Origin: a virus
Lineage: Duplodnaviria; Heunggongvirae; Uroviricota; Caudoviricetes
Virus record (IMG/VR): IMGVR_UViG_2537561562_000009
Direction: 5' to 3' (one strand)
Length of the DNA: 23,224 nt
In this document: positions 1-23,224 of the stretch, piece after piece
How the letters are laid out: the number at the start of each line of letters is the position of its first letter
How positions within the stretch are numbered: position 1 is the first letter of the stretch
Made by a program: the position numbers and the translations under genes
Notes under the pieces: generated by a model
The model's database searches: none
Seen by the model: only the letters and a program-made list of their open reading frames with translations
What the model was told of the DNA's origin: nothing

Positions 1-883
1 AGACAAAACATTGCTGCCGTTTTTCAGTAACGCACGGGTGATTCGTGCTGCTGGTGGTGCTGGTGCATTGTCTGACTGGCTGTTGCGCCATATTAAATCC
101 TGCCAGTGGCCACACGGCGATTATCATCACAGCGAAACCGTCATTCACCGTTATGGTACCGGCGCAATGGTGTTGTGCTGGCACTGCGACAACCAGCTGC
201 GTGACCAGACATCCGAATCACTCGGGCAACTTGCTCATCAAAACCTGTCAGCATGGATGATTGACGTCATCGGTCACGCAATAAGCGGTACGCAGGAGCG
301 TGAATTATCTCTGGCTGAATTATCCTGGTGGGCGGTCCGCAATCAGGTGGCGGACGCGCTACCGGAAGCGGTATTACGTCGTTCGCTGGGGTTGCGTGCG
401 GAAAAAATTCGCTCTGTGTACAGTGAAAGCGACATCATACCGGGAGAGCAGACCGCCACCAGCATACTGAAACAGCGCACAAAAAATCTTGCGCCGCTGC
501 CTCACGCCCACCAGCAACAGAACCCACCACAGGAAAAGACGGTGGTCAGCATTGCCGTTGATCCCGAGTCACCGGCTCAGTATCTCCAGCGCCAGAAATC
601 ACAACGGGAAGAGATGCCTGTATACACGCGCTGGGTAAAAACGCAGAAATGCATGACGTGTGGCAATCAGGCAGATGATCCGCATCACATCATTGGTCAT
701 GGACTGGGAGGGATGGGAACAAAGGCTGATGATTTGTTTGTTATTCCGCTGTGCCGTAAATGCCATAGCGAACTACACGCCGGGGTAAAAGATTTTGAAG
801 AAAAACACGGCAGCCAGCTGTTGTTGCTGATTCGTTTTTTAATGCACGCGAGAAATTCGGGTGTTCTGAAGTGGAAAGCATAA
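1..883 (+). CDS. Prophage protein with C-terminal HNH-like zinc-finger motif (DUF968/YdfU-like), 5' partial
   Basis: Reading frame is open to the window edge (no stop in codons 2-10), so the N-terminus is missing. C-terminal motif CMTCGN...DPHHII...PLCRKCHSELH looks like an HNH/zinc-ribbon. Sits immediately upstream of rusA as in the nin region of lambdoid prophages. Family name is from memory. Confidence 0.6.
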   Translation, partial: DKTLLPFFSNARVIRAAGGAGALSDWLLRHIKSCQWPHGDYHHSETVIHRYGTGAMVLCWHCDNQLRDQTSESLGQLAHQNLSAWMIDVIGHAISGTQERELSLAELSWWAVRNQVADALPEAVLRRSLGLRAEKIRSVYSESDIIPGEQTATSILKQRTKNLAPLPHAHQQQNPPQEKTVVSIAVDPESPAQYLQRQKSQREEMPVYTRWVKTQKCMTCGNQADDPHHIIGHGLGGMGTKADDLFVIPLCRKCHSELHAGVKDFEEKHGSQLLLLIRFLMHARNSGVLKWKA

Positions 884-1264
884 ATGACTGAACGCATAGA
901 ATTTGTTTTGCCTTACCCGCCAACGGTGAACACTTACTGGCGTCGTCGTGGCAGCACATATTTTGTATCAAAAGCCGGGGAGCGTTATCGCCGGGCAGTG
1001 GCGCTTATTGTTCGCCAGCAGCGGCTGAAATTAAGCCTGTCCGGAAGGTTGGCAATAAAAATTATTGCAGAACCACCGGATAAGCGCCGCCGTGACCTGG
1101 ACAATATTCTGAAAGCGCCGCTGGATGCGCTGACGCATGCGGGGTTGCTAATGGACGATGAGCAGTTTGATGAAATCAATATCGTTCGTGGTCAGCCAGT
1201 ATCTGGTGGACGTCTGGGGGTGAAGATTTACCCCATAATGCATGAAGAGCAGGTCAAAAAATGA
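884..1264 (+). CDS. rusA: Holliday junction resolvase RusA
   Basis: 126 aa; motifs LPYPPTVNTYW and RRRDLDNILKAPLDAL...DDEQ match the RusA family as remembered; ATG directly follows the upstream stop. Confidence 0.85.
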   Translation: MTERIEFVLPYPPTVNTYWRRRGSTYFVSKAGERYRRAVALIVRQQRLKLSLSGRLAIKIIAEPPDKRRRDLDNILKAPLDALTHAGLLMDDEQFDEINIVRGQPVSGGRLGVKIYPIMHEEQVKK

Positions 1265-2082
1265 AACTGGAAGATTTACCGAAATACTACTCCCCAAAAT
1301 CCCCCGGCCTGACTGATGCATCGGCCTCAACGTCGAAAGATGCGCTGAGTATCACTGATGTGATGGCCGCGCAGGGCATGACACAGAATCGGGCTGAGAT
1401 GGGGTTTTCTGCGTTCCTGGGGAAAATGGGCATCAGTATGAATGACAGGGCGCGGGCAACAGAATTACTGGCAGATTATGCACTCAGTCGGTGCGATCGT
1501 GTGGCGGCGTTGAGAAAACTTCCGGCAGAAATAAAACCGGTAGTGATGCGCATTATGGCTTCGTACGCTTTTGAGGATTATGCCCGCAGCGCAGCGAGTA
1601 AAAAGCAGTGCCCCTGTTGCCGAGGGGAAAAATTTATTGAAGGCGAAGTTTTTACAAACAAGGTTCAGTATCCGGATGGCAAGCCGCCAGTGTGGGCAAA
1701 GTGCACAAAAGGCGTGTATCCGTCTTACTGGGAAGAATGGAAAAAAGTCAGGGAGGTGGTAAAAGTTGCCTGTCCGGAGTGTGGCGGAAAGGGTGAGGTT
1801 TCCACCGCCTGTAAGGATTGCCGTGGGCGTGGTGTCGCCATTCATCGTGAAGAGTCGGTAAAACGTGGTATGCCTGTTATCAGAGATTGCCAGCGTTGTG
1901 GTGGTCGTGGCTGTGAAAGGCTGCCATCAACGGAGGCATTTAATGCCATATGCAAAGTGACGAGTGCTATCACGCTTGATACGTGGAAAAAATCAGTGAA
2001 ACGCTTTTACGATACGTTGGTGGTTCGGTTTGACATTGAAGAGGCATGGGCGGAGCGGCAGTTAAAGAGGGTAACGCGATAG
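1261..2082 (+). CDS. Putative late-gene antiterminator (Q-like) with DnaJ-type CxxCxGxG zinc fingers
   Basis: 273 aa; start overlaps the rusA stop (ATGA); three CxxC(G)xG motifs (CPECGGKG, CKDCRGRG, CQRCGGRG); lies between rusA and a promoter/terminator module, the canonical position of Q. Assignment is by position and zinc-finger content, not by recognised sequence identity. Confidence 0.55.
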   Translation: MKLEDLPKYYSPKSPGLTDASASTSKDALSITDVMAAQGMTQNRAEMGFSAFLGKMGISMNDRARATELLADYALSRCDRVAALRKLPAEIKPVVMRIMASYAFEDYARSAASKKQCPCCRGEKFIEGEVFTNKVQYPDGKPPVWAKCTKGVYPSYWEEWKKVREVVKVACPECGGKGEVSTACKDCRGRGVAIHREESVKRGMPVIRDCQRCGGRGCERLPSTEAFNAICKVTSAITLDTWKKSVKRFYDTLVVRFDIEEAWAERQLKRVTR

Positions 2083-2087
2083 TGTTG

Positions 2088-2122
2088 TTGATTTTTCCCG
2101 AATCTGTGGTAAATTTGCTCTA
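2088..2122 (+). promoter_or_regulatory. Candidate late promoter (PR'-like) with presumed Q-utilisation region
   Basis: TTGATT (2088-2093), 16-nt spacer, TAAATT; located just after the Q-like gene and about 50 nt upstream of a strong intrinsic terminator, as for lambda PR'/tR'. Confidence 0.3.
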
Positions 2123-2163
2123 ACGATGGGCGTTTTATGCCTGACGTTAGAAGATTTTTTACA

Positions 2164-2187
2164 CCCCGCCGCCTGGCGGGTTTTTTA
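2164..2187 (+). terminator. Intrinsic terminator (tR'-like)
   Basis: GC stem CCCGCC / GGCGGG (2165-2170 / 2175-2180), loop GCCT, followed by TTTTTT (2181-2186). Confidence 0.6.
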
Positions 2188-2308
2188 TGACTGAAATCGC
2201 GTCAGTACAGTAAACGCGCTGGTGGCGGTGAATACCTGTCTTTCAGCTTGCTGGCTTTTTCGACAAGAGTTATTGGTGTGTCACGTTAACCGGAAAAGGG
2301 AAAAAGAC

Positions 2309-2506
2309 ATGCTAAAACAGCAGGATATGACAGAAACCGCCAGAGTGGTGTTTAATGAATTAAGCGTTACCGAACCGGCGACAGTCGGGGAGATAGCGCA
2401 GAATACTTACCTTTCACGCGAACGCTGCCAGTTAATACTGACCCAGCTGGTTATGGCGGGTCTGGCAGACTATCAGTTCGGTTGTTACAGACGCCTTCCG
2501 CAGTGA
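2309..2506 (+). CDS. Small hypothetical protein, possible winged-helix DNA-binding fold (65 aa)
   Basis: In-frame ATG at 2309 inside track ORF 2222-2506, preceded by a purine-rich stretch (AAAAGGGAAAAAGAC). Helix-rich sequence ...TVGEIAQNTYLSRERCQLILTQLVMAGLADY suggests an HTH. Followed by a hairpin plus T-run. Confidence 0.4.
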   Translation: MLKQQDMTETARVVFNELSVTEPATVGEIAQNTYLSRERCQLILTQLVMAGLADYQFGCYRRLPQ

Positions 2507-2520
2507 AGGCTTTTTTATTT
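2493..2520 (+). terminator. Intrinsic terminator-like hairpin at end of small ORF
   Basis: Stem GCCTTC / GAAGGC (2493-2498 / 2505-2510), loop CGCAGT, then TTTTTTATTT (2511-2520). The ORF stop TGA lies inside the hairpin. Confidence 0.5.
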
Positions 2521-2656
2521 GTGGTAAATGGGCGGCTGGTGGGTGTTAGGGGCACCCACCAGCCATCTGCTCATGCGTTGGGTTCACAAGCAAACCTCAG
2601 GCCCACTGCTTTGCGCAAAAGCAGAATGAGCCTATCAGAGACAGGCTTAATGATCC

Positions 2657-3706
2657 ATGCTTGATACTGTAAAAATATCCAGTTGTGAGTTAATCAACGC
2701 CGACTGCCTGGAATTTATCCGGTCGTTACCCGAAAATTCTGTTGACCTGATAGTCACGGACCCGCCGTACTTTAAAGTGAAGCCTGAGGGCTGGGATAAC
2801 CAGTGGAAGGGCGACGATGATTACCTGAAGTGGCTGGACCAGTGTCTGGCGCAGTTCTGGCGGGGGCTGAAACCTGTCGGGAGTCTTTACCTGTTCTGTG
2901 GTCATCGCCTGGCATCTGATATCGAAATCATGATGCGTGAACGCTTCAGTGTGCTGAACCATATTATCTGGGCGAAGCCGTCCGGACGCTGGAACGGATG
3001 CAACAAGGAAAGCCTGCGGGCGTATTTCCCCGCCACAGAGCGCATTCTGTTCGCGGAACATTATCAGGGGCCGTATCGTCCGAAAGATGCCGGGTATGCG
3101 GCGAAGGGCAGTGCACTGAAACAGCATGTGATGGCCCCGCTGATTTCTTACTTTCGTGATGCGCGCGCGGCCCTGGGGATAACGGCAAAACAGATTGCAG
3201 ATGCCACAGGAAAGAAAAACATGGTGTCGCACTGGTTCAGTGCCAGTCAGTGGCAGCTACCGAACGAAAGCGATTATCTGAAATTACAGTCGCTGTTTGC
3301 CCGGGTGGCAGAAGAGAAACATCAGCGCGGTGAACTGGAAAAGCCCCACCACCAGCTGGTGGATACGTATACGTCACTGAACCGGCAGTATGTGGAGCTG
3401 CAGAGTGAATATAAGCATCTGCGGCGGTATTTTGGTGTGACGGCGCAGGTGCCGTACACGGATGTGTGGACACATAAACCGGTGCAGTTCTATCCCGGGA
3501 AACATCCGTGCGAAAAACCGGCAGAAATGCTGCAGCAGATAATCAGCGCAAGCAGTCGTCCGGGTGACCTGGTTGCAGATTTTTTTATGGGCTCAGGTTC
3601 AACGGTAAAAGCTGCACTGGCGCTCGGGCGTCGTGCGATTGGCGTTGAACTGGAGACCGGACGTTTTGAGCAGACAGTCAGGGAAGTTCAGGATTTAATC
3701 GTTTGA
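2657..3706 (+). CDS. Orphan DNA methyltransferase, beta-class (N6-adenine or N4-cytosine)
   Basis: 349 aa; catalytic DPPY motif near the N-terminus (LIVTDPPYF) and AdoMet-binding FxGxG motif near the C-terminus (DFFMGSGST), i.e. motif IV before motif I. No adjacent restriction endonuclease candidate. Confidence 0.85.
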   Translation: MLDTVKISSCELINADCLEFIRSLPENSVDLIVTDPPYFKVKPEGWDNQWKGDDDYLKWLDQCLAQFWRGLKPVGSLYLFCGHRLASDIEIMMRERFSVLNHIIWAKPSGRWNGCNKESLRAYFPATERILFAEHYQGPYRPKDAGYAAKGSALKQHVMAPLISYFRDARAALGITAKQIADATGKKNMVSHWFSASQWQLPNESDYLKLQSLFARVAEEKHQRGELEKPHHQLVDTYTSLNRQYVELQSEYKHLRRYFGVTAQVPYTDVWTHKPVQFYPGKHPCEKPAEMLQQIISASSRPGDLVADFFMGSGSTVKAALALGRRAIGVELETGRFEQTVREVQDLIV

Positions 3707-3755
3707 AACGGATGAGATTGCAGAATTAATTACGCACCATTATTATTCTGCTTCC

Positions 3756-3831
3756 GGCCCTTTAGCTCAGTGGTGAGAGCGAGCGACTCATAATCGCCAG
3801 GTCGCTGGTTCAAATCCAGCAAGGGCCACCA
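3756..3831 (+). tRNA. tRNA with anticodon CAT (Met or lysidine-modified Ile2, ileZ-like)
   Basis: 76 nt; acceptor stem GGCCCTT / AAGGGCC, anticodon loop CTCATAA, T-loop GGTTCAAATCC, encoded 3' CCA. Confidence 0.85.
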
Positions 3832-3931
3832 TCACAAACCGCCATTAGCTTATCAGGAAGAGCAGACGACACGATAACAGGGTTGTTGGTGCGGGGGCGG
3901 GTCCCCGATGGCGGTCCATTATCGGTATTCA

Positions 3932-4008
3932 GCGTTGTTAGCTCAGCCGGACAGAGCAATTGCCTTCTAAGCAATCGGTCACTGGTTCGAATCCAGTACA
4001 GCGCGCCA
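3932..4008 (+). tRNA. tRNA-Arg (anticodon TCT)
   Basis: 77 nt; acceptor stem GCGTTGT / ACAGCGC with one G-U pair, D-arm AGCTCAGCCGGACAGAGC, anticodon loop CTTCTAA, T-loop GGTTCGAATCC, discriminator G plus CCA. Confidence 0.85.
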
Positions 4009-4145
4009 TATTCATTCTTCCAGATTCCTTTCGGCAGAGCCTTATACTGAAATATACCTGGCTCAGGATATTGTTGAAAATATTATATGTTTGTCAAAAA
4101 TAAAAGTTCTGTTAAGTGTTGATTGAGTGTTTGTTATACGGTCTA

Positions 4146-4472
4146 ATGGTTTTTTCAGCATTAAATATTTATCATTCATATGGTGTGGGTAGAGTGAATA
4201 TTGATGAGGCGTCGGGGTGTTTCATCCTTAGGCAGCGTATTGATATAGTCAATGCAGAACGAGCAAAGGCCTTCAGCCGTTTGACAGTTTTGTTCTGTAC
4301 TCCTGATCGTCTTTCGGGAAGAGACGTTATTATTCTGAATAGTGATGCTATACAGAGGGTTTGCGATGAGTTCATGGTTGCTAATTCAGAATTATTTGCT
4401 CTTGTTCAGGAGTACAACAGAATAGCCAGGACCTGTGGTATGGATGAACTTCGGATTACTCATCTGGGGTAG
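4146..4472 (+). CDS. Hypothetical protein in AT-rich cargo island (about 108 aa from ATG 4146; alternative GTG start at 4116)
   Basis: Open frame 4116-4472 in an AT-rich segment; no convincing Shine-Dalgarno and no recognisable motifs. Coding status uncertain. Confidence 0.3.
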   Translation: MVFSALNIYHSYGVGRVNIDEASGCFILRQRIDIVNAERAKAFSRLTVLFCTPDRLSGRDVIILNSDAIQRVCDEFMVANSELFALVQEYNRIARTCGMDELRITHLG

Positions 4473-4863
4473 ATACATATCTGGATTATCACCGGTTACG
4501 GTAAAAAGTGATTGCTTACTGTTTTTGTGAATGGCATTGCAGCAGCCGGATAATGTCAGTGCTGGCTGACGGTGTGCTGGTGGCGGGGGTGGGGGTTGCT
4601 GCTTTCCCGTTGCTGAAAAAGAAAACGCCAGACTGTTAGCCGGGTATCAGTTAGCGGGAGAAATTTTTAAATACTTCACAATTCAGGCGGTTGACTGTTG
4701 TCTGGTTTGCGGGGAGTTTGTTAAAAGAAACTGGCATGGTGAATCCCCCTGTGCGGAGGGGCAATCAGCGAGTAGGTATATGGGATAATCGCGGATTCAG
4801 GTGCTGGTACTGAATTCACCGGGAGGCACCCGGCACCATGCAATGGCACATAGCGCCACTCTC

Positions 4864-4899
4864 CAGCCCCTCTCCGGAGGGGCTGTTTATATTGATTTT
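4864..4899 (+). terminator. Strong intrinsic terminator hairpin within cargo island
   Basis: Perfect 9-bp stem CAGCCCCTC / GAGGGGCTG (4864-4872 / 4877-4885), 4-nt loop TCCG, followed by TTTATATTGATTTT. Confidence 0.55.
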
Positions 4900-4919
4900 G
4901 TCAGATGTGAGTAAACTCC

Positions 4920-5255
4920 TTATGGACTTTGTTGTTTTAGCCCATAAGGACATATTTGCAGAGTGCAACGGTTATTAAAGCATTCATTCAATACGTTATC
5001 TGTATTTGTAGGGCATTCCTGGCTGTTTTTGATTAAATTCCAGAATGTTTTATTGAATGGTACTACGTTGTAAATGGTTACAGGCAGCACTTTGTTATTG
5101 AGCATGATGCCTGTGTGAGTCAGTGTAAATATACTTTCAGGAGGTAAGAAAGCATCCGATTGATACCAGATTATTAATTTTATTTTACTCCATATGACTG
5201 AAAAAGATATTCCGCATGATGGCTGGATAACTGTATCAATCACAATCCACTTCAT
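4920..5255 (-). CDS. Hypothetical protein, minus strand, AT-rich cargo island (111 aa)
   Basis: ATG at 5255 preceded on the minus strand by AAGGAAACTAA (AGGAA about 6 nt upstream). Divergent from the downstream esterase gene across a 245-bp AT-rich intergenic region. No recognisable motifs. Confidence 0.35.
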
Positions 5256-5500
5256 TTAGTTTCCTTGTTTATGCCTTGCTGGTGATGTTCTGAAAAGTAT
5301 AAATGATATTTTTGATTGTAAACCATAGAGCAGAATTATTTTTCTGATGTTGTTTATTGTTTATTTAAATGCAGGGTGGTTTATATCTCGTCTTGTAGTT
5401 TATCCATGCATATCTGCTTGATGATGAGGTTTTTAATTAAGGTATGGTTTTGTGTTTTTTCTGTATTACATGTCAGGTATTTTAAAGAATCATTTTTCAG

Positions 5501-7369
5501 ATGGTGAAAAGAACCATGGCATTTAAACACTATGATGTTGTCAGGGCGGCGTCGCCGTCAGATCTTGCGGAAAAGCTGACACATAAACTGAAAGAGGGCT
5601 GGCAGCCGTTTGGTAGTCCGGTGGCCATAACCCCTTATACCCTGATGCAGGCGATTGCAGCAGAAGGTGATGTGGTCGTCAGTGGTGCAACTGAGCCGGA
5701 GTGGTACTACGTCATCGTACTGGCCGGGCAGTCCAATGCCATGGCTTACGGTGAAGGGCTTCCGCTTCCGGATTCATACGATGCGCCCCATCCGCGCATT
5801 AAGCAACTGGCCCGTCGTAACACAGTGACTCCCGGTGGTGAAGTATGCGTATTTAACGACATCATTCCTGCTGACCATTGTCTGCATGATGTTCAGGATA
5901 TGAGTACGATTAACCATCCCCGGGCTGACCTGAGCAAAGGGCAGTACGGCTGTGTCGGCCAGGGCTTACATATTGCCAAAAAACTGCTTCCGTATATCCC
6001 TAATAATGCGGGGATCCTGCTGGTACCATGCTGTCGTGGTGGTTCGGCATTCACCCAGGGCACGGAGGGGACATTCAGCGAGTCCACGGGGGCCAGTCAG
6101 GATTCGGCTCGCTGGGGAGTGGGTAAGCCGTTATATCAGGATCTGCTTTTCCGCACGAAGGCAGCATTGCAGAAAAACCCGAAAAACGTTTTGCTGGCGA
6201 TATGCTGGATGCAGGGGGAATTCGATATGACGAATGCCAGTTACGCCCAGCAGCCAGCAGCATTTCTTGCAATGGTACAGCAGTTCCGTGCTGACCTTGC
6301 CGGGCTGGCAGCGCAGTGTCACGGTGGAAGTCCGGCATCAGTCCCCTGGATTTGTGGCGACACGACATACGCGTGGAAACAAGAACACGGTACGCAATAT
6401 GAAGTGGTATATGGTGCATATAAAGGTAAAGAATCCCAGCAGATTTATTTTGTTCCCTTTATGACCGATGGTAGCGGAGTTAATACACCGACAAACAACC
6501 CGTCAGAAGATCCTGATATTGCCGGGTCTGGTTATTACGGTTCGGCATCCCGAACGAACAAAAACTGGGTATCATCAAATCGCCCGACGCATTTCAGCTC
6601 ATGGGCGCGTCGTGGCATTATTCCCGATCGTATGGCAACTGCTATTCTGAACGTAGCCGGGCGCACCTCAGCCTTCATCAGTGGTAAGGCACCGGAAATC
6701 AAACCCTCGCCCGGCGGCGACACGCCATCGGGTCCGTCTGCAGATACGTCCGTTCGCACAATCTCCCTGCTGCCGACAGCCGGAGAGGCTGCTGCGCAGG
6801 GCTGGACCATTAAGGACGGCGGAATTCAGTTGTCGGGTGGTGTATTTAAGATCGCCAAGCAGAGCAATAAAGCCTGGTCCCTGACGCGCCCGGTGGATGA
6901 CGCAGTCTCCCTGCTGACACGGGGTGGCAGACTGAGCTGTAAGTTTCGACTGTCAGGCGCACTGACCAACAATCAGTTCGGTCTGGGAATTTATCTGTAT
7001 ACCGATGTAGCGTTACCTGACGTCGTGGCGATGACCGGGACTGGTAACCCGTTCCTGATGTCGTTCTTCACCCAGACCACAGACGGCAAACTGAATCTGA
7101 TGCATCACAAGAAAGCAGGAAACACAAAGTTGGGCGAGTTCGGGAATTACAGTAACGACTGGCAGACGCTGGAGCTGGTGTTCACCGCCGGCAGTGCCAC
7201 GGTTACTCCGAAACTGAATGGAGTGGCTGGCCCGGCATTCCAGGCCATAAAAGACAGTCTGGCAGTGGGACTAAATGCACTGACGCTGACGGATATTACC
7301 AAAAATGCAACGTATGGCGTTGAGATAGAAAGTCTGGTGCTGGAGATAAATGCACCGGCATCATCATAA
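5501..7369 (+). CDS. nanS-p: Prophage sialate O-acetylesterase-like protein (NanS-p-like; DUF1737 N-domain plus SGNH hydrolase plus C-terminal domain)
   Basis: 622 aa; SGNH block-I-like motif YYVIVLAGQSNAMAYGEG about 20 residues after the N-terminal domain; position between the tRNA/cargo region and the holin matches NanS-p of Stx and related lambdoid prophages. True start may be the second ATG at 5516 (MAFKHYD...). Confidence 0.7.
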   Translation: MVKRTMAFKHYDVVRAASPSDLAEKLTHKLKEGWQPFGSPVAITPYTLMQAIAAEGDVVVSGATEPEWYYVIVLAGQSNAMAYGEGLPLPDSYDAPHPRIKQLARRNTVTPGGEVCVFNDIIPADHCLHDVQDMSTINHPRADLSKGQYGCVGQGLHIAKKLLPYIPNNAGILLVPCCRGGSAFTQGTEGTFSESTGASQDSARWGVGKPLYQDLLFRTKAALQKNPKNVLLAICWMQGEFDMTNASYAQQPAAFLAMVQQFRADLAGLAAQCHGGSPASVPWICGDTTYAWKQEHGTQYEVVYGAYKGKESQQIYFVPFMTDGSGVNTPTNNPSEDPDIAGSGYYGSASRTNKNWVSSNRPTHFSSWARRGIIPDRMATAILNVAGRTSAFISGKAPEIKPSPGGDTPSGPSADTSVRTISLLPTAGEAAAQGWTIKDGGIQLSGGVFKIAKQSNKAWSLTRPVDDAVSLLTRGGRLSCKFRLSGALTNNQFGLGIYLYTDVALPDVVAMTGTGNPFLMSFFTQTTDGKLNLMHHKKAGNTKLGEFGNYSNDWQTLELVFTAGSATVTPKLNGVAGPAFQAIKDSLAVGLNALTLTDITKNATYGVEIESLVLEINAPASS

Positions 7370-7519
7370 AAAGTGAGCCAGTCAAATGGAAGGTATCGTT
7401 AAACTCACCGGTAGTGTCAGTGGGTCGTCTGAGATGCCTGCATGAGTTATCAGAGCCATCAGTACTTAACTGGTGGCTTTTTTTATTGTTGTCAGCTTCC
7501 GGATAACGGGAGACGGGGT

Positions 7520-7735
7520 ATGTACCAGATGGAAAAAATCACAACAGGTGTGTCATACACCACGTCAGCGGTGGGAACGGGCTACTGGTTCCTGCAGTTG
7601 CTGGACAGGGTTTCCCCGTCTCAGTGGGCGGCAATAGGCGTGCTGGGGAGTCTGCTGTTTGGGCTGCTGACATATCTGACTAACCTGTATTTCAAAATCA
7701 GAGAGGACCGTCGTAAGGCTGCACGGGGAGAGTAA
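7520..7735 (+). CDS. S: Class II holin / pinholin (phage 21 S-like), dual-start MYQM
   Basis: 71 aa from ATG 7520 ([13 protein letters not shown]...), two hydrophobic segments, charged C-terminus [13 protein letters not shown]; closely resembles the S21 pinholin as remembered. The track ORF starts further upstream at 7442 without such support. Confidence 0.85.
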
Positions 7736-7739
7736 TTCA

Positions 7740-8084
7740 ATGACTCAAAACTATGAACTGATTGTGAAAGGGATCCGCAATTTTGAGAATAAAGTTACGG
7801 TAACTTTAGCGTTACGGGACAAAAAACGCTTTGACGGTGAAATTTTTGACCTGGACATCTCGCTGGACCGTGTTGAAGGTGCCGCGCTGGAGTTTTATGA
7901 GGCAGCAGCCAGAAGGAGCATCAGACAGGTCTTCCTGGATGTTGCTGCCGGGTTATGTGAAGGGGATGAGCAGTCGCCGGAAAAGCGCCCCGTAATTTTA
8001 GAGGCGCAGGATGTGTTGATAACCTACAGAGGAAAACTACCGGGAATAATTACTGGTTCTCTGAAGAGTCCGCCGAAATGGTAA
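7740..8084 (+). CDS. Hypothetical protein between holin and endolysin (possibly YdfR/DUF1327-like)
   Basis: 114 aa; ATG 5 nt after the holin stop with GGGGAGAG upstream. A small gene at this position exists in some E. coli lambdoid prophage lysis cassettes (from memory, not verified). Confidence 0.5.
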   Translation: MTQNYELIVKGIRNFENKVTVTLALRDKKRFDGEIFDLDISLDRVEGAALEFYEAAARRSIRQVFLDVAAGLCEGDEQSPEKRPVILEAQDVLITYRGKLPGIITGSLKSPPKW

Positions 8085-8322
8085 TTTTACCAGCATATTT
8101 TTCATCCAGTAATACAGCAAGCCGCCTGAAAGAGTCTTGTTGTTCCTGAGACCATTTGGGATTGCATGATTCAAACTGGATTGATGCCAGCGTTGATTGC
8201 ATCTGTTCCCTTGGAATTGAGAATGCCAGATATGAGAAGGCGACGGTAAGGGTATTCACGTCTTCCCGAAGCCTGGAAATGCTGTCGAGCAACTCCTGTA
8301 GAGAAATGGTGTTATTGTCCAT
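8050..8322 (-). CDS. Hypothetical protein, minus strand, embedded in lysis cassette (90 aa)
   Basis: Strong Shine-Dalgarno on the minus strand (GAGGA, 6-nt spacer, ATG at 8322); 3' end overlaps the 3' end of the 7740-8084 gene by 35 bp (convergent); possible promoter TTGCCT...TACAAT upstream on the minus strand. Confidence 0.45.
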   Translation of the reverse strand: MDNNTISLQELLDSISRLREDVNTLTVAFSYLAFSIPREQMQSTLASIQFESCNPKWSQEQQDSFRRLAVLLDEKYAGKITISADSSENQ

Positions 8323-8427
8323 AAATAATCCTCATGATTGTATTGACCTGTTAGCAGCCTGAGGCAACAGGCTGGAACTGATAAACATATCCAGGGCTCA
8401 GAAACCGATAAATCCTGATAAATATCC

Positions 8428-8961
8428 ATGAACGCAAAAATCAGATACGGCCTGTCGGCTGCCGTTCTGGCGCTGATTGCCGCTGGTGCGCCTGCGCCTG
8501 ACATTCTCGACCAGTTTCTGGATGAAAAGGAAGGCAATCACACCACGGCATACCGTGATGGTGCAGGTATCTGGACCATCTGCCGTGGTGCCATCATGGT
8601 GGATGGCAAACCTGTCGTTCCGGGCATGAAGTTGTCGAAGGAAAAATGCGACCAGGTTAACGCCATTGAGCGTGATAAAGCGCTGGCGTGGGTGGAGAAA
8701 AACATCAGAGTGCCACTGACCGAACCCCAGAAAGCGGGGATCGCGTCATTCTGTCCGTACAACATTGGTCCCGGTAAGTGTTTCCCGTCGACGTTTTATA
8801 AACGAATTAATGCAGGTGATCGCAGGGGAGCGTGTGAGGCGATTCGCTGGTGGATTAAGGACGGTGGCAGAGACTGCCGTATTCGTTCAAACAACTGCTA
8901 CGGTCAGGTATCCCGTCGTGACCAGGAGAGCGCGCTGGCGTGCTGGGGTATCGACAGATAA
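8428..8961 (+). CDS. R: SAR endolysin (T4-lysozyme-fold muramidase with N-terminal signal-anchor-release domain)
   Basis: 177 aa; weakly hydrophobic Gly/Ala-rich N-terminus YGLSAAVLALIAAGAPAP; catalytic E-x8-D-x5-T signature in EGNHTTAYRDGAGIWTICRG; pairs with the upstream pinholin. Confidence 0.85.
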   Translation: MNAKIRYGLSAAVLALIAAGAPAPDILDQFLDEKEGNHTTAYRDGAGIWTICRGAIMVDGKPVVPGMKLSKEKCDQVNAIERDKALAWVEKNIRVPLTEPQKAGIASFCPYNIGPGKCFPSTFYKRINAGDRRGACEAIRWWIKDGGRDCRIRSNNCYGQVSRRDQESALACWGIDR

Positions 8962-9047
8962 GCAGAATATTTTGCTGAAAAATGCGGTTTGCTTACACGG
9001 ACGGATAACACGAAATCCTGCGAACTGACAAAAACTAAGTGAATAAA

Positions 9048-9090
9048 AGTAAAAACCCCGTTTGTTGGCTGCAAGCGGGGTTTTGTGTTT
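9048..9090. terminator. Intrinsic terminator, potentially bidirectional
   Basis: Stem CCCCGTTTG / CAAGCGGGG (9056-9064 / 9072-9080, one G-U pair), 7-nt loop, T-run TTTTGTGTTT downstream and A-run upstream. Confidence 0.6.
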
Positions 9091-9120
9091 CCTGACTCTG
9101 GAAAAGTCAAAGGAGAAAGT

Positions 9121-9258
9121 GTGTTTGATTTTAGCAAACTGATTCGGGAGATTCGAGTGATGGCTGAAAAATTATCCACCTGGAAGTTCATTCTTATCTG
9201 GCTGGTGTTTGTGATTATGGCCTCCGGTTATTTCATCGGTCAGATACGCTGGTGGTGA
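9121..9258 (+). CDS. Small single-pass membrane protein (45 aa from GTG 9121, or 32 aa from ATG 9160)
   Basis: Not in the supplied track (under 60 aa). AGGAGA at 9111-9116 precedes GTG 9121, and GGGAG at 9146-9150 precedes ATG 9160. Translation MFDFSKLIREIRVMAEKLSTWKFILIWLVFVIMASGYFIGQIRWW has one hydrophobic helix. Stop TGA at 9256-9258 is 1 nt before the Rz start. Confidence 0.45.
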   Translation: MFDFSKLIREIRVMAEKLSTWKFILIWLVFVIMASGYFIGQIRWW

Positions 9259-9259
9259 A

Positions 9260-9727
9260 ATGAACCGCGTACTGTGCGTGGTCATCATTGCCCTGCTGGT
9301 GGCCTGTGGTGCGCTTAGTCTGGGGCTGAATCATTACCGTGATAACGCCATAACCTACAAAGAGCAGCGCGATAAAAAAGTCAGTGAGCTGGAGCAGGCA
9401 AATGCAACCATTACTGATATGCAGCAGCGCCAGCGTGATGTTGCTGCACTTGATGCCAGATACTCGAGGGAATTAGCCGATGCGAGAGCTGAAAATGAAA
9501 CTCTGCGTGCTGATGTTGCCGCTGGTCGTAAGCGCCTGCGGATCAACGCCACCTGCCCCGGTACCGTGCGTGAAGCCCCCACCACCTCCGGCGTGGATAA
9601 TGCAACCGGCCCCCGACTGGCAGACACCGCTGAACGGGATTATTTCACTCTCAGAGAGCGGTTGATGCTGATGCAGAAGCAGCTGGAAGTGGCGCAGGAA
9701 TATATCCGCACTCAGTGCCTGAAATAA
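9260..9727 (+). CDS. Rz: Rz i-spanin
   Basis: 155 aa; N-terminal transmembrane segment VLCVVIIALLVACGALSL, coiled-coil-like periplasmic domain; follows the endolysin. Confidence 0.85.
   Translation: MNRVLCVVIIALLVACGALSLGLNHYRDNAITYKEQRDKKVSELEQANATITDMQQRQRDVAALDARYSRELADARAENETLRADVAAGRKRLRINATCPGTVREAPTTSGVDNATGPRLADTAERDYFTLRERLMLMQKQLEVAQEYIRTQCLK
9495..9665 (+). CDS. Rz1: Rz1 o-spanin lipoprotein, embedded in Rz in the +1 frame
   Basis: 56 aa from ATG 9495; lipobox VSAC in MKLCVLMLPLVVSACGS, proline-rich mature part; lies entirely within Rz. Confidence 0.8.
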   Translation: MKLCVLMLPLVVSACGSTPPAPVPCVKPPPPPAWIMQPAPDWQTPLNGIISLSESG

Positions 9728-9980
9728 GTTTTGCTGATGCGCGGTATTGTCGCCGTATCCCCGCATTAACAGAGACCGCAGCCCGACCGGGAGACTCCTC
9801 TGCGCGAGTGTGCGGGGATAATCAAAAACGATACACACCGGGGTTTACCGCGTTAACGGAGCGCGGCGTTGTCCCCTCATAGTCGCCTGTCCGGTGCGAT
9901 GGTGGAAGAAATCGGACTACATTGAAAATGATAACCATTATCATTTTTGCGGGTCCTTTCCGGCGATCCGGGCCGTTACG

Positions 9981-9992
9981 GGGCGGCGACCT
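9981..9992 (+). other. cosN, 12-nt cohesive-end sequence GGGCGGCGACCT (lambda-type)
   Basis: Sequence GTTACG-GGGCGGCGACCTCGCGGTTTTTCACTATTTATGAAAATTTTTC closely matches the remembered lambda left-end sequence; located about 180 bp upstream of Nu1. Confidence 0.8.
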
Positions 9993-10168
9993 CGCGGTTT
10001 TTCACTATTTATGAAAATTTTTCAGGGAAAATCGTGTCGGTACTTCTCGAATATAACTTTTTGTTTTTTTTAATATTGCATCCGTAAAGGTCCGACATGA
10101 AAGTGTCCGAAAATGCCTTTTTCTGGCGTTTTCATGTCGGGCCTTGTATTTGATAATGGGTTGTTTTC
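9993..10168 (+). promoter_or_regulatory. cosB-like terminase small-subunit binding region
   Basis: Lies between cosN and the Nu1 start; contains an 11-bp inverted repeat CCGACATGAAA / TTTCATGTCGG (10092-10102 / 10130-10140) and GTCCGA direct repeats. Confidence 0.5.
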
Positions 10169-10717
10169 ATGAAGGTTAATAAAAAGAGGCTTGCCGAAAT
10201 TTTCAACGTGGACCCGCGGACGATTGAACGCTGGCAGTCTCAGGGACTCCCTTGCGCCTCCAAAGGTAGTAAGGGCATTGAATCTGTATTTGATACTGCC
10301 ATGGTAATTCAGTGGTATGCGCAGAGGGAAACTGATATCGAAAACGAAAAGCTCCGCAAAGAACTGGACGATTTGCGTGCGGCAGCGGAGTCAGATTTAC
10401 AACCCGGCACCATTGACTATGAACGCTACCGGCTCACAAAAGCGCAGGCAGATGCGCAGGAACTGAAAAATGCCCGTGAAGACGGAGTAGTGCTGGAAAC
10501 TGAACTGTTTACCTTCATTCTGCAACGTGTGGCACAGGAGATTTCGGGGATACTTGTGCGTGTGCCGTTGACATTACAGCGTAAATATCCGGACATTTCA
10601 CCATCACACCTTGATGTGGTGAAAACTGAAATCGCGAAAGCCTCCAATGTTTCAGCTAAGGCCGGTGAAAACGTGGGCGGGTGGATCGATGATTTCAGAC
10701 GCGCAGAAGGCAGCTAA
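10169..10717 (+). CDS. nu1: Terminase small subunit (Nu1)
   Basis: 182 aa; [23 protein letters not shown]... tracks lambda Nu1 closely as remembered, including the N-terminal wHTH. Confidence 0.9.
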
Positions 10718-12617
10718 TGCAGCCGGTGCGATAGCAACAGGGCTTTTATCTCTCATTATTCCTGTTCCACTGACGACAGTTCAGTGGGCCAATAAACATT
10801 ATTACCTTCCTAAAGAGTCGTCTTATACCCCGGGGCGGTGGGAAACACTGCCGTTTCAGGTTGGCATCATGAACTGTATGGGCAACGATTTGATTCGCAC
10901 TGTTAACCTGATTAAATCTGCCCGTGTTGGTTATACAAAGATGTTGCTGGGAGTGGAGGCTTATTTTATTGAGCATAAATCACGCAACAGCCTTCTTTTT
11001 CAGCCCACGGACTCAGCTGCTGAAGATTTTATGAAATCTCATGTTGAGCCAACGATAAGGGAGGTTCCTGCGTTGCTGGAGCTGGCTCCATGGTTCGGAA
11101 GAAAACACCGCGATAATACGCTCACCCTGAAGCGTTTTTCCTCCGGTGTGGGTTTCTGGTGTCTGGGGGGAGCGGCAGCAAAAAACTACCGTGAAAAATC
11201 CGTGGATGTGGTCTGTTATGACGAGCTTTCCTCGTTCGAACCGGATGTTGAAAAAGAGGGTTCGCCAACCCTGCTGGGGGATAAACGTATTGAGGGCTCT
11301 GTATGGCCCAAATCCATTCGCGGCTCGACGCCTAAAATCAAAGGCTCCTGCCAGATCGAAAAAGCCGCTAACGAGTCGGCACACTTCATGCGTTTTTATG
11401 TGCCCTGTCCGCACTGTGGGGAGGAGCAGTATCTGAAATTTGGCGATGAGTCCACGCCTTTTGGGCTTAAATGGGAGAAGGACAGCCCCGAAAGCGTTTT
11501 CTACCTCTGTGAGCATCATGGCTGCGTGATCCATCAGTCTGAACTGGACCAGAGTAACGGGCGGTGGATCTGTGAAAACACGGGCATGTGGACCCGTGAC
11601 GGTCTGACGTTTTTCAGCGCTGCGGGTAATGAAATTCCGCCGCCGCGCTCCATCACTTTCCATATCTGGACGGCGTACAGTCCGTTCACCACCTGGGTAC
11701 AGATTGTCTATGACTGGCTGGATGCACTGAAAGATCCCAACGGCCTGAAAACCTTTGTGAACACCACGCTGGGCGAGACCTGGGAAGAGGCTGTGGGCGA
11801 AAAACTCGATCACCAGGGACTGATGGATAAGGTTGTGCGTTACACGGCGGCGGTGCCTGCCCGGGTGGTTTATCTGACGGCGGGCATTGACTCGCAGCGA
11901 AACCGTTTTGAGATGTATGTCTGGGGATGGGCTCCGGGAGAGGAAGCCTTTCTGGTGGATAAAATCATCATTATGGGGCGTCCCGATGAGGAAGAGACGC
12001 TGTTACGTGTGGATGCGGCGATCAACAAAAAATACCGCCATGCAGACGGAACCGAAATGACTATTTCCCGTGTCTGCTGGGACATCGGGGGGATCGATGG
12101 CGAAATCGTTTATCAGAGGTCAAAAAAACACGGTGTTTTCCGGGTGCTGCCGGTAAAAGGCGCATCTGTCTATGGCAAGCCGGTGATCACCATGCCAAAA
12201 ACCCGCAATCAGCGGGGCGTGTATCTGTGTGAAGTGGGGACGGACACCGCAAAAGAAATTCTCTATGCCCGTATGAAAGCCGATCCCACGCCTGCGGATG
12301 AAGCCACGTCGTATGCCATCCGTTTTCCTGATGATCCGGAGATTTTTTCGCAGACAGAGGCGCAGCAACTGGTCGCGGAAGAGCTTGTGGAGAAGTGGGA
12401 AAAAGGAAAGATGCGTCTGCTGTGGGATAACAAAAAGCGGCGTAACGAAGCGCTGGACTGCCTGGTGTATGCCTACGCGGCATTACGTGTGTCCGTGCAA
12501 CGCTGGCAGCTTGATCTGGCTGTACTGGCAAAATCCCGGGAAGAAGAGACGACCCGGCCAACCCTTAAAGAACTGGCAGCGAAGCTGTCCGGAGGAGTGA
12601 ATGGTTACAGTCGCTGA
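10689..12617 (+). CDS. A: Terminase large subunit (gpA)
   Basis: About 642 aa from ATG 10689; strong resemblance to lambda gpA throughout (e.g. [35 protein letters not shown]); start overlaps the Nu1 3' end as in lambda. Confidence 0.9.
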
Positions 12618-12807
12618 ACTGCAGGCGCTGCGTCAGGCGCGCCTTGATTTATTAACCGGTAAACGGGTGGTGTCTGTCCAGAAAGATGGTCGCAGAATTG
12701 AATATACGGCGGCTTCTCTGGATGAGCTTAACCGGGCGATCAATGATGCGGAGTCGGTACTGGGGACAACCCGGCGTCGCCGTCGTCCGCTGGGAGTGAG
12801 GTTATGA
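12601..12807 (+). CDS. W: Head-tail joining protein gpW
   Basis: 68 aa; LTGKRVVSVQKDGRRIEY matches lambda gpW as remembered. Confidence 0.85.
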   Translation: MVTVAELQALRQARLDLLTGKRVVSVQKDGRRIEYTAASLDELNRAINDAESVLGTTRRRRRPLGVRL

Positions 12808-14396
12808 AACGAACGCCTGTCCTGATTGATGTGAACGGCGTTCCGCTTCGTGAGAGTCTCAGCTACAACGGGGGCGGTGCAGGATTTGGCGGGCAAATGG
12901 CTGAGTGGTTGCCACCGGCGCAGAGTGCCGATGCGGCCCTGCTGCCCGCGTTGCGTCTGGGGAATGCCCGGGCAGATGATCTGGTGCGCAATAACGGAAT
13001 AGCGGCTAATGCGGTGGCTCTGCATAAGGATCACATTGTCGGGCATATGTTTCTGATCAGCTACCGTCCGAACTGGCGCTGGCTGGGGATGCGGGAGACC
13101 GCAGCAAAAAGCTTTGTCGATGAGGTGGAGGCGGCCTGGTCGGAATACGCCGAAGGGATGTTTGGCGAGATCGACGTGGAAGGAAAACGCACGTTCACGG
13201 AATTTATCCGTGAAGGTGTGGGCGTTCATGCGTTTAACGGCGAAATCTTTGTGCAGCCGGTCTGGGATACGGAAACCACGCAGTTATTCCGTACGCGTTT
13301 TAAAGCCGTGAGTCCGAAACGGGTGGACACGCCTGGACACGGTATGGGGAACCGTTTTCTGCGGGCCGGTGTGGAGGTCGATCGATATGGCCGTGCCGTC
13401 GCGTACCATATTTGTGAGGATGATTTTCCGTTCTCTGGTAGTGGACGATGGGAACGGATCCCGCGTGAACTTCCCACCGGGCGTCCGGCTATGCTGCATA
13501 TTTTCGAGCCGGTGGAGGACGGGCAGACCCGTGGGGCTAATCAGTTTTACAGCGTCATGGAACGGCTGAAGATGCTCGATTCCCTGCAGGCAACACAGCT
13601 TCAGTCGGCCATAGTGAAGGCGATGTATGCAGCGACGATTGAAAGTGAACTTGATACCGAAAAGGCCTTTGAATATATCGCCGGCGCGCCACAGGAGCAG
13701 AAGGATAATCCGCTTATTAATATTCTGGAGAAGTTCTCCAGCTGGTATGACACGAATCACGTGACGCTGGGCGGTGTCAAAATTCCGCACCTTTTCCCTG
13801 GTGATGATCTGAAACTGCAGACAGCGCAGGATTCAGACAATGGATTTTCGGCGCTTGAACAGGCGCTGCTGCGGTATATCGCCGCCGGTCTTGGCGTTTC
13901 CTACGAACAGTTGTCCCGTGATTACTCGAAGGTCAGTTACTCAAGTGCCCGCGCCTCCGCCAATGAGTCGTGGCGCTATTTTATGGGGCGGCGAAAATTT
14001 ATTGCGGCCCGACTGGCCACGCAGATGTTTTCCTGCTGGCTGGAAGAGGCACTTCTTCGGGGGATTATTCGTCCGCCACGGGCACGTTTTGATTTTTATC
14101 AGGCGCGATCAGCCTGGTCACGGGCAGAGTGGATTGGTGCCGGAAGAATGGCCATTGACGGGCTCAAGGAAGTCCAGGAATCAGTGATGCGCATTGAGGC
14201 CGGACTGAGCACGTATGAGAAAGAGCTGGCGCTGATGGGCGAGGATTATCAGGACATTTTCCGCCAGCAGGTCAGGGAATCTGCAGAGCGGGAAAAAGCC
14301 GGACTCTCACGCCCGGTGTGGATAGCGCAGGCGTATCAGCAGCAGATAGCGGAGAGTCGCAGGCCGGAAGAGGAGACAACACCACGTGAGACGTAA
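12804..14396 (+). CDS. B: Portal protein gpB
   Basis: 530 aa; lambda-B-like size and position; start overlaps the W stop (ATGA). Confidence 0.9.
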   Translation: MKRTPVLIDVNGVPLRESLSYNGGGAGFGGQMAEWLPPAQSADAALLPALRLGNARADDLVRNNGIAANAVALHKDHIVGHMFLISYRPNWRWLGMRETAAKSFVDEVEAAWSEYAEGMFGEIDVEGKRTFTEFIREGVGVHAFNGEIFVQPVWDTETTQLFRTRFKAVSPKRVDTPGHGMGNRFLRAGVEVDRYGRAVAYHICEDDFPFSGSGRWERIPRELPTGRPAMLHIFEPVEDGQTRGANQFYSVMERLKMLDSLQATQLQSAIVKAMYAATIESELDTEKAFEYIAGAPQEQKDNPLINILEKFSSWYDTNHVTLGGVKIPHLFPGDDLKLQTAQDSDNGFSALEQALLRYIAAGLGVSYEQLSRDYSKVSYSSARASANESWRYFMGRRKFIAARLATQMFSCWLEEALLRGIIRPPRARFDFYQARSAWSRAEWIGAGRMAIDGLKEVQESVMRIEAGLSTYEKELALMGEDYQDIFRQQVRESAEREKAGLSRPVWIAQAYQQQIAESRRPEEETTPRET

Positions 14397-15891
14397 TCTT
14401 TCACACATTATTGCCGCAGCATTCAATGAACCGCTGCTTCTGGAGCCCGCCTATGCGCGGGTTTTCTTTTGCGCGCTCGGGCGCGAGATGGGGGCAGCAA
14501 GTCTTTCGGTACCACAACAACAGGTACAGCTTGATGCTCCCGGAATGCTGGCTGAAACGGACGAGTACATGGCCGGAGGTAAACGACCGGCCCGTGTTTA
14601 CCGGGTGGTGAACGGTATTGCTGTACTGCCGGTGACCGGCACGCTGGTGCACCGGCTGGGCGGTATGCGGCCATTTTCCGGAATGACAGGCTATGACGGC
14701 ATTGTCGCCTGTCTTCAGCAGGCAATGGCAGATAGCCAGGTGCGGGGCGTACTGCTGGACATTGACAGTCCGGGCGGGCAGGCCGCCGGCGCGTTTGACT
14801 GCGCTGACATGATTTACCGCCTCCGTCAGCAGAAGCCGGTCTGGGCACTGTGCAATGACACGGCCTGTTCTGCAGCCATGCTGCTGGCGTCGGCCTGCTC
14901 CCGACGGCTGGTTACCCAGACATCCCGTATCGGCTCCATTGGCGTGATGATGAGCCATGTCAGCTATGCCGGTCATCTGGCGCAGGCCGGGGTGGATATC
15001 ACGCTGATTTATGCCGGGGCGCACAAGGTGGATGGCAATCAGTTTGAAGCCTTACCGGCAGAGGTGCGTCAGGACATGCAGCAGCGGGTTGATGCGGCGC
15101 ACCGGATGTTTGCCGAAAAAGTGGCGATGTATACGGGGCTGTCTGTGGAAGCTGTCACGGGGACAGAGGCTGCCGTTTTTGAAGGTCAGTCCGCTATTAA
15201 GGCCGGACTGGCGGATGAATTAATCAATGCGTCGGATGCCATCAGCGTGATGGCTGCGGCGCTGAACACTCATGATACAGGAGGCACTATGCCGCAATTA
15301 ACTGCAACGGAAGCTGCCGCGCAGGAGAACCAGCGAGTGATGGGGATCCTGACGTGTCAGGAAGCGAAAGGACGTGAACAGCTTGCCACGATGCTGGCAG
15401 GACAACAGGGCATGAGCATTGAACAGGCCCGGGCGATTCTGGCCGCGGCGGCACCACAGCAGCCGGTGGCATCCGCGCAGAGTGAAGCCGATCGCATTAT
15501 GGCGTGTGAAGAAGCGAAAGGTCGTGAACAACTGGCGGCAACGCTGGCGGCGATGCCGGAGATGACGGTGGAAAAAGCCCGCCCGATCTTGGCTGCCTCA
15601 CCGCAGGCGAATGCCGGGCCCTCACTTCGTGATCAGATCATGGCCCTGGATGAGGCAAAAGGGGCAGAAGCGCAGGCTGAAAAACTGGCGGCCTGCCCGG
15701 GAATGACCGTGGAGAACGCCCGGGCTGTGCTGGCTGCGGGATCAGGTAAGGCCGAACCGGTCTCTGCATCCACAACCGCCCTGTTTGAACATTTCATGGC
15801 GAATCATTCACCGGCAGCGGTGCGGGGTGGCGTGTCACAGACGTCAGCAGACGGTGATGCGGACGTGAAAATGCTCATGGCCATGCCATGA
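14386..15891 (+). CDS. C: Prohead protease / scaffold gpC (S49 ClpP-like) with extended C-terminal scaffold domain
   Basis: 501 aa; protease core in the N-terminal two-thirds; C-terminal region carries three tandem repeats of about 50 aa. Confidence 0.85.
   Translation: MRRNLSHIIAAAFNEPLLLEPAYARVFFCALGREMGAASLSVPQQQVQLDAPGMLAETDEYMAGGKRPARVYRVVNGIAVLPVTGTLVHRLGGMRPFSGMTGYDGIVACLQQAMADSQVRGVLLDIDSPGGQAAGAFDCADMIYRLRQQKPVWALCNDTACSAAMLLASACSRRLVTQTSRIGSIGVMMSHVSYAGHLAQAGVDITLIYAGAHKVDGNQFEALPAEVRQDMQQRVDAAHRMFAEKVAMYTGLSVEAVTGTEAAVFEGQSAIKAGLADELINASDAISVMAAALNTHDTGGTMPQLTATEAAAQENQRVMGILTCQEAKGREQLATMLAGQQGMSIEQARAILAAAAPQQPVASAQSEADRIMACEEAKGREQLAATLAAMPEMTVEKARPILAASPQANAGPSLRDQIMALDEAKGAEAQAEKLAACPGMTVENARAVLAAGSGKAEPVSASTTALFEHFMANHSPAAVRGGVSQTSADGDADVKMLMAMP
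15289..15891 (+). CDS. Nu3-like scaffolding protein, in-frame internal start within C
   Basis: AGGAGG Shine-Dalgarno at 15280-15285 precedes in-frame ATG 15289 (MPQLTATEAAAQ...), mirroring the lambda C/Nu3 nested arrangement. Confidence 0.55.
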   Translation: MPQLTATEAAAQENQRVMGILTCQEAKGREQLATMLAGQQGMSIEQARAILAAAAPQQPVASAQSEADRIMACEEAKGREQLAATLAAMPEMTVEKARPILAASPQANAGPSLRDQIMALDEAKGAEAQAEKLAACPGMTVENARAVLAAGSGKAEPVSASTTALFEHFMANHSPAAVRGGVSQTSADGDADVKMLMAMP

Positions 15892-15927
15892 AGTCAGTGC
15901 TGACCATCAATATGAGGTTTTAACAAA

Positions 15928-16275
15928 ATGGTGACGAAAACCATCACTGAACAGCGTGCGGAAGTACGTATTTTTGCTGGTAATGATCCGGCTCATACCG
16001 CCACAGGCAGCAGCGGGATTTCTTCTGCAACACCGGCTCTGACGCCCCTGATGCTGGATGAAGCCACCGGGAAACTGGTGGTCTGGGATGGACAGAAAGC
16101 CGGTAGTGCGGTTGGCATACTGGTACTGCCGCTTGAAGGCACAGAGACGGTGCTGACCTATTACAAGTCGGGGACCTTTGCGACGGAGGCAATCCGCTGG
16201 CCTGACAGTGTGGATGAACACAAAAAGGCAAATGCCTTTGCCGGCACAGCCCTGAGTCACGCGGCTCTGCCGTAA
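15928..16275 (+). CDS. D: Head decoration protein gpD
   Basis: 115 aa; DPAHTAT...TPLMLD...VVWDG...AVGIL...YKSGTF...FAGTA matches lambda gpD as remembered. Confidence 0.9.
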   Translation: MVTKTITEQRAEVRIFAGNDPAHTATGSSGISSATPALTPLMLDEATGKLVVWDGQKAGSAVGILVLPLEGTETVLTYYKSGTFATEAIRWPDSVDEHKKANAFAGTALSHAALP

Positions 16276-16332
16276 CACGTTATCAGGCCACCATGGTGGC
16301 CTGACTGATTTCTGAATGAAAGGAACTGATTT

Positions 16333-17361
16333 ATGGGATTGTTTACGACCCGCCAGTTACTCGGTTATACCGAACAAAAAGTTAAATTCCGTGCGCTGTT
16401 TCTGGAGCTGTTTTTCCGCCGTACGGTGAATTTCCACACCGAAGAGGTGATGCTGGACAAAATTACCGGAAAAACGCCGGTGGCGGCCTATGTCTCCCCG
16501 ATCGTTGAAGGAAAAGTGCTGCGCCATCGTGGTGGTGAAACCCGCGTGTTGCGTCCGGGCTACGTCAAGCCGAAACACGAATTTAATTACCAGCAGGCGG
16601 TTGAGCGCCTTCCTGGTGAAGATCCGGCTCAGCTGAACGACCCGGCCTACCGTCGTCTGCGTATCATTACCGATAACCTCAAACAGGAAGAGCACGCCAT
16701 TGTCCAGGTGGAAGAAATGCAGGCGGTGAATGCCGTGCTGTATGGCAAATACACCATGGAAGGGGATCAGTTTGATACTGTCGAGGTGGATTTCGGGCGC
16801 TCTGAAGGAAATAACATTGAGCAGGCTGACGGTAAAAAATGGTCTGAGCAGGACCGTGATACGTTTGATCCGACGCATGATATTGACCTCTACTGCGATC
16901 AGGCCAGCGGCCTTGTGAATATCGCCATTATGGACGGTACGGTCTGGCGTCTGCTGAATGGCTTTAAGCTGTTCCGCGAAAAACTGGATACCCGTCGCGG
17001 CTCAAATTCACAACTCGAAACGGCAGTGAAAGATCTGGGCGCAGTGGTGTCCTTCAAGGGGTATTACGGCGATCTGGCCATTGTGGTGGCGAAAACGTCT
17101 TATGTGGCAGAGGACGGTACCGAAAAACGTTATCTGCCGGAGGGCATGCTGGTGCTGGGGAATACGGCGGCAGAGGGGATTCGTTGCTATGGTGCCATTA
17201 AGGATGCACAGGCGTTGTCTGAAGGAGTGGTGGCTTCTTCCCGTTACCCGAAACACTGGCTGACCGTGGGCGATCCGTCCTGTGAATTCACCATGACGCA
17301 GTCCGCTCCGCTGATGGTGCTGCCGGATCCGGATGAGTTTGTGGTGGTACAGGTGAAATAA
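16333..17361 (+). CDS. E: Major capsid protein gpE
   Basis: 342 aa; extensive lambda-E-like sequence (YVSPIV, PGYVKPKHE, VEEMQAVNAVLYGKYTM, KLDTRRGSNS, SAPLMVLPDPDEFVVVQ). Confidence 0.9.
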   Translation: MGLFTTRQLLGYTEQKVKFRALFLELFFRRTVNFHTEEVMLDKITGKTPVAAYVSPIVEGKVLRHRGGETRVLRPGYVKPKHEFNYQQAVERLPGEDPAQLNDPAYRRLRIITDNLKQEEHAIVQVEEMQAVNAVLYGKYTMEGDQFDTVEVDFGRSEGNNIEQADGKKWSEQDRDTFDPTHDIDLYCDQASGLVNIAIMDGTVWRLLNGFKLFREKLDTRRGSNSQLETAVKDLGAVVSFKGYYGDLAIVVAKTSYVAEDGTEKRYLPEGMLVLGNTAAEGIRCYGAIKDAQALSEGVVASSRYPKHWLTVGDPSCEFTMTQSAPLMVLPDPDEFVVVQVK

Positions 17362-17412
17362 TCCGTGAGCGGGGGCGAAATGCCCCCGTGTCTTTTTTCA
17401 CAGGAGGCTGAG

Positions 17413-17796
17413 ATGGCAACAAAAGAAGAAAATCTGAATCGTCTTCGTCAACTGGCTGGCCTGCTGGGGCGCGAGGCGGATATGTCGGGGAGTGCTGCGG
17501 ATATTGCTCAACGTGTGTCTGAGTGGGAAGAGGAGCTTGCTGTTTCCCCGGAGGGCATTATGCACTCTGATGAGAGCGGGGCTGATCAAAATCACACAGA
17601 CGATGGTGAGCAGTTGAACAACACGGATGCTCCGGATGATGTTAAAGCCGTCCGGGTACGGAAGTGCCTGCAAGTAATGGGGTATTGCCCGGAGACAGGT
17701 CGTCCCGTTGAGCTGGCGTTACGGGGTATGCGTGTTCTGGTGCCATCATCACTGGCAACGGCCATGATACAGCACGGAACGGCTGAATATGCGTGA
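17413..17796 (+). CDS. FI: DNA packaging protein FI-like
   Basis: AGGAGG precedes ATG 17413; acidic protein at the lambda FI position between E and FII. Sequence resemblance to lambda FI is weak; the call is positional. Confidence 0.6.
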   Translation: MATKEENLNRLRQLAGLLGREADMSGSAADIAQRVSEWEEELAVSPEGIMHSDESGADQNHTDDGEQLNNTDAPDDVKAVRVRKCLQVMGYCPETGRPVELALRGMRVLVPSSLATAMIQHGTAEYA

Positions 17797-18142
17797 TTTT
17801 CAGAATGCCTTTGATGCTGCCCTCGCCGGGGTAGACAGTACGATCGTTGAAGTGATGGGGCTCTGTGCGCAGTTCACCTCGGGGGCACAGTGTGGCAGCG
17901 AAGTTCAGGGGGTTTTTGACGATCCGGAGTCGCTGGGGTTTGCCGGTGGCGGGGTCCGTATTGAAGGAAGCAGCCCGTCATTATTTGTGCGGACGGATAC
18001 GGTTCGTGCCGTGCGGCGTGGTGACACGCTGACCATTAATGGTGAGATATTCTGGGTGGATCGTGTTTCTCCGGATGACGGGGGCAGCTGTTATCTCTGG
18101 CTCAACCGTGGTCAACCACCCGCAGTTAACCGGCGACGATAA
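17789..18142 (+). CDS. FII: Head-tail connector FII
   Basis: 117 aa; GVFDDPE...GSSPSLFVRTD...RRGDTLTI...FWVDRVSPDDGGSC.LWL.RG.PPAVNRRR matches lambda FII as remembered. Confidence 0.9.
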   Translation: MRDFQNAFDAALAGVDSTIVEVMGLCAQFTSGAQCGSEVQGVFDDPESLGFAGGGVRIEGSSPSLFVRTDTVRAVRRGDTLTINGEIFWVDRVSPDDGGSCYLWLNRGQPPAVNRRR

Positions 18143-18157
18143 ACGCAGGGTGAAATT

Positions 18158-18691
18158 ATGGCGATAAAAGGGCTTGATCAGGCGATTGACAATCTGAGCC
18201 GGGTTCGTAAAAACGCCATTCCGGCGGCTTCAGCAATGGCCATTAACCGCGTGGCCACAACGGCGATTAATCAGTCTTCATCACAGGTTGCCCGGGAGAC
18301 AAAGGTTCGCCGGAAACTGGTTAAGGAACGGTCCAGACTGAAACGGGCGACGGTCAGAAATCCGAATGCCAGAATTATCGTTAACCGCGGTGATCTCCCT
18401 GTGATTAAGCTGGGGATCAGGATGCTGGGGCGTCGCCCGAACAGCATACTTAAAGCCGGTCAGCATCGGTATCAGCGGGCATTTATTCAGCGATTAAAAA
18501 ATGGTCGCTGGCATGTCATGCAGCGTGTGGCCGGGAAAAACCGTTACCCCATTGATGTGGTGAAAATCCCGATGGCGGCCCCACTGAAACAGGCATTTGA
18601 TGAGAATGTTGACCGTATCCGGCGTGAACGCCTGCCTAAAGAACTGGCATACGCGCTGAAACAACAACTGAGGATTGCAATAAAACGATGA
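18158..18691 (+). CDS. Z: Minor tail protein gpZ
   Basis: 177 aa; MAIKGL.QA..NLSR...A.P.A.AMAINRVA...QVARETKVRRKLVKER.RLKRATV matches lambda gpZ as remembered. Confidence 0.9.
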   Translation: MAIKGLDQAIDNLSRVRKNAIPAASAMAINRVATTAINQSSSQVARETKVRRKLVKERSRLKRATVRNPNARIIVNRGDLPVIKLGIRMLGRRPNSILKAGQHRYQRAFIQRLKNGRWHVMQRVAGKNRYPIDVVKIPMAAPLKQAFDENVDRIRRERLPKELAYALKQQLRIAIKR

Positions 18692-19083
18692 AACACACTG
18701 ACATTCGTGCCGCAGTGCTGGATGCACTCGAGCAGCATGAACACGGGGCGACGCTGTTTGATGGTCGCCCCGTTGTTTTTGACGAAGAGGATTTTCCTGC
18801 GATCGCGGTTTATCTGACGGATGCAGAGTATACCGGTGAAGAGCTGGATGCAGATACCTGGCGGGCCACGCTGCATATTGAGGTGTTTTTACCGGCACAG
18901 GTACCGGATTCAGAGCTTGATCAGTGGATGGAAAGCCGGATTTACCCGGCGATGACCGCGATCCCGGCACTGGCAGGACTGATTACCACGATGGTTACGC
19001 AGGGCTATGAGTATCGTCGTGATGACGATATGGCGTTATGGAGTTCTGCAGATCTGACTTATTCCATTACATACGAGATGTGA
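18688..19083 (+). CDS. U: Tail terminator gpU
   Basis: 131 aa; [45 protein letters not shown] matches lambda gpU as remembered; start overlaps the Z stop. Confidence 0.9.
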
Positions 19084-19090
19084 GGACGAT

Positions 19091-19843
19091 ATGGCAACAC
19101 CAAATCCCCTTGAGCCGGTAAAAGGTGCCGGTACCACTCTGTGGGTTTACAACGGCAAGGGTGATGCTTATGCAAACCCGTTGTCAGACGATGACTGGCA
19201 GCGACTGGCTAAGGTGAAGGATCTGACGCCGGGCGAGATGACGGCAGAATCCTACGATGATAACTACCTGGATGATGAAGACGCGGACTGGACCGCGACC
19301 GGGCAGGGGCAGAAATCTGCAGGTGATACCAGTTTTACGCTGGCCTGGAAACCGGGAGAGGAAGGCCAGAAAGGGCTTATAGGCTGGTTTGAAAGCGGCG
19401 ATGTCCGGGCCTATAAAATCCGTTTTCCGAATGGCACGGTGGATGTGTTTCGTGGCTGGGTCAGCAGTATCGGTAAGGCCGTGACGGCGAAAGAAGTGAT
19501 CACCCGCACGGTGAAAGTCACTAACGTGGGTAAACCTTCTGTAGCGGAAGAACGCAGCAAAATTACGCCGGTCAGTGCGATTAAGGTGACGCCGACATCC
19601 GGTACGGTGGCAAAAGGGAAAACAACCACCCTGACGGTTTCTTTTGAGCCGGAAAGTGCAACCGACAAGACGTTCAGAGCGGTTTCCGCCGATCCGTCGA
19701 AAGCCACCATTAGTGTGAAAGATATGACAATTACGGTAAACGGCGTGGCGACAGGTAAGGTGCAGATCCCTGTGGTGAGCGGAAATGGTCAGTTCGCCGC
19801 AGTGGCTGAAGTCACCGTTACTGAAGCGGGCGCTGCAGGGTAA
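19091..19843 (+). CDS. V: Major tail tube protein gpV with C-terminal Ig-like domain
   Basis: 250 aa; [70 protein letters not shown] nearly lambda-V-like. Confidence 0.9.
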
Positions 19844-19856
19844 ACGGAGGTAATAC

Positions 19857-20288
19857 ATGTTTCTGAAAACAGAACAATTTGAATATAACGGTGTGTCTGT
19901 CACGCTTTCCGAATTGTCTGCGCTGCAGCGTATCGAGCATCTTGCCCTCCTGAAACGGCGTGCAGAACAGGCAGAATCCTGCGGCAACCTGCAGGTAAGC
20001 GTGGAAGATCTCGTCAGAACCGGCGCGTTTCTGGTGGCGATGTCCCTGTGGCATAACCATCCACAGAAAACGCAGTCACCGTCAATGAATGAGGCCGTGA
20101 TGAAGATAGAGCAGGAAGTGCTCACCACCTGGCCTGCCGATGCCATTGCCCGGGCGGAAGACGTGGTGTTGTGCCTGTCCGGGATGATCGAAGCTGTTCG
20201 TCCGGATACTGATATTACTGAAGTGGCGAAAAATAACACGCTGACTGATGATGATTTTTCTGCGGGAAAGTCTTCGACGGCGAGCTGA
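19857..20288 (+). CDS. G: Tail assembly chaperone gpG
   Basis: 143 aa; MFLKTE.FE.NGV.VTLSELSALQRIEHLAL.KR.AEQAES matches lambda gpG; slippery heptamer near the 3' end. Confidence 0.9.
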   Translation: MFLKTEQFEYNGVSVTLSELSALQRIEHLALLKRRAEQAESCGNLQVSVEDLVRTGAFLVAMSLWHNHPQKTQSPSMNEAVMKIEQEVLTTWPADAIARAEDVVLCLSGMIEAVRPDTDITEVAKNNTLTDDDFSAGKSSTAS

Positions 20289-20728
20289 ACTTTGCCCTCA
20301 GACTGGCGCGTGAGATGGGGAGACCCGACTGGCGCGCCATGCTTGCCGGGATGACATCCACCGAATATGCCGACTGGCACCGTTTTTACCGCACGCATTA
20401 TTTTCAGGATACCCAGCTGGATATGCATTTTTCCGGGCTGACGTACGCTGTACTCAGCCTGTTTTTTTGCGATCCGGATATGCATCCCTCTGATTTCAGT
20501 CTGCTTGTCCCCCGGCATGAGGAAGAGCAGGTGGAGAGGCCGGATGAGGACAAAATGCTGATGCAGAAAGCGGCAGGACTTGCCGGAGGCGTCCGGTTCG
20601 GTGGGGACGGAGGGCGCGATATTTTATCGTCTGCGGATGTGGCGGATGTCATGGTGGATGATGCCGCATTAATGATGGCTTCAGCGGGGATTCCGGGAGG
20701 TGTGAGATATGTCCCAGCCGGTTGGTGA
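19857..20728 (+). CDS. T: Tail assembly chaperone gpGT, product of programmed -1 frameshift at GGGAAAG (20264-20270)
   Basis: Slippery heptamer G GGA AAG sits in the G zero frame; the -1 frame (track ORF 20315-20728) is open through to a stop at 20726-20728 and encodes a T-like extension, exactly as in lambda G/GT. Confidence 0.8.
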
Positions 20729-23224
20729 TCTTGTTATTGACCTGAGTCTGGATGCTGTCCGTTTCGATGAGCAGATGAGCCGGGTAAGGCGTCATTTTTC
20801 AGGTCTGGATACCGACGCCAGAAAAACCGCCAGTGCTGTTGAACAGGGCCTGAGCCGCCAGGCGCTGGCTGCACAAAAAGCCGGGATTTCCGTCGGGCAG
20901 TATAAAGCGGCCATGCGAACCCTGCCCGCACAGTTTACGGATATCGCCACGCAGCTTGCCGGTGGTCAGAATCCCTGGTTGATCCTGCTGCAACAGGGCG
21001 GTCAGGTGAAGGACTCCTTCGGCGGGATGATCCCCATGTTCAGGGGGCTTGCCGGTGCGATCACCCTGCCGATGGTCGGGGTCACCTCGCTGGCGGTGGC
21101 GACAGGTGCGCTGGCGTACGCCTGGTACCAGGGCGACGCCACGCTTTCAGAATTTAATAAAACGCTGGTCCTTTCCGGCAATCAGGCCGGACTGACTGCC
21201 GATCGTATGCTGACGCTCTCAAGAGCCGGGCAGGCAGCAGGGCTGACGTTTAACCAGGCGAGAGAGTCACTGGCAGCCCTGGTGAATGCCGGTGTGCGTG
21301 GTGGTGAACAGTTTGATGCCATCAACCAGAGTGTCGCGCGTTTTGCGTCTGCATCCGGTGTGGAGGTGGATAAAGTCGCTGAAGCCTTCGGGAAGCTGAC
21401 CACTGACCCGACGTCGGGACTGATGGCGATGGCGCGCCAGTTCCGTAACGTGACGGCAGAGCAGATTGCGTATGTTGCACAGCTGCAGCGTTCCGGAGAC
21501 GAGGCCGGGGCATTGCAGGCGGCGAACGATATCGCCACGAAAGGCTTTGATGAGCAGACCCGTCGCCTGAAAGAAAACATGGGAACACTGGAGACCTGGG
21601 CGGATAAAACAGGGAAGGCATTCAAATCGATGTGGGATGCCATTCTGGATATCGGTCGTCCGGAATCCTCAGCGGATATGCTCGCCAGTGCGCAGAAGGC
21701 ATTTGATGAGGCGGATAAAAAATGGCAGTGGTACCAGAGCCGGAGCCAGCGCCGGGGAAAGACCTCCTCTTTTCGTGCGAACCTTCAGGGGGCATGGGAT
21801 GACCGGGAAAATGCCCGTCTGGGTCTGGTAGCGGCCACGCTGCAGTCGGATATGGAAAAAGCCGGTGAACTGGCGGCAAGGGACAGGGCTGAGCGTGAGT
21901 CGTCACAGCTGAAGTATACCGGAGAGGCGCAGAAGGCGTATGAGCGCCTGCAGACGCCGCTGGATAAATATACCGCCCGTCAGAAAGAGCTGAATAAGGC
22001 CCTGAAAGACGGAAAAATCCTGCAGGCGGATTACAACACGCTGATGGCGTCGGCAAAAAAGGATTATGAATCGACGCTGAAAAAGCCGTCAGGTGTGAAG
22101 GTGTCTGCCGGTGAGCGCCAGGAAGACCGGGCGCATGCAGCCCTGCTGGCGCTTGAAACCGAGCTCAGGACGCTGGAAAAACACAGCGGTGTGAATGAGA
22201 AAATCAGCCAGCAGCGCCGGGATTTATGGGAAGCGGAAAGTCAGTATGTGGTCCTGAAAGAGGCCGCCACGAAACGGCAGTTATCTGAGCAGGAAAAATC
22301 CCTGCTGGCTCATGAGAAAGAGACGCTGGAGTACAAACGCCAGCTGGCTGAGCTGGGAGACAAGATTGAACACCAGAAGCGGCTGAATGAGCTGGCACAG
22401 CAGGCGGCGCGGTTTGAACAGCAGCAAAGCGCGAAGCAGGCGGCAATCAGCGCAAAAGCCCGCGGCCTCACCGACCGTCAGGCGCAGCGGGAGTCGGAAG
22501 AGCAGCGCCTTCGTGAGGTGTACGGTGATAATCCGGCTGCGCTGGCGAAGGCCACATCGGCACTGAAGAACACCTGGTCTGCGGAGGAGCAGCTTCGTGG
22601 AAGCTGGATGGCCGGGATGAAGTCCGGCTGGGGAGAGTGGGCGGAAAGTGCGACGGACAGTTTTTCGCAGGTTAAAAGTGTGGCCACGCAGACCTTTGAC
22701 GGTATTGCACAGAATATGGCGGCGATGCTGACCGGCAGCGAACAGAACTGGCGGGGATTCACTCGTTCCGTGCTGTCCATGATGACAGAAATTCTGCTTA
22801 AGCAGGCAATGGTGGGGATTGTCGGGAGTATCGGCAGCGCCATTGGCGGGGCTGTTGGTGGCGGCGCATCCGCGTCAGGCGGTACAGCCATTCAGGCCGC
22901 TGCGGCGAAATTCCATTTTGCAACCGGAGGATTTACGGGAACCGGCGGCAAATATGAGCCAGCGGGGATTGTTCACCGTGGTGAATTTGTCTTCACAAAG
23001 GAGGCAACCAGCCGGATTGGCGTGGGGAATCTCTATCGGCTGATGCGCGGCTATGCCACCGGTGGTTATGTCGGTACACCGGGCAGTCTGGCTGACAGCC
23101 GGTCTCAGGCGTCCGGGACGTTTGAGCAGAATAACCATGTGGTGATTAACAACGACGGCACGAACGGGCAGATAGGTCCGGCTGCCCTGAAGGTGGTTTA
23201 TGACCTTGGGAAAAAAGCGGCAGC
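20709..23224 (+). CDS. H: Tail tape measure protein gpH, 3' partial (runs off window end)
   Basis: ATG at 20709; frame open to the window end (not listed in the track because no stop is reached). Hand translation MSQPVGDLVIDLSLDAVRFDEQMSRVRRHFSG... is highly similar to lambda gpH across the window. Confidence 0.9.
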   Translation, partial: MSQPVGDLVIDLSLDAVRFDEQMSRVRRHFSGLDTDARKTASAVEQGLSRQALAAQKAGISVGQYKAAMRTLPAQFTDIATQLAGGQNPWLILLQQGGQVKDSFGGMIPMFRGLAGAITLPMVGVTSLAVATGALAYAWYQGDATLSEFNKTLVLSGNQAGLTADRMLTLSRAGQAAGLTFNQARESLAALVNAGVRGGEQFDAINQSVARFASASGVEVDKVAEAFGKLTTDPTSGLMAMARQFRNVTAEQIAYVAQLQRSGDEAGALQAANDIATKGFDEQTRRLKENMGTLETWADKTGKAFKSMWDAILDIGRPESSADMLASAQKAFDEADKKWQWYQSRSQRRGKTSSFRANLQGAWDDRENARLGLVAATLQSDMEKAGELAARDRAERESSQLKYTGEAQKAYERLQTPLDKYTARQKELNKALKDGKILQADYNTLMASAKKDYESTLKKPSGVKVSAGERQEDRAHAALLALETELRTLEKHSGVNEKISQQRRDLWEAESQYVVLKEAATKRQLSEQEKSLLAHEKETLEYKRQLAELGDKIEHQKRLNELAQQAARFEQQQSAKQAAISAKARGLTDRQAQRESEEQRLREVYGDNPAALAKATSALKNTWSAEEQLRGSWMAGMKSGWGEWAESATDSFSQVKSVATQTFDGIAQNMAAMLTGSEQNWRGFTRSVLSMMTEILLKQAMVGIVGSIGSAIGGAVGGGASASGGTAIQAAAAKFHFATGGFTGTGGKYEPAGIVHRGEFVFTKEATSRIGVGNLYRLMRGYATGGYVGTPGSLADSRSQASGTFEQNNHVVINNDGTNGQIGPAALKVVYDLGKKAA

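Follow-up and report, generated by a model that had tools for sequence, protein, structure and literature searches.

A candidate control cassette around an M.EcoGII-family adenine methyltransferase at the head of the late operon of a Stx-phage-like prophage

Introduction

Bacteriophage Mu carries mom, a toxic, adenine-directed DNA-modification gene that is expressed late and is silent in the lysogen. The gene is preceded by that for a protein of ~60–65 aa, Com, and by an mRNA leader structure beside the start codon; Com is a zinc-ribbon protein of the Cys4 type, encoded by a gene that overlaps mom, and Mom is not a methyltransferase. A parallel between Mom and the methyltransferase M.EcoGII has been drawn (PMC12707154). 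M.EcoGII and M.EcoGI, identical at 333/349 residues, are borne by prophages of E. coli O104:H4 C227-11, methylate DNA without sequence specificity, are unexpressed in the lysogen and are harmful if expressed constitutively; a very similar enzyme was named in phage 1720a-02 (Murray et al. 2018, PMC5778455). The accepted view of this family is that it protects phage DNA from restriction (PMC5778455; PMC12707154), and non-specificity has been shown experimentally for p25 of Serratia phage OS31 and p56 of Aeromonas phage phiARM81ld, relatives that are 55–67% identical (PMC7556043).

Here we analyze a stretch of 23,224 nt from a tailed-phage genome (IMG/VR record IMGVR_UViG_2537561562_000009), hereafter the window, in which an enzyme of this family is encoded downstream of a 65-aa protein. 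The same order of small ORF, 150-nt spacer, methyltransferase and tRNA is found in L23-L24 of phiP27 and in the Q-to-stx interval of Stx2a/2c/2d/2e phages at 83–95% nucleotide identity, and the L23 protein is 100% identical to the small protein of the window while L24 is 87% identical to its methyltransferase; in the window, however, the tRNAs are not followed by an stx operon, and the phages vary in Q type. In phiARM81ld (p55-p56), the homologous methyltransferase p56 (55% identity) stands at the head of the lysis region and, as in the window, a small regulator-type gene lies directly upstream, but this gene encodes a Com-family zinc ribbon (PF10122) and overlaps the methyltransferase start, whereas the protein of the window is a winged helix. 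The linear plasmid prophages N15 (gp51-gp52) and phiKO2 (Gp51-Gp52) encode homologous methyltransferases (57–60% identity) and, just upstream, a 75-aa protein that is probably distantly homologous to the small protein, although for N15 gp51 the homology is weak (hhalign probability 72%); the two genes are separated by a terminator, and lysis genes follow. The depositors of N15 and phiKO2 annotate a late promoter and a terminator immediately upstream of the methyltransferase, between the two genes, and the small gene therefore lies outside the late operon in these prophages. Compared with com-mom of Mu, finally, the protein of the window is a winged helix with two cysteines, encoded 150 nt from the methyltransferase gene.

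Results

A conserved cassette between the Q module and the lysis genes

The small ORF and the methyltransferase gene lie in a Stx-phage-like lambdoid prophage without stx, together with the following features (positions in the window):

1261..2082, plus strand: Q, late antiterminator, 273 aa (PF03589 Antiterm, E=3.5e-51; phrog_127 and phrog_25523, anti-termination protein Q-like)
2088..2115, plus strand: candidate pR', found by reading; -35 TTGATT (2088-2093), 16-nt spacer, extended -10 TGgTAAATT (2107-2115)
2165..2186, plus strand: tR'-like intrinsic terminator CCCGCC GCCT GGCGGG TTTTTT (terminator scan)
2247..2284, plus strand: upstream block CTTGCTG-N13/14-CAGAGTTAT(C/T)TG(T)ATGTCAC, a candidate promoter, operator or 5'-UTR element
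2309..2506, plus strand: 65-aa stand-alone winged-helix protein (phrog_331, E=1.4e-37; annotated 'hypothetical' or 'TrmB family')
2493..2516, plus strand: T1, terminator-like hairpin GCCTTC/GAAGGC followed by a T-run (terminator scan)
2528..2574, plus strand: H2, long leader hairpin AUGGGC GGCUGGUGGGUG ... CACCCACCAGCC ... GCUCAU (12-bp perfect inverted repeat; RNAalifold consensus)
2582..2655, plus strand: leader domain 3, nested helices (RNAalifold; covariance-model alignment)
2657..3706, plus strand: M.EcoGII-family beta-class N6-adenine DNA methyltransferase, 349 aa, predicted to be sequence-non-specific (PF01555; M.EcoGII identity)
3756..4008, plus strand: tRNA(CAT) and tRNA-Arg(TCT) (ARAGORN; Rfam tRNA; RefSeq annotation in relatives)

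A preliminary description of this DNA had placed the pair in the late operon, immediately after the Q/tR' module. This placement holds, and the pair heads the operon, with Q identified by its PF03589 match and the tR'-like terminator, a 6-bp all-GC hairpin followed by a T-run, by the terminator scan; nearly all related loci have an equivalent GC hairpin with a T-run ahead of the cassette. Because the candidate pR' scores under the 9-of-12 threshold of the promoter scan, we infer it from its position only. Transcription of the pair would be Q-dependent. The remainder of the window encodes an sRNA, IraM, a NanS-type esterase, the lysis cassette, terminase, portal, capsid and tail genes.

Comparison of related loci delimits a conserved cassette of ~1.46 kb, from about 2247 to 3706, that in Enterobacterales lambdoid prophages comes after the Q/pR'/tR' module and before the lysis genes. 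Q itself is neighboring context outside the conserved cassette, and several unrelated Q types are combined with it; downstream come either tRNAs plus stx or, directly, holin. The tRNA pair, in which tRNA(CAT) is annotated as tRNA-Ile (ileZ-like) in relatives, is found downstream of the methyltransferase gene only in E. coli Stx-type phages and is likewise outside the cassette; in other genera, holin and lysozyme genes lie directly downstream. As an insertion amid conserved late-operon elements that is present in some related phages and not in others, the cassette is a moron in the lambdoid sense. As for a moron with its own promoter and terminator, T1 follows the small ORF, and the upstream block is without canonical sigma-70 elements.

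An M.EcoGII-type methyltransferase

The methyltransferase has the motif order of the beta class, with DPPY (residues 35-38) ahead of FMGSG (residues 310-314), and matches PF01555 N6_N4_Mtase with E=6e-43 (cutoff 26.7 bits); motif order and profile match place it among the beta-class N6/N4 amino-methyltransferases, and its solved-structure relatives include M.RsrI, CcrM and M.MboIIA. In the 23-kb window we found no restriction endonuclease, the only nucleases being terminase, RusA and an HNH-like DUF968 protein. The enzyme is thus the orphan beta-class amino-methyltransferase (DPPY, then FxGxG) without a restriction partner that had been proposed at the outset.

Along its full length the enzyme is about 94% identical to M.EcoGII, both being 349 aa (328/350 identities, an approximate count because the reference sequence was machine-read from the supplement of PMC11551740 and has a few obvious glitches), and it represents a different allele with about 20 substitutions; M.EcoGII and M.EcoGI, both non-specific, are separated by a comparable divergence. 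This close identity, together with the prophage location without a cognate endonuclease shared with M.EcoGII and M.EcoGI, places it in the M.EcoGII family; in PADLOC it matches MTase_II PDLC03265 (E=3e-165). Judging by its sequence, the enzyme would methylate adenine at N6 in any context and probably has an anti-restriction role in this phage. The suggestion in the preliminary description that the enzyme protects phage DNA from host restriction agrees with the accepted reading of the family (PMC5778455; PMC12707154). Its companion suggestion, that a methylome would disclose a discrete modified motif, does not carry over, because no such motif is expected from a sequence-non-specific adenine methyltransferase of the M.EcoGII type.

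A stand-alone winged-helix protein linked to the methyltransferase

The program-made list of ORFs includes a 94-aa ORF from GTG 2222 to 2506, in which the internal ATG at 2309 yields the 65-aa product. This ATG is the start annotated by RefSeq in a 99.8%-identical locus and is preceded 8 nt upstream by a Shine-Dalgarno sequence, AAGGG, found by reading, whereas the sequence 5' of 2309 has no coding-type conservation. Lack of conservation of the small ORF had been named beforehand as an outcome that would refute that description. The ORF proves to be a genuine gene and evolves under purifying selection (median dN/dS 0.14; differences by codon position 314/272/754). Among species-level genome loci it precedes the methyltransferase gene in 27/28, with a spacer of 137–154 nt (147–154 nt in all but one), and among viral contigs in 74/74, with a start-to-start distance of 347–349 nt in 73 of the 74. 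Distant homologues occupy the same position in a Providencia phage, in the L113-115 loci, which have a short leader, and in N15 and phiKO2.

The AF2 model of the protein (pLDDT 92) is a helix-helix-helix-beta-hairpin, in agreement with the winged-helix-like fold first assigned to it. The nearest folds are DNA binders of the MarR, IclR and TrmB types, the matches in PDB and BFVD being generic winged-helix ones (E about 2e-3). The name 'TrmB family' in databases stems from weak similarity to PF01978, to which the protein scores 18.0 bits (E=0.0026), below the 25.6-bit cutoff, and only the generic winged-helix fold is supported. Nor is the protein a member of the Com family (PF10122 Zn_ribbon_Com, Cys4): its Pfam search gave only the weak TrmB match and no homology to Com. 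The putative recognition helix, CQLILTQLV, is invariant, the overall charge is roughly neutral and the only two cysteines are C40 and C59. PADLOC assigned the small ORF to no defense system.

These properties bear on the initial comparison of the small protein with the C proteins of type II restriction-modification systems, in which, as in the window, a small protein of nucleic-acid-binding type is encoded upstream of a modification gene. An orphan methyltransferase that makes a defined epigenetic motif under the control of a C-protein-like transcription factor would be in keeping with the beta-class motif order and PF01555 match, with the DNA-binding-type fold encoded upstream and with a short palindrome, CAGA-N4-TCTG, within the upstream block. 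However, C proteins have an Xre-type, all-helical HTH rather than a winged helix, the window has neither an endonuclease to delay nor a demonstrable C-box, and the palindrome is not kept in all homologues (it is lost, for example, in loci L013 and L032). Since, in addition, the enzyme is 94% identical to non-specific M.EcoGII and relatives at 55–67% identity are also non-specific, we regard such a system as highly unlikely, and the C-protein analogy is not borne out.

The strict genetic linkage raises the question of whether the small protein acts on the enzyme or on its product, either as a methyltransferase subunit with an accessory or targeting role or as a reader of m6A in DNA. The top fold matches are N-terminal winged-helix dimerization domains of SAM-dependent methyltransferases, and winged-helix domains are able to sense m6A. 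These fold matches are generic, however, M.EcoGII alone is fully active in vitro (PMC5778455), and the small-protein family, with 84 representatives among 1.84 billion proteins, is always stand-alone, no fusion of the two proteins being found among these 1.84 billion representatives. Action of the small protein on the enzyme or its product appears very improbable. It is plausible that the small protein regulates expression of the methyltransferase, and we consider this its most likely role.

A conserved structured leader between the two genes

The preliminary description made no mention of the conserved leader or of the terminator-like hairpin that separates the two genes. The 150-nt leader is 75–85% identical among homologues, compared with 25–38% at 4-fold degenerate sites of the adjacent gene, whose synonymous positions are saturated, and is under purifying selection as is the small ORF. 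Each locus has a single copy, invariably placed between the small ORF and the methyltransferase gene. T1 encloses the stop codon of the small ORF and has compensatory double changes in 4/6 pairs across homologues. In H2, 98–99% of cells are paired, and the changes include G-U-compatible and compensatory ones, the Plesiomonas locus being an example; the closing helix of domain 3 (GGUCA/UGAUC in most homologues) ends at 2656, 1 nt before the methyltransferase AUG (2657). Across the leader, 95% of structure cells are paired compared with 28–46% in slid controls, and 10 pairs have changes on both sides, in an alignment that was fitted to the proposed structure and with covariation limited by the high conservation of the leader sequence. 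For domain 3, folding single sequences independently, one from the window and one from a Kluyvera homologue, gives the same architecture (z about -3.6).

As to the identity of the spacer, it contains no conserved ORF: a candidate leader peptide (MGGWWVL..., from a conserved ATG) was rejected because the length of the ORF ranges from 3 to 45 codons and 1-nt indels occur in the alignment. A search of the spacer against Rfam at a permissive threshold gave only a sub-threshold match to P26 on the wrong strand. Known phage-encoded sRNAs were also rejected, AgvB and AsxR being located elsewhere, downstream of moron genes (PMC4104026), and PasD/STnc100 and PasA flanking the esterase gene (bioRxiv 10.64898/2026.05.13.724894).

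The left arm of H2 contains a Chi site, GCTGGTGG, at 2535-2542. We therefore considered that the spacer might be conserved for a function at the DNA level, as a recombination hotspot, in protection from RecBCD or as a module-junction sequence. In 26/30 loci Chi stands at the same fixed place in the leader hairpin, and even the short leader of L113-115, which is unrelated in other respects, retains it. The window has 12 Chi sites, about 9 times the 1.27 expected, and in related loci Chi is skewed 3:1 to the plus strand. Nevertheless, Chi accounts for only 8 of about 130 conserved bases, and the hairpin is kept where Chi is broken (Plesiomonas, Buttiauxella B2 and G50), in Plesiomonas by compensatory changes in the other arm; moreover, changes in the right arm are G-U-compatible only on the plus-strand transcript. 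Conservation of the spacer for a DNA-level function, rather than as an RNA regulator of the methyltransferase, seems improbable.

Around the methyltransferase start, the median unpaired probability is 0.37 compared with 0.48 for the small ORF, and the predicted occlusion is modest. The Shine-Dalgarno pairing of the methyltransferase gene is weak (-2.4 kcal/mol), a trait shared by other late genes in the window. Start-site occlusion and Shine-Dalgarno strength are weak contrasts only.

A conserved block upstream of the small ORF

The upstream block forms the left edge of the cassette and is the sole conserved stretch 5' of the small ORF (23 loci, about 12 genera). The promoter scan and the alignment gave no canonical sigma-70 promoter in the block or after T1, and comparison by eye with sigma-54, sigma-32, sigma-E and CII-type motifs gave no convincing match.

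The block suggests a different reading, in which the small protein is a transcription factor that binds at 2247-2284 and autoregulates the cassette's own promoter, perhaps being expressed in the lysogen from a transcript terminated at T1, while the leader is independent, for example an RNase III or stability element. The block is the most widely conserved non-coding piece and persists in a relative with a small protein so diverged that its match to the family profile is weak (E about 1e-6); both the invariance of the recognition helix and the DNA-binding nature of the nearest folds are consistent with this role, and a terminator-like hairpin between the genes in the long-leader and short-leader families gives the layout of a self-contained moron unit. 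Weighing against it, the block has no sigma-70-like -10, since the candidate hexamer TAYNTG is without the conserved final T, the protein is near-neutral in charge, and the N15-type homologue lies upstream of the annotated late promoter, a different arrangement. On balance we consider autoregulation at the block possible but rather unlikely.

Discussion

We propose that the cassette probably serves late, Q-driven, non-specific methylation that protects phage DNA, with the small protein and the leader as dedicated control parts. In this model, the methyltransferase would be silent in the lysogen because pR' transcription stops at tR'; T1 would provide a second terminator-like hairpin between the small ORF and the methyltransferase gene, and the weak ribosome-binding region of the latter would lie behind the structured leader. 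Upon induction, Q-modified RNA polymerase would pass both terminators, so that the methyltransferase is made late and replicating phage DNA may become heavily methylated before packaging, which would protect the progeny from many restriction systems of the next host. The toxicity of the enzyme would cost nothing in a cell about to lyse.

How the 65-aa protein and the 150-nt leader, as dedicated parts of the cassette, would exert control can be framed by analogy. We favor post-transcriptional control through the leader, analogous to the action of Mu Com on mom, with transcriptional control at the upstream block as the alternative. In support of the analogy, the position of the small ORF is taken in phiARM81ld by the Com-like zinc-ribbon gene. 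The small ORF lies just before a modification gene, as com does, and the leader between them is conserved and structured, although the predicted start occlusion is modest. It is tempting to speculate, very tentatively, that the small protein is a non-zinc-finger analog of Com that binds the leader hairpins and licenses translation of the methyltransferase mRNA, or stabilizes it, late in infection, and that it forms a three-part safety switch with the leader and the upstream block; in its specific form we hold this proposal to be doubtful. The small protein is not universally required, since in Serratia phage OS31 a toxin-antitoxin-like pair, not the small ORF, has been described upstream of the methyltransferase gene.

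The enzyme family is already characterized and sold as a reagent, and the observation as first written therefore adds nothing new. Nor is the cassette itself a novelty, as its DNA is present in about half of complete E. coli genomes as well as in Stx2 phages, phiP27 and phage 1720a-02, the last of which matches the whole cassette at 94.6% nucleotide identity. In the literature searched we found no paper on regulation of the cassette and no description of the strict small-protein linkage, the structured leader or the upstream block. What we describe is thus of modest interest, as an uncharacterized regulatory cassette around a known enzyme, and its importance may lie in how phages silence, and then switch on, a toxic and indiscriminate methyltransferase. 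If the parts form a control switch, they would constitute a compact module with which toxic DNA-modifying enzymes could be expressed under regulation, and would clarify how Stx-type phages cross restriction barriers; if the analogy to Com is correct, prophages in about half of complete E. coli genomes would carry a safety switch. Up to eight copies of the methyltransferase gene are tolerated per E. coli strain, and such a control switch would explain this tolerance across about half of E. coli strains.

A methyltransferase cassette at the head of the late operon

The window spans the late region of a lambda-like prophage of E. coli, with a 65-aa ORF and a 349-aa methyltransferase gene first in the late operon.

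Before the tR' hairpin: DUF968/HNH-like gene, RusA, then the 273-aa Q antiterminator (PF03589)
2165-2186: tR'-like terminator, a 6-bp all-GC hairpin and T-run
2309-2506, + strand: small ORF, 65 aa
Between small ORF and methyltransferase: spacer, 150 nt
2657-3706, + strand: methyltransferase, 349 aa
3' of the methyltransferase: tRNA(CAT) and tRNA-Arg(TCT)
4116-4472, + strand: 118-aa ORF downstream of the tRNAs (phrog_2873, no known function)
4705-4894, + strand: STnc100 sRNA (132 bits)
4920-5255, - strand: ORF 100% identical to RefSeq anti-adapter protein IraM, adjoining STnc100 on the opposite strand
Thereafter: NanS-type SASA esterase, then holin, lysozyme, Rz, Nu1, terminase, portal, protease, capsid and tail tube genes

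The preliminary description placed both genes correctly; the true start of the small ORF is ATG 2309, which has an AAGGG Shine-Dalgarno sequence 8 nt upstream and is also the RefSeq start, GTG 2222 being merely the most upstream possible one. It also reported no restriction partner, and we likewise found no restriction endonuclease in the window. STnc100 has been described as a PasD relative (2026 preprint).

The gene architecture is that of Stx-converting phages (compare phiP27) without the stx operon, and the prophage is an stx-less sibling of these phages. Within 3756-7369, ileZ-like and argO-like tRNAs and a NanS-p-type sialate esterase (DUF1737-SASA-DUF6645) are ordered as in Stx2 phages, with the stx operon absent between tRNAs and esterase. 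Of 5426 complete E. coli genomes, 2517 carry the 1.67-kb region, in up to 8 copies per genome, with 163 records matching at 99% or more; the spacer alone occurs in 2881 genomes and, in sampled entries spanning it, is flanked by 'hypothetical protein' and 'DNA-methyltransferase'. Cassette DNA was also found in 41 phage records, mainly of Stx2a/2c/2d/2e converting phages.

The methyltransferase is of the M.EcoGII type

The methyltransferase matches PF01555 (E=6e-43) and has DPPY at residues 35-38 and FMGSG at 310-314, the beta-class order read from the sequence earlier. It is identical at 328 of 350 positions to M.EcoGII, as judged against a machine-read reference text with a few glitches (supplement of PMC11551740), and thus belongs to an already characterised type; in this respect the finding is known and ordinary. 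M.EcoGII methylates adenine in any context, and M.EcoGI, from another prophage of the same strain and identical to it at 333 of 349 positions, is likewise non-specific (PMC5778455). Both are unexpressed in the lysogen, constitutive expression harms the cell, and phage 1720a-02 and other enterobacterial phages carry very similar genes (PMC5778455); the whole cassette is 94.6% identical in nucleotides to that of 1720a-02. Extremely relaxed specificity has also been found experimentally for p25 of Serratia phage OS31 and p56 of Aeromonas phage phiARM81ld (PMC7556043); p25 is 67% identical to phiP27 L24, which is 87% identical to the window methyltransferase. Because both close and more distant relatives are non-specific, the window allele very probably has non-specific m6A activity, and the methylome search for a modified motif suggested earlier would therefore be expected to find none. 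From close homologues we infer that this methyltransferase is silent in the lysogen, toxic and anti-restrictive. The earlier picture of an orphan, late, protective methyltransferase beside a small winged-helix protein is right in part; it overlooked the M.EcoGII type, which has no motif, and that the small protein is no C protein.

A small winged-helix gene nearly always precedes the methyltransferase

The small ORF is a real gene, predicted to encode a winged-helix protein. It matches phrog_331 (function not known) at E=1.4e-37, while a TrmB match falls under the Pfam threshold; its median dN/dS across ~12 genera is 0.14, with differences mostly at third codon positions. The AlphaFold model (pLDDT 92) has three helices and a beta-hairpin wing, and Foldseek returned only generic winged-helix domains (E ~2e-3), including MarR/OhrR, IclR, O-methyltransferase N-terminal domains and MotA, as well as the RNA-binding winged helix of SelB, TrmB, ArsR and Z-alpha. 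By the model and these matches the small protein is not an Xre-type controller. The family is tiny: 1.84 billion proteins yielded 84 representatives at 50% identity, and all credible matches are stand-alone proteins of at most 114 aa; two weak multi-stretch matches in long proteins (E ~4e-5) were judged spurious. That the small protein is an accessory subunit of the methyltransferase or an m6A reader seems to us less likely than a role in controlling its expression.

The small ORF, leader and upstream block are near-obligately linked and under purifying selection. With the small ORF as the seed and a single genome taken for each species, we found 28 loci. The methyltransferase lies 3' of the small ORF in 27; in the sole exception (L025) the small ORF is truncated and the methyltransferase lost, with the leader kept. 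Conversely, when viral contigs were searched with the methyltransferase as seed, 74 of the loci extended far enough upstream, and every one has the small ORF, at a start-to-start distance of 347-349 nt in 73. The tRNAs lie outside the conserved unit, and in other genera the next genes after the methyltransferase are holin and lysozyme. Two copies are decayed: in L024 (Erwinia tracheiphila, 4001-5380) the methyltransferase is frameshifted and the small-ORF stop codon lost, and in L025 (3980-4310) the leader remains after loss of the small-ORF N-terminus and deletion of the methyltransferase.

The spacer is a conserved structured leader

The spacer is non-coding, conserved and structured. It is 147-154 nt in all long-leader loci but one (137 nt in L026) and is 75-85% identical to that of the window in loci whose methyltransferase 4-fold sites are at saturation (25-38% identical), so that its conservation exceeds that of the coding sequence on either side. 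Its alignment contains 1-nt indels, and the sole ORF inside it ranges in length between 3 and 45 codons. RNAalifold, covariance-model realignment and independent single-sequence folds agreed on three elements, all on the + strand:

2493-2510 and T-run: T1 hairpin, enclosing the small-ORF stop codon, with compensatory changes in 4 of 6 pairs
2528-2574: H2 hairpin, ~17 bp
2582-2655: domain 3, with 1 nt (2656) between the end of its closing helix and the methyltransferase AUG (2657)

Over 43 distinct sequences, paired cells make up 95.4% of the total, versus 28-46% with the partners slid, and 10 pairs are changed on both sides, versus 3-7 in slid controls, in an alignment that was fitted to the proposed structure and whose high sequence conservation limits covariation. 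Median anti-Shine-Dalgarno complementarity (-2.4 kcal/mol for the methyltransferase versus -4.3 for the small ORF) and predicted start-region accessibility (0.37 versus 0.48) are weakly supportive. Rfam has no family for the spacer, and it is none of the sRNAs AgvB, AsxR, PasA-D and STnc100.

Proposed control of methyltransferase expression

From the anatomy of the region, methyltransferase expression would need Q-mediated read-through of both tR' and T1. We hypothesize that the small protein controls this expression. By analogy with Com of phage Mu, we favour a model whereby it would act post-transcriptionally on the leader: in one relative the corresponding position is taken by a true Com gene, and selection on the leader is strong. 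In phiARM81ld the gene upstream of the methyltransferase is annotated 'translational regulator Com-like protein' and scores above the PF10122 threshold; this zinc-ribbon gene (1329-1544 in L116, the phiARM81ld locus) shares 77 nt with the start of the methyltransferase gene, the same arrangement as com-mom in Mu. It would appear that M.EcoGII-family methyltransferases, like mom, have recruited Com-type translational control.

Nearly as plausible is that the small protein acts transcriptionally at the upstream block. CTTGCTG-N13/14-CAGAGTTATCTGTATGTCAC (2247-2284) is the only sequence common across ~12 genera upstream of the small ORF, and very distant relatives have it too. It is mostly preceded by an intrinsic terminator, and one of the relatives that keep it has a small protein scoring only E ~1e-6 against the family profile. 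The block has no canonical sigma-70 -10 element. It holds an imperfect CAGA-N4-TCTG palindrome.

The strongest hint at function comes from more distant relatives. In tblastn against phage genomes, methyltransferases 50-62% identical were found in Providencia, N15, phiKO2, PY54, Aeromonas and Vibrio phages, and the homologue adjoins lysis genes in all six records examined (phiARM81ld, N15, phiKO2, PY54, VHML and phiO18P). The small winged-helix gene is kept in the Providencia phage and in three related loci (L113-115), where the leader is a ~73-nt single hairpin with a U-run and the methyltransferase has a good Shine-Dalgarno sequence. The small protein probably has distant homologues in N15 gp51 and phiKO2 Gp51 (hhalign probability 72%, E=3e-5; hmmsearch E ~1e-4), and between these and the methyltransferase, at the equivalent place upstream of its leader, the depositors annotated a late promoter and terminator. 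In the window, the candidate pR' extended -10 region (2102-2114, ATCTGTGGTAAAT) is repeated at 2517-2529 (ATTTGTGGTAAAT) and the tR' tail (2178-2188, GGGTTTTTTAT) at 2508-2518 (GGCTTTTTTAT), both just after T1; these repeats could be a remnant of a promoter-terminator module or a second one. Small protein, leader and upstream block form an uncharacterised cassette and, we suggest, a modestly interesting lead.

Chi sites

The window contains 12 Chi sites (GCTGGTGG) versus 1.27 expected, at 2535-2542, 2218-2225 and ten more positions. In 26 of 30 loci one Chi sits at the same point of the conserved leader hairpin, in its left arm, and the short leader of L113-115, unrelated in other respects, retains it as well. 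Overlapping Chi sites on both strands at 3349-3362 (CCACCAGCTGGTGG) encode the conserved methyltransferase motif PHHQLV, and this pair, at +692/+698 of the gene, has the same position in many homologues. Across the related loci (L002-L032 and L113-L115) Chi is 3-fold commoner on the late-gene strand (0.71 versus 0.23 per kb); as we read lambda genetics, Chi is active in the + strand orientation when RecBCD enters at the right cos end.

Follow-up and report, generated by a model that had tools for sequence, protein, structure and literature searches.

A prophage late-region interval spanning the position of stx in phage 933W carries iraL, an STnc100-family sRNA gene and two further small genes

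Introduction

In the Stx2 phage 933W, the late-region genes following the first phage tRNAs are arranged in the order argO, stx2AB, STnc100, AsxR (on the minus strand) and nanS-p. The STnc100 element situated here directly downstream of stx2B belongs to an RNA family whose transcription has been verified by Northern analysis and whose copies are abundant in uninduced EDL933 (PMC5331693), and it is overlapped by the Hfq-bound sRNA EcOnc27/sRNA103 (PMC12711010). PasD has been described as related to STnc100 (2026 preprint). A further described system is IraL of the uropathogenic E. coli strain CFT073, an RssB anti-adaptor stabilizing the sigma factor RpoS in log phase (Hryckowian et al. 2014, PMC4045071). 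[quoted passage not shown] The iraL site was named 'potB genomic island' in that study and not described as a phage late-region cargo gap (PMC4045071).

Here, a 23,224-nt stretch of DNA from a tailed-phage record (IMGVR_UViG_2537561562_000009; the window) was analysed, in which a sequence-only reading had singled out about 1.5 kb between tRNA genes and nanS-p as AT-rich cargo at the stx-equivalent position, bearing no recognisable genes and representing the best candidate in the window for an undescribed phage-carried function. According to the present results, this interval is very probably composed, like a mosaic, of four short accessory elements, with one cargo gap on either side of a conserved prophage sRNA; it belongs to the late region of a lambda-like E. 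coli prophage of the CFT073 potB type.

Results

The interval (positions 4010-5500, 1,491 bp) is indeed placed between the phage tRNA-Arg gene and the SASA/NanS-p gene (Table 1). Its description as AT-rich is appropriate for the mean GC content, 39.8% compared to 53.0% for the whole window, but not for all of its parts, as values range unevenly from 32% (4010-4145) and 42% (ORF 4146-4472) to 47% (4473-4704) and 54% (STnc100), then dropping to 33% in the iraL module (4900-5500). The 1,491 bp contain two stop-to-stop ORFs with 100 aa or more, compared to a mean of 0.27 in mononucleotide shuffles (P(>=2) = 0.023). While the coordinates given for the described features proved to be correct, the view that no recognisable genes are present has to be abandoned, as iraL (NF007393), DUF3927, STnc100 (Rfam) and phrog_2873 were all matched. 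Likewise, neither of the two ORFs said to encode proteins without any recognised match is an orphan, the minus-strand ORF being iraL and the plus-strand ORF matching phrog_2873 over its full length (E 1.7e-70, profile positions 1-108/108). Hence, the interval is composed of iraL, STnc100, a DUF3927 peptide gene and one uncharacterised gene for 92-108 residues, and is mostly ordinary. In the left backbone flank, a gene identical to the CAT-anticodon tRNA is named tRNA-Ile by PGAP. The remnant at the middle-tRNA position, which obtained no tRNA score by ARAGORN or Rfam, has retained its ends with the centre replaced, and is aligned with a likewise altered copy in phage mEp460_ev081.

Table 1. 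Features of the interval and its flanks in the window.
Feature	Position	Strand	Evidence and remarks
tRNA, anticodon CAT, ileZ-type	3756..3831	+	ARAGORN; Rfam tRNA, 72.5 bits; alignment with O104:H4, CFT073 and 933W
Diverged remnant at middle-tRNA position (argN of 933W)	3839..3915	+	Alignment
tRNA-Arg (TCT), argO-type	3932..4008	+	ARAGORN, Rfam, alignment; end of the left backbone, followed by cargo gap 1
Small protein gene, phrog_2873 family	4146..4472	+	108 aa from ATG 4146
DUF3927 ('TciB-like') peptide, 43 aa	4508..4639	+	Pfam PF13064, 88.1 bits (cut-off 25), E 3.6e-25, profile positions 7-53/53; phrog_1470, E 7e-10
STnc100-family sRNA gene	4705..4894	+	Rfam RF02076, 132.4 bits (gathering score 47), E 5.5e-30, model positions 1-206/206; intrinsic terminator as 3' end
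iraL module	4887..5514		33% GC; between STnc100 terminator and nanS-p start
iraL, RssB anti-adaptor (IraM family), 111 aa	4920..5255	-	Identity to CFT073 IraL; NF007393; 8twd
iraL 5' UTR and predicted sigma-70-type promoter	5256..5322	-	TSS 5288; TATACT 5301-5296; TTTACA 5322-5317; AAGGA 5266-5262
SASA/NanS-p esterase gene	5501-7369		Right neighbour of interval

When the tRNA-to-nanS-p interval was compared across lambdoid phages and prophages (933W, phi296, mEp460, JLK-2012 and CFT073), as the sequence-only reading had proposed, two gaps flanking STnc100 became apparent, the latter being located at the equal position in all five. Window positions 3638-4016 are collinear with the 933W tRNAs (86% identity to 2003-2380 of record L011), and similarity to 933W and JLK-2012 starts again at 5515/5523. 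In phi296, both gaps are empty and STnc100 follows straight after the tRNAs; its sequence agrees fully with the window as far as the terminator and diverges beyond. Phage mEp460_ev081 shares 4010-4842 with the window, vB_EcoS phages share 4676-5500. Judged by these alignments, the stx-equivalent gap is gap 1, which spans only about 4016-4676 and holds ORF 4146-4472 and DUF3927, and iraL sits in a separate gap 2 (4887-5514) downstream of STnc100, the same gap that is occupied by AsxR in 933W. The interval can thus still be addressed as lambdoid late-region cargo zone, with stx2AB lying between the last tRNA and STnc100 in 933W, but just this first part corresponds to the stx slot. Of 5,426 complete E. 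coli genomes, 863 match the full 1.5 kb over 80% or more of its length, the best matches showing 99.8% identity; among the same genomes, the iraL module is present in 1,446 and the gap-1 module in 1,183. At the sequence level, it is supported that the elements are accessory and modular. That the cargo zone consists of two gaps split by STnc100 may be of help to annotators of phage and E. coli genomes. The second of these gaps houses minus-strand elements expressed in the lysogen, namely AsxR in the Stx2 phage 933W and iraL in the window.

The minus-strand ORF in gap 2 shows the good Shine-Dalgarno sequence ascribed to it (AAGGA, 7 nt before the ATG). It had been regarded as unknown; the encoded protein, however, agrees in 111/111 residues (100% identity) with the characterised IraL from CFT073 (WP_000871291.1; positions 33465-33800 of record L005). 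In line with this, it reaches 162 bits with the NCBIfam model NF007393 (IraM; cut-off 121), matches the IraM structure PDB 8twd with an E of 9.1e-32 and shows 62% identity to K-12 IraM over 107 residues. The published transcription start sequence from 5'RACE, ACATCACCAGCAAGGCATAAACAAGGAAAC (PMC4045071), maps to window position 5288. The promoter hexamers were assigned by reading the sequence and are the same in CFT073, with three single-base differences (-28, -1 and +26) in the region from -100 to +33. An interpretation of iraL as Q-dependent late cargo is not supported, considering its opposite strand, the conservation of the 5'RACE start and hexamers, and the activity of CFT073 IraL in growing, uninduced cells. 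By analogy with CFT073, binding of RssB and stabilization of RpoS would be expected for IraL also in the source strain. Prophage-borne raising of RpoS in growing lysogens by iraL is already characterised since 2014. A role of the hairpin at 4864-4885 as bidirectional terminator also serving iraL was considered and is unsupported, as the minus strand does not show a T-tract after the stem.

The GC-rich patch embedded between the two gaps had been noted for its strong terminator. This hairpin was confirmed by a terminator scan (stem at 4864-4885 with 9 bp, among them 7 G-C pairs, and a T-tract to about 4899), but the patch itself is not an unrecognised sequence and represents the known sRNA family STnc100. 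The minimum free energy fold reproduces the multi-branch core and the terminator of the family. As in other lambdoid prophages, the element precedes nanS-p within the late region and has an intrinsic terminator at its end. Analogous to the 933W copy, the window STnc100 may work as an Hfq-dependent base-pairing sRNA.

Rather than being a gene of its own, STnc100 might arise by processing from the 3' UTR, terminator included, of the transcript of DUF3927 (gap 1), its main role being that of a terminator passed by Q-modified polymerase. Consistent with such a scenario, STnc100 or PasD follows about 40-70 nt after DUF3927 in the window, in JLK-2012 and in prophage PP2 of E2348/69, a consensus scan did not find a convincing promoter upstream of 4705, and record L006 possesses two cargo cassettes which both end in STnc100. 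Nevertheless, a DUF3927 gene is found at STnc100 neither in phi296, where the element follows the tRNAs, nor in 933W, where it follows stx2B, and STnc100 copies are abundant in uninduced EDL933 (PMC5331693), rendering this alternative rather unlikely. The search for own promoters of the gap-1 genes or STnc100 gave 7 consensus sites versus 5.7 expected from shuffled sequence, a number not above chance. From their orientation alone, which is that of the late operon, we infer that the gap-1 genes would owe most of their expression to the late transcript antiterminated by Q, like Stx.

The DUF3927 peptide comprises one hydrophobic segment followed by KKK, and its gene starts with GTG preceded by a weak ribosome-binding site. 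An orthologue is annotated by PGAP in O104:H4 and CFT073. The name 'TciB' derives from annotation and does not stand for a tested function, and searching the literature on DUF3927/tciB did not reveal anything relevant. The corresponding ORF had not been listed in the sequence-only reading.

The other gap-1 gene, the plus-strand ORF ending at 4472, is present as previously delineated, with possible starts at GTG 4116 (118 aa), ATG 4146 and GTG 4194. The last of these, which may be the true start, yields the conserved 92-aa core. A total of 23 homologues was found, every source-named one being from Escherichia or Shigella. More remote relatives from a profile search share 22-41% identity, are 91-106 aa long (most of them 91-95 aa) and show the conserved motifs ERAxAFSxLTVxYxTPDR and ANxELxxLVxEYNxIA; when profile-searching 1.84 billion representatives, only 20 small proteins were retrieved, none with a Pfam family. 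Among 50,697 phage genomes the ORF is encoded in a single one, mEp460_ev081. It occupies the Stx slot in about one-fifth of the complete E. coli genomes. Homology searching and structure prediction, which had been recommended for both ORFs, thus identified the minus-strand product as IraL but gave no functional lead for this protein: it does not match Pfam, NCBIfam or PADLOC, and the AF2 model, based on a shallow alignment (pLDDT 75), is a helical hairpin for which Foldseek against PDB and BFVD did not find any match with E < 0.1, the neighbours being generic coiled coils.

Considering these properties, it has to be asked whether the interval serves as a cargo slot under Q control whose unknown genes encode an undescribed phage function (virulence, defence or superinfection exclusion). 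In favour of this view, ORF 4146-4472 and DUF3927 are late-oriented, lack a functional assignment and are found precisely at the stx2AB site of 933W, the former gene is under apparent purifying selection, and a 41%-identical relative has retained a position after a Q-like gene and tRNA. On the other hand, two of the four elements, iraL and STnc100, are already described, iraL lies on the other strand under a promoter of its own, and the hairpin predicted for the ORF product is generic, with no informative structural neighbour. A defence function is not backed by PADLOC-DB 2.0 either, as none of its models matches any of the three proteins at E values up to 0.1. Altogether, a cargo slot of this kind is improbable, and the idea of late cargo without assigned function is applicable just to ORF 4146-4472 and, less fully, to DUF3927. 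There is only a slim chance that the phrog_2873 protein (92-aa core, 4194-4472), perhaps together with DUF3927, is a late-expressed effector with a new host-directed role; if so, it might, for example, bind and inhibit a host protein in lytic growth or exclude other phages.

Could ORF 4146-4472 be a chance open frame in an AT-rich spacer? PGAP has no call for it in O104:H4, in CFT073 or in any other RefSeq record listed, the ORF called by RAST in mEp460_ev081 is another one on the minus strand, the product belongs to no Pfam or NCBIfam family and the N-terminal 16 residues of the 108-aa form are not conserved. These points are outweighed by a dN/dS of 0.26 with codon-position differences of 25/22/43, that is, a third-position excess, versus the 58%-identical homologue of record L006, by the motif-bearing distant relatives of similar length, the phrog_2873 match and the pLDDT of the model, albeit obtained with few sequences. 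Accordingly, a chance frame is very unlikely, and ORF 4146-4472 looks like a real gene under purifying selection. Since RefSeq annotation omits the gene, the phrog_2873 protein has gone unstudied, and a conserved gene located at the stx position in over 1,100 complete E. coli genomes thus lacks annotation in the RefSeq records listed.

Finally, a decayed stx locus or other pseudogene remnant, for which only the position shared with stx2AB of 933W would speak, can be dismissed at the sensitivity of the searches, as tblastn of Stx2A/Stx2B against window 3901-5600 gave only noise (E = 4), blastn of the stx2 locus against the window had the start of the STnc100 region as its sole match, neither stxA/stxB nor remnants of them were found between the tRNAs and STnc100, and each of the four elements is intact and aligns with its family from one end to the other.

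Discussion

The region flagged as best candidate for an undescribed function consists mainly of iraL and STnc100, so that the value of this analysis is corrective; little in it is new, iraL and STnc100 being already known. In the proposed late-region order, the Q antiterminator would be followed by a DNA methylase, tRNAs, gap 1, STnc100, gap 2, the nanS-p esterase and holin/lysozyme genes. The plus-strand genes of gap 1, coding for the phrog_2873 helical-hairpin protein and the presumed 43-aa DUF3927 membrane peptide, would be read from the late transcript. Between the gaps, STnc100 would be made as a structured, terminator-ended RNA capable of Hfq-dependent base pairing, and iraL in gap 2, read in the opposite direction from a sigma-70-type promoter of its own, would be a typical moron that is active in the lysogen.

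PasD1/PasD2 from EPEC E2348/69 resemble the window sRNA in the order DUF3927, sRNA and nanS-p and in a common core (GCAUGGUGAAUCC..GGAGGGGC). In contrast, the PasD seed/probe sequence CCTTGTGAGTTCTGGCTGCGCATG is missing from the window copy, and the PasD2 locus scores below the STnc100 gathering threshold. An identity of the window sRNA with PasD was consequently rejected, as only the structural core aligns. K-12 IraM (YcgW) shares with the window IraL the family NF007393 and the match to the 8twd chain, but is encoded in another genomic context, beside the e14 prophage remnant. With 933W, the entire backbone of Q, tRNAs, gap, STnc100, gap, nanS-p, holin and lysozyme is shared, and the sRNA corresponds to the one overlapping with EcOnc27/sRNA103 in its full-length model match, multi-branch core with terminator and location upstream of nanS-p. 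The two phages differ in the contents of both gaps, stx2AB in 933W versus the phrog_2873 ORF and DUF3927 in the window for gap 1, and the minus-strand anti-sRNA AsxR versus the minus-strand iraL for gap 2. Also the STnc100 copies are not equivalent (132 bits in the window versus 208 in 933W); because the window copy has a shorter central arm and another 3' linker, its target specificity may deviate from that of the 933W copy. A further counterpart is the lambdoid potB prophage of CFT073, which differs in a truncated nanS-p and an IS200 element after Q, but in which tRNAs, an unannotated ORF, DUF3927, STnc100, iraL and nanS-p/holin follow in the same order, with an identical IraL and a conserved sequence at the mapped transcription start.

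Setting of the interval and its recognisable genes

The sequence of the window corresponds to the late half of a lambda-like E. coli prophage; in it, the interval at 4010-5500 (1,491 bp) lies between phage tRNAs and a NanS-p-type esterase gene. The hairpins following the antitermination gene likely represent a PR'/tR' unit, and the small ORF after them has no annotation in O104:H4 beyond 'hypothetical'. Within the ileZ-argN-argO trio, the middle tRNA is replaced at 3839-3915 by a segment with acceptor-stem ends kept and a different centre, which is not recognised as a tRNA by ARAGORN or by the Rfam tRNA model. The same replacement is found in phage mEp460_ev081, while the trio is intact in phage 933W, O104:H4 and CFT073. 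Among 5,426 complete E. coli genomes, at least 80% of the interval is covered in 863 and portions of it are present in 2,860, with best matches at 99.8% identity that include O104:H4 outbreak strains.

Features in and around the interval (window coordinates)
Feature	Position	Strand	Remark
DUF968 gene and RusA			upstream of interval
Q-type antitermination gene	1261-2082		upstream of interval
Two terminator-like hairpins	2116-2180		directly after Q gene
Small ORF	2222/2309-2506		after hairpins; weak winged-helix (TrmB/MarR) similarity
N6/N4 DNA methylase	2657-3706		upstream of interval
Backbone match	3638-4016		933W tRNAs
Phage tRNA (CAT)	3756-3831
Phage tRNA Arg-TCT	3932-4008
phrog_2873 ORF	4146-4472	plus
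DUF3927 peptide, 43 aa	4508-4639		PF13064, 88 bits; phrog_1470 'TciB-like'
Backbone match	4676-4842		933W STnc100
STnc100 sRNA	4705-4894
iraL	4920-5255	minus
iraL promoter hexamers	TATACT 5301-5296; TTTACA 5322-5317	minus	assigned by eye from sequence
DUF1737/SASA (NanS-p type) esterase	5501-7369		downstream of interval
Backbone match	5515-5623		933W nanS-p start
Holin			downstream, past the esterase
Lysozyme	8428-8961		downstream of interval
Terminase, portal, capsid and tail genes			lambda-like; downstream of interval

The sequence-only reading had described an AT-rich cargo island without recognisable genes. Both of its ORFs and the hairpin with T-tract were found where it had placed them, and a pair of stop-to-stop frames of 100 aa or more in 1.5 kb is above shuffled expectation (mean 0.27, P(≥2) = 0.023). 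AT-richness holds for the ends (4010-4145, 32% GC; 4900-5500, 33%) but not for 4473-4899 (47-54%; whole window, 53%). Recognisable elements are present, contrary to the sequence-only reading: iraL, an STnc100 sRNA, a DUF3927 peptide and a phrog_2873 match were all identified. The finding is real as sequence, its interpretation largely overtaken by existing knowledge. Identities, family memberships, gene order and selection on the phrog_2873 ORF were computed here.

The minus-strand gene is iraL

Against NCBIfam NF007393 ('anti-adapter protein IraM'), the product of the minus-strand ORF reaches 162 bits, above the cut-off of 121; the solved IraM structure (chain 8twd) is matched at E 9.1e-32, identity to K-12 IraM is 62%, and PGAP labels the product 'anti-adapter protein IraM'. 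It is identical in every residue to WP_000871291.1 of the CFT073 potB prophage, the gene for which was identified as iraL by Hryckowian et al. (PMC4045071). For this identical protein, function and transcription start site (TSS) have been shown experimentally, the latter mapped in CFT073 by 5'RACE (PMC4045071), and the published 5' end sequence falls on window 5288, minus strand. AAGGA is found 7 nt ahead of the ATG. Compared with the CFT073 promoter and 5' UTR, the window has three single-base differences at 5316, 5289 and 5263 (-28, -1 and +26 from the TSS); a promoter variant in some strains is mentioned in the same study, where its activity was not tested (PMC4045071). The gene and its upstream region are present in 1,446 of the 5,426 complete genomes. 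Because of the identity to CFT073 IraL, the conserved mapped TSS and the strand opposite to the late operon, this ORF is a characterised, lysogen-expressed moron; contrary to the earlier proposal, it is neither unknown nor Q-dependent cargo. In the source strain, IraL would be expected to be active.

An STnc100 sRNA and its possible role in mosaicism

The GC-rich patch is an STnc100 sRNA, with a match along the whole Rfam model RF02076 at 132.4 bits (E 5.5e-30; gathering score 47), and the terminator noticed previously forms its 3' end. Folding of the single sequence recovers the terminator, three internal hairpins and the helix, CAUGGUG/CACCAUG, that closes the structure. STnc100 is found at the equivalent place in 933W (208 bits), phi296, mEp460_ev081, JLK-2012 and CFT073, and one E. 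coli contig holds two copies. In EDL933, 11 copies are transcribed without induction, one of them Northern-verified (PMC5331693). The STnc100 copy immediately 3' of stx2B is overlapped by EcOnc27/sRNA103, an sRNA bound by Hfq (PMC12711010), and STnc100 located 75 nt downstream of stx2 has been detected in outer membrane vesicles (PMC12370729). Expression has thus been demonstrated experimentally for other STnc100 copies (PMC5331693), and Hfq binding for the overlapping EcOnc27 (PMC12711010). The window copy would be a base-pairing sRNA dependent on Hfq. In the O104:H4 locus, a partial 'hypothetical protein' pseudogene called by PGAP (L001 6715-6840, about window 4724-4849, minus) lies wholly inside and antisense to STnc100 and is probably a spurious call.

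The EPEC sRNAs PasD1 and PasD2 are related to STnc100 according to a 2026 preprint, and PasD2 of E2348/69 has the same arrangement of DUF3927, sRNA and nanS-p as the window. However, only the structural core is common to both sRNAs, the PasD2 locus gives no STnc100 match at gathering score and the PasD2 seed sequence was not found in the window; assignment as PasD was therefore rejected, and the window copy is of the STnc100 type.

Phage matches to the interval are modular: mEp460_ev081 has 4010-4842 in common, vB_EcoS phages 4676-5500, and the breakpoints are located within STnc100 or at its end. At window 4842 and in the L002 and L003 locus alignments, mosaic breakpoints between prophage variants lie in the conserved core immediately upstream of the terminator region, thus joining one sRNA body to differing 3' ends in different prophages. 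Tandem cargo cassettes are seen in E. coli GCA_045757245.1 (L006 1810-6058), the first with a TolA-like gene and STnc100 copy 1 (2344-2556), followed by an AraC-type regulator, an IS3-family element, a diverged phrog_2873 homologue, STnc100 copy 2 (5650-5839) and nanS-p. As each of these cassettes ends in STnc100, the core is suggested to be a recombination anchor.

An unannotated gene of the phrog_2873 family

The plus-strand ORF has no match in Pfam, NCBIfam or PADLOC and is unannotated by PGAP in O104:H4 (L001 6137-6463), CFT073 (L005 32691-33017) and every other RefSeq record listed. In 1,183 genomes with the module of the tRNA-to-STnc100 gap, 'DUF3927 family protein' is the only annotation listed under the match; the DUF3927 peptide, annotated by PGAP, has a single hydrophobic segment. 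Nevertheless, the ORF is judged a real gene on comparative grounds, because the phrog_2873 profile is matched over its full length (E 1.7e-70), a second clade of homologues (about 58% identity) lies at the equivalent site ahead of STnc100 and nanS-p, and dN/dS is 0.26 over 91 aligned codons (25 changes at first, 22 at second and 43 at third positions). Further support comes from distant relatives, one of which likewise sits after a Q-like antiterminator and tRNA. When 1.84 billion representatives were searched with a profile, only 20 related proteins were recovered, including relatives of 91-106 aa at 22-41% identity, with the common motifs ERAxAFSxLTVxYxTPDR and ANxELxxLVxEYNxIA. As the conserved core starts at NIDE, GTG 4194 may be the true start. 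Among 50,697 phage genomes, the ORF is present in only a single one. In the AlphaFold2 model (pLDDT 75), helices 19-51 and 66-97 form a hairpin, for which Foldseek gave no informative neighbour in PDB and BFVD. With low confidence, we would guess at a small soluble helical protein engaged in protein-protein binding during lytic growth.

Comparison with Stx phages

Comparison with the 933W stx2 locus gave no stx remnant in the interval. The order in 933W is ileZ-argN-argO, stx2AB, STnc100, AsxR (minus strand) and nanS-p. From the backbone matches, the stx-equivalent gap is therefore at about 4016-4676 and holds the phrog_2873 ORF and DUF3927, genes which would be expressed from the Q-antiterminated late transcript. 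The stx-equivalent position assigned previously thus stands for this part but not for iraL, which by gene order is in a separate second gap (4887-5514), where 933W has AsxR. In phi296, both gaps are empty. The AsxR anti-sRNA (RF02703, 88 bits; L011 3985-4037, minus strand) abuts the STnc100 3' end in 933W and shares gap and strand with iraL of the window. Lysogen-expressed elements on the minus strand seem to accumulate in this STnc100-to-nanS-p gap.

What the first reader, a model, noticed from the sequence alone, without database searches (positions are those of the whole stretch)
7740..8427. Convergent, 3'-overlapping ORF pair inserted between holin and endolysin
About 690 bp separate the pinholin from the SAR endolysin. 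This gap holds a + strand 114-aa ORF (7740-8084) and a minus-strand 90-aa ORF (8050-8322) that has a strong GAGGA Shine-Dalgarno and a candidate promoter (TTGCCT...TACAAT). Their 3' ends overlap by 35 bp. An antisense gene inside a lysis cassette is unusual. It could encode a moron, an anti-lysis or lysis-timing factor, or an antisense regulator of the late transcript.
Basis: partly seen in the sequence, partly recalled or inferred. Interest (0 to 1): 0.6.

Follow-up and report, generated by a model that had tools for sequence, protein, structure and literature searches.

The report
Prophage cargo gene beside ydfR
The gap between the lysis genes of this E. coli prophage holds a common late gene (ydfR family) and, on the opposite strand, a small, real but uncharacterised cargo gene found in about a fifth of E. 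coli genomes; nothing found here links it to lysis control.

Summary
A 114-aa + ORF (7740-8084) and a 90-aa minus ORF (8050-8322) overlap by 35 bp between an S21-type holin and a lysozyme. The + ORF is an ordinary YdfR/DUF1327 gene (Pfam E 7e-43), the usual occupant of this slot in lambdoid prophages. The minus ORF ("m90"; PHROG 2411, UniProt name Ybl58) is a genuine protein gene: dN/dS is 0.11-0.42, and its frame is the only one open in all 12 homologs examined. It encodes a soluble, acidic, four-helix protein with no membrane segment.

It lies on a ~280-bp insert that is absent from the otherwise near-identical phage 640R1. The insert carries its own SD and a conserved -10-like hexamer. The cassette occurs in 1133 of 5426 complete E. 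coli genomes, including the Rac remnant of BL21. Relatives exist without ydfR or any lysis cassette: on an E. coli genomic island, and as a chromosomal gene between dinI and bssS in Serratia.

The same junction in YdfR (after GSLKxPP) holds unrelated convergent ORFs in other phages, so it is a cargo hot spot. The overlap is mainly a junction by-product. No evidence supports an antisense or lysis-timing role. Function is unknown. RefSeq already annotates the gene as hypothetical. Interest is low to moderate.

The parts
7520..7735 (+). S21-type class II (pin)holin, 71 codons with a dual-start motif MYQMEK. The 97-aa ORF from 7442 is an upstream extension that PGAP does not use.
   Evidence: PF04971 E 2e-32 and PHROG 9876/20 'holin'. 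PGAP places the 216-nt CDS at the equivalent position in a 100% identical genome.
7740..8084 (+). ydfR-family late gene (DUF1327), 114 aa. It has a b-b-b-a core (residues 1-73), a linker CEGDEQSPEKRP and a C-terminal module VILEAQDVLITYRGKLPGIITGSLKSPP, followed by 'KW' and the stop at the insertion junction.
   Evidence: PF07041 145 bits against a cut-off of 25; PHROG 406. It starts 4 nt after the holin stop, with GGAGAG upstream. AF2 model. Family alignment. K-12 YdfR residues 1-72 bind the RNase E N-terminal domain (PMC13232886).
8050..8322 (-). m90: 90-aa cargo gene (PHROG 2411 / 'Ybl58'). It encodes a soluble acidic four-helix protein. Residues 1-82 form the conserved core; the last ~8-11 codons run antisense through the ydfR 3' end.
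   Evidence: PHROG 2411 E 9e-59. Homologs down to 24-40% identity. dN/dS 0.11-0.42. Only frame open in 12 of 12 homologs. AF2 gives four helices, pLDDT 68. pI 4.5, no TM segment.
8050..8084 (.). 35-bp convergent 3' overlap. It encodes the YdfR tail TGSLKSPPKW and the predicted-disordered m90 tail (ADSSENQ).
   Evidence: m90 residues 79-90 have pLDDT below 50. The tail differs in the EC15-island, Citrobacter-type and Serratia homologs, though the XH992 island copy keeps a similar tail. GSLKxPP is nearly invariant in YdfR.
8083..8362 (-). Inserted cargo (moron-like) cassette: m90 core, SD and -10/-35-like elements. It is absent from phage vB_EcoS-640R1, whose ydfR and R flanks are otherwise near-identical.
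   Evidence: Pairwise alignment shows a ~274-bp gap, with homology resuming near 8363. DNA similarity to the island copies spans 8083-8333 and 8105-8351. GC is 0.41-0.48 inside against 0.51-0.59 in the flanks.
8329..8367 (-). Candidate expression signals of m90: -35-like TTGCCT (8367-8362), a 19-nt spacer, -10-like TACAAT (8342-8337), SD GAGGA (8333-8329).
   Evidence: Read. The -10/SD/ATG block is conserved in BL21 Rac and in the iha-island copy, where it reads TATAAT. Not called by the consensus scan. No transcript data.
8428..8961 (+). Lysozyme (R), probably a SAR endolysin, 177 aa.
   Evidence: PF00959 E 3e-24, PHROG 7 'endolysin'. The N-terminus reads GLSAAVLALIAAGAPA and the motif E-X8-D-X5-T is present, both read.
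9260..9727 (+). Rz spanin, with an embedded Rz1-like ORF at 9480-9665. It completes the lysis cassette.
   Evidence: PF03245 E 8e-49. ORF list.

Best explanation
The interval holds two unrelated genes that sit next to each other because of an insertion.

(1) ydfR (7740-8084) is a normal member of the Q-dependent late operon, translated directly after the holin. It encodes a small cytoplasmic protein. By homology to K-12 YdfR it probably binds the catalytic half of RNase E and perhaps RNA, and it is an accessory factor rather than a lysis protein.

(2) m90 (8050-8322, minus strand) is a free-standing cargo gene, a 'moron'. It sits on a ~280-bp cassette inserted at a recombination hot spot immediately after the YdfR codons GSLKxPP. 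The cassette brings its own ribosome-binding site and a -10-like promoter element. Because it points against the late operon, it is most likely expressed from the repressed prophage and shut down by head-on late transcription after induction, as with bor in lambda and the IraM-like gene 3 kb upstream in this window.

Its product is a soluble, acidic four-helix protein. The family also exists as a chromosomal gene in Serratia (between dinI and bssS) and Sodalis, and on an E. coli genomic island. It therefore most likely acts on host physiology by binding a host protein, not on the holin or endolysin. The 35-bp overlap is mainly a consequence of the junction: the m90 frame runs on into the antisense of the ydfR 3' end, and ydfR ends at a stop supplied at the cassette edge.

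Shown: gene identities, selection on m90, the presence/absence insert, and the distribution. Inferred: promoter use, expression in the lysogen, and the protein's activity and target, which are unknown.
For: - **ydfR identity:** DUF1327 at 145 bits and PHROG 406; annotated as a YdfR family protein in RefSeq.
- **YdfR function lead:** K-12 YdfR residues 1-72 bind the RNase E N-terminal domain in two-hybrid and pull-down assays and co-purify RNA (PMC13232886).
- **m90 is coding:** full-length PHROG 2411 match. Length is preserved at 83-97 aa across homologs from 98% down to 24% identity. dN/dS is 0.11-0.42 with saturated dS. It is the only frame open in all 12 homologs.
- **Insert:** the window has ~280 bp that phage 640R1 lacks between near-identical ydfR and R flanks. 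DNA homology to the island copies is limited to 8083-8351. GC is lower inside the insert.
- **Signals:** SD and the -10-like hexamer are conserved among prophage alleles and in the iha-island copy.
- **Independence from YdfR and lysis:** L087 has holin, a 176-bp gap, m90 and lysozyme, without the DUF1327 core. There is a 63%-identical copy beside an autotransporter gene on an IS-rich island. S. proteamaculans and S. rubidaea carry a homolog in pyrC-dinI-[homolog]-bssS-solA, which matches PHROG 2411 at E 2e-8. Sodalis ligni has a chromosomal copy.
- **Hot spot:** after GSLKxPP, other phages carry no insert (116-aa YdfR), or extended YdfR (176/183/211 aa) with an unrelated 86-aa convergent ORF (PHROG 2572), or a 268-aa YdfR with an unrelated 104-aa convergent ORF (PHROG 1853). 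A 104-aa YdfR that diverges earlier, near residue 77, also lacks a minus ORF.
- **Not a membrane protein:** maximum Kyte-Doolittle 19-residue score 0.75, pI 4.5.
- **Precedent in this window:** the IraM-like gene at 4920-5255 is also on the minus strand inside the late region.
Against: - No transcript, TSS or proteomic evidence was found. The literature searches found nothing for the m90 gene or its protein; the only functional report recovered concerns K-12 YdfR.
- The proposed promoter is weak: a 19-nt spacer, not called by the scan, and a -10 so close to the SD that the leader would be only about 8-12 nt.
- No intrinsic terminator follows m90. This fails one classical moron feature and means a minus transcript could extend antisense into ydfR and S.
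- In every one of 80 IMG/VR loci, m90 sits in exactly the same place next to ydfR. Even the Citrobacter-type homologs are convergent with an ORF ending ITGSLxxP. The iha-island copy keeps a decayed ydfR 3' remnant. A functional link to the YdfR C-terminal module is therefore not excluded.
- The XH992 island copy keeps a tail similar to the prophage m90 tail, so the tail is not purely a junction artefact.
Confidence: 0.6

Rival explanations
1. Antisense or transcriptional-interference regulator of lysis. Transcription from the m90 promoter runs head-on into the late operon and antisense through ydfR and S. This would damp leaky holin expression in the lysogen or delay lysis after induction. The protein product would be secondary.
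For: The genes are convergent, and no intrinsic terminator lies between the m90 stop and the holin gene; the first weak minus-strand hairpin is at 7561-7547. The position is strictly conserved in 80 of 80 viral loci. Two other unrelated convergent ORFs occupy the same slot in other phages, as expected if orientation and position mattered more than protein sequence.
Against: The ORF itself is under purifying selection and conserved to about 24-40% identity, with synonymous sites saturated; an RNA-only function would not preserve this. Relatives occur away from any lysis gene. Many otherwise identical cassettes work without it. There is no stable or conserved RNA structure (z = -0.96) and no Rfam hit. 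Q-modified late transcription is expected to overwhelm a weak convergent promoter; that last point is inference.
Confidence: 0.12
2. YdfR and the convergent small protein form a functional pair. The small protein would be a cognate partner, inhibitor or immunity factor for the variable C-terminal part of YdfR, or for YdfR-like proteins of superinfecting phages. The alternative cassettes (114 aa + m90, 176-211 aa + m86, 268 aa + m104) would then be polymorphic two-gene modules.
For: YdfR C-terminal variants co-vary with the type of convergent ORF. Adjacency is constant in 80 of 80 loci. Citrobacter-type m90 homologs are again convergent with, and overlap, an ORF ending in the same ITGSLxxP module although it lacks DUF1327. 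All three small proteins carry net negative charge (-5.5, -5.5 and -2.1).
Against: The window's YdfR has no extension beyond the junction, only 'KW', yet it has m90. The same 27-residue module occurs in the 116-aa YdfR without any partner. L087 keeps m90 with only a 23-codon remnant of ydfR. Serratia, Sodalis and EC15-island homologs have no YdfR nearby. In L093, m86 has lost its start codon while the 176-aa YdfR is intact. Convergent orientation is atypical for toxin/immunity or effector/inhibitor pairs.
Confidence: 0.12
3. The minus ORF is a spurious or decaying reading frame, and any real gene in 8085-8362 is on the + strand: the 68-aa TTG ORF at 8156-8362, which points the same way as S and R.
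For: The + strand frame (rc1) has a dN/dS as low as the m90 frame (0.18-0.31) and is open in several homologs. Frameshifted m90 variants exist (P0062 'ybl58' and the 94-aa forms).
Against: That frame shares wobble positions with m90, which explains the equal dN/dS. Its longest open run ranges from 32 to 90 codons, and it is interrupted in L085, L100, the Serratia copies and the Sodalis copy, whereas the m90 frame is intact in 12 of 12. It has a TTG start and no SD. The m90 ATG and SD are conserved even in Citrobacter-type copies whose upstream DNA is unrelated. The m90 profile retrieves about 92-aa proteins across Yersiniaceae.
Confidence: 0.03

Closest known systems
YdfR (E. coli K-12 Qin prophage, P76160; Pfam DUF1327)
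   Same: The + ORF matches the family model across residues 1-111 of 114 and lies in the same position between the class II holin (essQ/essD type) and the lysozyme (rrrQ type). The N-terminal ~72 residues that bind the RNase E N-terminal domain in K-12 are the conserved core here.
   Different: It is 114 aa rather than 103 aa and has a different C-terminal tail. RNase E or RNA binding has not been shown for this variant. The physiological role is unknown even in K-12.
Lambda bor and lom, and the prophage IraM-like gene: morons in the late region of lambdoid phages
   Same: m90 is a small gene that is present or absent between conserved late-operon neighbours. Like bor and the IraM-like gene at 4920-5255, it points against late transcription. 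It carries its own ribosome-binding site and a promoter-like element, has lower GC than its flanks, and has relatives outside phages.
   Different: There is no sequence or fold relationship to Bor, Lom or IraM. m90 has no signal peptide or lipobox. No terminator was detected. Expression in the lysogen and any host phenotype are untested.
PHROG 2411 / UniProt 'Ybl58' (uncharacterised)
   Same: The minus ORF is a full-length member (E 9e-59), and the exact sequence is on at least 1000 contigs.
   Different: Nothing is known about this family. This work adds its chromosomal relatives in Serratia and Sodalis and its insert boundaries.
Antiholins and lysis-timing regulators (S107 and S21-71 dual-start antiholins, T4 RI, P1 LydB)
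   Same: Only the location inside a lysis cassette.
   Different: The dual-start antiholins and T4 RI are membrane-anchored or periplasmic and act on the holin. m90 has no hydrophobic segment or signal sequence, is transcribed in the opposite direction, and occurs without any holin nearby.

Membership tests
YdfR / DUF1327 (PF07041) | Score above the Pfam gathering threshold over most of the model | tested here: met
   145.2 bits against a cut-off of 25; residues 1-111 match model positions 1-91 of 93.
YdfR / DUF1327 (PF07041) | Located between a class II holin and a lysozyme in a lambdoid late operon | tested here: met
   Order is holin 7520-7735, ydfR 7740-8084, lysozyme 8428-8961. The same order is seen in L001, L002, L003, L004, L092-L098.
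YdfR / DUF1327 (PF07041) | Binds the RNase E N-terminal domain (reported for K-12 YdfR, PMC13232886) | not testable with these tools
PHROG 2411 / Ybl58 family | Full-length profile match and a conserved core motif (L-x-x-V-N-x-L-x-x-A-F-S-Y-L-A-F ... F-E-S) | tested here: met
   E 9e-59 over positions 1-90 of 90. Y31, L32 and E51 are invariant in the deep alignment.
Moron (Juhala/Hendrix sense) | Present or absent between otherwise homologous flanking genes in related phages | tested here: met
   A ~274-283-bp segment is absent from vB_EcoS-640R1, whose flanks are near-identical. Other phages have different or no inserts at the same junction.
Moron (Juhala/Hendrix sense) | Own promoter | tested here: inconclusive
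   A -10-like TACAAT/TATAAT is conserved in prophage and island copies. However, the spacer is 19 nt, the -35 is poor, the site is not called by the scan, and there are no TSS data.
Moron (Juhala/Hendrix sense) | Own terminator | tested here: not met
   No terminator-like site on the minus strand between 8050 and 7561. The fold of 7950-8070 is no better than shuffles (z = -0.96).
Moron (Juhala/Hendrix sense) | Base composition different from the neighbours | tested here: met
   GC is 0.41-0.48 across 8075-8375, against 0.51-0.57 in ydfR and 0.51-0.59 in R. The difference is modest.
Moron (Juhala/Hendrix sense) | Expressed from the repressed prophage | not testable with these tools
   Literature searches found no expression data for the m90 gene.
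Pinholin / SAR-endolysin lysis cassette (phage 21 type) | S21-family holin with a dual start, and a lysozyme with an N-terminal signal-anchor-release segment | tested here: met
   PF04971 E 2e-32; MYQMEK dual start. The lysozyme N-terminus reads GLSAAVLALIAAGAPA and E-X8-D-X5-T is present, both read from the sequence. SAR behaviour itself is inferred.
Antiholin / lysis-timing protein | Membrane or periplasmic localisation (TM segment or signal peptide) and co-orientation with the holin | tested here: not met
   Maximum KD19 score 0.75, pI 4.5, opposite strand.
cis-antisense RNA regulator or known sRNA | Conserved RNA structure or an Rfam family; conservation independent of coding | tested here: not met
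   No Rfam hit in 7000-9800 apart from a sub-threshold rimP match elsewhere. No excess folding. Conservation follows the codon pattern of m90.
Known anti-phage defence system (PADLOC) | Match to a defence-protein model | tested here: not met
   No hit for YdfR, m90, m86 or m104 at E up to 0.1.

The most novel reading that the evidence does not exclude
The codon stretch GSLKxPP at the end of YdfR may be a dedicated exchange point. Lambdoid phages would swap alternative modules there: a C-terminal YdfR extension plus a convergent small acidic protein (PHROG 2411, 2572 or 1853). The small proteins, expressed from the prophage, would be cognate partners or immunity factors that neutralise YdfR-type RNase E-targeting proteins of incoming related phages, or tune the prophage's own YdfR. 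That would be a polymorphic inter-phage competition system hidden inside the lysis cassette.
Probability: 0.06. Interest if true: 0.65.

Novelty: new member of a known kind. Interest (0 to 1): 0.3.

Why it matters
About one in five sequenced E. coli strains, including ST131-type clinical isolates and the laboratory strain BL21, carries this small gene, and nobody knows what it does. The analysis turns an apparent oddity of the lysis cassette into a defined and testable object. It is a ~280-bp cargo cassette with a selected 90-aa soluble protein, and the family has a fixed chromosomal home in Serratia next to the small stress and biofilm regulators dinI and bssS. It also shows that the S-ydfR-R junction is a recurrent insertion point for unrelated small genes, which is useful for prophage annotation and for finding new lysogen-expressed factors. 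It does not change the current understanding of holin-endolysin lysis control.

Tried and rejected
- **Lysis or antiholin role for m90:** rejected. There is no TM segment or signal peptide, and homologs occur outside lysis cassettes.
- **RNA-level element:** no Rfam family was found, and folding is no better than shuffles.
- **Defence system:** PADLOC found nothing.
- **Homology among the three convergent ORF types (m90, m86, m104):** none by BLASTP or hhalign.
- **SOS control:** a CTG-N10-CAG box upstream of the S. proteamaculans homolog is not conserved in S. rubidaea, and there is none upstream of m90 in the window. The idea was dropped.
- **The + strand 68-aa ORF inside m90 as the real gene:** rejected.
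- **Literature:** searches for ybl58, the WP accessions and DUF1327 found nothing relevant. The only functional paper found for YdfR is PMC13232886.
- **Distant-alignment search:** The search for related loci with the deep alignment failed because no stretch was conserved enough.

Full report
**1. Observation**

The ORFs are as described. The + ORF runs 7740-8084 (114 aa). The minus ORF runs 8050-8322 (90 aa). They overlap by 35 bp at their 3' ends.

The flanks are a P21 S-type class II holin (PF04971, E 2e-32) and a lysozyme (PF00959, E 3e-24). PGAP uses the 71-codon holin form at 7520-7735, which starts MYQMEK. The lysozyme has a Gly/Ala-rich N-terminus. Rz follows at 9260-9727.

The window is a lambda-like prophage. 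In order it carries DUF968, RusA, Q antiterminator (1261-2082), DNA methylase, two tRNAs, an IraM-like gene on the minus strand (4920-5255), a NanS-p-type esterase, then S, ydfR, m90 (minus), R, Rz, Nu1, terminase A, portal and capsid. Everything from Q onward on the + strand is late operon.

The SD GAGGA (8333-8329) is real. The proposed promoter has TTGCCT at 8367-8362 and TACAAT at 8342-8337. Its spacer is 19 nt, and the -10 ends 3 nt before the SD. The consensus scan did not call it.

**2. The + ORF**

It is a plain YdfR/DUF1327 protein (145 bits against a cut-off of 25; PHROG 406). It starts 4 nt after the holin stop.

The family alignment and translations of variants show its architecture:
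- a conserved core (residues 1-77);
- a linker CEGDEQSPEKRP;
- a module (V/I)ILEAQxVxITYxGKLPGxITGSLKxPP.

The one functional report found (PMC13232886) shows that K-12 YdfR residues 1-72 bind the RNase E N-terminal domain in two-hybrid and pull-down assays. The tagged protein also co-purifies RNA. Overexpression changes few transcripts.

**3. The minus ORF (m90) is a real gene**

- It matches PHROG 2411 over its full length (E 9e-59), with no Pfam, NCBIfam or PADLOC hit.
- Homologs keep a length of 83-97 aa from 98% down to 24% identity.
- Nei-Gojobori dN/dS is 0.11-0.42 in the 13 of 15 pairs where it could be computed; in the other two dS was saturated.
- The antisense frame that shares wobble positions has the same ratio, as expected. 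Only the m90 frame is open in all 12 homologs examined.
- AF2 predicts four helices (pLDDT 68) with a disordered tail from residue 79.
- The protein is acidic (pI 4.5) and has no hydrophobic segment.

**4. m90 sits on an insert**

Phage vB_EcoS-640R1 is near-identical through ydfR and again from about 8363 into R. Against it, the window has roughly 274-283 extra bases.

DNA similarity to two E. coli island copies spans 8083-8333 and 8105-8351. GC is 0.41-0.48 inside the insert and 0.51-0.59 in the flanks.

The left edge coincides with the ydfR stop codon. In most comparisons protein similarity within the m90 family ends at residue 82 (window ~8077). The last ~8-11 codons run antisense through the nearly invariant YdfR motif TGSLKSPP. 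The overlap is therefore mainly a junction by-product that joins two low-constraint tails. The XH992 island copy does keep a similar tail.

The -10-like hexamer, SD and ATG travel with the gene. The hexamer reads TACAAT in three prophage alleles, TAGCAT in one, and TATAAT in the iha-island copy. No terminator follows the gene.

**5. Distribution**

- The 1.1-kb arrangement is in at least 1103 of 5426 complete E. coli genomes.
- The cassette alone is in 1133. It falls into two allele groups: 532 records at 99% identity or more, and 602 records at 80-90%.
- Carriers include BL21-AI, where the Rac remnant reads essD-ydfR-m90-rrrQ-Rz-trkG.
- Only 3 of 366 matching phage records carry it.
- RefSeq annotates the pair as 'YdfR family protein' plus 'hypothetical protein'. 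UniProt calls m90 'Ybl58'.
- In all 80 IMG/VR loci retrieved, the order is Rz, lysozyme, m90 (opposite strand), ydfR, holin, with a constant 106-bp spacing between lysozyme and m90.

**6. m90 does not need ydfR or a lysis cassette**

- L087 has holin, a 176-bp gap, m90 and lysozyme. Only a 23-codon remnant of the YdfR module remains.
- Strain EC15 has a 63%-identical copy next to an autotransporter gene among IS elements.
- Strain XH992 has a copy divergent from iha. It still carries a decayed ydfR 3' remnant, so it was captured from a phage.
- A profile search finds ~92-aa homologs (30-36% identity) in many Serratia species and in Sodalis, Chania, Gibbsiella, Atlantibacter and Chimaeribacter.
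- In S. proteamaculans and S. rubidaea the gene lies in the chromosomal run pyrC-dinI-[homolog]-bssS-solA, preceded by the dinI terminator and its own SD. It matches PHROG 2411 at E 2e-8.
- Sodalis ligni has a chromosomal copy with different neighbours.
- The family is small: 20 clusters at 50% identity among 1.84 billion representatives.

**7. The junction is a hot spot**

Right after GSLKxPP, different phages carry different content:

| YdfR form | What follows the junction |
|---|---|
| 116 aa | 'ESQP' and stop; no minus ORF |
| 114 aa (this window) | 'KW' and stop, then m90 |
| 176/183/211 aa | Extension TALRSEKDD..., overlapping by 53 bp an unrelated 86-aa convergent ORF (PHROG 2572) |
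| 268 aa | An unrelated 104-aa convergent ORF (PHROG 1853) |

A 104-aa YdfR form also has no minus ORF, but it diverges earlier, near residue 77, and lacks the GSLKxPP module.

The three small proteins show no similarity to one another.

Citrobacter-type m90 homologs are convergent with ORFs that lack DUF1327 but end in ITGSLxxP. A link between m90 and that module therefore cannot be fully excluded.

**8. Interpretation**

The best reading, with confidence about 0.6, is as follows. ydfR is an ordinary late-operon accessory gene, possibly RNase E- or RNA-directed. m90 is an uncharacterised moron-type cargo gene. Its own weak promoter probably expresses it in the lysogen, and late transcription probably silences it. 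It most likely acts on host physiology rather than on lysis.

Promoter use, timing of expression and the molecular target are inferences.

Rivals:
- antisense or interference control of lysis (0.12);
- a functional YdfR-small protein pair (0.12);
- a spurious ORF, or a + strand gene instead (0.03).

**9. Novelty and score**

The arrangement is common and already annotated. The + ORF is a known family. The minus ORF is a new, uncharacterised example of a known kind: a small gene on the opposite strand in the late region of a lambdoid prophage. What is new here is the insert boundaries, the chromosomal relatives of the family in Serratia, and the recognition of the GSLKxPP junction as a recurrent cargo site. 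Interest 0.3.

Noticed in passing
window 4920-5255 (-): An IraM-like anti-adaptor gene (PHROG 4407; PGAP names it 'anti-adapter protein IraM' in the 100% identical genome) lies on the minus strand between the tRNAs and the NanS-p esterase. It is a second opposite-strand cargo gene inside the late region.
   Followed up: partly
window 7452-7480 (+): A terminator-like hairpin with a T-run sits just upstream of the holin start and inside the 97-aa extended holin ORF. This suggests that the real holin start is 7520 and that a Q-overridden terminator lies between nanS-p and S.
   Followed up: no
window 8962-9259: There is a 300-bp gap between R and Rz. It holds a strong + strand terminator-like hairpin (9052-9084) and a 57-aa ORF (9085-9258, PHROG 6632, unknown function). 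A sub-threshold Rfam rimP-leader match lies on the minus strand (9028-9117, E 0.036, 29.9 bits against a gathering score of 47).
   Followed up: partly
window 3756-3831 and 3932-4008 (+): tRNA-Met (CAT) and tRNA-Arg (TCT) genes lie downstream of the DNA methylase, in the Q-to-S region. The related genome L001 has tRNA-Ile, Arg and Arg here.
   Followed up: no
L101-L105, 6001-6279 (Serratia proteamaculans, S. rubidaea): The m90 family has a chromosomal homolog at a fixed position between dinI and bssS (pyrC-dinI-X-bssS-solA), with rne a few genes upstream. E. coli K-12 has nothing at that position (from memory, not checked here).
   Followed up: partly
L092/L094 2479-2760 (-), L004 2371-2631 (-), L003 2657-2971 (-): Two other unrelated convergent small ORFs (86 aa, PHROG 2572; 104 aa, PHROG 1853) occupy the same slot downstream of extended YdfR variants. 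The 86-aa ORF overlaps ydfR by 53 bp. In L093 it has lost its ATG (ACG).
   Followed up: partly
L085 488-721 (-), L086 391-576 (-): The partner ORFs of Citrobacter-type m90 homologs lack DUF1327 but end in ...ITGSLRAPIKL / ...IIGSLITPPEL. They also contain a stretch that, by eye, resembles the coiled-coil part of the long YdfR extensions, which suggests module shuffling.
   Followed up: no
window 8156-8362 (+): A 68-aa TTG ORF lies antisense within m90 and is open in several homologs. This is explained by shared wobble positions, and the ORF is not conserved across the family.
   Followed up: yes
P0062, P0038-P0042, P0277 (E. coli): Frameshifted or truncated m90 variants (for example 'ybl58', the 94-aa forms and a 46-aa form) exist in some genomes, so the gene is decaying in part of the population.
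   Followed up: no
L087-L089 1589-2123 (-): In a related prophage, a ParE/ParD toxin-antitoxin pair sits next to the lysozyme gene, on its distal side, where Rz lies in this window. This is further evidence that the lysis region collects cargo.
   Followed up: no

What the first reader, a model, noticed from the sequence alone, without database searches (positions are those of the whole stretch)
9048..9258. Small single-pass membrane protein gene between SAR endolysin and Rz, behind a bidirectional terminator
A 32-45 codon ORF with two possible starts, each with a Shine-Dalgarno (GTG 9121 or ATG 9160), encodes one hydrophobic helix (WKFILIWLVFVIMASGYFIGQI) and ends 1 nt before the Rz start. 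In lambda-type and 21-type cassettes R is followed directly by Rz/Rz1. An extra small membrane protein here could be a lysis regulator (antiholin-like or spanin modulator) or a small membrane toxin. It is absent from the supplied ORF track because it is under 60 aa.
Basis: seen in the sequence. Interest (0 to 1): 0.55.

Follow-up and report, generated by a model that had tools for sequence, protein, structure and literature searches.

The report
Antisense-gated small membrane protein cassette
The small ORF between the endolysin and Rz genes is a real, conserved 45-residue membrane protein gene that travels between phages as a 210-base cassette, and the cassette seems to carry its own undescribed antisense RNA switch, like a toxin-antitoxin pair.

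Summary
The ORF runs from GTG 9121 (or ATG 9160) to 9258, follows a hairpin at 9052-9084 and ends 1 nt before Rz. It is a real gene: RefSeq WP_000459345.1, PHROG 6632, function unknown. Codons 18-42 have dN 0.07-0.7 with dS from 0.6 to saturated.

It is not specific to the lysis cassette. The whole unit (hairpin, spacer hairpin, Shine-Dalgarno, non-ATG start in nearly all copies, ORF) recurs in several settings:
- between endolysin and spanin genes of three unrelated cassette types;
- between baseplate genes gpV and gpW;
- among tail genes of Pseudomonas phages;
- between T7 gp14-like and SLT-domain genes in an Azoarcus genome bin.

Codons 2-17 have suppressed synonymous change. On the minus strand they read TCGCAA, 17 nt, TGnTAnnnT, which is an extended -10 promoter. 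Its critical bases are invariant in 23 diverse copies while the encoded residues vary. This promoter points at the upstream hairpin.

I therefore predict a ~75-nt cis-antisense RNA (about 9122 to 9048) covering the start codon and Shine-Dalgarno. That makes the cassette a type I toxin-antitoxin-like unit riding in phage late operons.

No transcript or toxicity data exist. No Rfam, Pfam, NCBIfam or PADLOC family covers it, and six literature searches found no description. The protein's function is inferred, not shown.

The parts
8428..8961 (+). Context: SAR-type endolysin R, the upstream neighbour. Not part of the cassette.
   Evidence: PF00959 at E 3e-24, with N-terminus MNAKIRYGLSAAVLALIAAGAP.
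9043..9055 (-). A-rich tract on the + strand. It reads TTTTTACTTTTAT on the minus strand and is the predicted U-tail and 3' end of the antisense RNA. It is also the left boundary of the cassette.
   Evidence: Sequence. Minus-strand tails after the stem average 6.7 T in 10 nt across 23 diverse copies. Homology to ant-carrying phages ends at 9056.
9052..9084 (.). GC-rich stem-loop with a T-run on both strands, i.e. a bidirectional intrinsic terminator. It is co-inherited with the ORF.
   Evidence: Terminator scan. Present in all 56 unique cassette sequences. Compensatory changes: taking both hairpins together, 10 of 15 pairs change on both sides, 93.5% of cells are paired, and 0 of 500 shuffles reach this. 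Fold energies are -12 to -24 kcal/mol on the + strand and -11 to -26 on the minus strand.
9088..9116 (.). Spacer hairpin: TGACT 9093-9097 pairs with AGTCA 9105-9109, extended by TTTCC 9088-9092 pairing with GGAGA 9112-9116. On the mRNA it pairs with the Shine-Dalgarno sequence. On the antisense RNA it forms the 5' stem-loop.
   Evidence: Folds. All 4 core pairs covary, for example CCTTG/CAAGG, CGTTA/TAACG and GGCAG/CTGCC.
9110..9116 (+). Shine-Dalgarno sequence AAGGAGA for the GTG start.
   Evidence: Sequence. G(G)GAGAA or GAGGAG is conserved at this place in the relatives.
9121..9258 (+). Small ORF of 45 aa: MFDFSKLIREIRVMAEKLSTWKFILIWLVFVIMASGYFIGQIRWW. It has an N-terminal amphipathic helix, a hinge and a C-terminal transmembrane helix. 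The predicted topology is N-in, tail-anchored.
   Evidence: Purifying selection. AlphaFold2 gives helices 4-17 and 20-43 at pLDDT 83. Hydropathy and flank charges. The start codon is GTG or TTG in all 34 unique ORFs from the main collection; two distant members use ATG.
9146..9162 (+). Internal GGGAG plus ATG 9160 (Met14), a possible second start giving a 32-aa product.
   Evidence: Sequence. Met14 is invariant in 34 of 34 close and medium relatives but is I, F or L in some distant ones. Use of this start is not established.
9128..9136 (-). Predicted extended -10 element of the antisense promoter. It reads TGCTAAAAT on the minus strand and overlaps codons 3-6.
   Evidence: This is one of only 2 matches to TGNTAWAAT in the 23-kb window. 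T, G, T, A and T of TGnTAnnnT are invariant in 23 diverse copies, although the encoded residues vary (DFS, NFS, DIS, NFI, NSS, EFI). Synonymous variation is zero here: GAT 32/32, TTT 28/28, AGC 33/33.
9151..9156 (-). Predicted -35 element, TCGAAT here and TCGCAA in most relatives. It lies exactly 17 nt from the -10 and overlaps codons 11-12.
   Evidence: Arg12 is always CGA (33/33) and Leu11 always TTG (21/21), while the same amino acids elsewhere in the ORF use 4-6 codons.
9166..9177 (-). A+T-rich stretch, GGATAATTTTTC on the minus strand at about -56 to -45. It is a possible UP-like element overlapping codons 16-19.
   Evidence: Reduced synonymous variation at codons 16-18. This is inference only.
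9048..9122 (-). Predicted cis-antisense small RNA of about 75 nt. It has a 5' end opposite the start codon, a stretch complementary to the Shine-Dalgarno sequence, a 5' stem-loop, the terminator hairpin and a U-tail.
   Evidence: The promoter and terminator geometry is conserved. The fold is -21.9 kcal/mol with z = -4.1. No expression data exist, and no Rfam family matches.
9260..9727 (+). Context: the i-spanin gene Rz, with Rz1 embedded at 9480-9665. It is the downstream neighbour and starts 1 nt after the small ORF's stop.
   Evidence: PF03245 at E 8e-49 and PF06085 at E 8e-21.

Best explanation
Window 9043-9258 is a self-contained, horizontally mobile cassette with two genes on opposite strands.

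Plus strand: a 45-aa tail-anchored inner-membrane protein. It has a cytoplasmic amphipathic helix at residues 4-17 and a transmembrane helix at 20-43. It has no promoter of its own, so it can only be transcribed by read-through from the phage late operon in which it sits.

Minus strand: a sigma-70 promoter embedded in codons 3-12 of that ORF (TCGAAT, 17 nt, TGCTAAAAT). It is predicted to fire a ~75-nt RNA that starts opposite the GTG codon. The RNA is perfectly complementary to the start codon, the Shine-Dalgarno sequence and the spacer hairpin, and it ends at the conserved hairpin 9084-9052.

Inferred logic in a lysogen: four layers keep the protein off. These are the + strand terminator, the GTG/TTG start, the leader hairpin that occludes the Shine-Dalgarno sequence, and the constitutive antisense RNA (blocking translation and/or triggering cleavage of the duplex).

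Inferred logic after induction: late transcription made terminator-resistant by the Q antiterminator floods the locus and outruns the antisense RNA, and the protein inserts into the inner membrane. Its most likely action is that of a type I-toxin-like or holin-like membrane perturbant that contributes to host shut-down or lysis timing.

What is shown: the gene is real and under purifying selection; the cassette is mobile; both hairpins covary; codons 2-17 carry a nucleotide-level constraint that spells a promoter on the other strand.

What is inferred: that the promoter fires, that the RNA represses, and that the protein is membrane-toxic and acts late.
For: 1. Coding. The frame, length and stop are conserved from E. 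coli to Pseudomonas and Azoarcus. There are 72 clusters at 50% identity, all 31-95 aa. Codons 18-42 have dN 0.07-0.7 against dS from 0.6 to saturated.

2. Cassette. DNA alignments show homology starting at the A-tract before the hairpin and ending at the stop codon, in unrelated flanks. The contexts are tabulated. In every case examined the cassette is co-oriented with the operon or promoter upstream of it.

3. Antisense promoter.
- Synonymous change is suppressed in codons 2-17: dS is 0-0.5 there, against at least 0.57 or saturated downstream, in 12 of 13 pairs; in the 13th (window vs the Azoarcus copy) dS was saturated in both segments.
- Codon use is fixed exactly where the minus strand reads -35 and extended -10.
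- TGnTAnnnT is invariant with a fixed 17-nt spacer in 23 diverse copies, including two distant members whose residues there differ.
- RNAalifold finds no conserved sense-strand structure that could explain this.

4. Terminator for that promoter. The hairpin and its minus-strand T-run are conserved. In the Azoarcus copy the + strand tail has only 4 T in 10 nt against 7 on the minus strand, and the minus-strand hairpin is far more stable, -22 against -12 kcal/mol.

5. Signs that expression must be kept low. The start is GTG or TTG in all 34 unique ORFs of the main collection. The Shine-Dalgarno sequence is paired in the leader hairpin in nearly all copies.

6. Association and precedent. One distant member sits among ParE/RelB, YafQ/RelB and HicAB toxin-antitoxin genes. 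hokW-sokW, a type I pair in Stx2 phage Sp5, assists lysis and phage release after induction (PMC8621323).
Against: - There is no transcript evidence for the antisense RNA. The -35 element is weak (3 of 6 matches), and the generic promoter scan did not call this site.
- The hairpins are strand-symmetric. G-U asymmetry slightly favours the + strand (15 of 21 copies), so the hairpin does not by itself indicate a minus-strand RNA.
- Classical type I toxins have their own promoter and a stable mRNA. None is found inside the cassette, so post-segregational killing is unlikely.
- The N-terminal cytoplasmic helix is better conserved than the transmembrane helix. That suggests a specific cytoplasmic partner rather than generic membrane damage.
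- There is no homology to any known toxin, holin or defence family.
- The cassette is enriched at the endolysin-spanin junction in three cassette types, so a lysis-specific role remains possible.
Confidence: 0.55

Rival explanations
1. It is an ordinary accessory lysis protein with no RNA control, acting as an antiholin, a modulator of the pinholin, a releasin-like helper of the SAR endolysin, or a partner of the spanin. On this view the hairpin is a plain intercistronic terminator, and the conserved bases after the start codon only serve translation initiation.
For: - It sits between endolysin and spanin genes in E. coli, in Salmonella and in a cassette with a GH19 endolysin.
- Its stop lies 1 nt before the Rz ATG in two of these.
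- Related phages carry further small single-pass membrane ORFs in the same slot.
- Mu gp25 'releasin' is a precedent for a membrane-tethered cytoplasmic helper of SAR endolysins (PMC9239132).
- Two in-frame starts recall holin/antiholin pairs.
Against: - The identical cassette occurs in baseplate, tail and internal-virion-protein operons, far from lysis genes.
- It accompanies both SAR and soluble endolysins.
- It has no DUF2730 or holin Pfam match, and its topology is the opposite of gp25's.
- Translation-initiation constraints do not explain why exactly TGnTAnnnT and a -35 element at 17 nt are fixed while the residues change.
Confidence: 0.15
2. The main product is the minus-strand small RNA, a phage-borne trans-acting regulator of host or phage mRNAs. 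The small ORF is then a secondary passenger, or exists mainly to host the promoter.
For: - The promoter-plus-terminator unit is the most conserved part at nucleotide level.
- Prophages of pathogenic E. coli are rich in small RNAs at insertion sites for accessory genes (morons) (PMC4104026; bioRxiv 10.64898/2026.05.13.724894).
Against: - The region downstream of the promoter overlap (codons 18-45) is under clear purifying selection as protein, with saturated synonymous sites. The protein is therefore functional in its own right.
- The single-stranded 5' part of the RNA varies with the Shine-Dalgarno and spacer sequence of its own cassette. That fits a cis target better than a shared trans target.
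Confidence: 0.1
3. It is a classical moron expressed in the lysogen, encoding a small inner-membrane protein for superinfection exclusion or host modification, comparable to HK97 gp15.
For: It is inserted between genes that are adjacent in related phages. It lies in tail-operon moron regions in Pseudomonas phages. It is a small inner-membrane protein.
Against: No sense promoter lies within the cassette. A terminator sits upstream rather than downstream. The start is non-ATG, the Shine-Dalgarno sequence is occluded, and an antisense promoter points at the ribosome-binding site. All of these argue for silence in the lysogen.
Confidence: 0.08
4. It is a regulatory upstream ORF or leader peptide whose translation sets expression of the downstream gene (Rz here) by translational coupling.
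For: The TGA-A-ATG junction with Rz is the same in Salmonella. The codons for the C-terminal RWW plus stop (TGG TGG TGA) resemble a Shine-Dalgarno sequence.
Against: The distance to the next gene varies: 1, 7-19, 39 and about 350 nt. In some copies the next gene is on the opposite strand or absent. The peptide sequence is under strong purifying selection and forms a transmembrane helix.
Confidence: 0.05
5. It is not a gene: the region is a non-coding Rz leader and the ORF is there by chance.
For: Many RefSeq and phage records leave it unannotated.
Against: The frame is conserved across genera, dN is far below dS, and the ORF has full-length PHROG and protein-cluster support.
Confidence: 0.02

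Closest known systems
hok/sok-type type I toxin-antitoxin loci, in particular hokW-sokW of Stx2 prophage Sp5 (PMC8621323)
   Same: A small inner-membrane protein carried by a lambdoid Stx-type phage. A short cis-antisense RNA targets the translation-initiation region. In the paper, the toxin is produced after prophage induction and aids lysis and phage release.
   Different: There is no sequence relationship and no Pfam Hok match. Hok has an N-terminal transmembrane helix and a periplasmic tail, whereas this protein is tail-anchored. hok has its own promoter, a stable processed mRNA and the mok coupling frame; this cassette has no sense promoter. Toxicity and the antisense RNA are unproven here.
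SymE/SymR of E. coli, with IS10 RNA-OUT/RNA-IN and phage P22 sar RNA/ant as further examples of the same architecture (my own knowledge, not tested here)
   Same: The antisense promoter lies inside the 5' end of the target ORF or gene. The roughly 70-nt antisense RNA covers the Shine-Dalgarno sequence and start codon and ends at a terminator just upstream.
   Different: The targets differ: SymE is an RNA-cleaving protein, and the others are a transposase and an antirepressor. None of them is a portable cassette found in many late-operon positions.
Phage morons (Juhala et al. 2000 definition, as cited in PMC4104026); HK97 gp15 as an example of a small inner-membrane moron product (my own knowledge)
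   Same: Extra DNA sits between genes that are adjacent in related phages. It is small, self-contained and moves between unrelated phages.
   Different: A classical moron has a promoter, a gene and a downstream terminator, and is expressed from the prophage. Here the terminator is upstream, there is no sense promoter, and the only promoter points backwards.
Holin/antiholin dual-start genes (lambda S107/S105, S21 71/68; my own knowledge) and Mu gp25 releasin (PMC9239132)
   Same: Small membrane proteins encoded in or near lysis cassettes and expressed late. This ORF has two in-frame starts. gp25 is a membrane-tethered cytoplasmic protein with almost no periplasmic part.
   Different: The two starts are 13 codons apart, and Met14 is not conserved in distant members. 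There is no holin or DUF2730 homology. The topology is the opposite of gp25's. The cassette is often outside lysis cassettes.
PHROG 6632 / RefSeq WP_000459345.1
   Same: A full-length match at E 1e-29 and an identical protein.
   Different: These entries carry no function, no RNA partner and no note of the upstream hairpin. Many gene calls extend the ORF wrongly through the hairpin (65-76 aa forms).

Membership tests
Type I toxin-antitoxin system | Small (under 60 aa) hydrophobic protein with a transmembrane helix | tested here: met
   45 aa. The Kyte-Doolittle peak is at residues 24-42 and the AlphaFold2 helix spans 20-43.
Type I toxin-antitoxin system | A small antisense RNA that base-pairs with the toxin mRNA and blocks translation or triggers decay | tested here: inconclusive
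   A minus-strand extended -10 promoter, a 17-nt spacer and a -35 element are conserved and face a conserved terminator. The predicted ~75-nt RNA covers the Shine-Dalgarno sequence and start codon. No expression data are available.
Type I toxin-antitoxin system | The protein is toxic when over-produced | not testable with these tools
   This needs inducible expression with growth and membrane-potential assays.
Type I toxin-antitoxin system | The toxin gene has its own promoter, giving a stable mRNA in uninduced cells | tested here: not met
   No + strand promoter was found between 8962 and 9120. Cassette homology begins at the hairpin, with only about 35 nt before the Shine-Dalgarno sequence.
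Type I toxin-antitoxin system | Homology to a known toxin family (Hok, Ldr, Fst, Ibs, TisB, ShoB, Zor, DinQ, TxpA and others) | tested here: not met
   No Pfam, NCBIfam or PADLOC match. The family was not found in text searches (terms: prophage, phage, CP-933, EDL933) of the Fozo et al. 2010 survey.
Holin / antiholin | Membership of a holin family, or constant placement with the endolysin as the lysis-timing gene | tested here: not met
   No holin Pfam or PHROG hit; the window's own holin is at 7523-7735. The cassette is often in baseplate or tail operons.
Holin / antiholin | Dual-start motif giving two products that differ at the N-terminus | tested here: inconclusive
   GTG 9121 and ATG 9160 each have a Shine-Dalgarno-like sequence. 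Met14 is invariant in 34 of 34 closer relatives but is lost in several distant ones.
Releasin (Mu gp25, DUF2730) | [quoted passage not shown] | tested here: not met
   No DUF2730 hit. The predicted topology is N-in with a net-positive 22-residue cytoplasmic helix. The cassette is found with a soluble GH19 endolysin and away from endolysins.
Moron | Extra gene between two genes that are adjacent in related phages | tested here: met
   R and Rz abut in the K-12 Qin prophage. The slot holds ant instead in VT1- and VT2-Sakai. The cassette lies between gpV and gpW in SEN34 and Rac-SA53.
Moron | Own promoter upstream and terminator downstream, allowing expression from the prophage | tested here: not met
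   The terminator is upstream, there is no sense promoter, and the only conserved promoter is antisense.
PHROG 6632 (unknown function) | Significant full-length profile match | tested here: met
   E 1.2e-29, residues 1-45 against profile positions 1-45 of 45.
Any Rfam RNA family (for the predicted antisense RNA) | Covariance-model match | tested here: not met
   Nothing at gathering score in the window or in 8 related loci. The best sub-threshold hit was the rimP leader, 29.9 bits against a cut-off of 47.

The most novel reading that the evidence does not exclude
A previously unrecognised, widespread family of type I toxin-antitoxin-like cassettes that have no sense promoter and ride in phage late operons. 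The cassette consists of a tail-anchored 45-aa membrane protein, a ~75-nt cis-antisense RNA whose promoter is written into the first 12 codons of the protein gene, and a bidirectional terminator that serves both strands. It acts as a safety lock that is opened only by terminator-resistant late transcription. It is present in Stx1, Stx2a and Stx2c phages and in about 16% of complete E. coli genomes. It is also found in Salmonella, Yersinia, Enterobacter, Klebsiella, Pseudomonas aeruginosa phages and a betaproteobacterial genome bin. It could influence lysis timing, and hence Shiga toxin release.
Probability: 0.4. Interest if true: 0.75.

Novelty: new member of a known kind. Interest (0 to 1): 0.6.

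Why it matters
If the prediction holds, a gene pair that annotation pipelines mostly miss or mis-call would be a new family of antisense-controlled small membrane proteins. It is present in hundreds of E. coli genomes and in Shiga-toxin phages.

It would show a compact design principle: the promoter of the antisense repressor is encoded in synonymous positions of its own target, and one hairpin terminates both strands. That design lets a potentially harmful late gene move safely between unrelated phages.

For Stx phages it offers a testable new input into lysis timing and toxin release. For small-protein and small-RNA discovery it gives a concrete, cheap experiment: one Northern blot and one synonymous promoter knockout.

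It also corrects annotation. The right start is the GTG or TTG after the hairpin, not the 65-76 aa extensions.

Tried and rejected
1. The only minus-strand promoter that the generic scan reported inside the ORF (CTGACC, 18 nt, CATAAT at 9243-9214) is not conserved in SEN34, Salmonella or Pseudomonas copies (alignment). I rejected it.
2. G-U against A-C asymmetry, used to assign the hairpins to one strand, was inconclusive. The terminator is more stable on the + strand in 15 of 21 copies and on the minus strand in 6 of 21.
3. A conserved sense-strand RNA structure over codons 1-20, as an alternative cause of the synonymous constraint: RNAalifold predicts no pairs.
4. Rfam at gathering and E-value thresholds, for the window and 8 related loci: nothing relevant.
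5. Pfam, NCBIfam, PADLOC and PDB sequence searches: no family. I ran no fold search because the model is two helices.
6. The known EHEC prophage small RNAs AsxR and AgvB lie 3' of stx or the moron site, and PasA/PasC lie between the esterase and holin genes, not in the R-Rz slot.
7. Literature searches for the accession, for peptide strings, and for endolysin/Rz-slot phrases gave no paper on this ORF.
8. I looked for the cassette in VT1-Sakai and VT2-Sakai, hoping to use published Sakai transcriptomes. Both carry ant in the slot instead.
9. The first script that estimated sRNA ends from folds counted A-U pairs as part of the stem and gave unusable tails. I redid this from alignment columns.
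10. The minus-strand 95-aa ORF 8904-9191, annotated in CP-1639, runs through the terminator hairpin. I did not check its conservation and did not pursue it.
Full report
**1. What is in the window.**
The window is the late region of a lambdoid prophage of the H-19B/Stx-phage type. In order it carries:
- a SASA-family esterase gene, 5501-7369;
- an S21-type holin gene, 7523-7735;
- a DUF1327/YdfR gene, 7740-8084;
- a minus-strand 90-aa ORF, 8050-8322;
- the SAR endolysin gene R, 8428-8961;
- the finding itself;
- Rz at 9260-9727 with Rz1 embedded at 9480-9665;
- the terminase genes, from 10169.

- GTG 9121 is preceded by AAGGAG at 9110-9115.
- The in-frame ATG 9160 is preceded by GGGAG at 9146-9150.
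- The stop is at 9256-9258, one base before the Rz ATG.
- A 14-pair stem-loop lies at 9052-9084 with T-runs on both sides.

The same 361-nt region is 100% identical in many E. coli chromosomes, and 871 of 5426 complete genomes hold most of it. It is 96-99% identical in H-19B, CP-1639, TL-2011c and many Stx1a, Stx2a and Stx2c phages.

Some records annotate the 45-aa ORF as 'hypothetical protein' (WP_000459345.1) or 'putative bacteriophage protein'. Many leave it out, and a few extend it to 65-76 aa through the hairpin. It matches PHROG 6632 (unknown function) end to end at E 1e-29. It matches nothing in Pfam, NCBIfam, PADLOC or the PDB. Every source name is 'hypothetical' or 'phage protein'.

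**2. It is a real protein-coding gene.**
Homologues of 42-55 aa occur in Escherichia, Salmonella, Enterobacter, Citrobacter, Klebsiella, Yersinia, Brenneria, Symbiopectobacterium and Providencia. They also occur in Pseudomonas aeruginosa prophages and phages, in an Azoarcus genome bin and in metagenomes. An exhaustive profile search finds 72 clusters at 50% identity, all of them mini-proteins of 31-95 aa.

The conserved pattern is x-[DNE]-[FIL]-S-K-[LI]-I-R-E-[LIV]-R-x-M-x-E-K-L-[SP]-x-W-[KR]-F. A hydrophobic helix follows, and many members end in RWW.

Between diverged pairs, codons 18-42 have dN 0.07-0.7, while dS is at least 0.57 and usually saturated. AlphaFold2 with the family alignment gives helix 4-17, a hinge at 18-19 and helix 20-43, at mean pLDDT 83. 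Hydropathy places the transmembrane segment at residues 24-42. The 22-residue N-terminal flank is net +1 to +3, and only 2-7 residues follow the helix. This predicts an N-in, tail-anchored inner-membrane protein with a short cytoplasmic amphipathic helix.

Residues 3-13 are conserved across the whole family, so the upstream GTG/TTG start defines the protein. Met14 is invariant in 34 of 34 closer sequences but is I, F or L in several distant ones. The 32-aa product is therefore possible but not a family feature.

**3. It is a mobile cassette, not a fixture of the lysis cassette.**
Alignment of the DNA from unrelated contexts shows where homology starts and stops. It begins at the A-tract just before the hairpin. 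It then runs through the hairpin, a ~30-nt spacer, the Shine-Dalgarno sequence and the ORF, and it ends at the stop codon.

Contexts found:
- R-Rz in E. coli. There are two allelic forms, and one lies about 350 nt upstream of Rz with three more small membrane ORFs in between.
- A different holin and SAR lysozyme, with Rz, in Salmonella.
- A soluble GH19 endolysin and an Rz-like protein.
- The baseplate genes gpV and gpW in SEN34, Rac-SA53 and a Yersinia prophage.
- A region of small ORFs among the tail genes of Pseudomonas phages.
- T7 gp14-like and SLT-domain genes in the Azoarcus bin, and after a giant LPD38 protein in Brenneria and Symbiopectobacterium.
- Among ParE/RelB, YafQ/RelB and HicAB genes, downstream of a promoter-plus-terminator pair and upstream of terminase.

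In VT1- and VT2-Sakai the R-Rz slot holds ant instead. In the K-12 Qin prophage R and Rz abut. In every case examined the cassette is co-oriented with the operon or promoter upstream of it. This distribution argues against a dedicated spanin or holin partner. The enrichment at endolysin-spanin junctions keeps a lysis-related role open.

**4. The key result: an antisense promoter written into the ORF.**
Across 34 unique ORF sequences the start codon is always GTG or TTG. Two distant members use ATG.

Synonymous sites vary freely from codon 18 onward. For example, Phe is TTT or TTC in roughly equal numbers at four positions, Leu uses up to six codons, and Ser36 uses four TCN codons. They are frozen at the 5' end:
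- Asp3: GAT 32/32;
- Phe4: TTT 28/28;
- Ser5: AGC 33/33;
- Leu11: TTG 21/21;
- Arg12: CGA 33/33.

In 12 of 13 diverged pairs, dS over codons 2-17 is 0-0.5 against at least 0.57 or saturated downstream; in the pair with the Azoarcus copy dS was saturated in both segments.

Read on the minus strand, these frozen blocks spell TCGCAA (TCGAAT in the window), exactly 17 nt, then TG-n-TAAAAT. This is an extended -10 sigma-70 promoter. In 23 diverse copies the positions T, G, T, A and T of TGnTAnnnT are invariant. The less critical positions vary (TAAAAT, TAATAT, TAGAAT, TAAACT), and so do the encoded residues (DFS, NFS, DIS, NFI, NSS, EFI). TGNTAWAAT occurs only twice in the 23-kb window. RNAalifold finds no conserved sense-strand structure over this stretch.

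Transcription from this promoter would start opposite the start codon, at about 9121 +/- 2. It would copy the complement of the start codon, the Shine-Dalgarno sequence and the spacer, and it would meet the conserved hairpin and its minus-strand T-run. The result is an RNA of about 75-90 nt with a 5' stem-loop and a terminator stem-loop. The fold energy is -21.9 kcal/mol, z = -4.1.

Both hairpins are supported by compensatory changes: 10 of 15 pairs change on both sides, 93.5% of cells are paired, 0 of 500 shuffles reach this, and slid controls collapse. T-runs are kept on both strands, 6.7 and 6.8 T in 10 nt. In the Azoarcus, L111 and L217 copies the + strand tail is weaker than or equal to the minus-strand tail (4-5 against 5-7 T). 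On the mRNA the spacer hairpin extends to pair UUUCU with GGAGA, which occludes the Shine-Dalgarno sequence in nearly all copies.

**5. How it most likely works.**
Shown:
- a conserved small membrane protein gene;
- a co-inherited bidirectional terminator and spacer hairpin;
- no sense promoter inside the cassette;
- nucleotide constraints in codons 2-17 that match a promoter facing that terminator.

Inferred:
- The promoter is active and makes a cis-antisense RNA that blocks initiation at the GTG/TTG start, and perhaps triggers duplex cleavage.
- The terminator, the weak start codon and the occluded Shine-Dalgarno sequence add further layers, so the ORF stays silent in the lysogen.
- Late transcription overrides the lock. 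In lambdoid phages this is because Q-modified RNA polymerase ignores terminators; that is established knowledge for lambda Q and was not tested here.
- So many layers of repression are typical of toxic small membrane proteins, so the product probably perturbs the inner membrane late in infection.

The hokW-sokW pair of Stx2 phage Sp5 is an experimental precedent for such a role. HokW is made after induction, localises to the inner membrane, advances growth arrest and doubles phage release (PMC8621323).

A caveat on the toxin idea: the cytoplasmic helix is better conserved than the membrane helix. That may mean the protein has a specific partner instead.

**6. Comparison with what is known.**
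- By architecture it resembles type I toxin-antitoxin loci and other RBS-covering cis-antisense systems (SymR/SymE, IS10 RNA-OUT, P22 sar/ant; these come from my own knowledge).
- It is not a member of any known toxin family, because there is no homology. It also lacks the toxin promoter that classical type I loci have.
- By distribution it is moron-like, but its signals are inverted: the terminator is upstream and the only promoter is antisense.
- It is not a holin, an antiholin family member or a DUF2730 releasin.
- It is not one of the published EHEC prophage small RNAs.
- No Rfam family covers the predicted RNA.
- Six literature searches found nothing on this ORF or RNA. The library is incomplete, so prior description cannot be excluded.

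**7. Verdict.**
The 'small membrane toxin' reading fits best, and the 'spanin or holin modulator tied to R-Rz' reading does not.
- The new element is the conserved antisense promoter-terminator unit, and the recognition that the region 9043-9258 is a portable cassette.
- Confidence that the ORF is a gene is about 0.95. Confidence that an antisense RNA is made is about 0.7. Confidence that the protein is membrane-toxic and acts late is about 0.5.
- Novelty: a new member of a known kind, namely a candidate new family of type I-like, antisense-controlled small membrane proteins.

Noticed in passing
window 4705-4894; 3756-3828; 3932-4005: A strong STnc100 small-RNA match (132 bits) and two tRNA genes lie upstream of the esterase gene. 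The Storz-lab preprint links STnc100 to the PasD small RNAs of Stx-type prophages.
   Followed up: no
window 7370-7522 (hairpin 7452-7480): A terminator-like stem-loop lies in the gap between the SASA esterase gene and the holin gene. This is the slot where the PasA/PasC small RNAs are reported (bioRxiv 10.64898/2026.05.13.724894). The listed 97-aa ORF 7442-7735 runs through it, so the real holin start is probably at 7523 (MYQMEKIT...).
   Followed up: no
window 8050-8322 (minus strand): A 90-aa ORF (PHROG 2411, unknown function) is wedged convergently between ydfR and R and overlaps the 3' end of ydfR by 35 nt. In a near-identical RefSeq locus, ydfR is flagged as a truncated pseudogene.
   Followed up: partly
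window 8084-8092 (minus strand): This is the only other match to the extended -10 pattern TGNTAWAAT in the window (TGGTAAAAT). It points antisense into ydfR.
   Followed up: no
L013 2032-2163, 2166-2282, 2294-2380; L005 3862-4008: Related phages carry other small single-pass membrane ORFs in the same R-Rz slot; the last 783R2 ORF and the Sakai ORF are unannotated. vB_EcoS-783R2 has three more after its copy of this cassette, and the last ends ...IRWW* 1 nt before the Rz ATG, like the window ORF. VT2-Sakai has one after ant. The slot appears to collect small membrane protein genes.
   Followed up: partly
L217-L219, 1400-4500: A distant family member (MNSSKLIKELRMM...RWW) sits among ParE/RelB-like, YafQ/RelB, HicAB and BrnA toxin-antitoxin genes. 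It lies downstream of a strong promoter-like site plus a terminator and upstream of terminase.
   Followed up: partly
proteins P0001, P0004, P0010, P0011; L003 2600-2818: Gene callers frequently extend the ORF upstream through the terminator hairpin, giving 65-76 aa products. Frameshifted copies also exist (P0025, P0027, P0031, P0035), so some copies are decaying.
   Followed up: partly
window 9728-10168: The 440-nt gap between Rz and the small terminase subunit gene contains several terminator-like hairpins (9979-9994, 10122-10141) and long T-runs. It presumably holds the cos region, which I did not analyse.
   Followed up: no
L012 3560-3643 (minus strand): Rac-SA53 has an sRNA-Xcc1 match (78 bits) next to its ant gene, about 1 kb from its copy of the cassette.
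   Followed up: no
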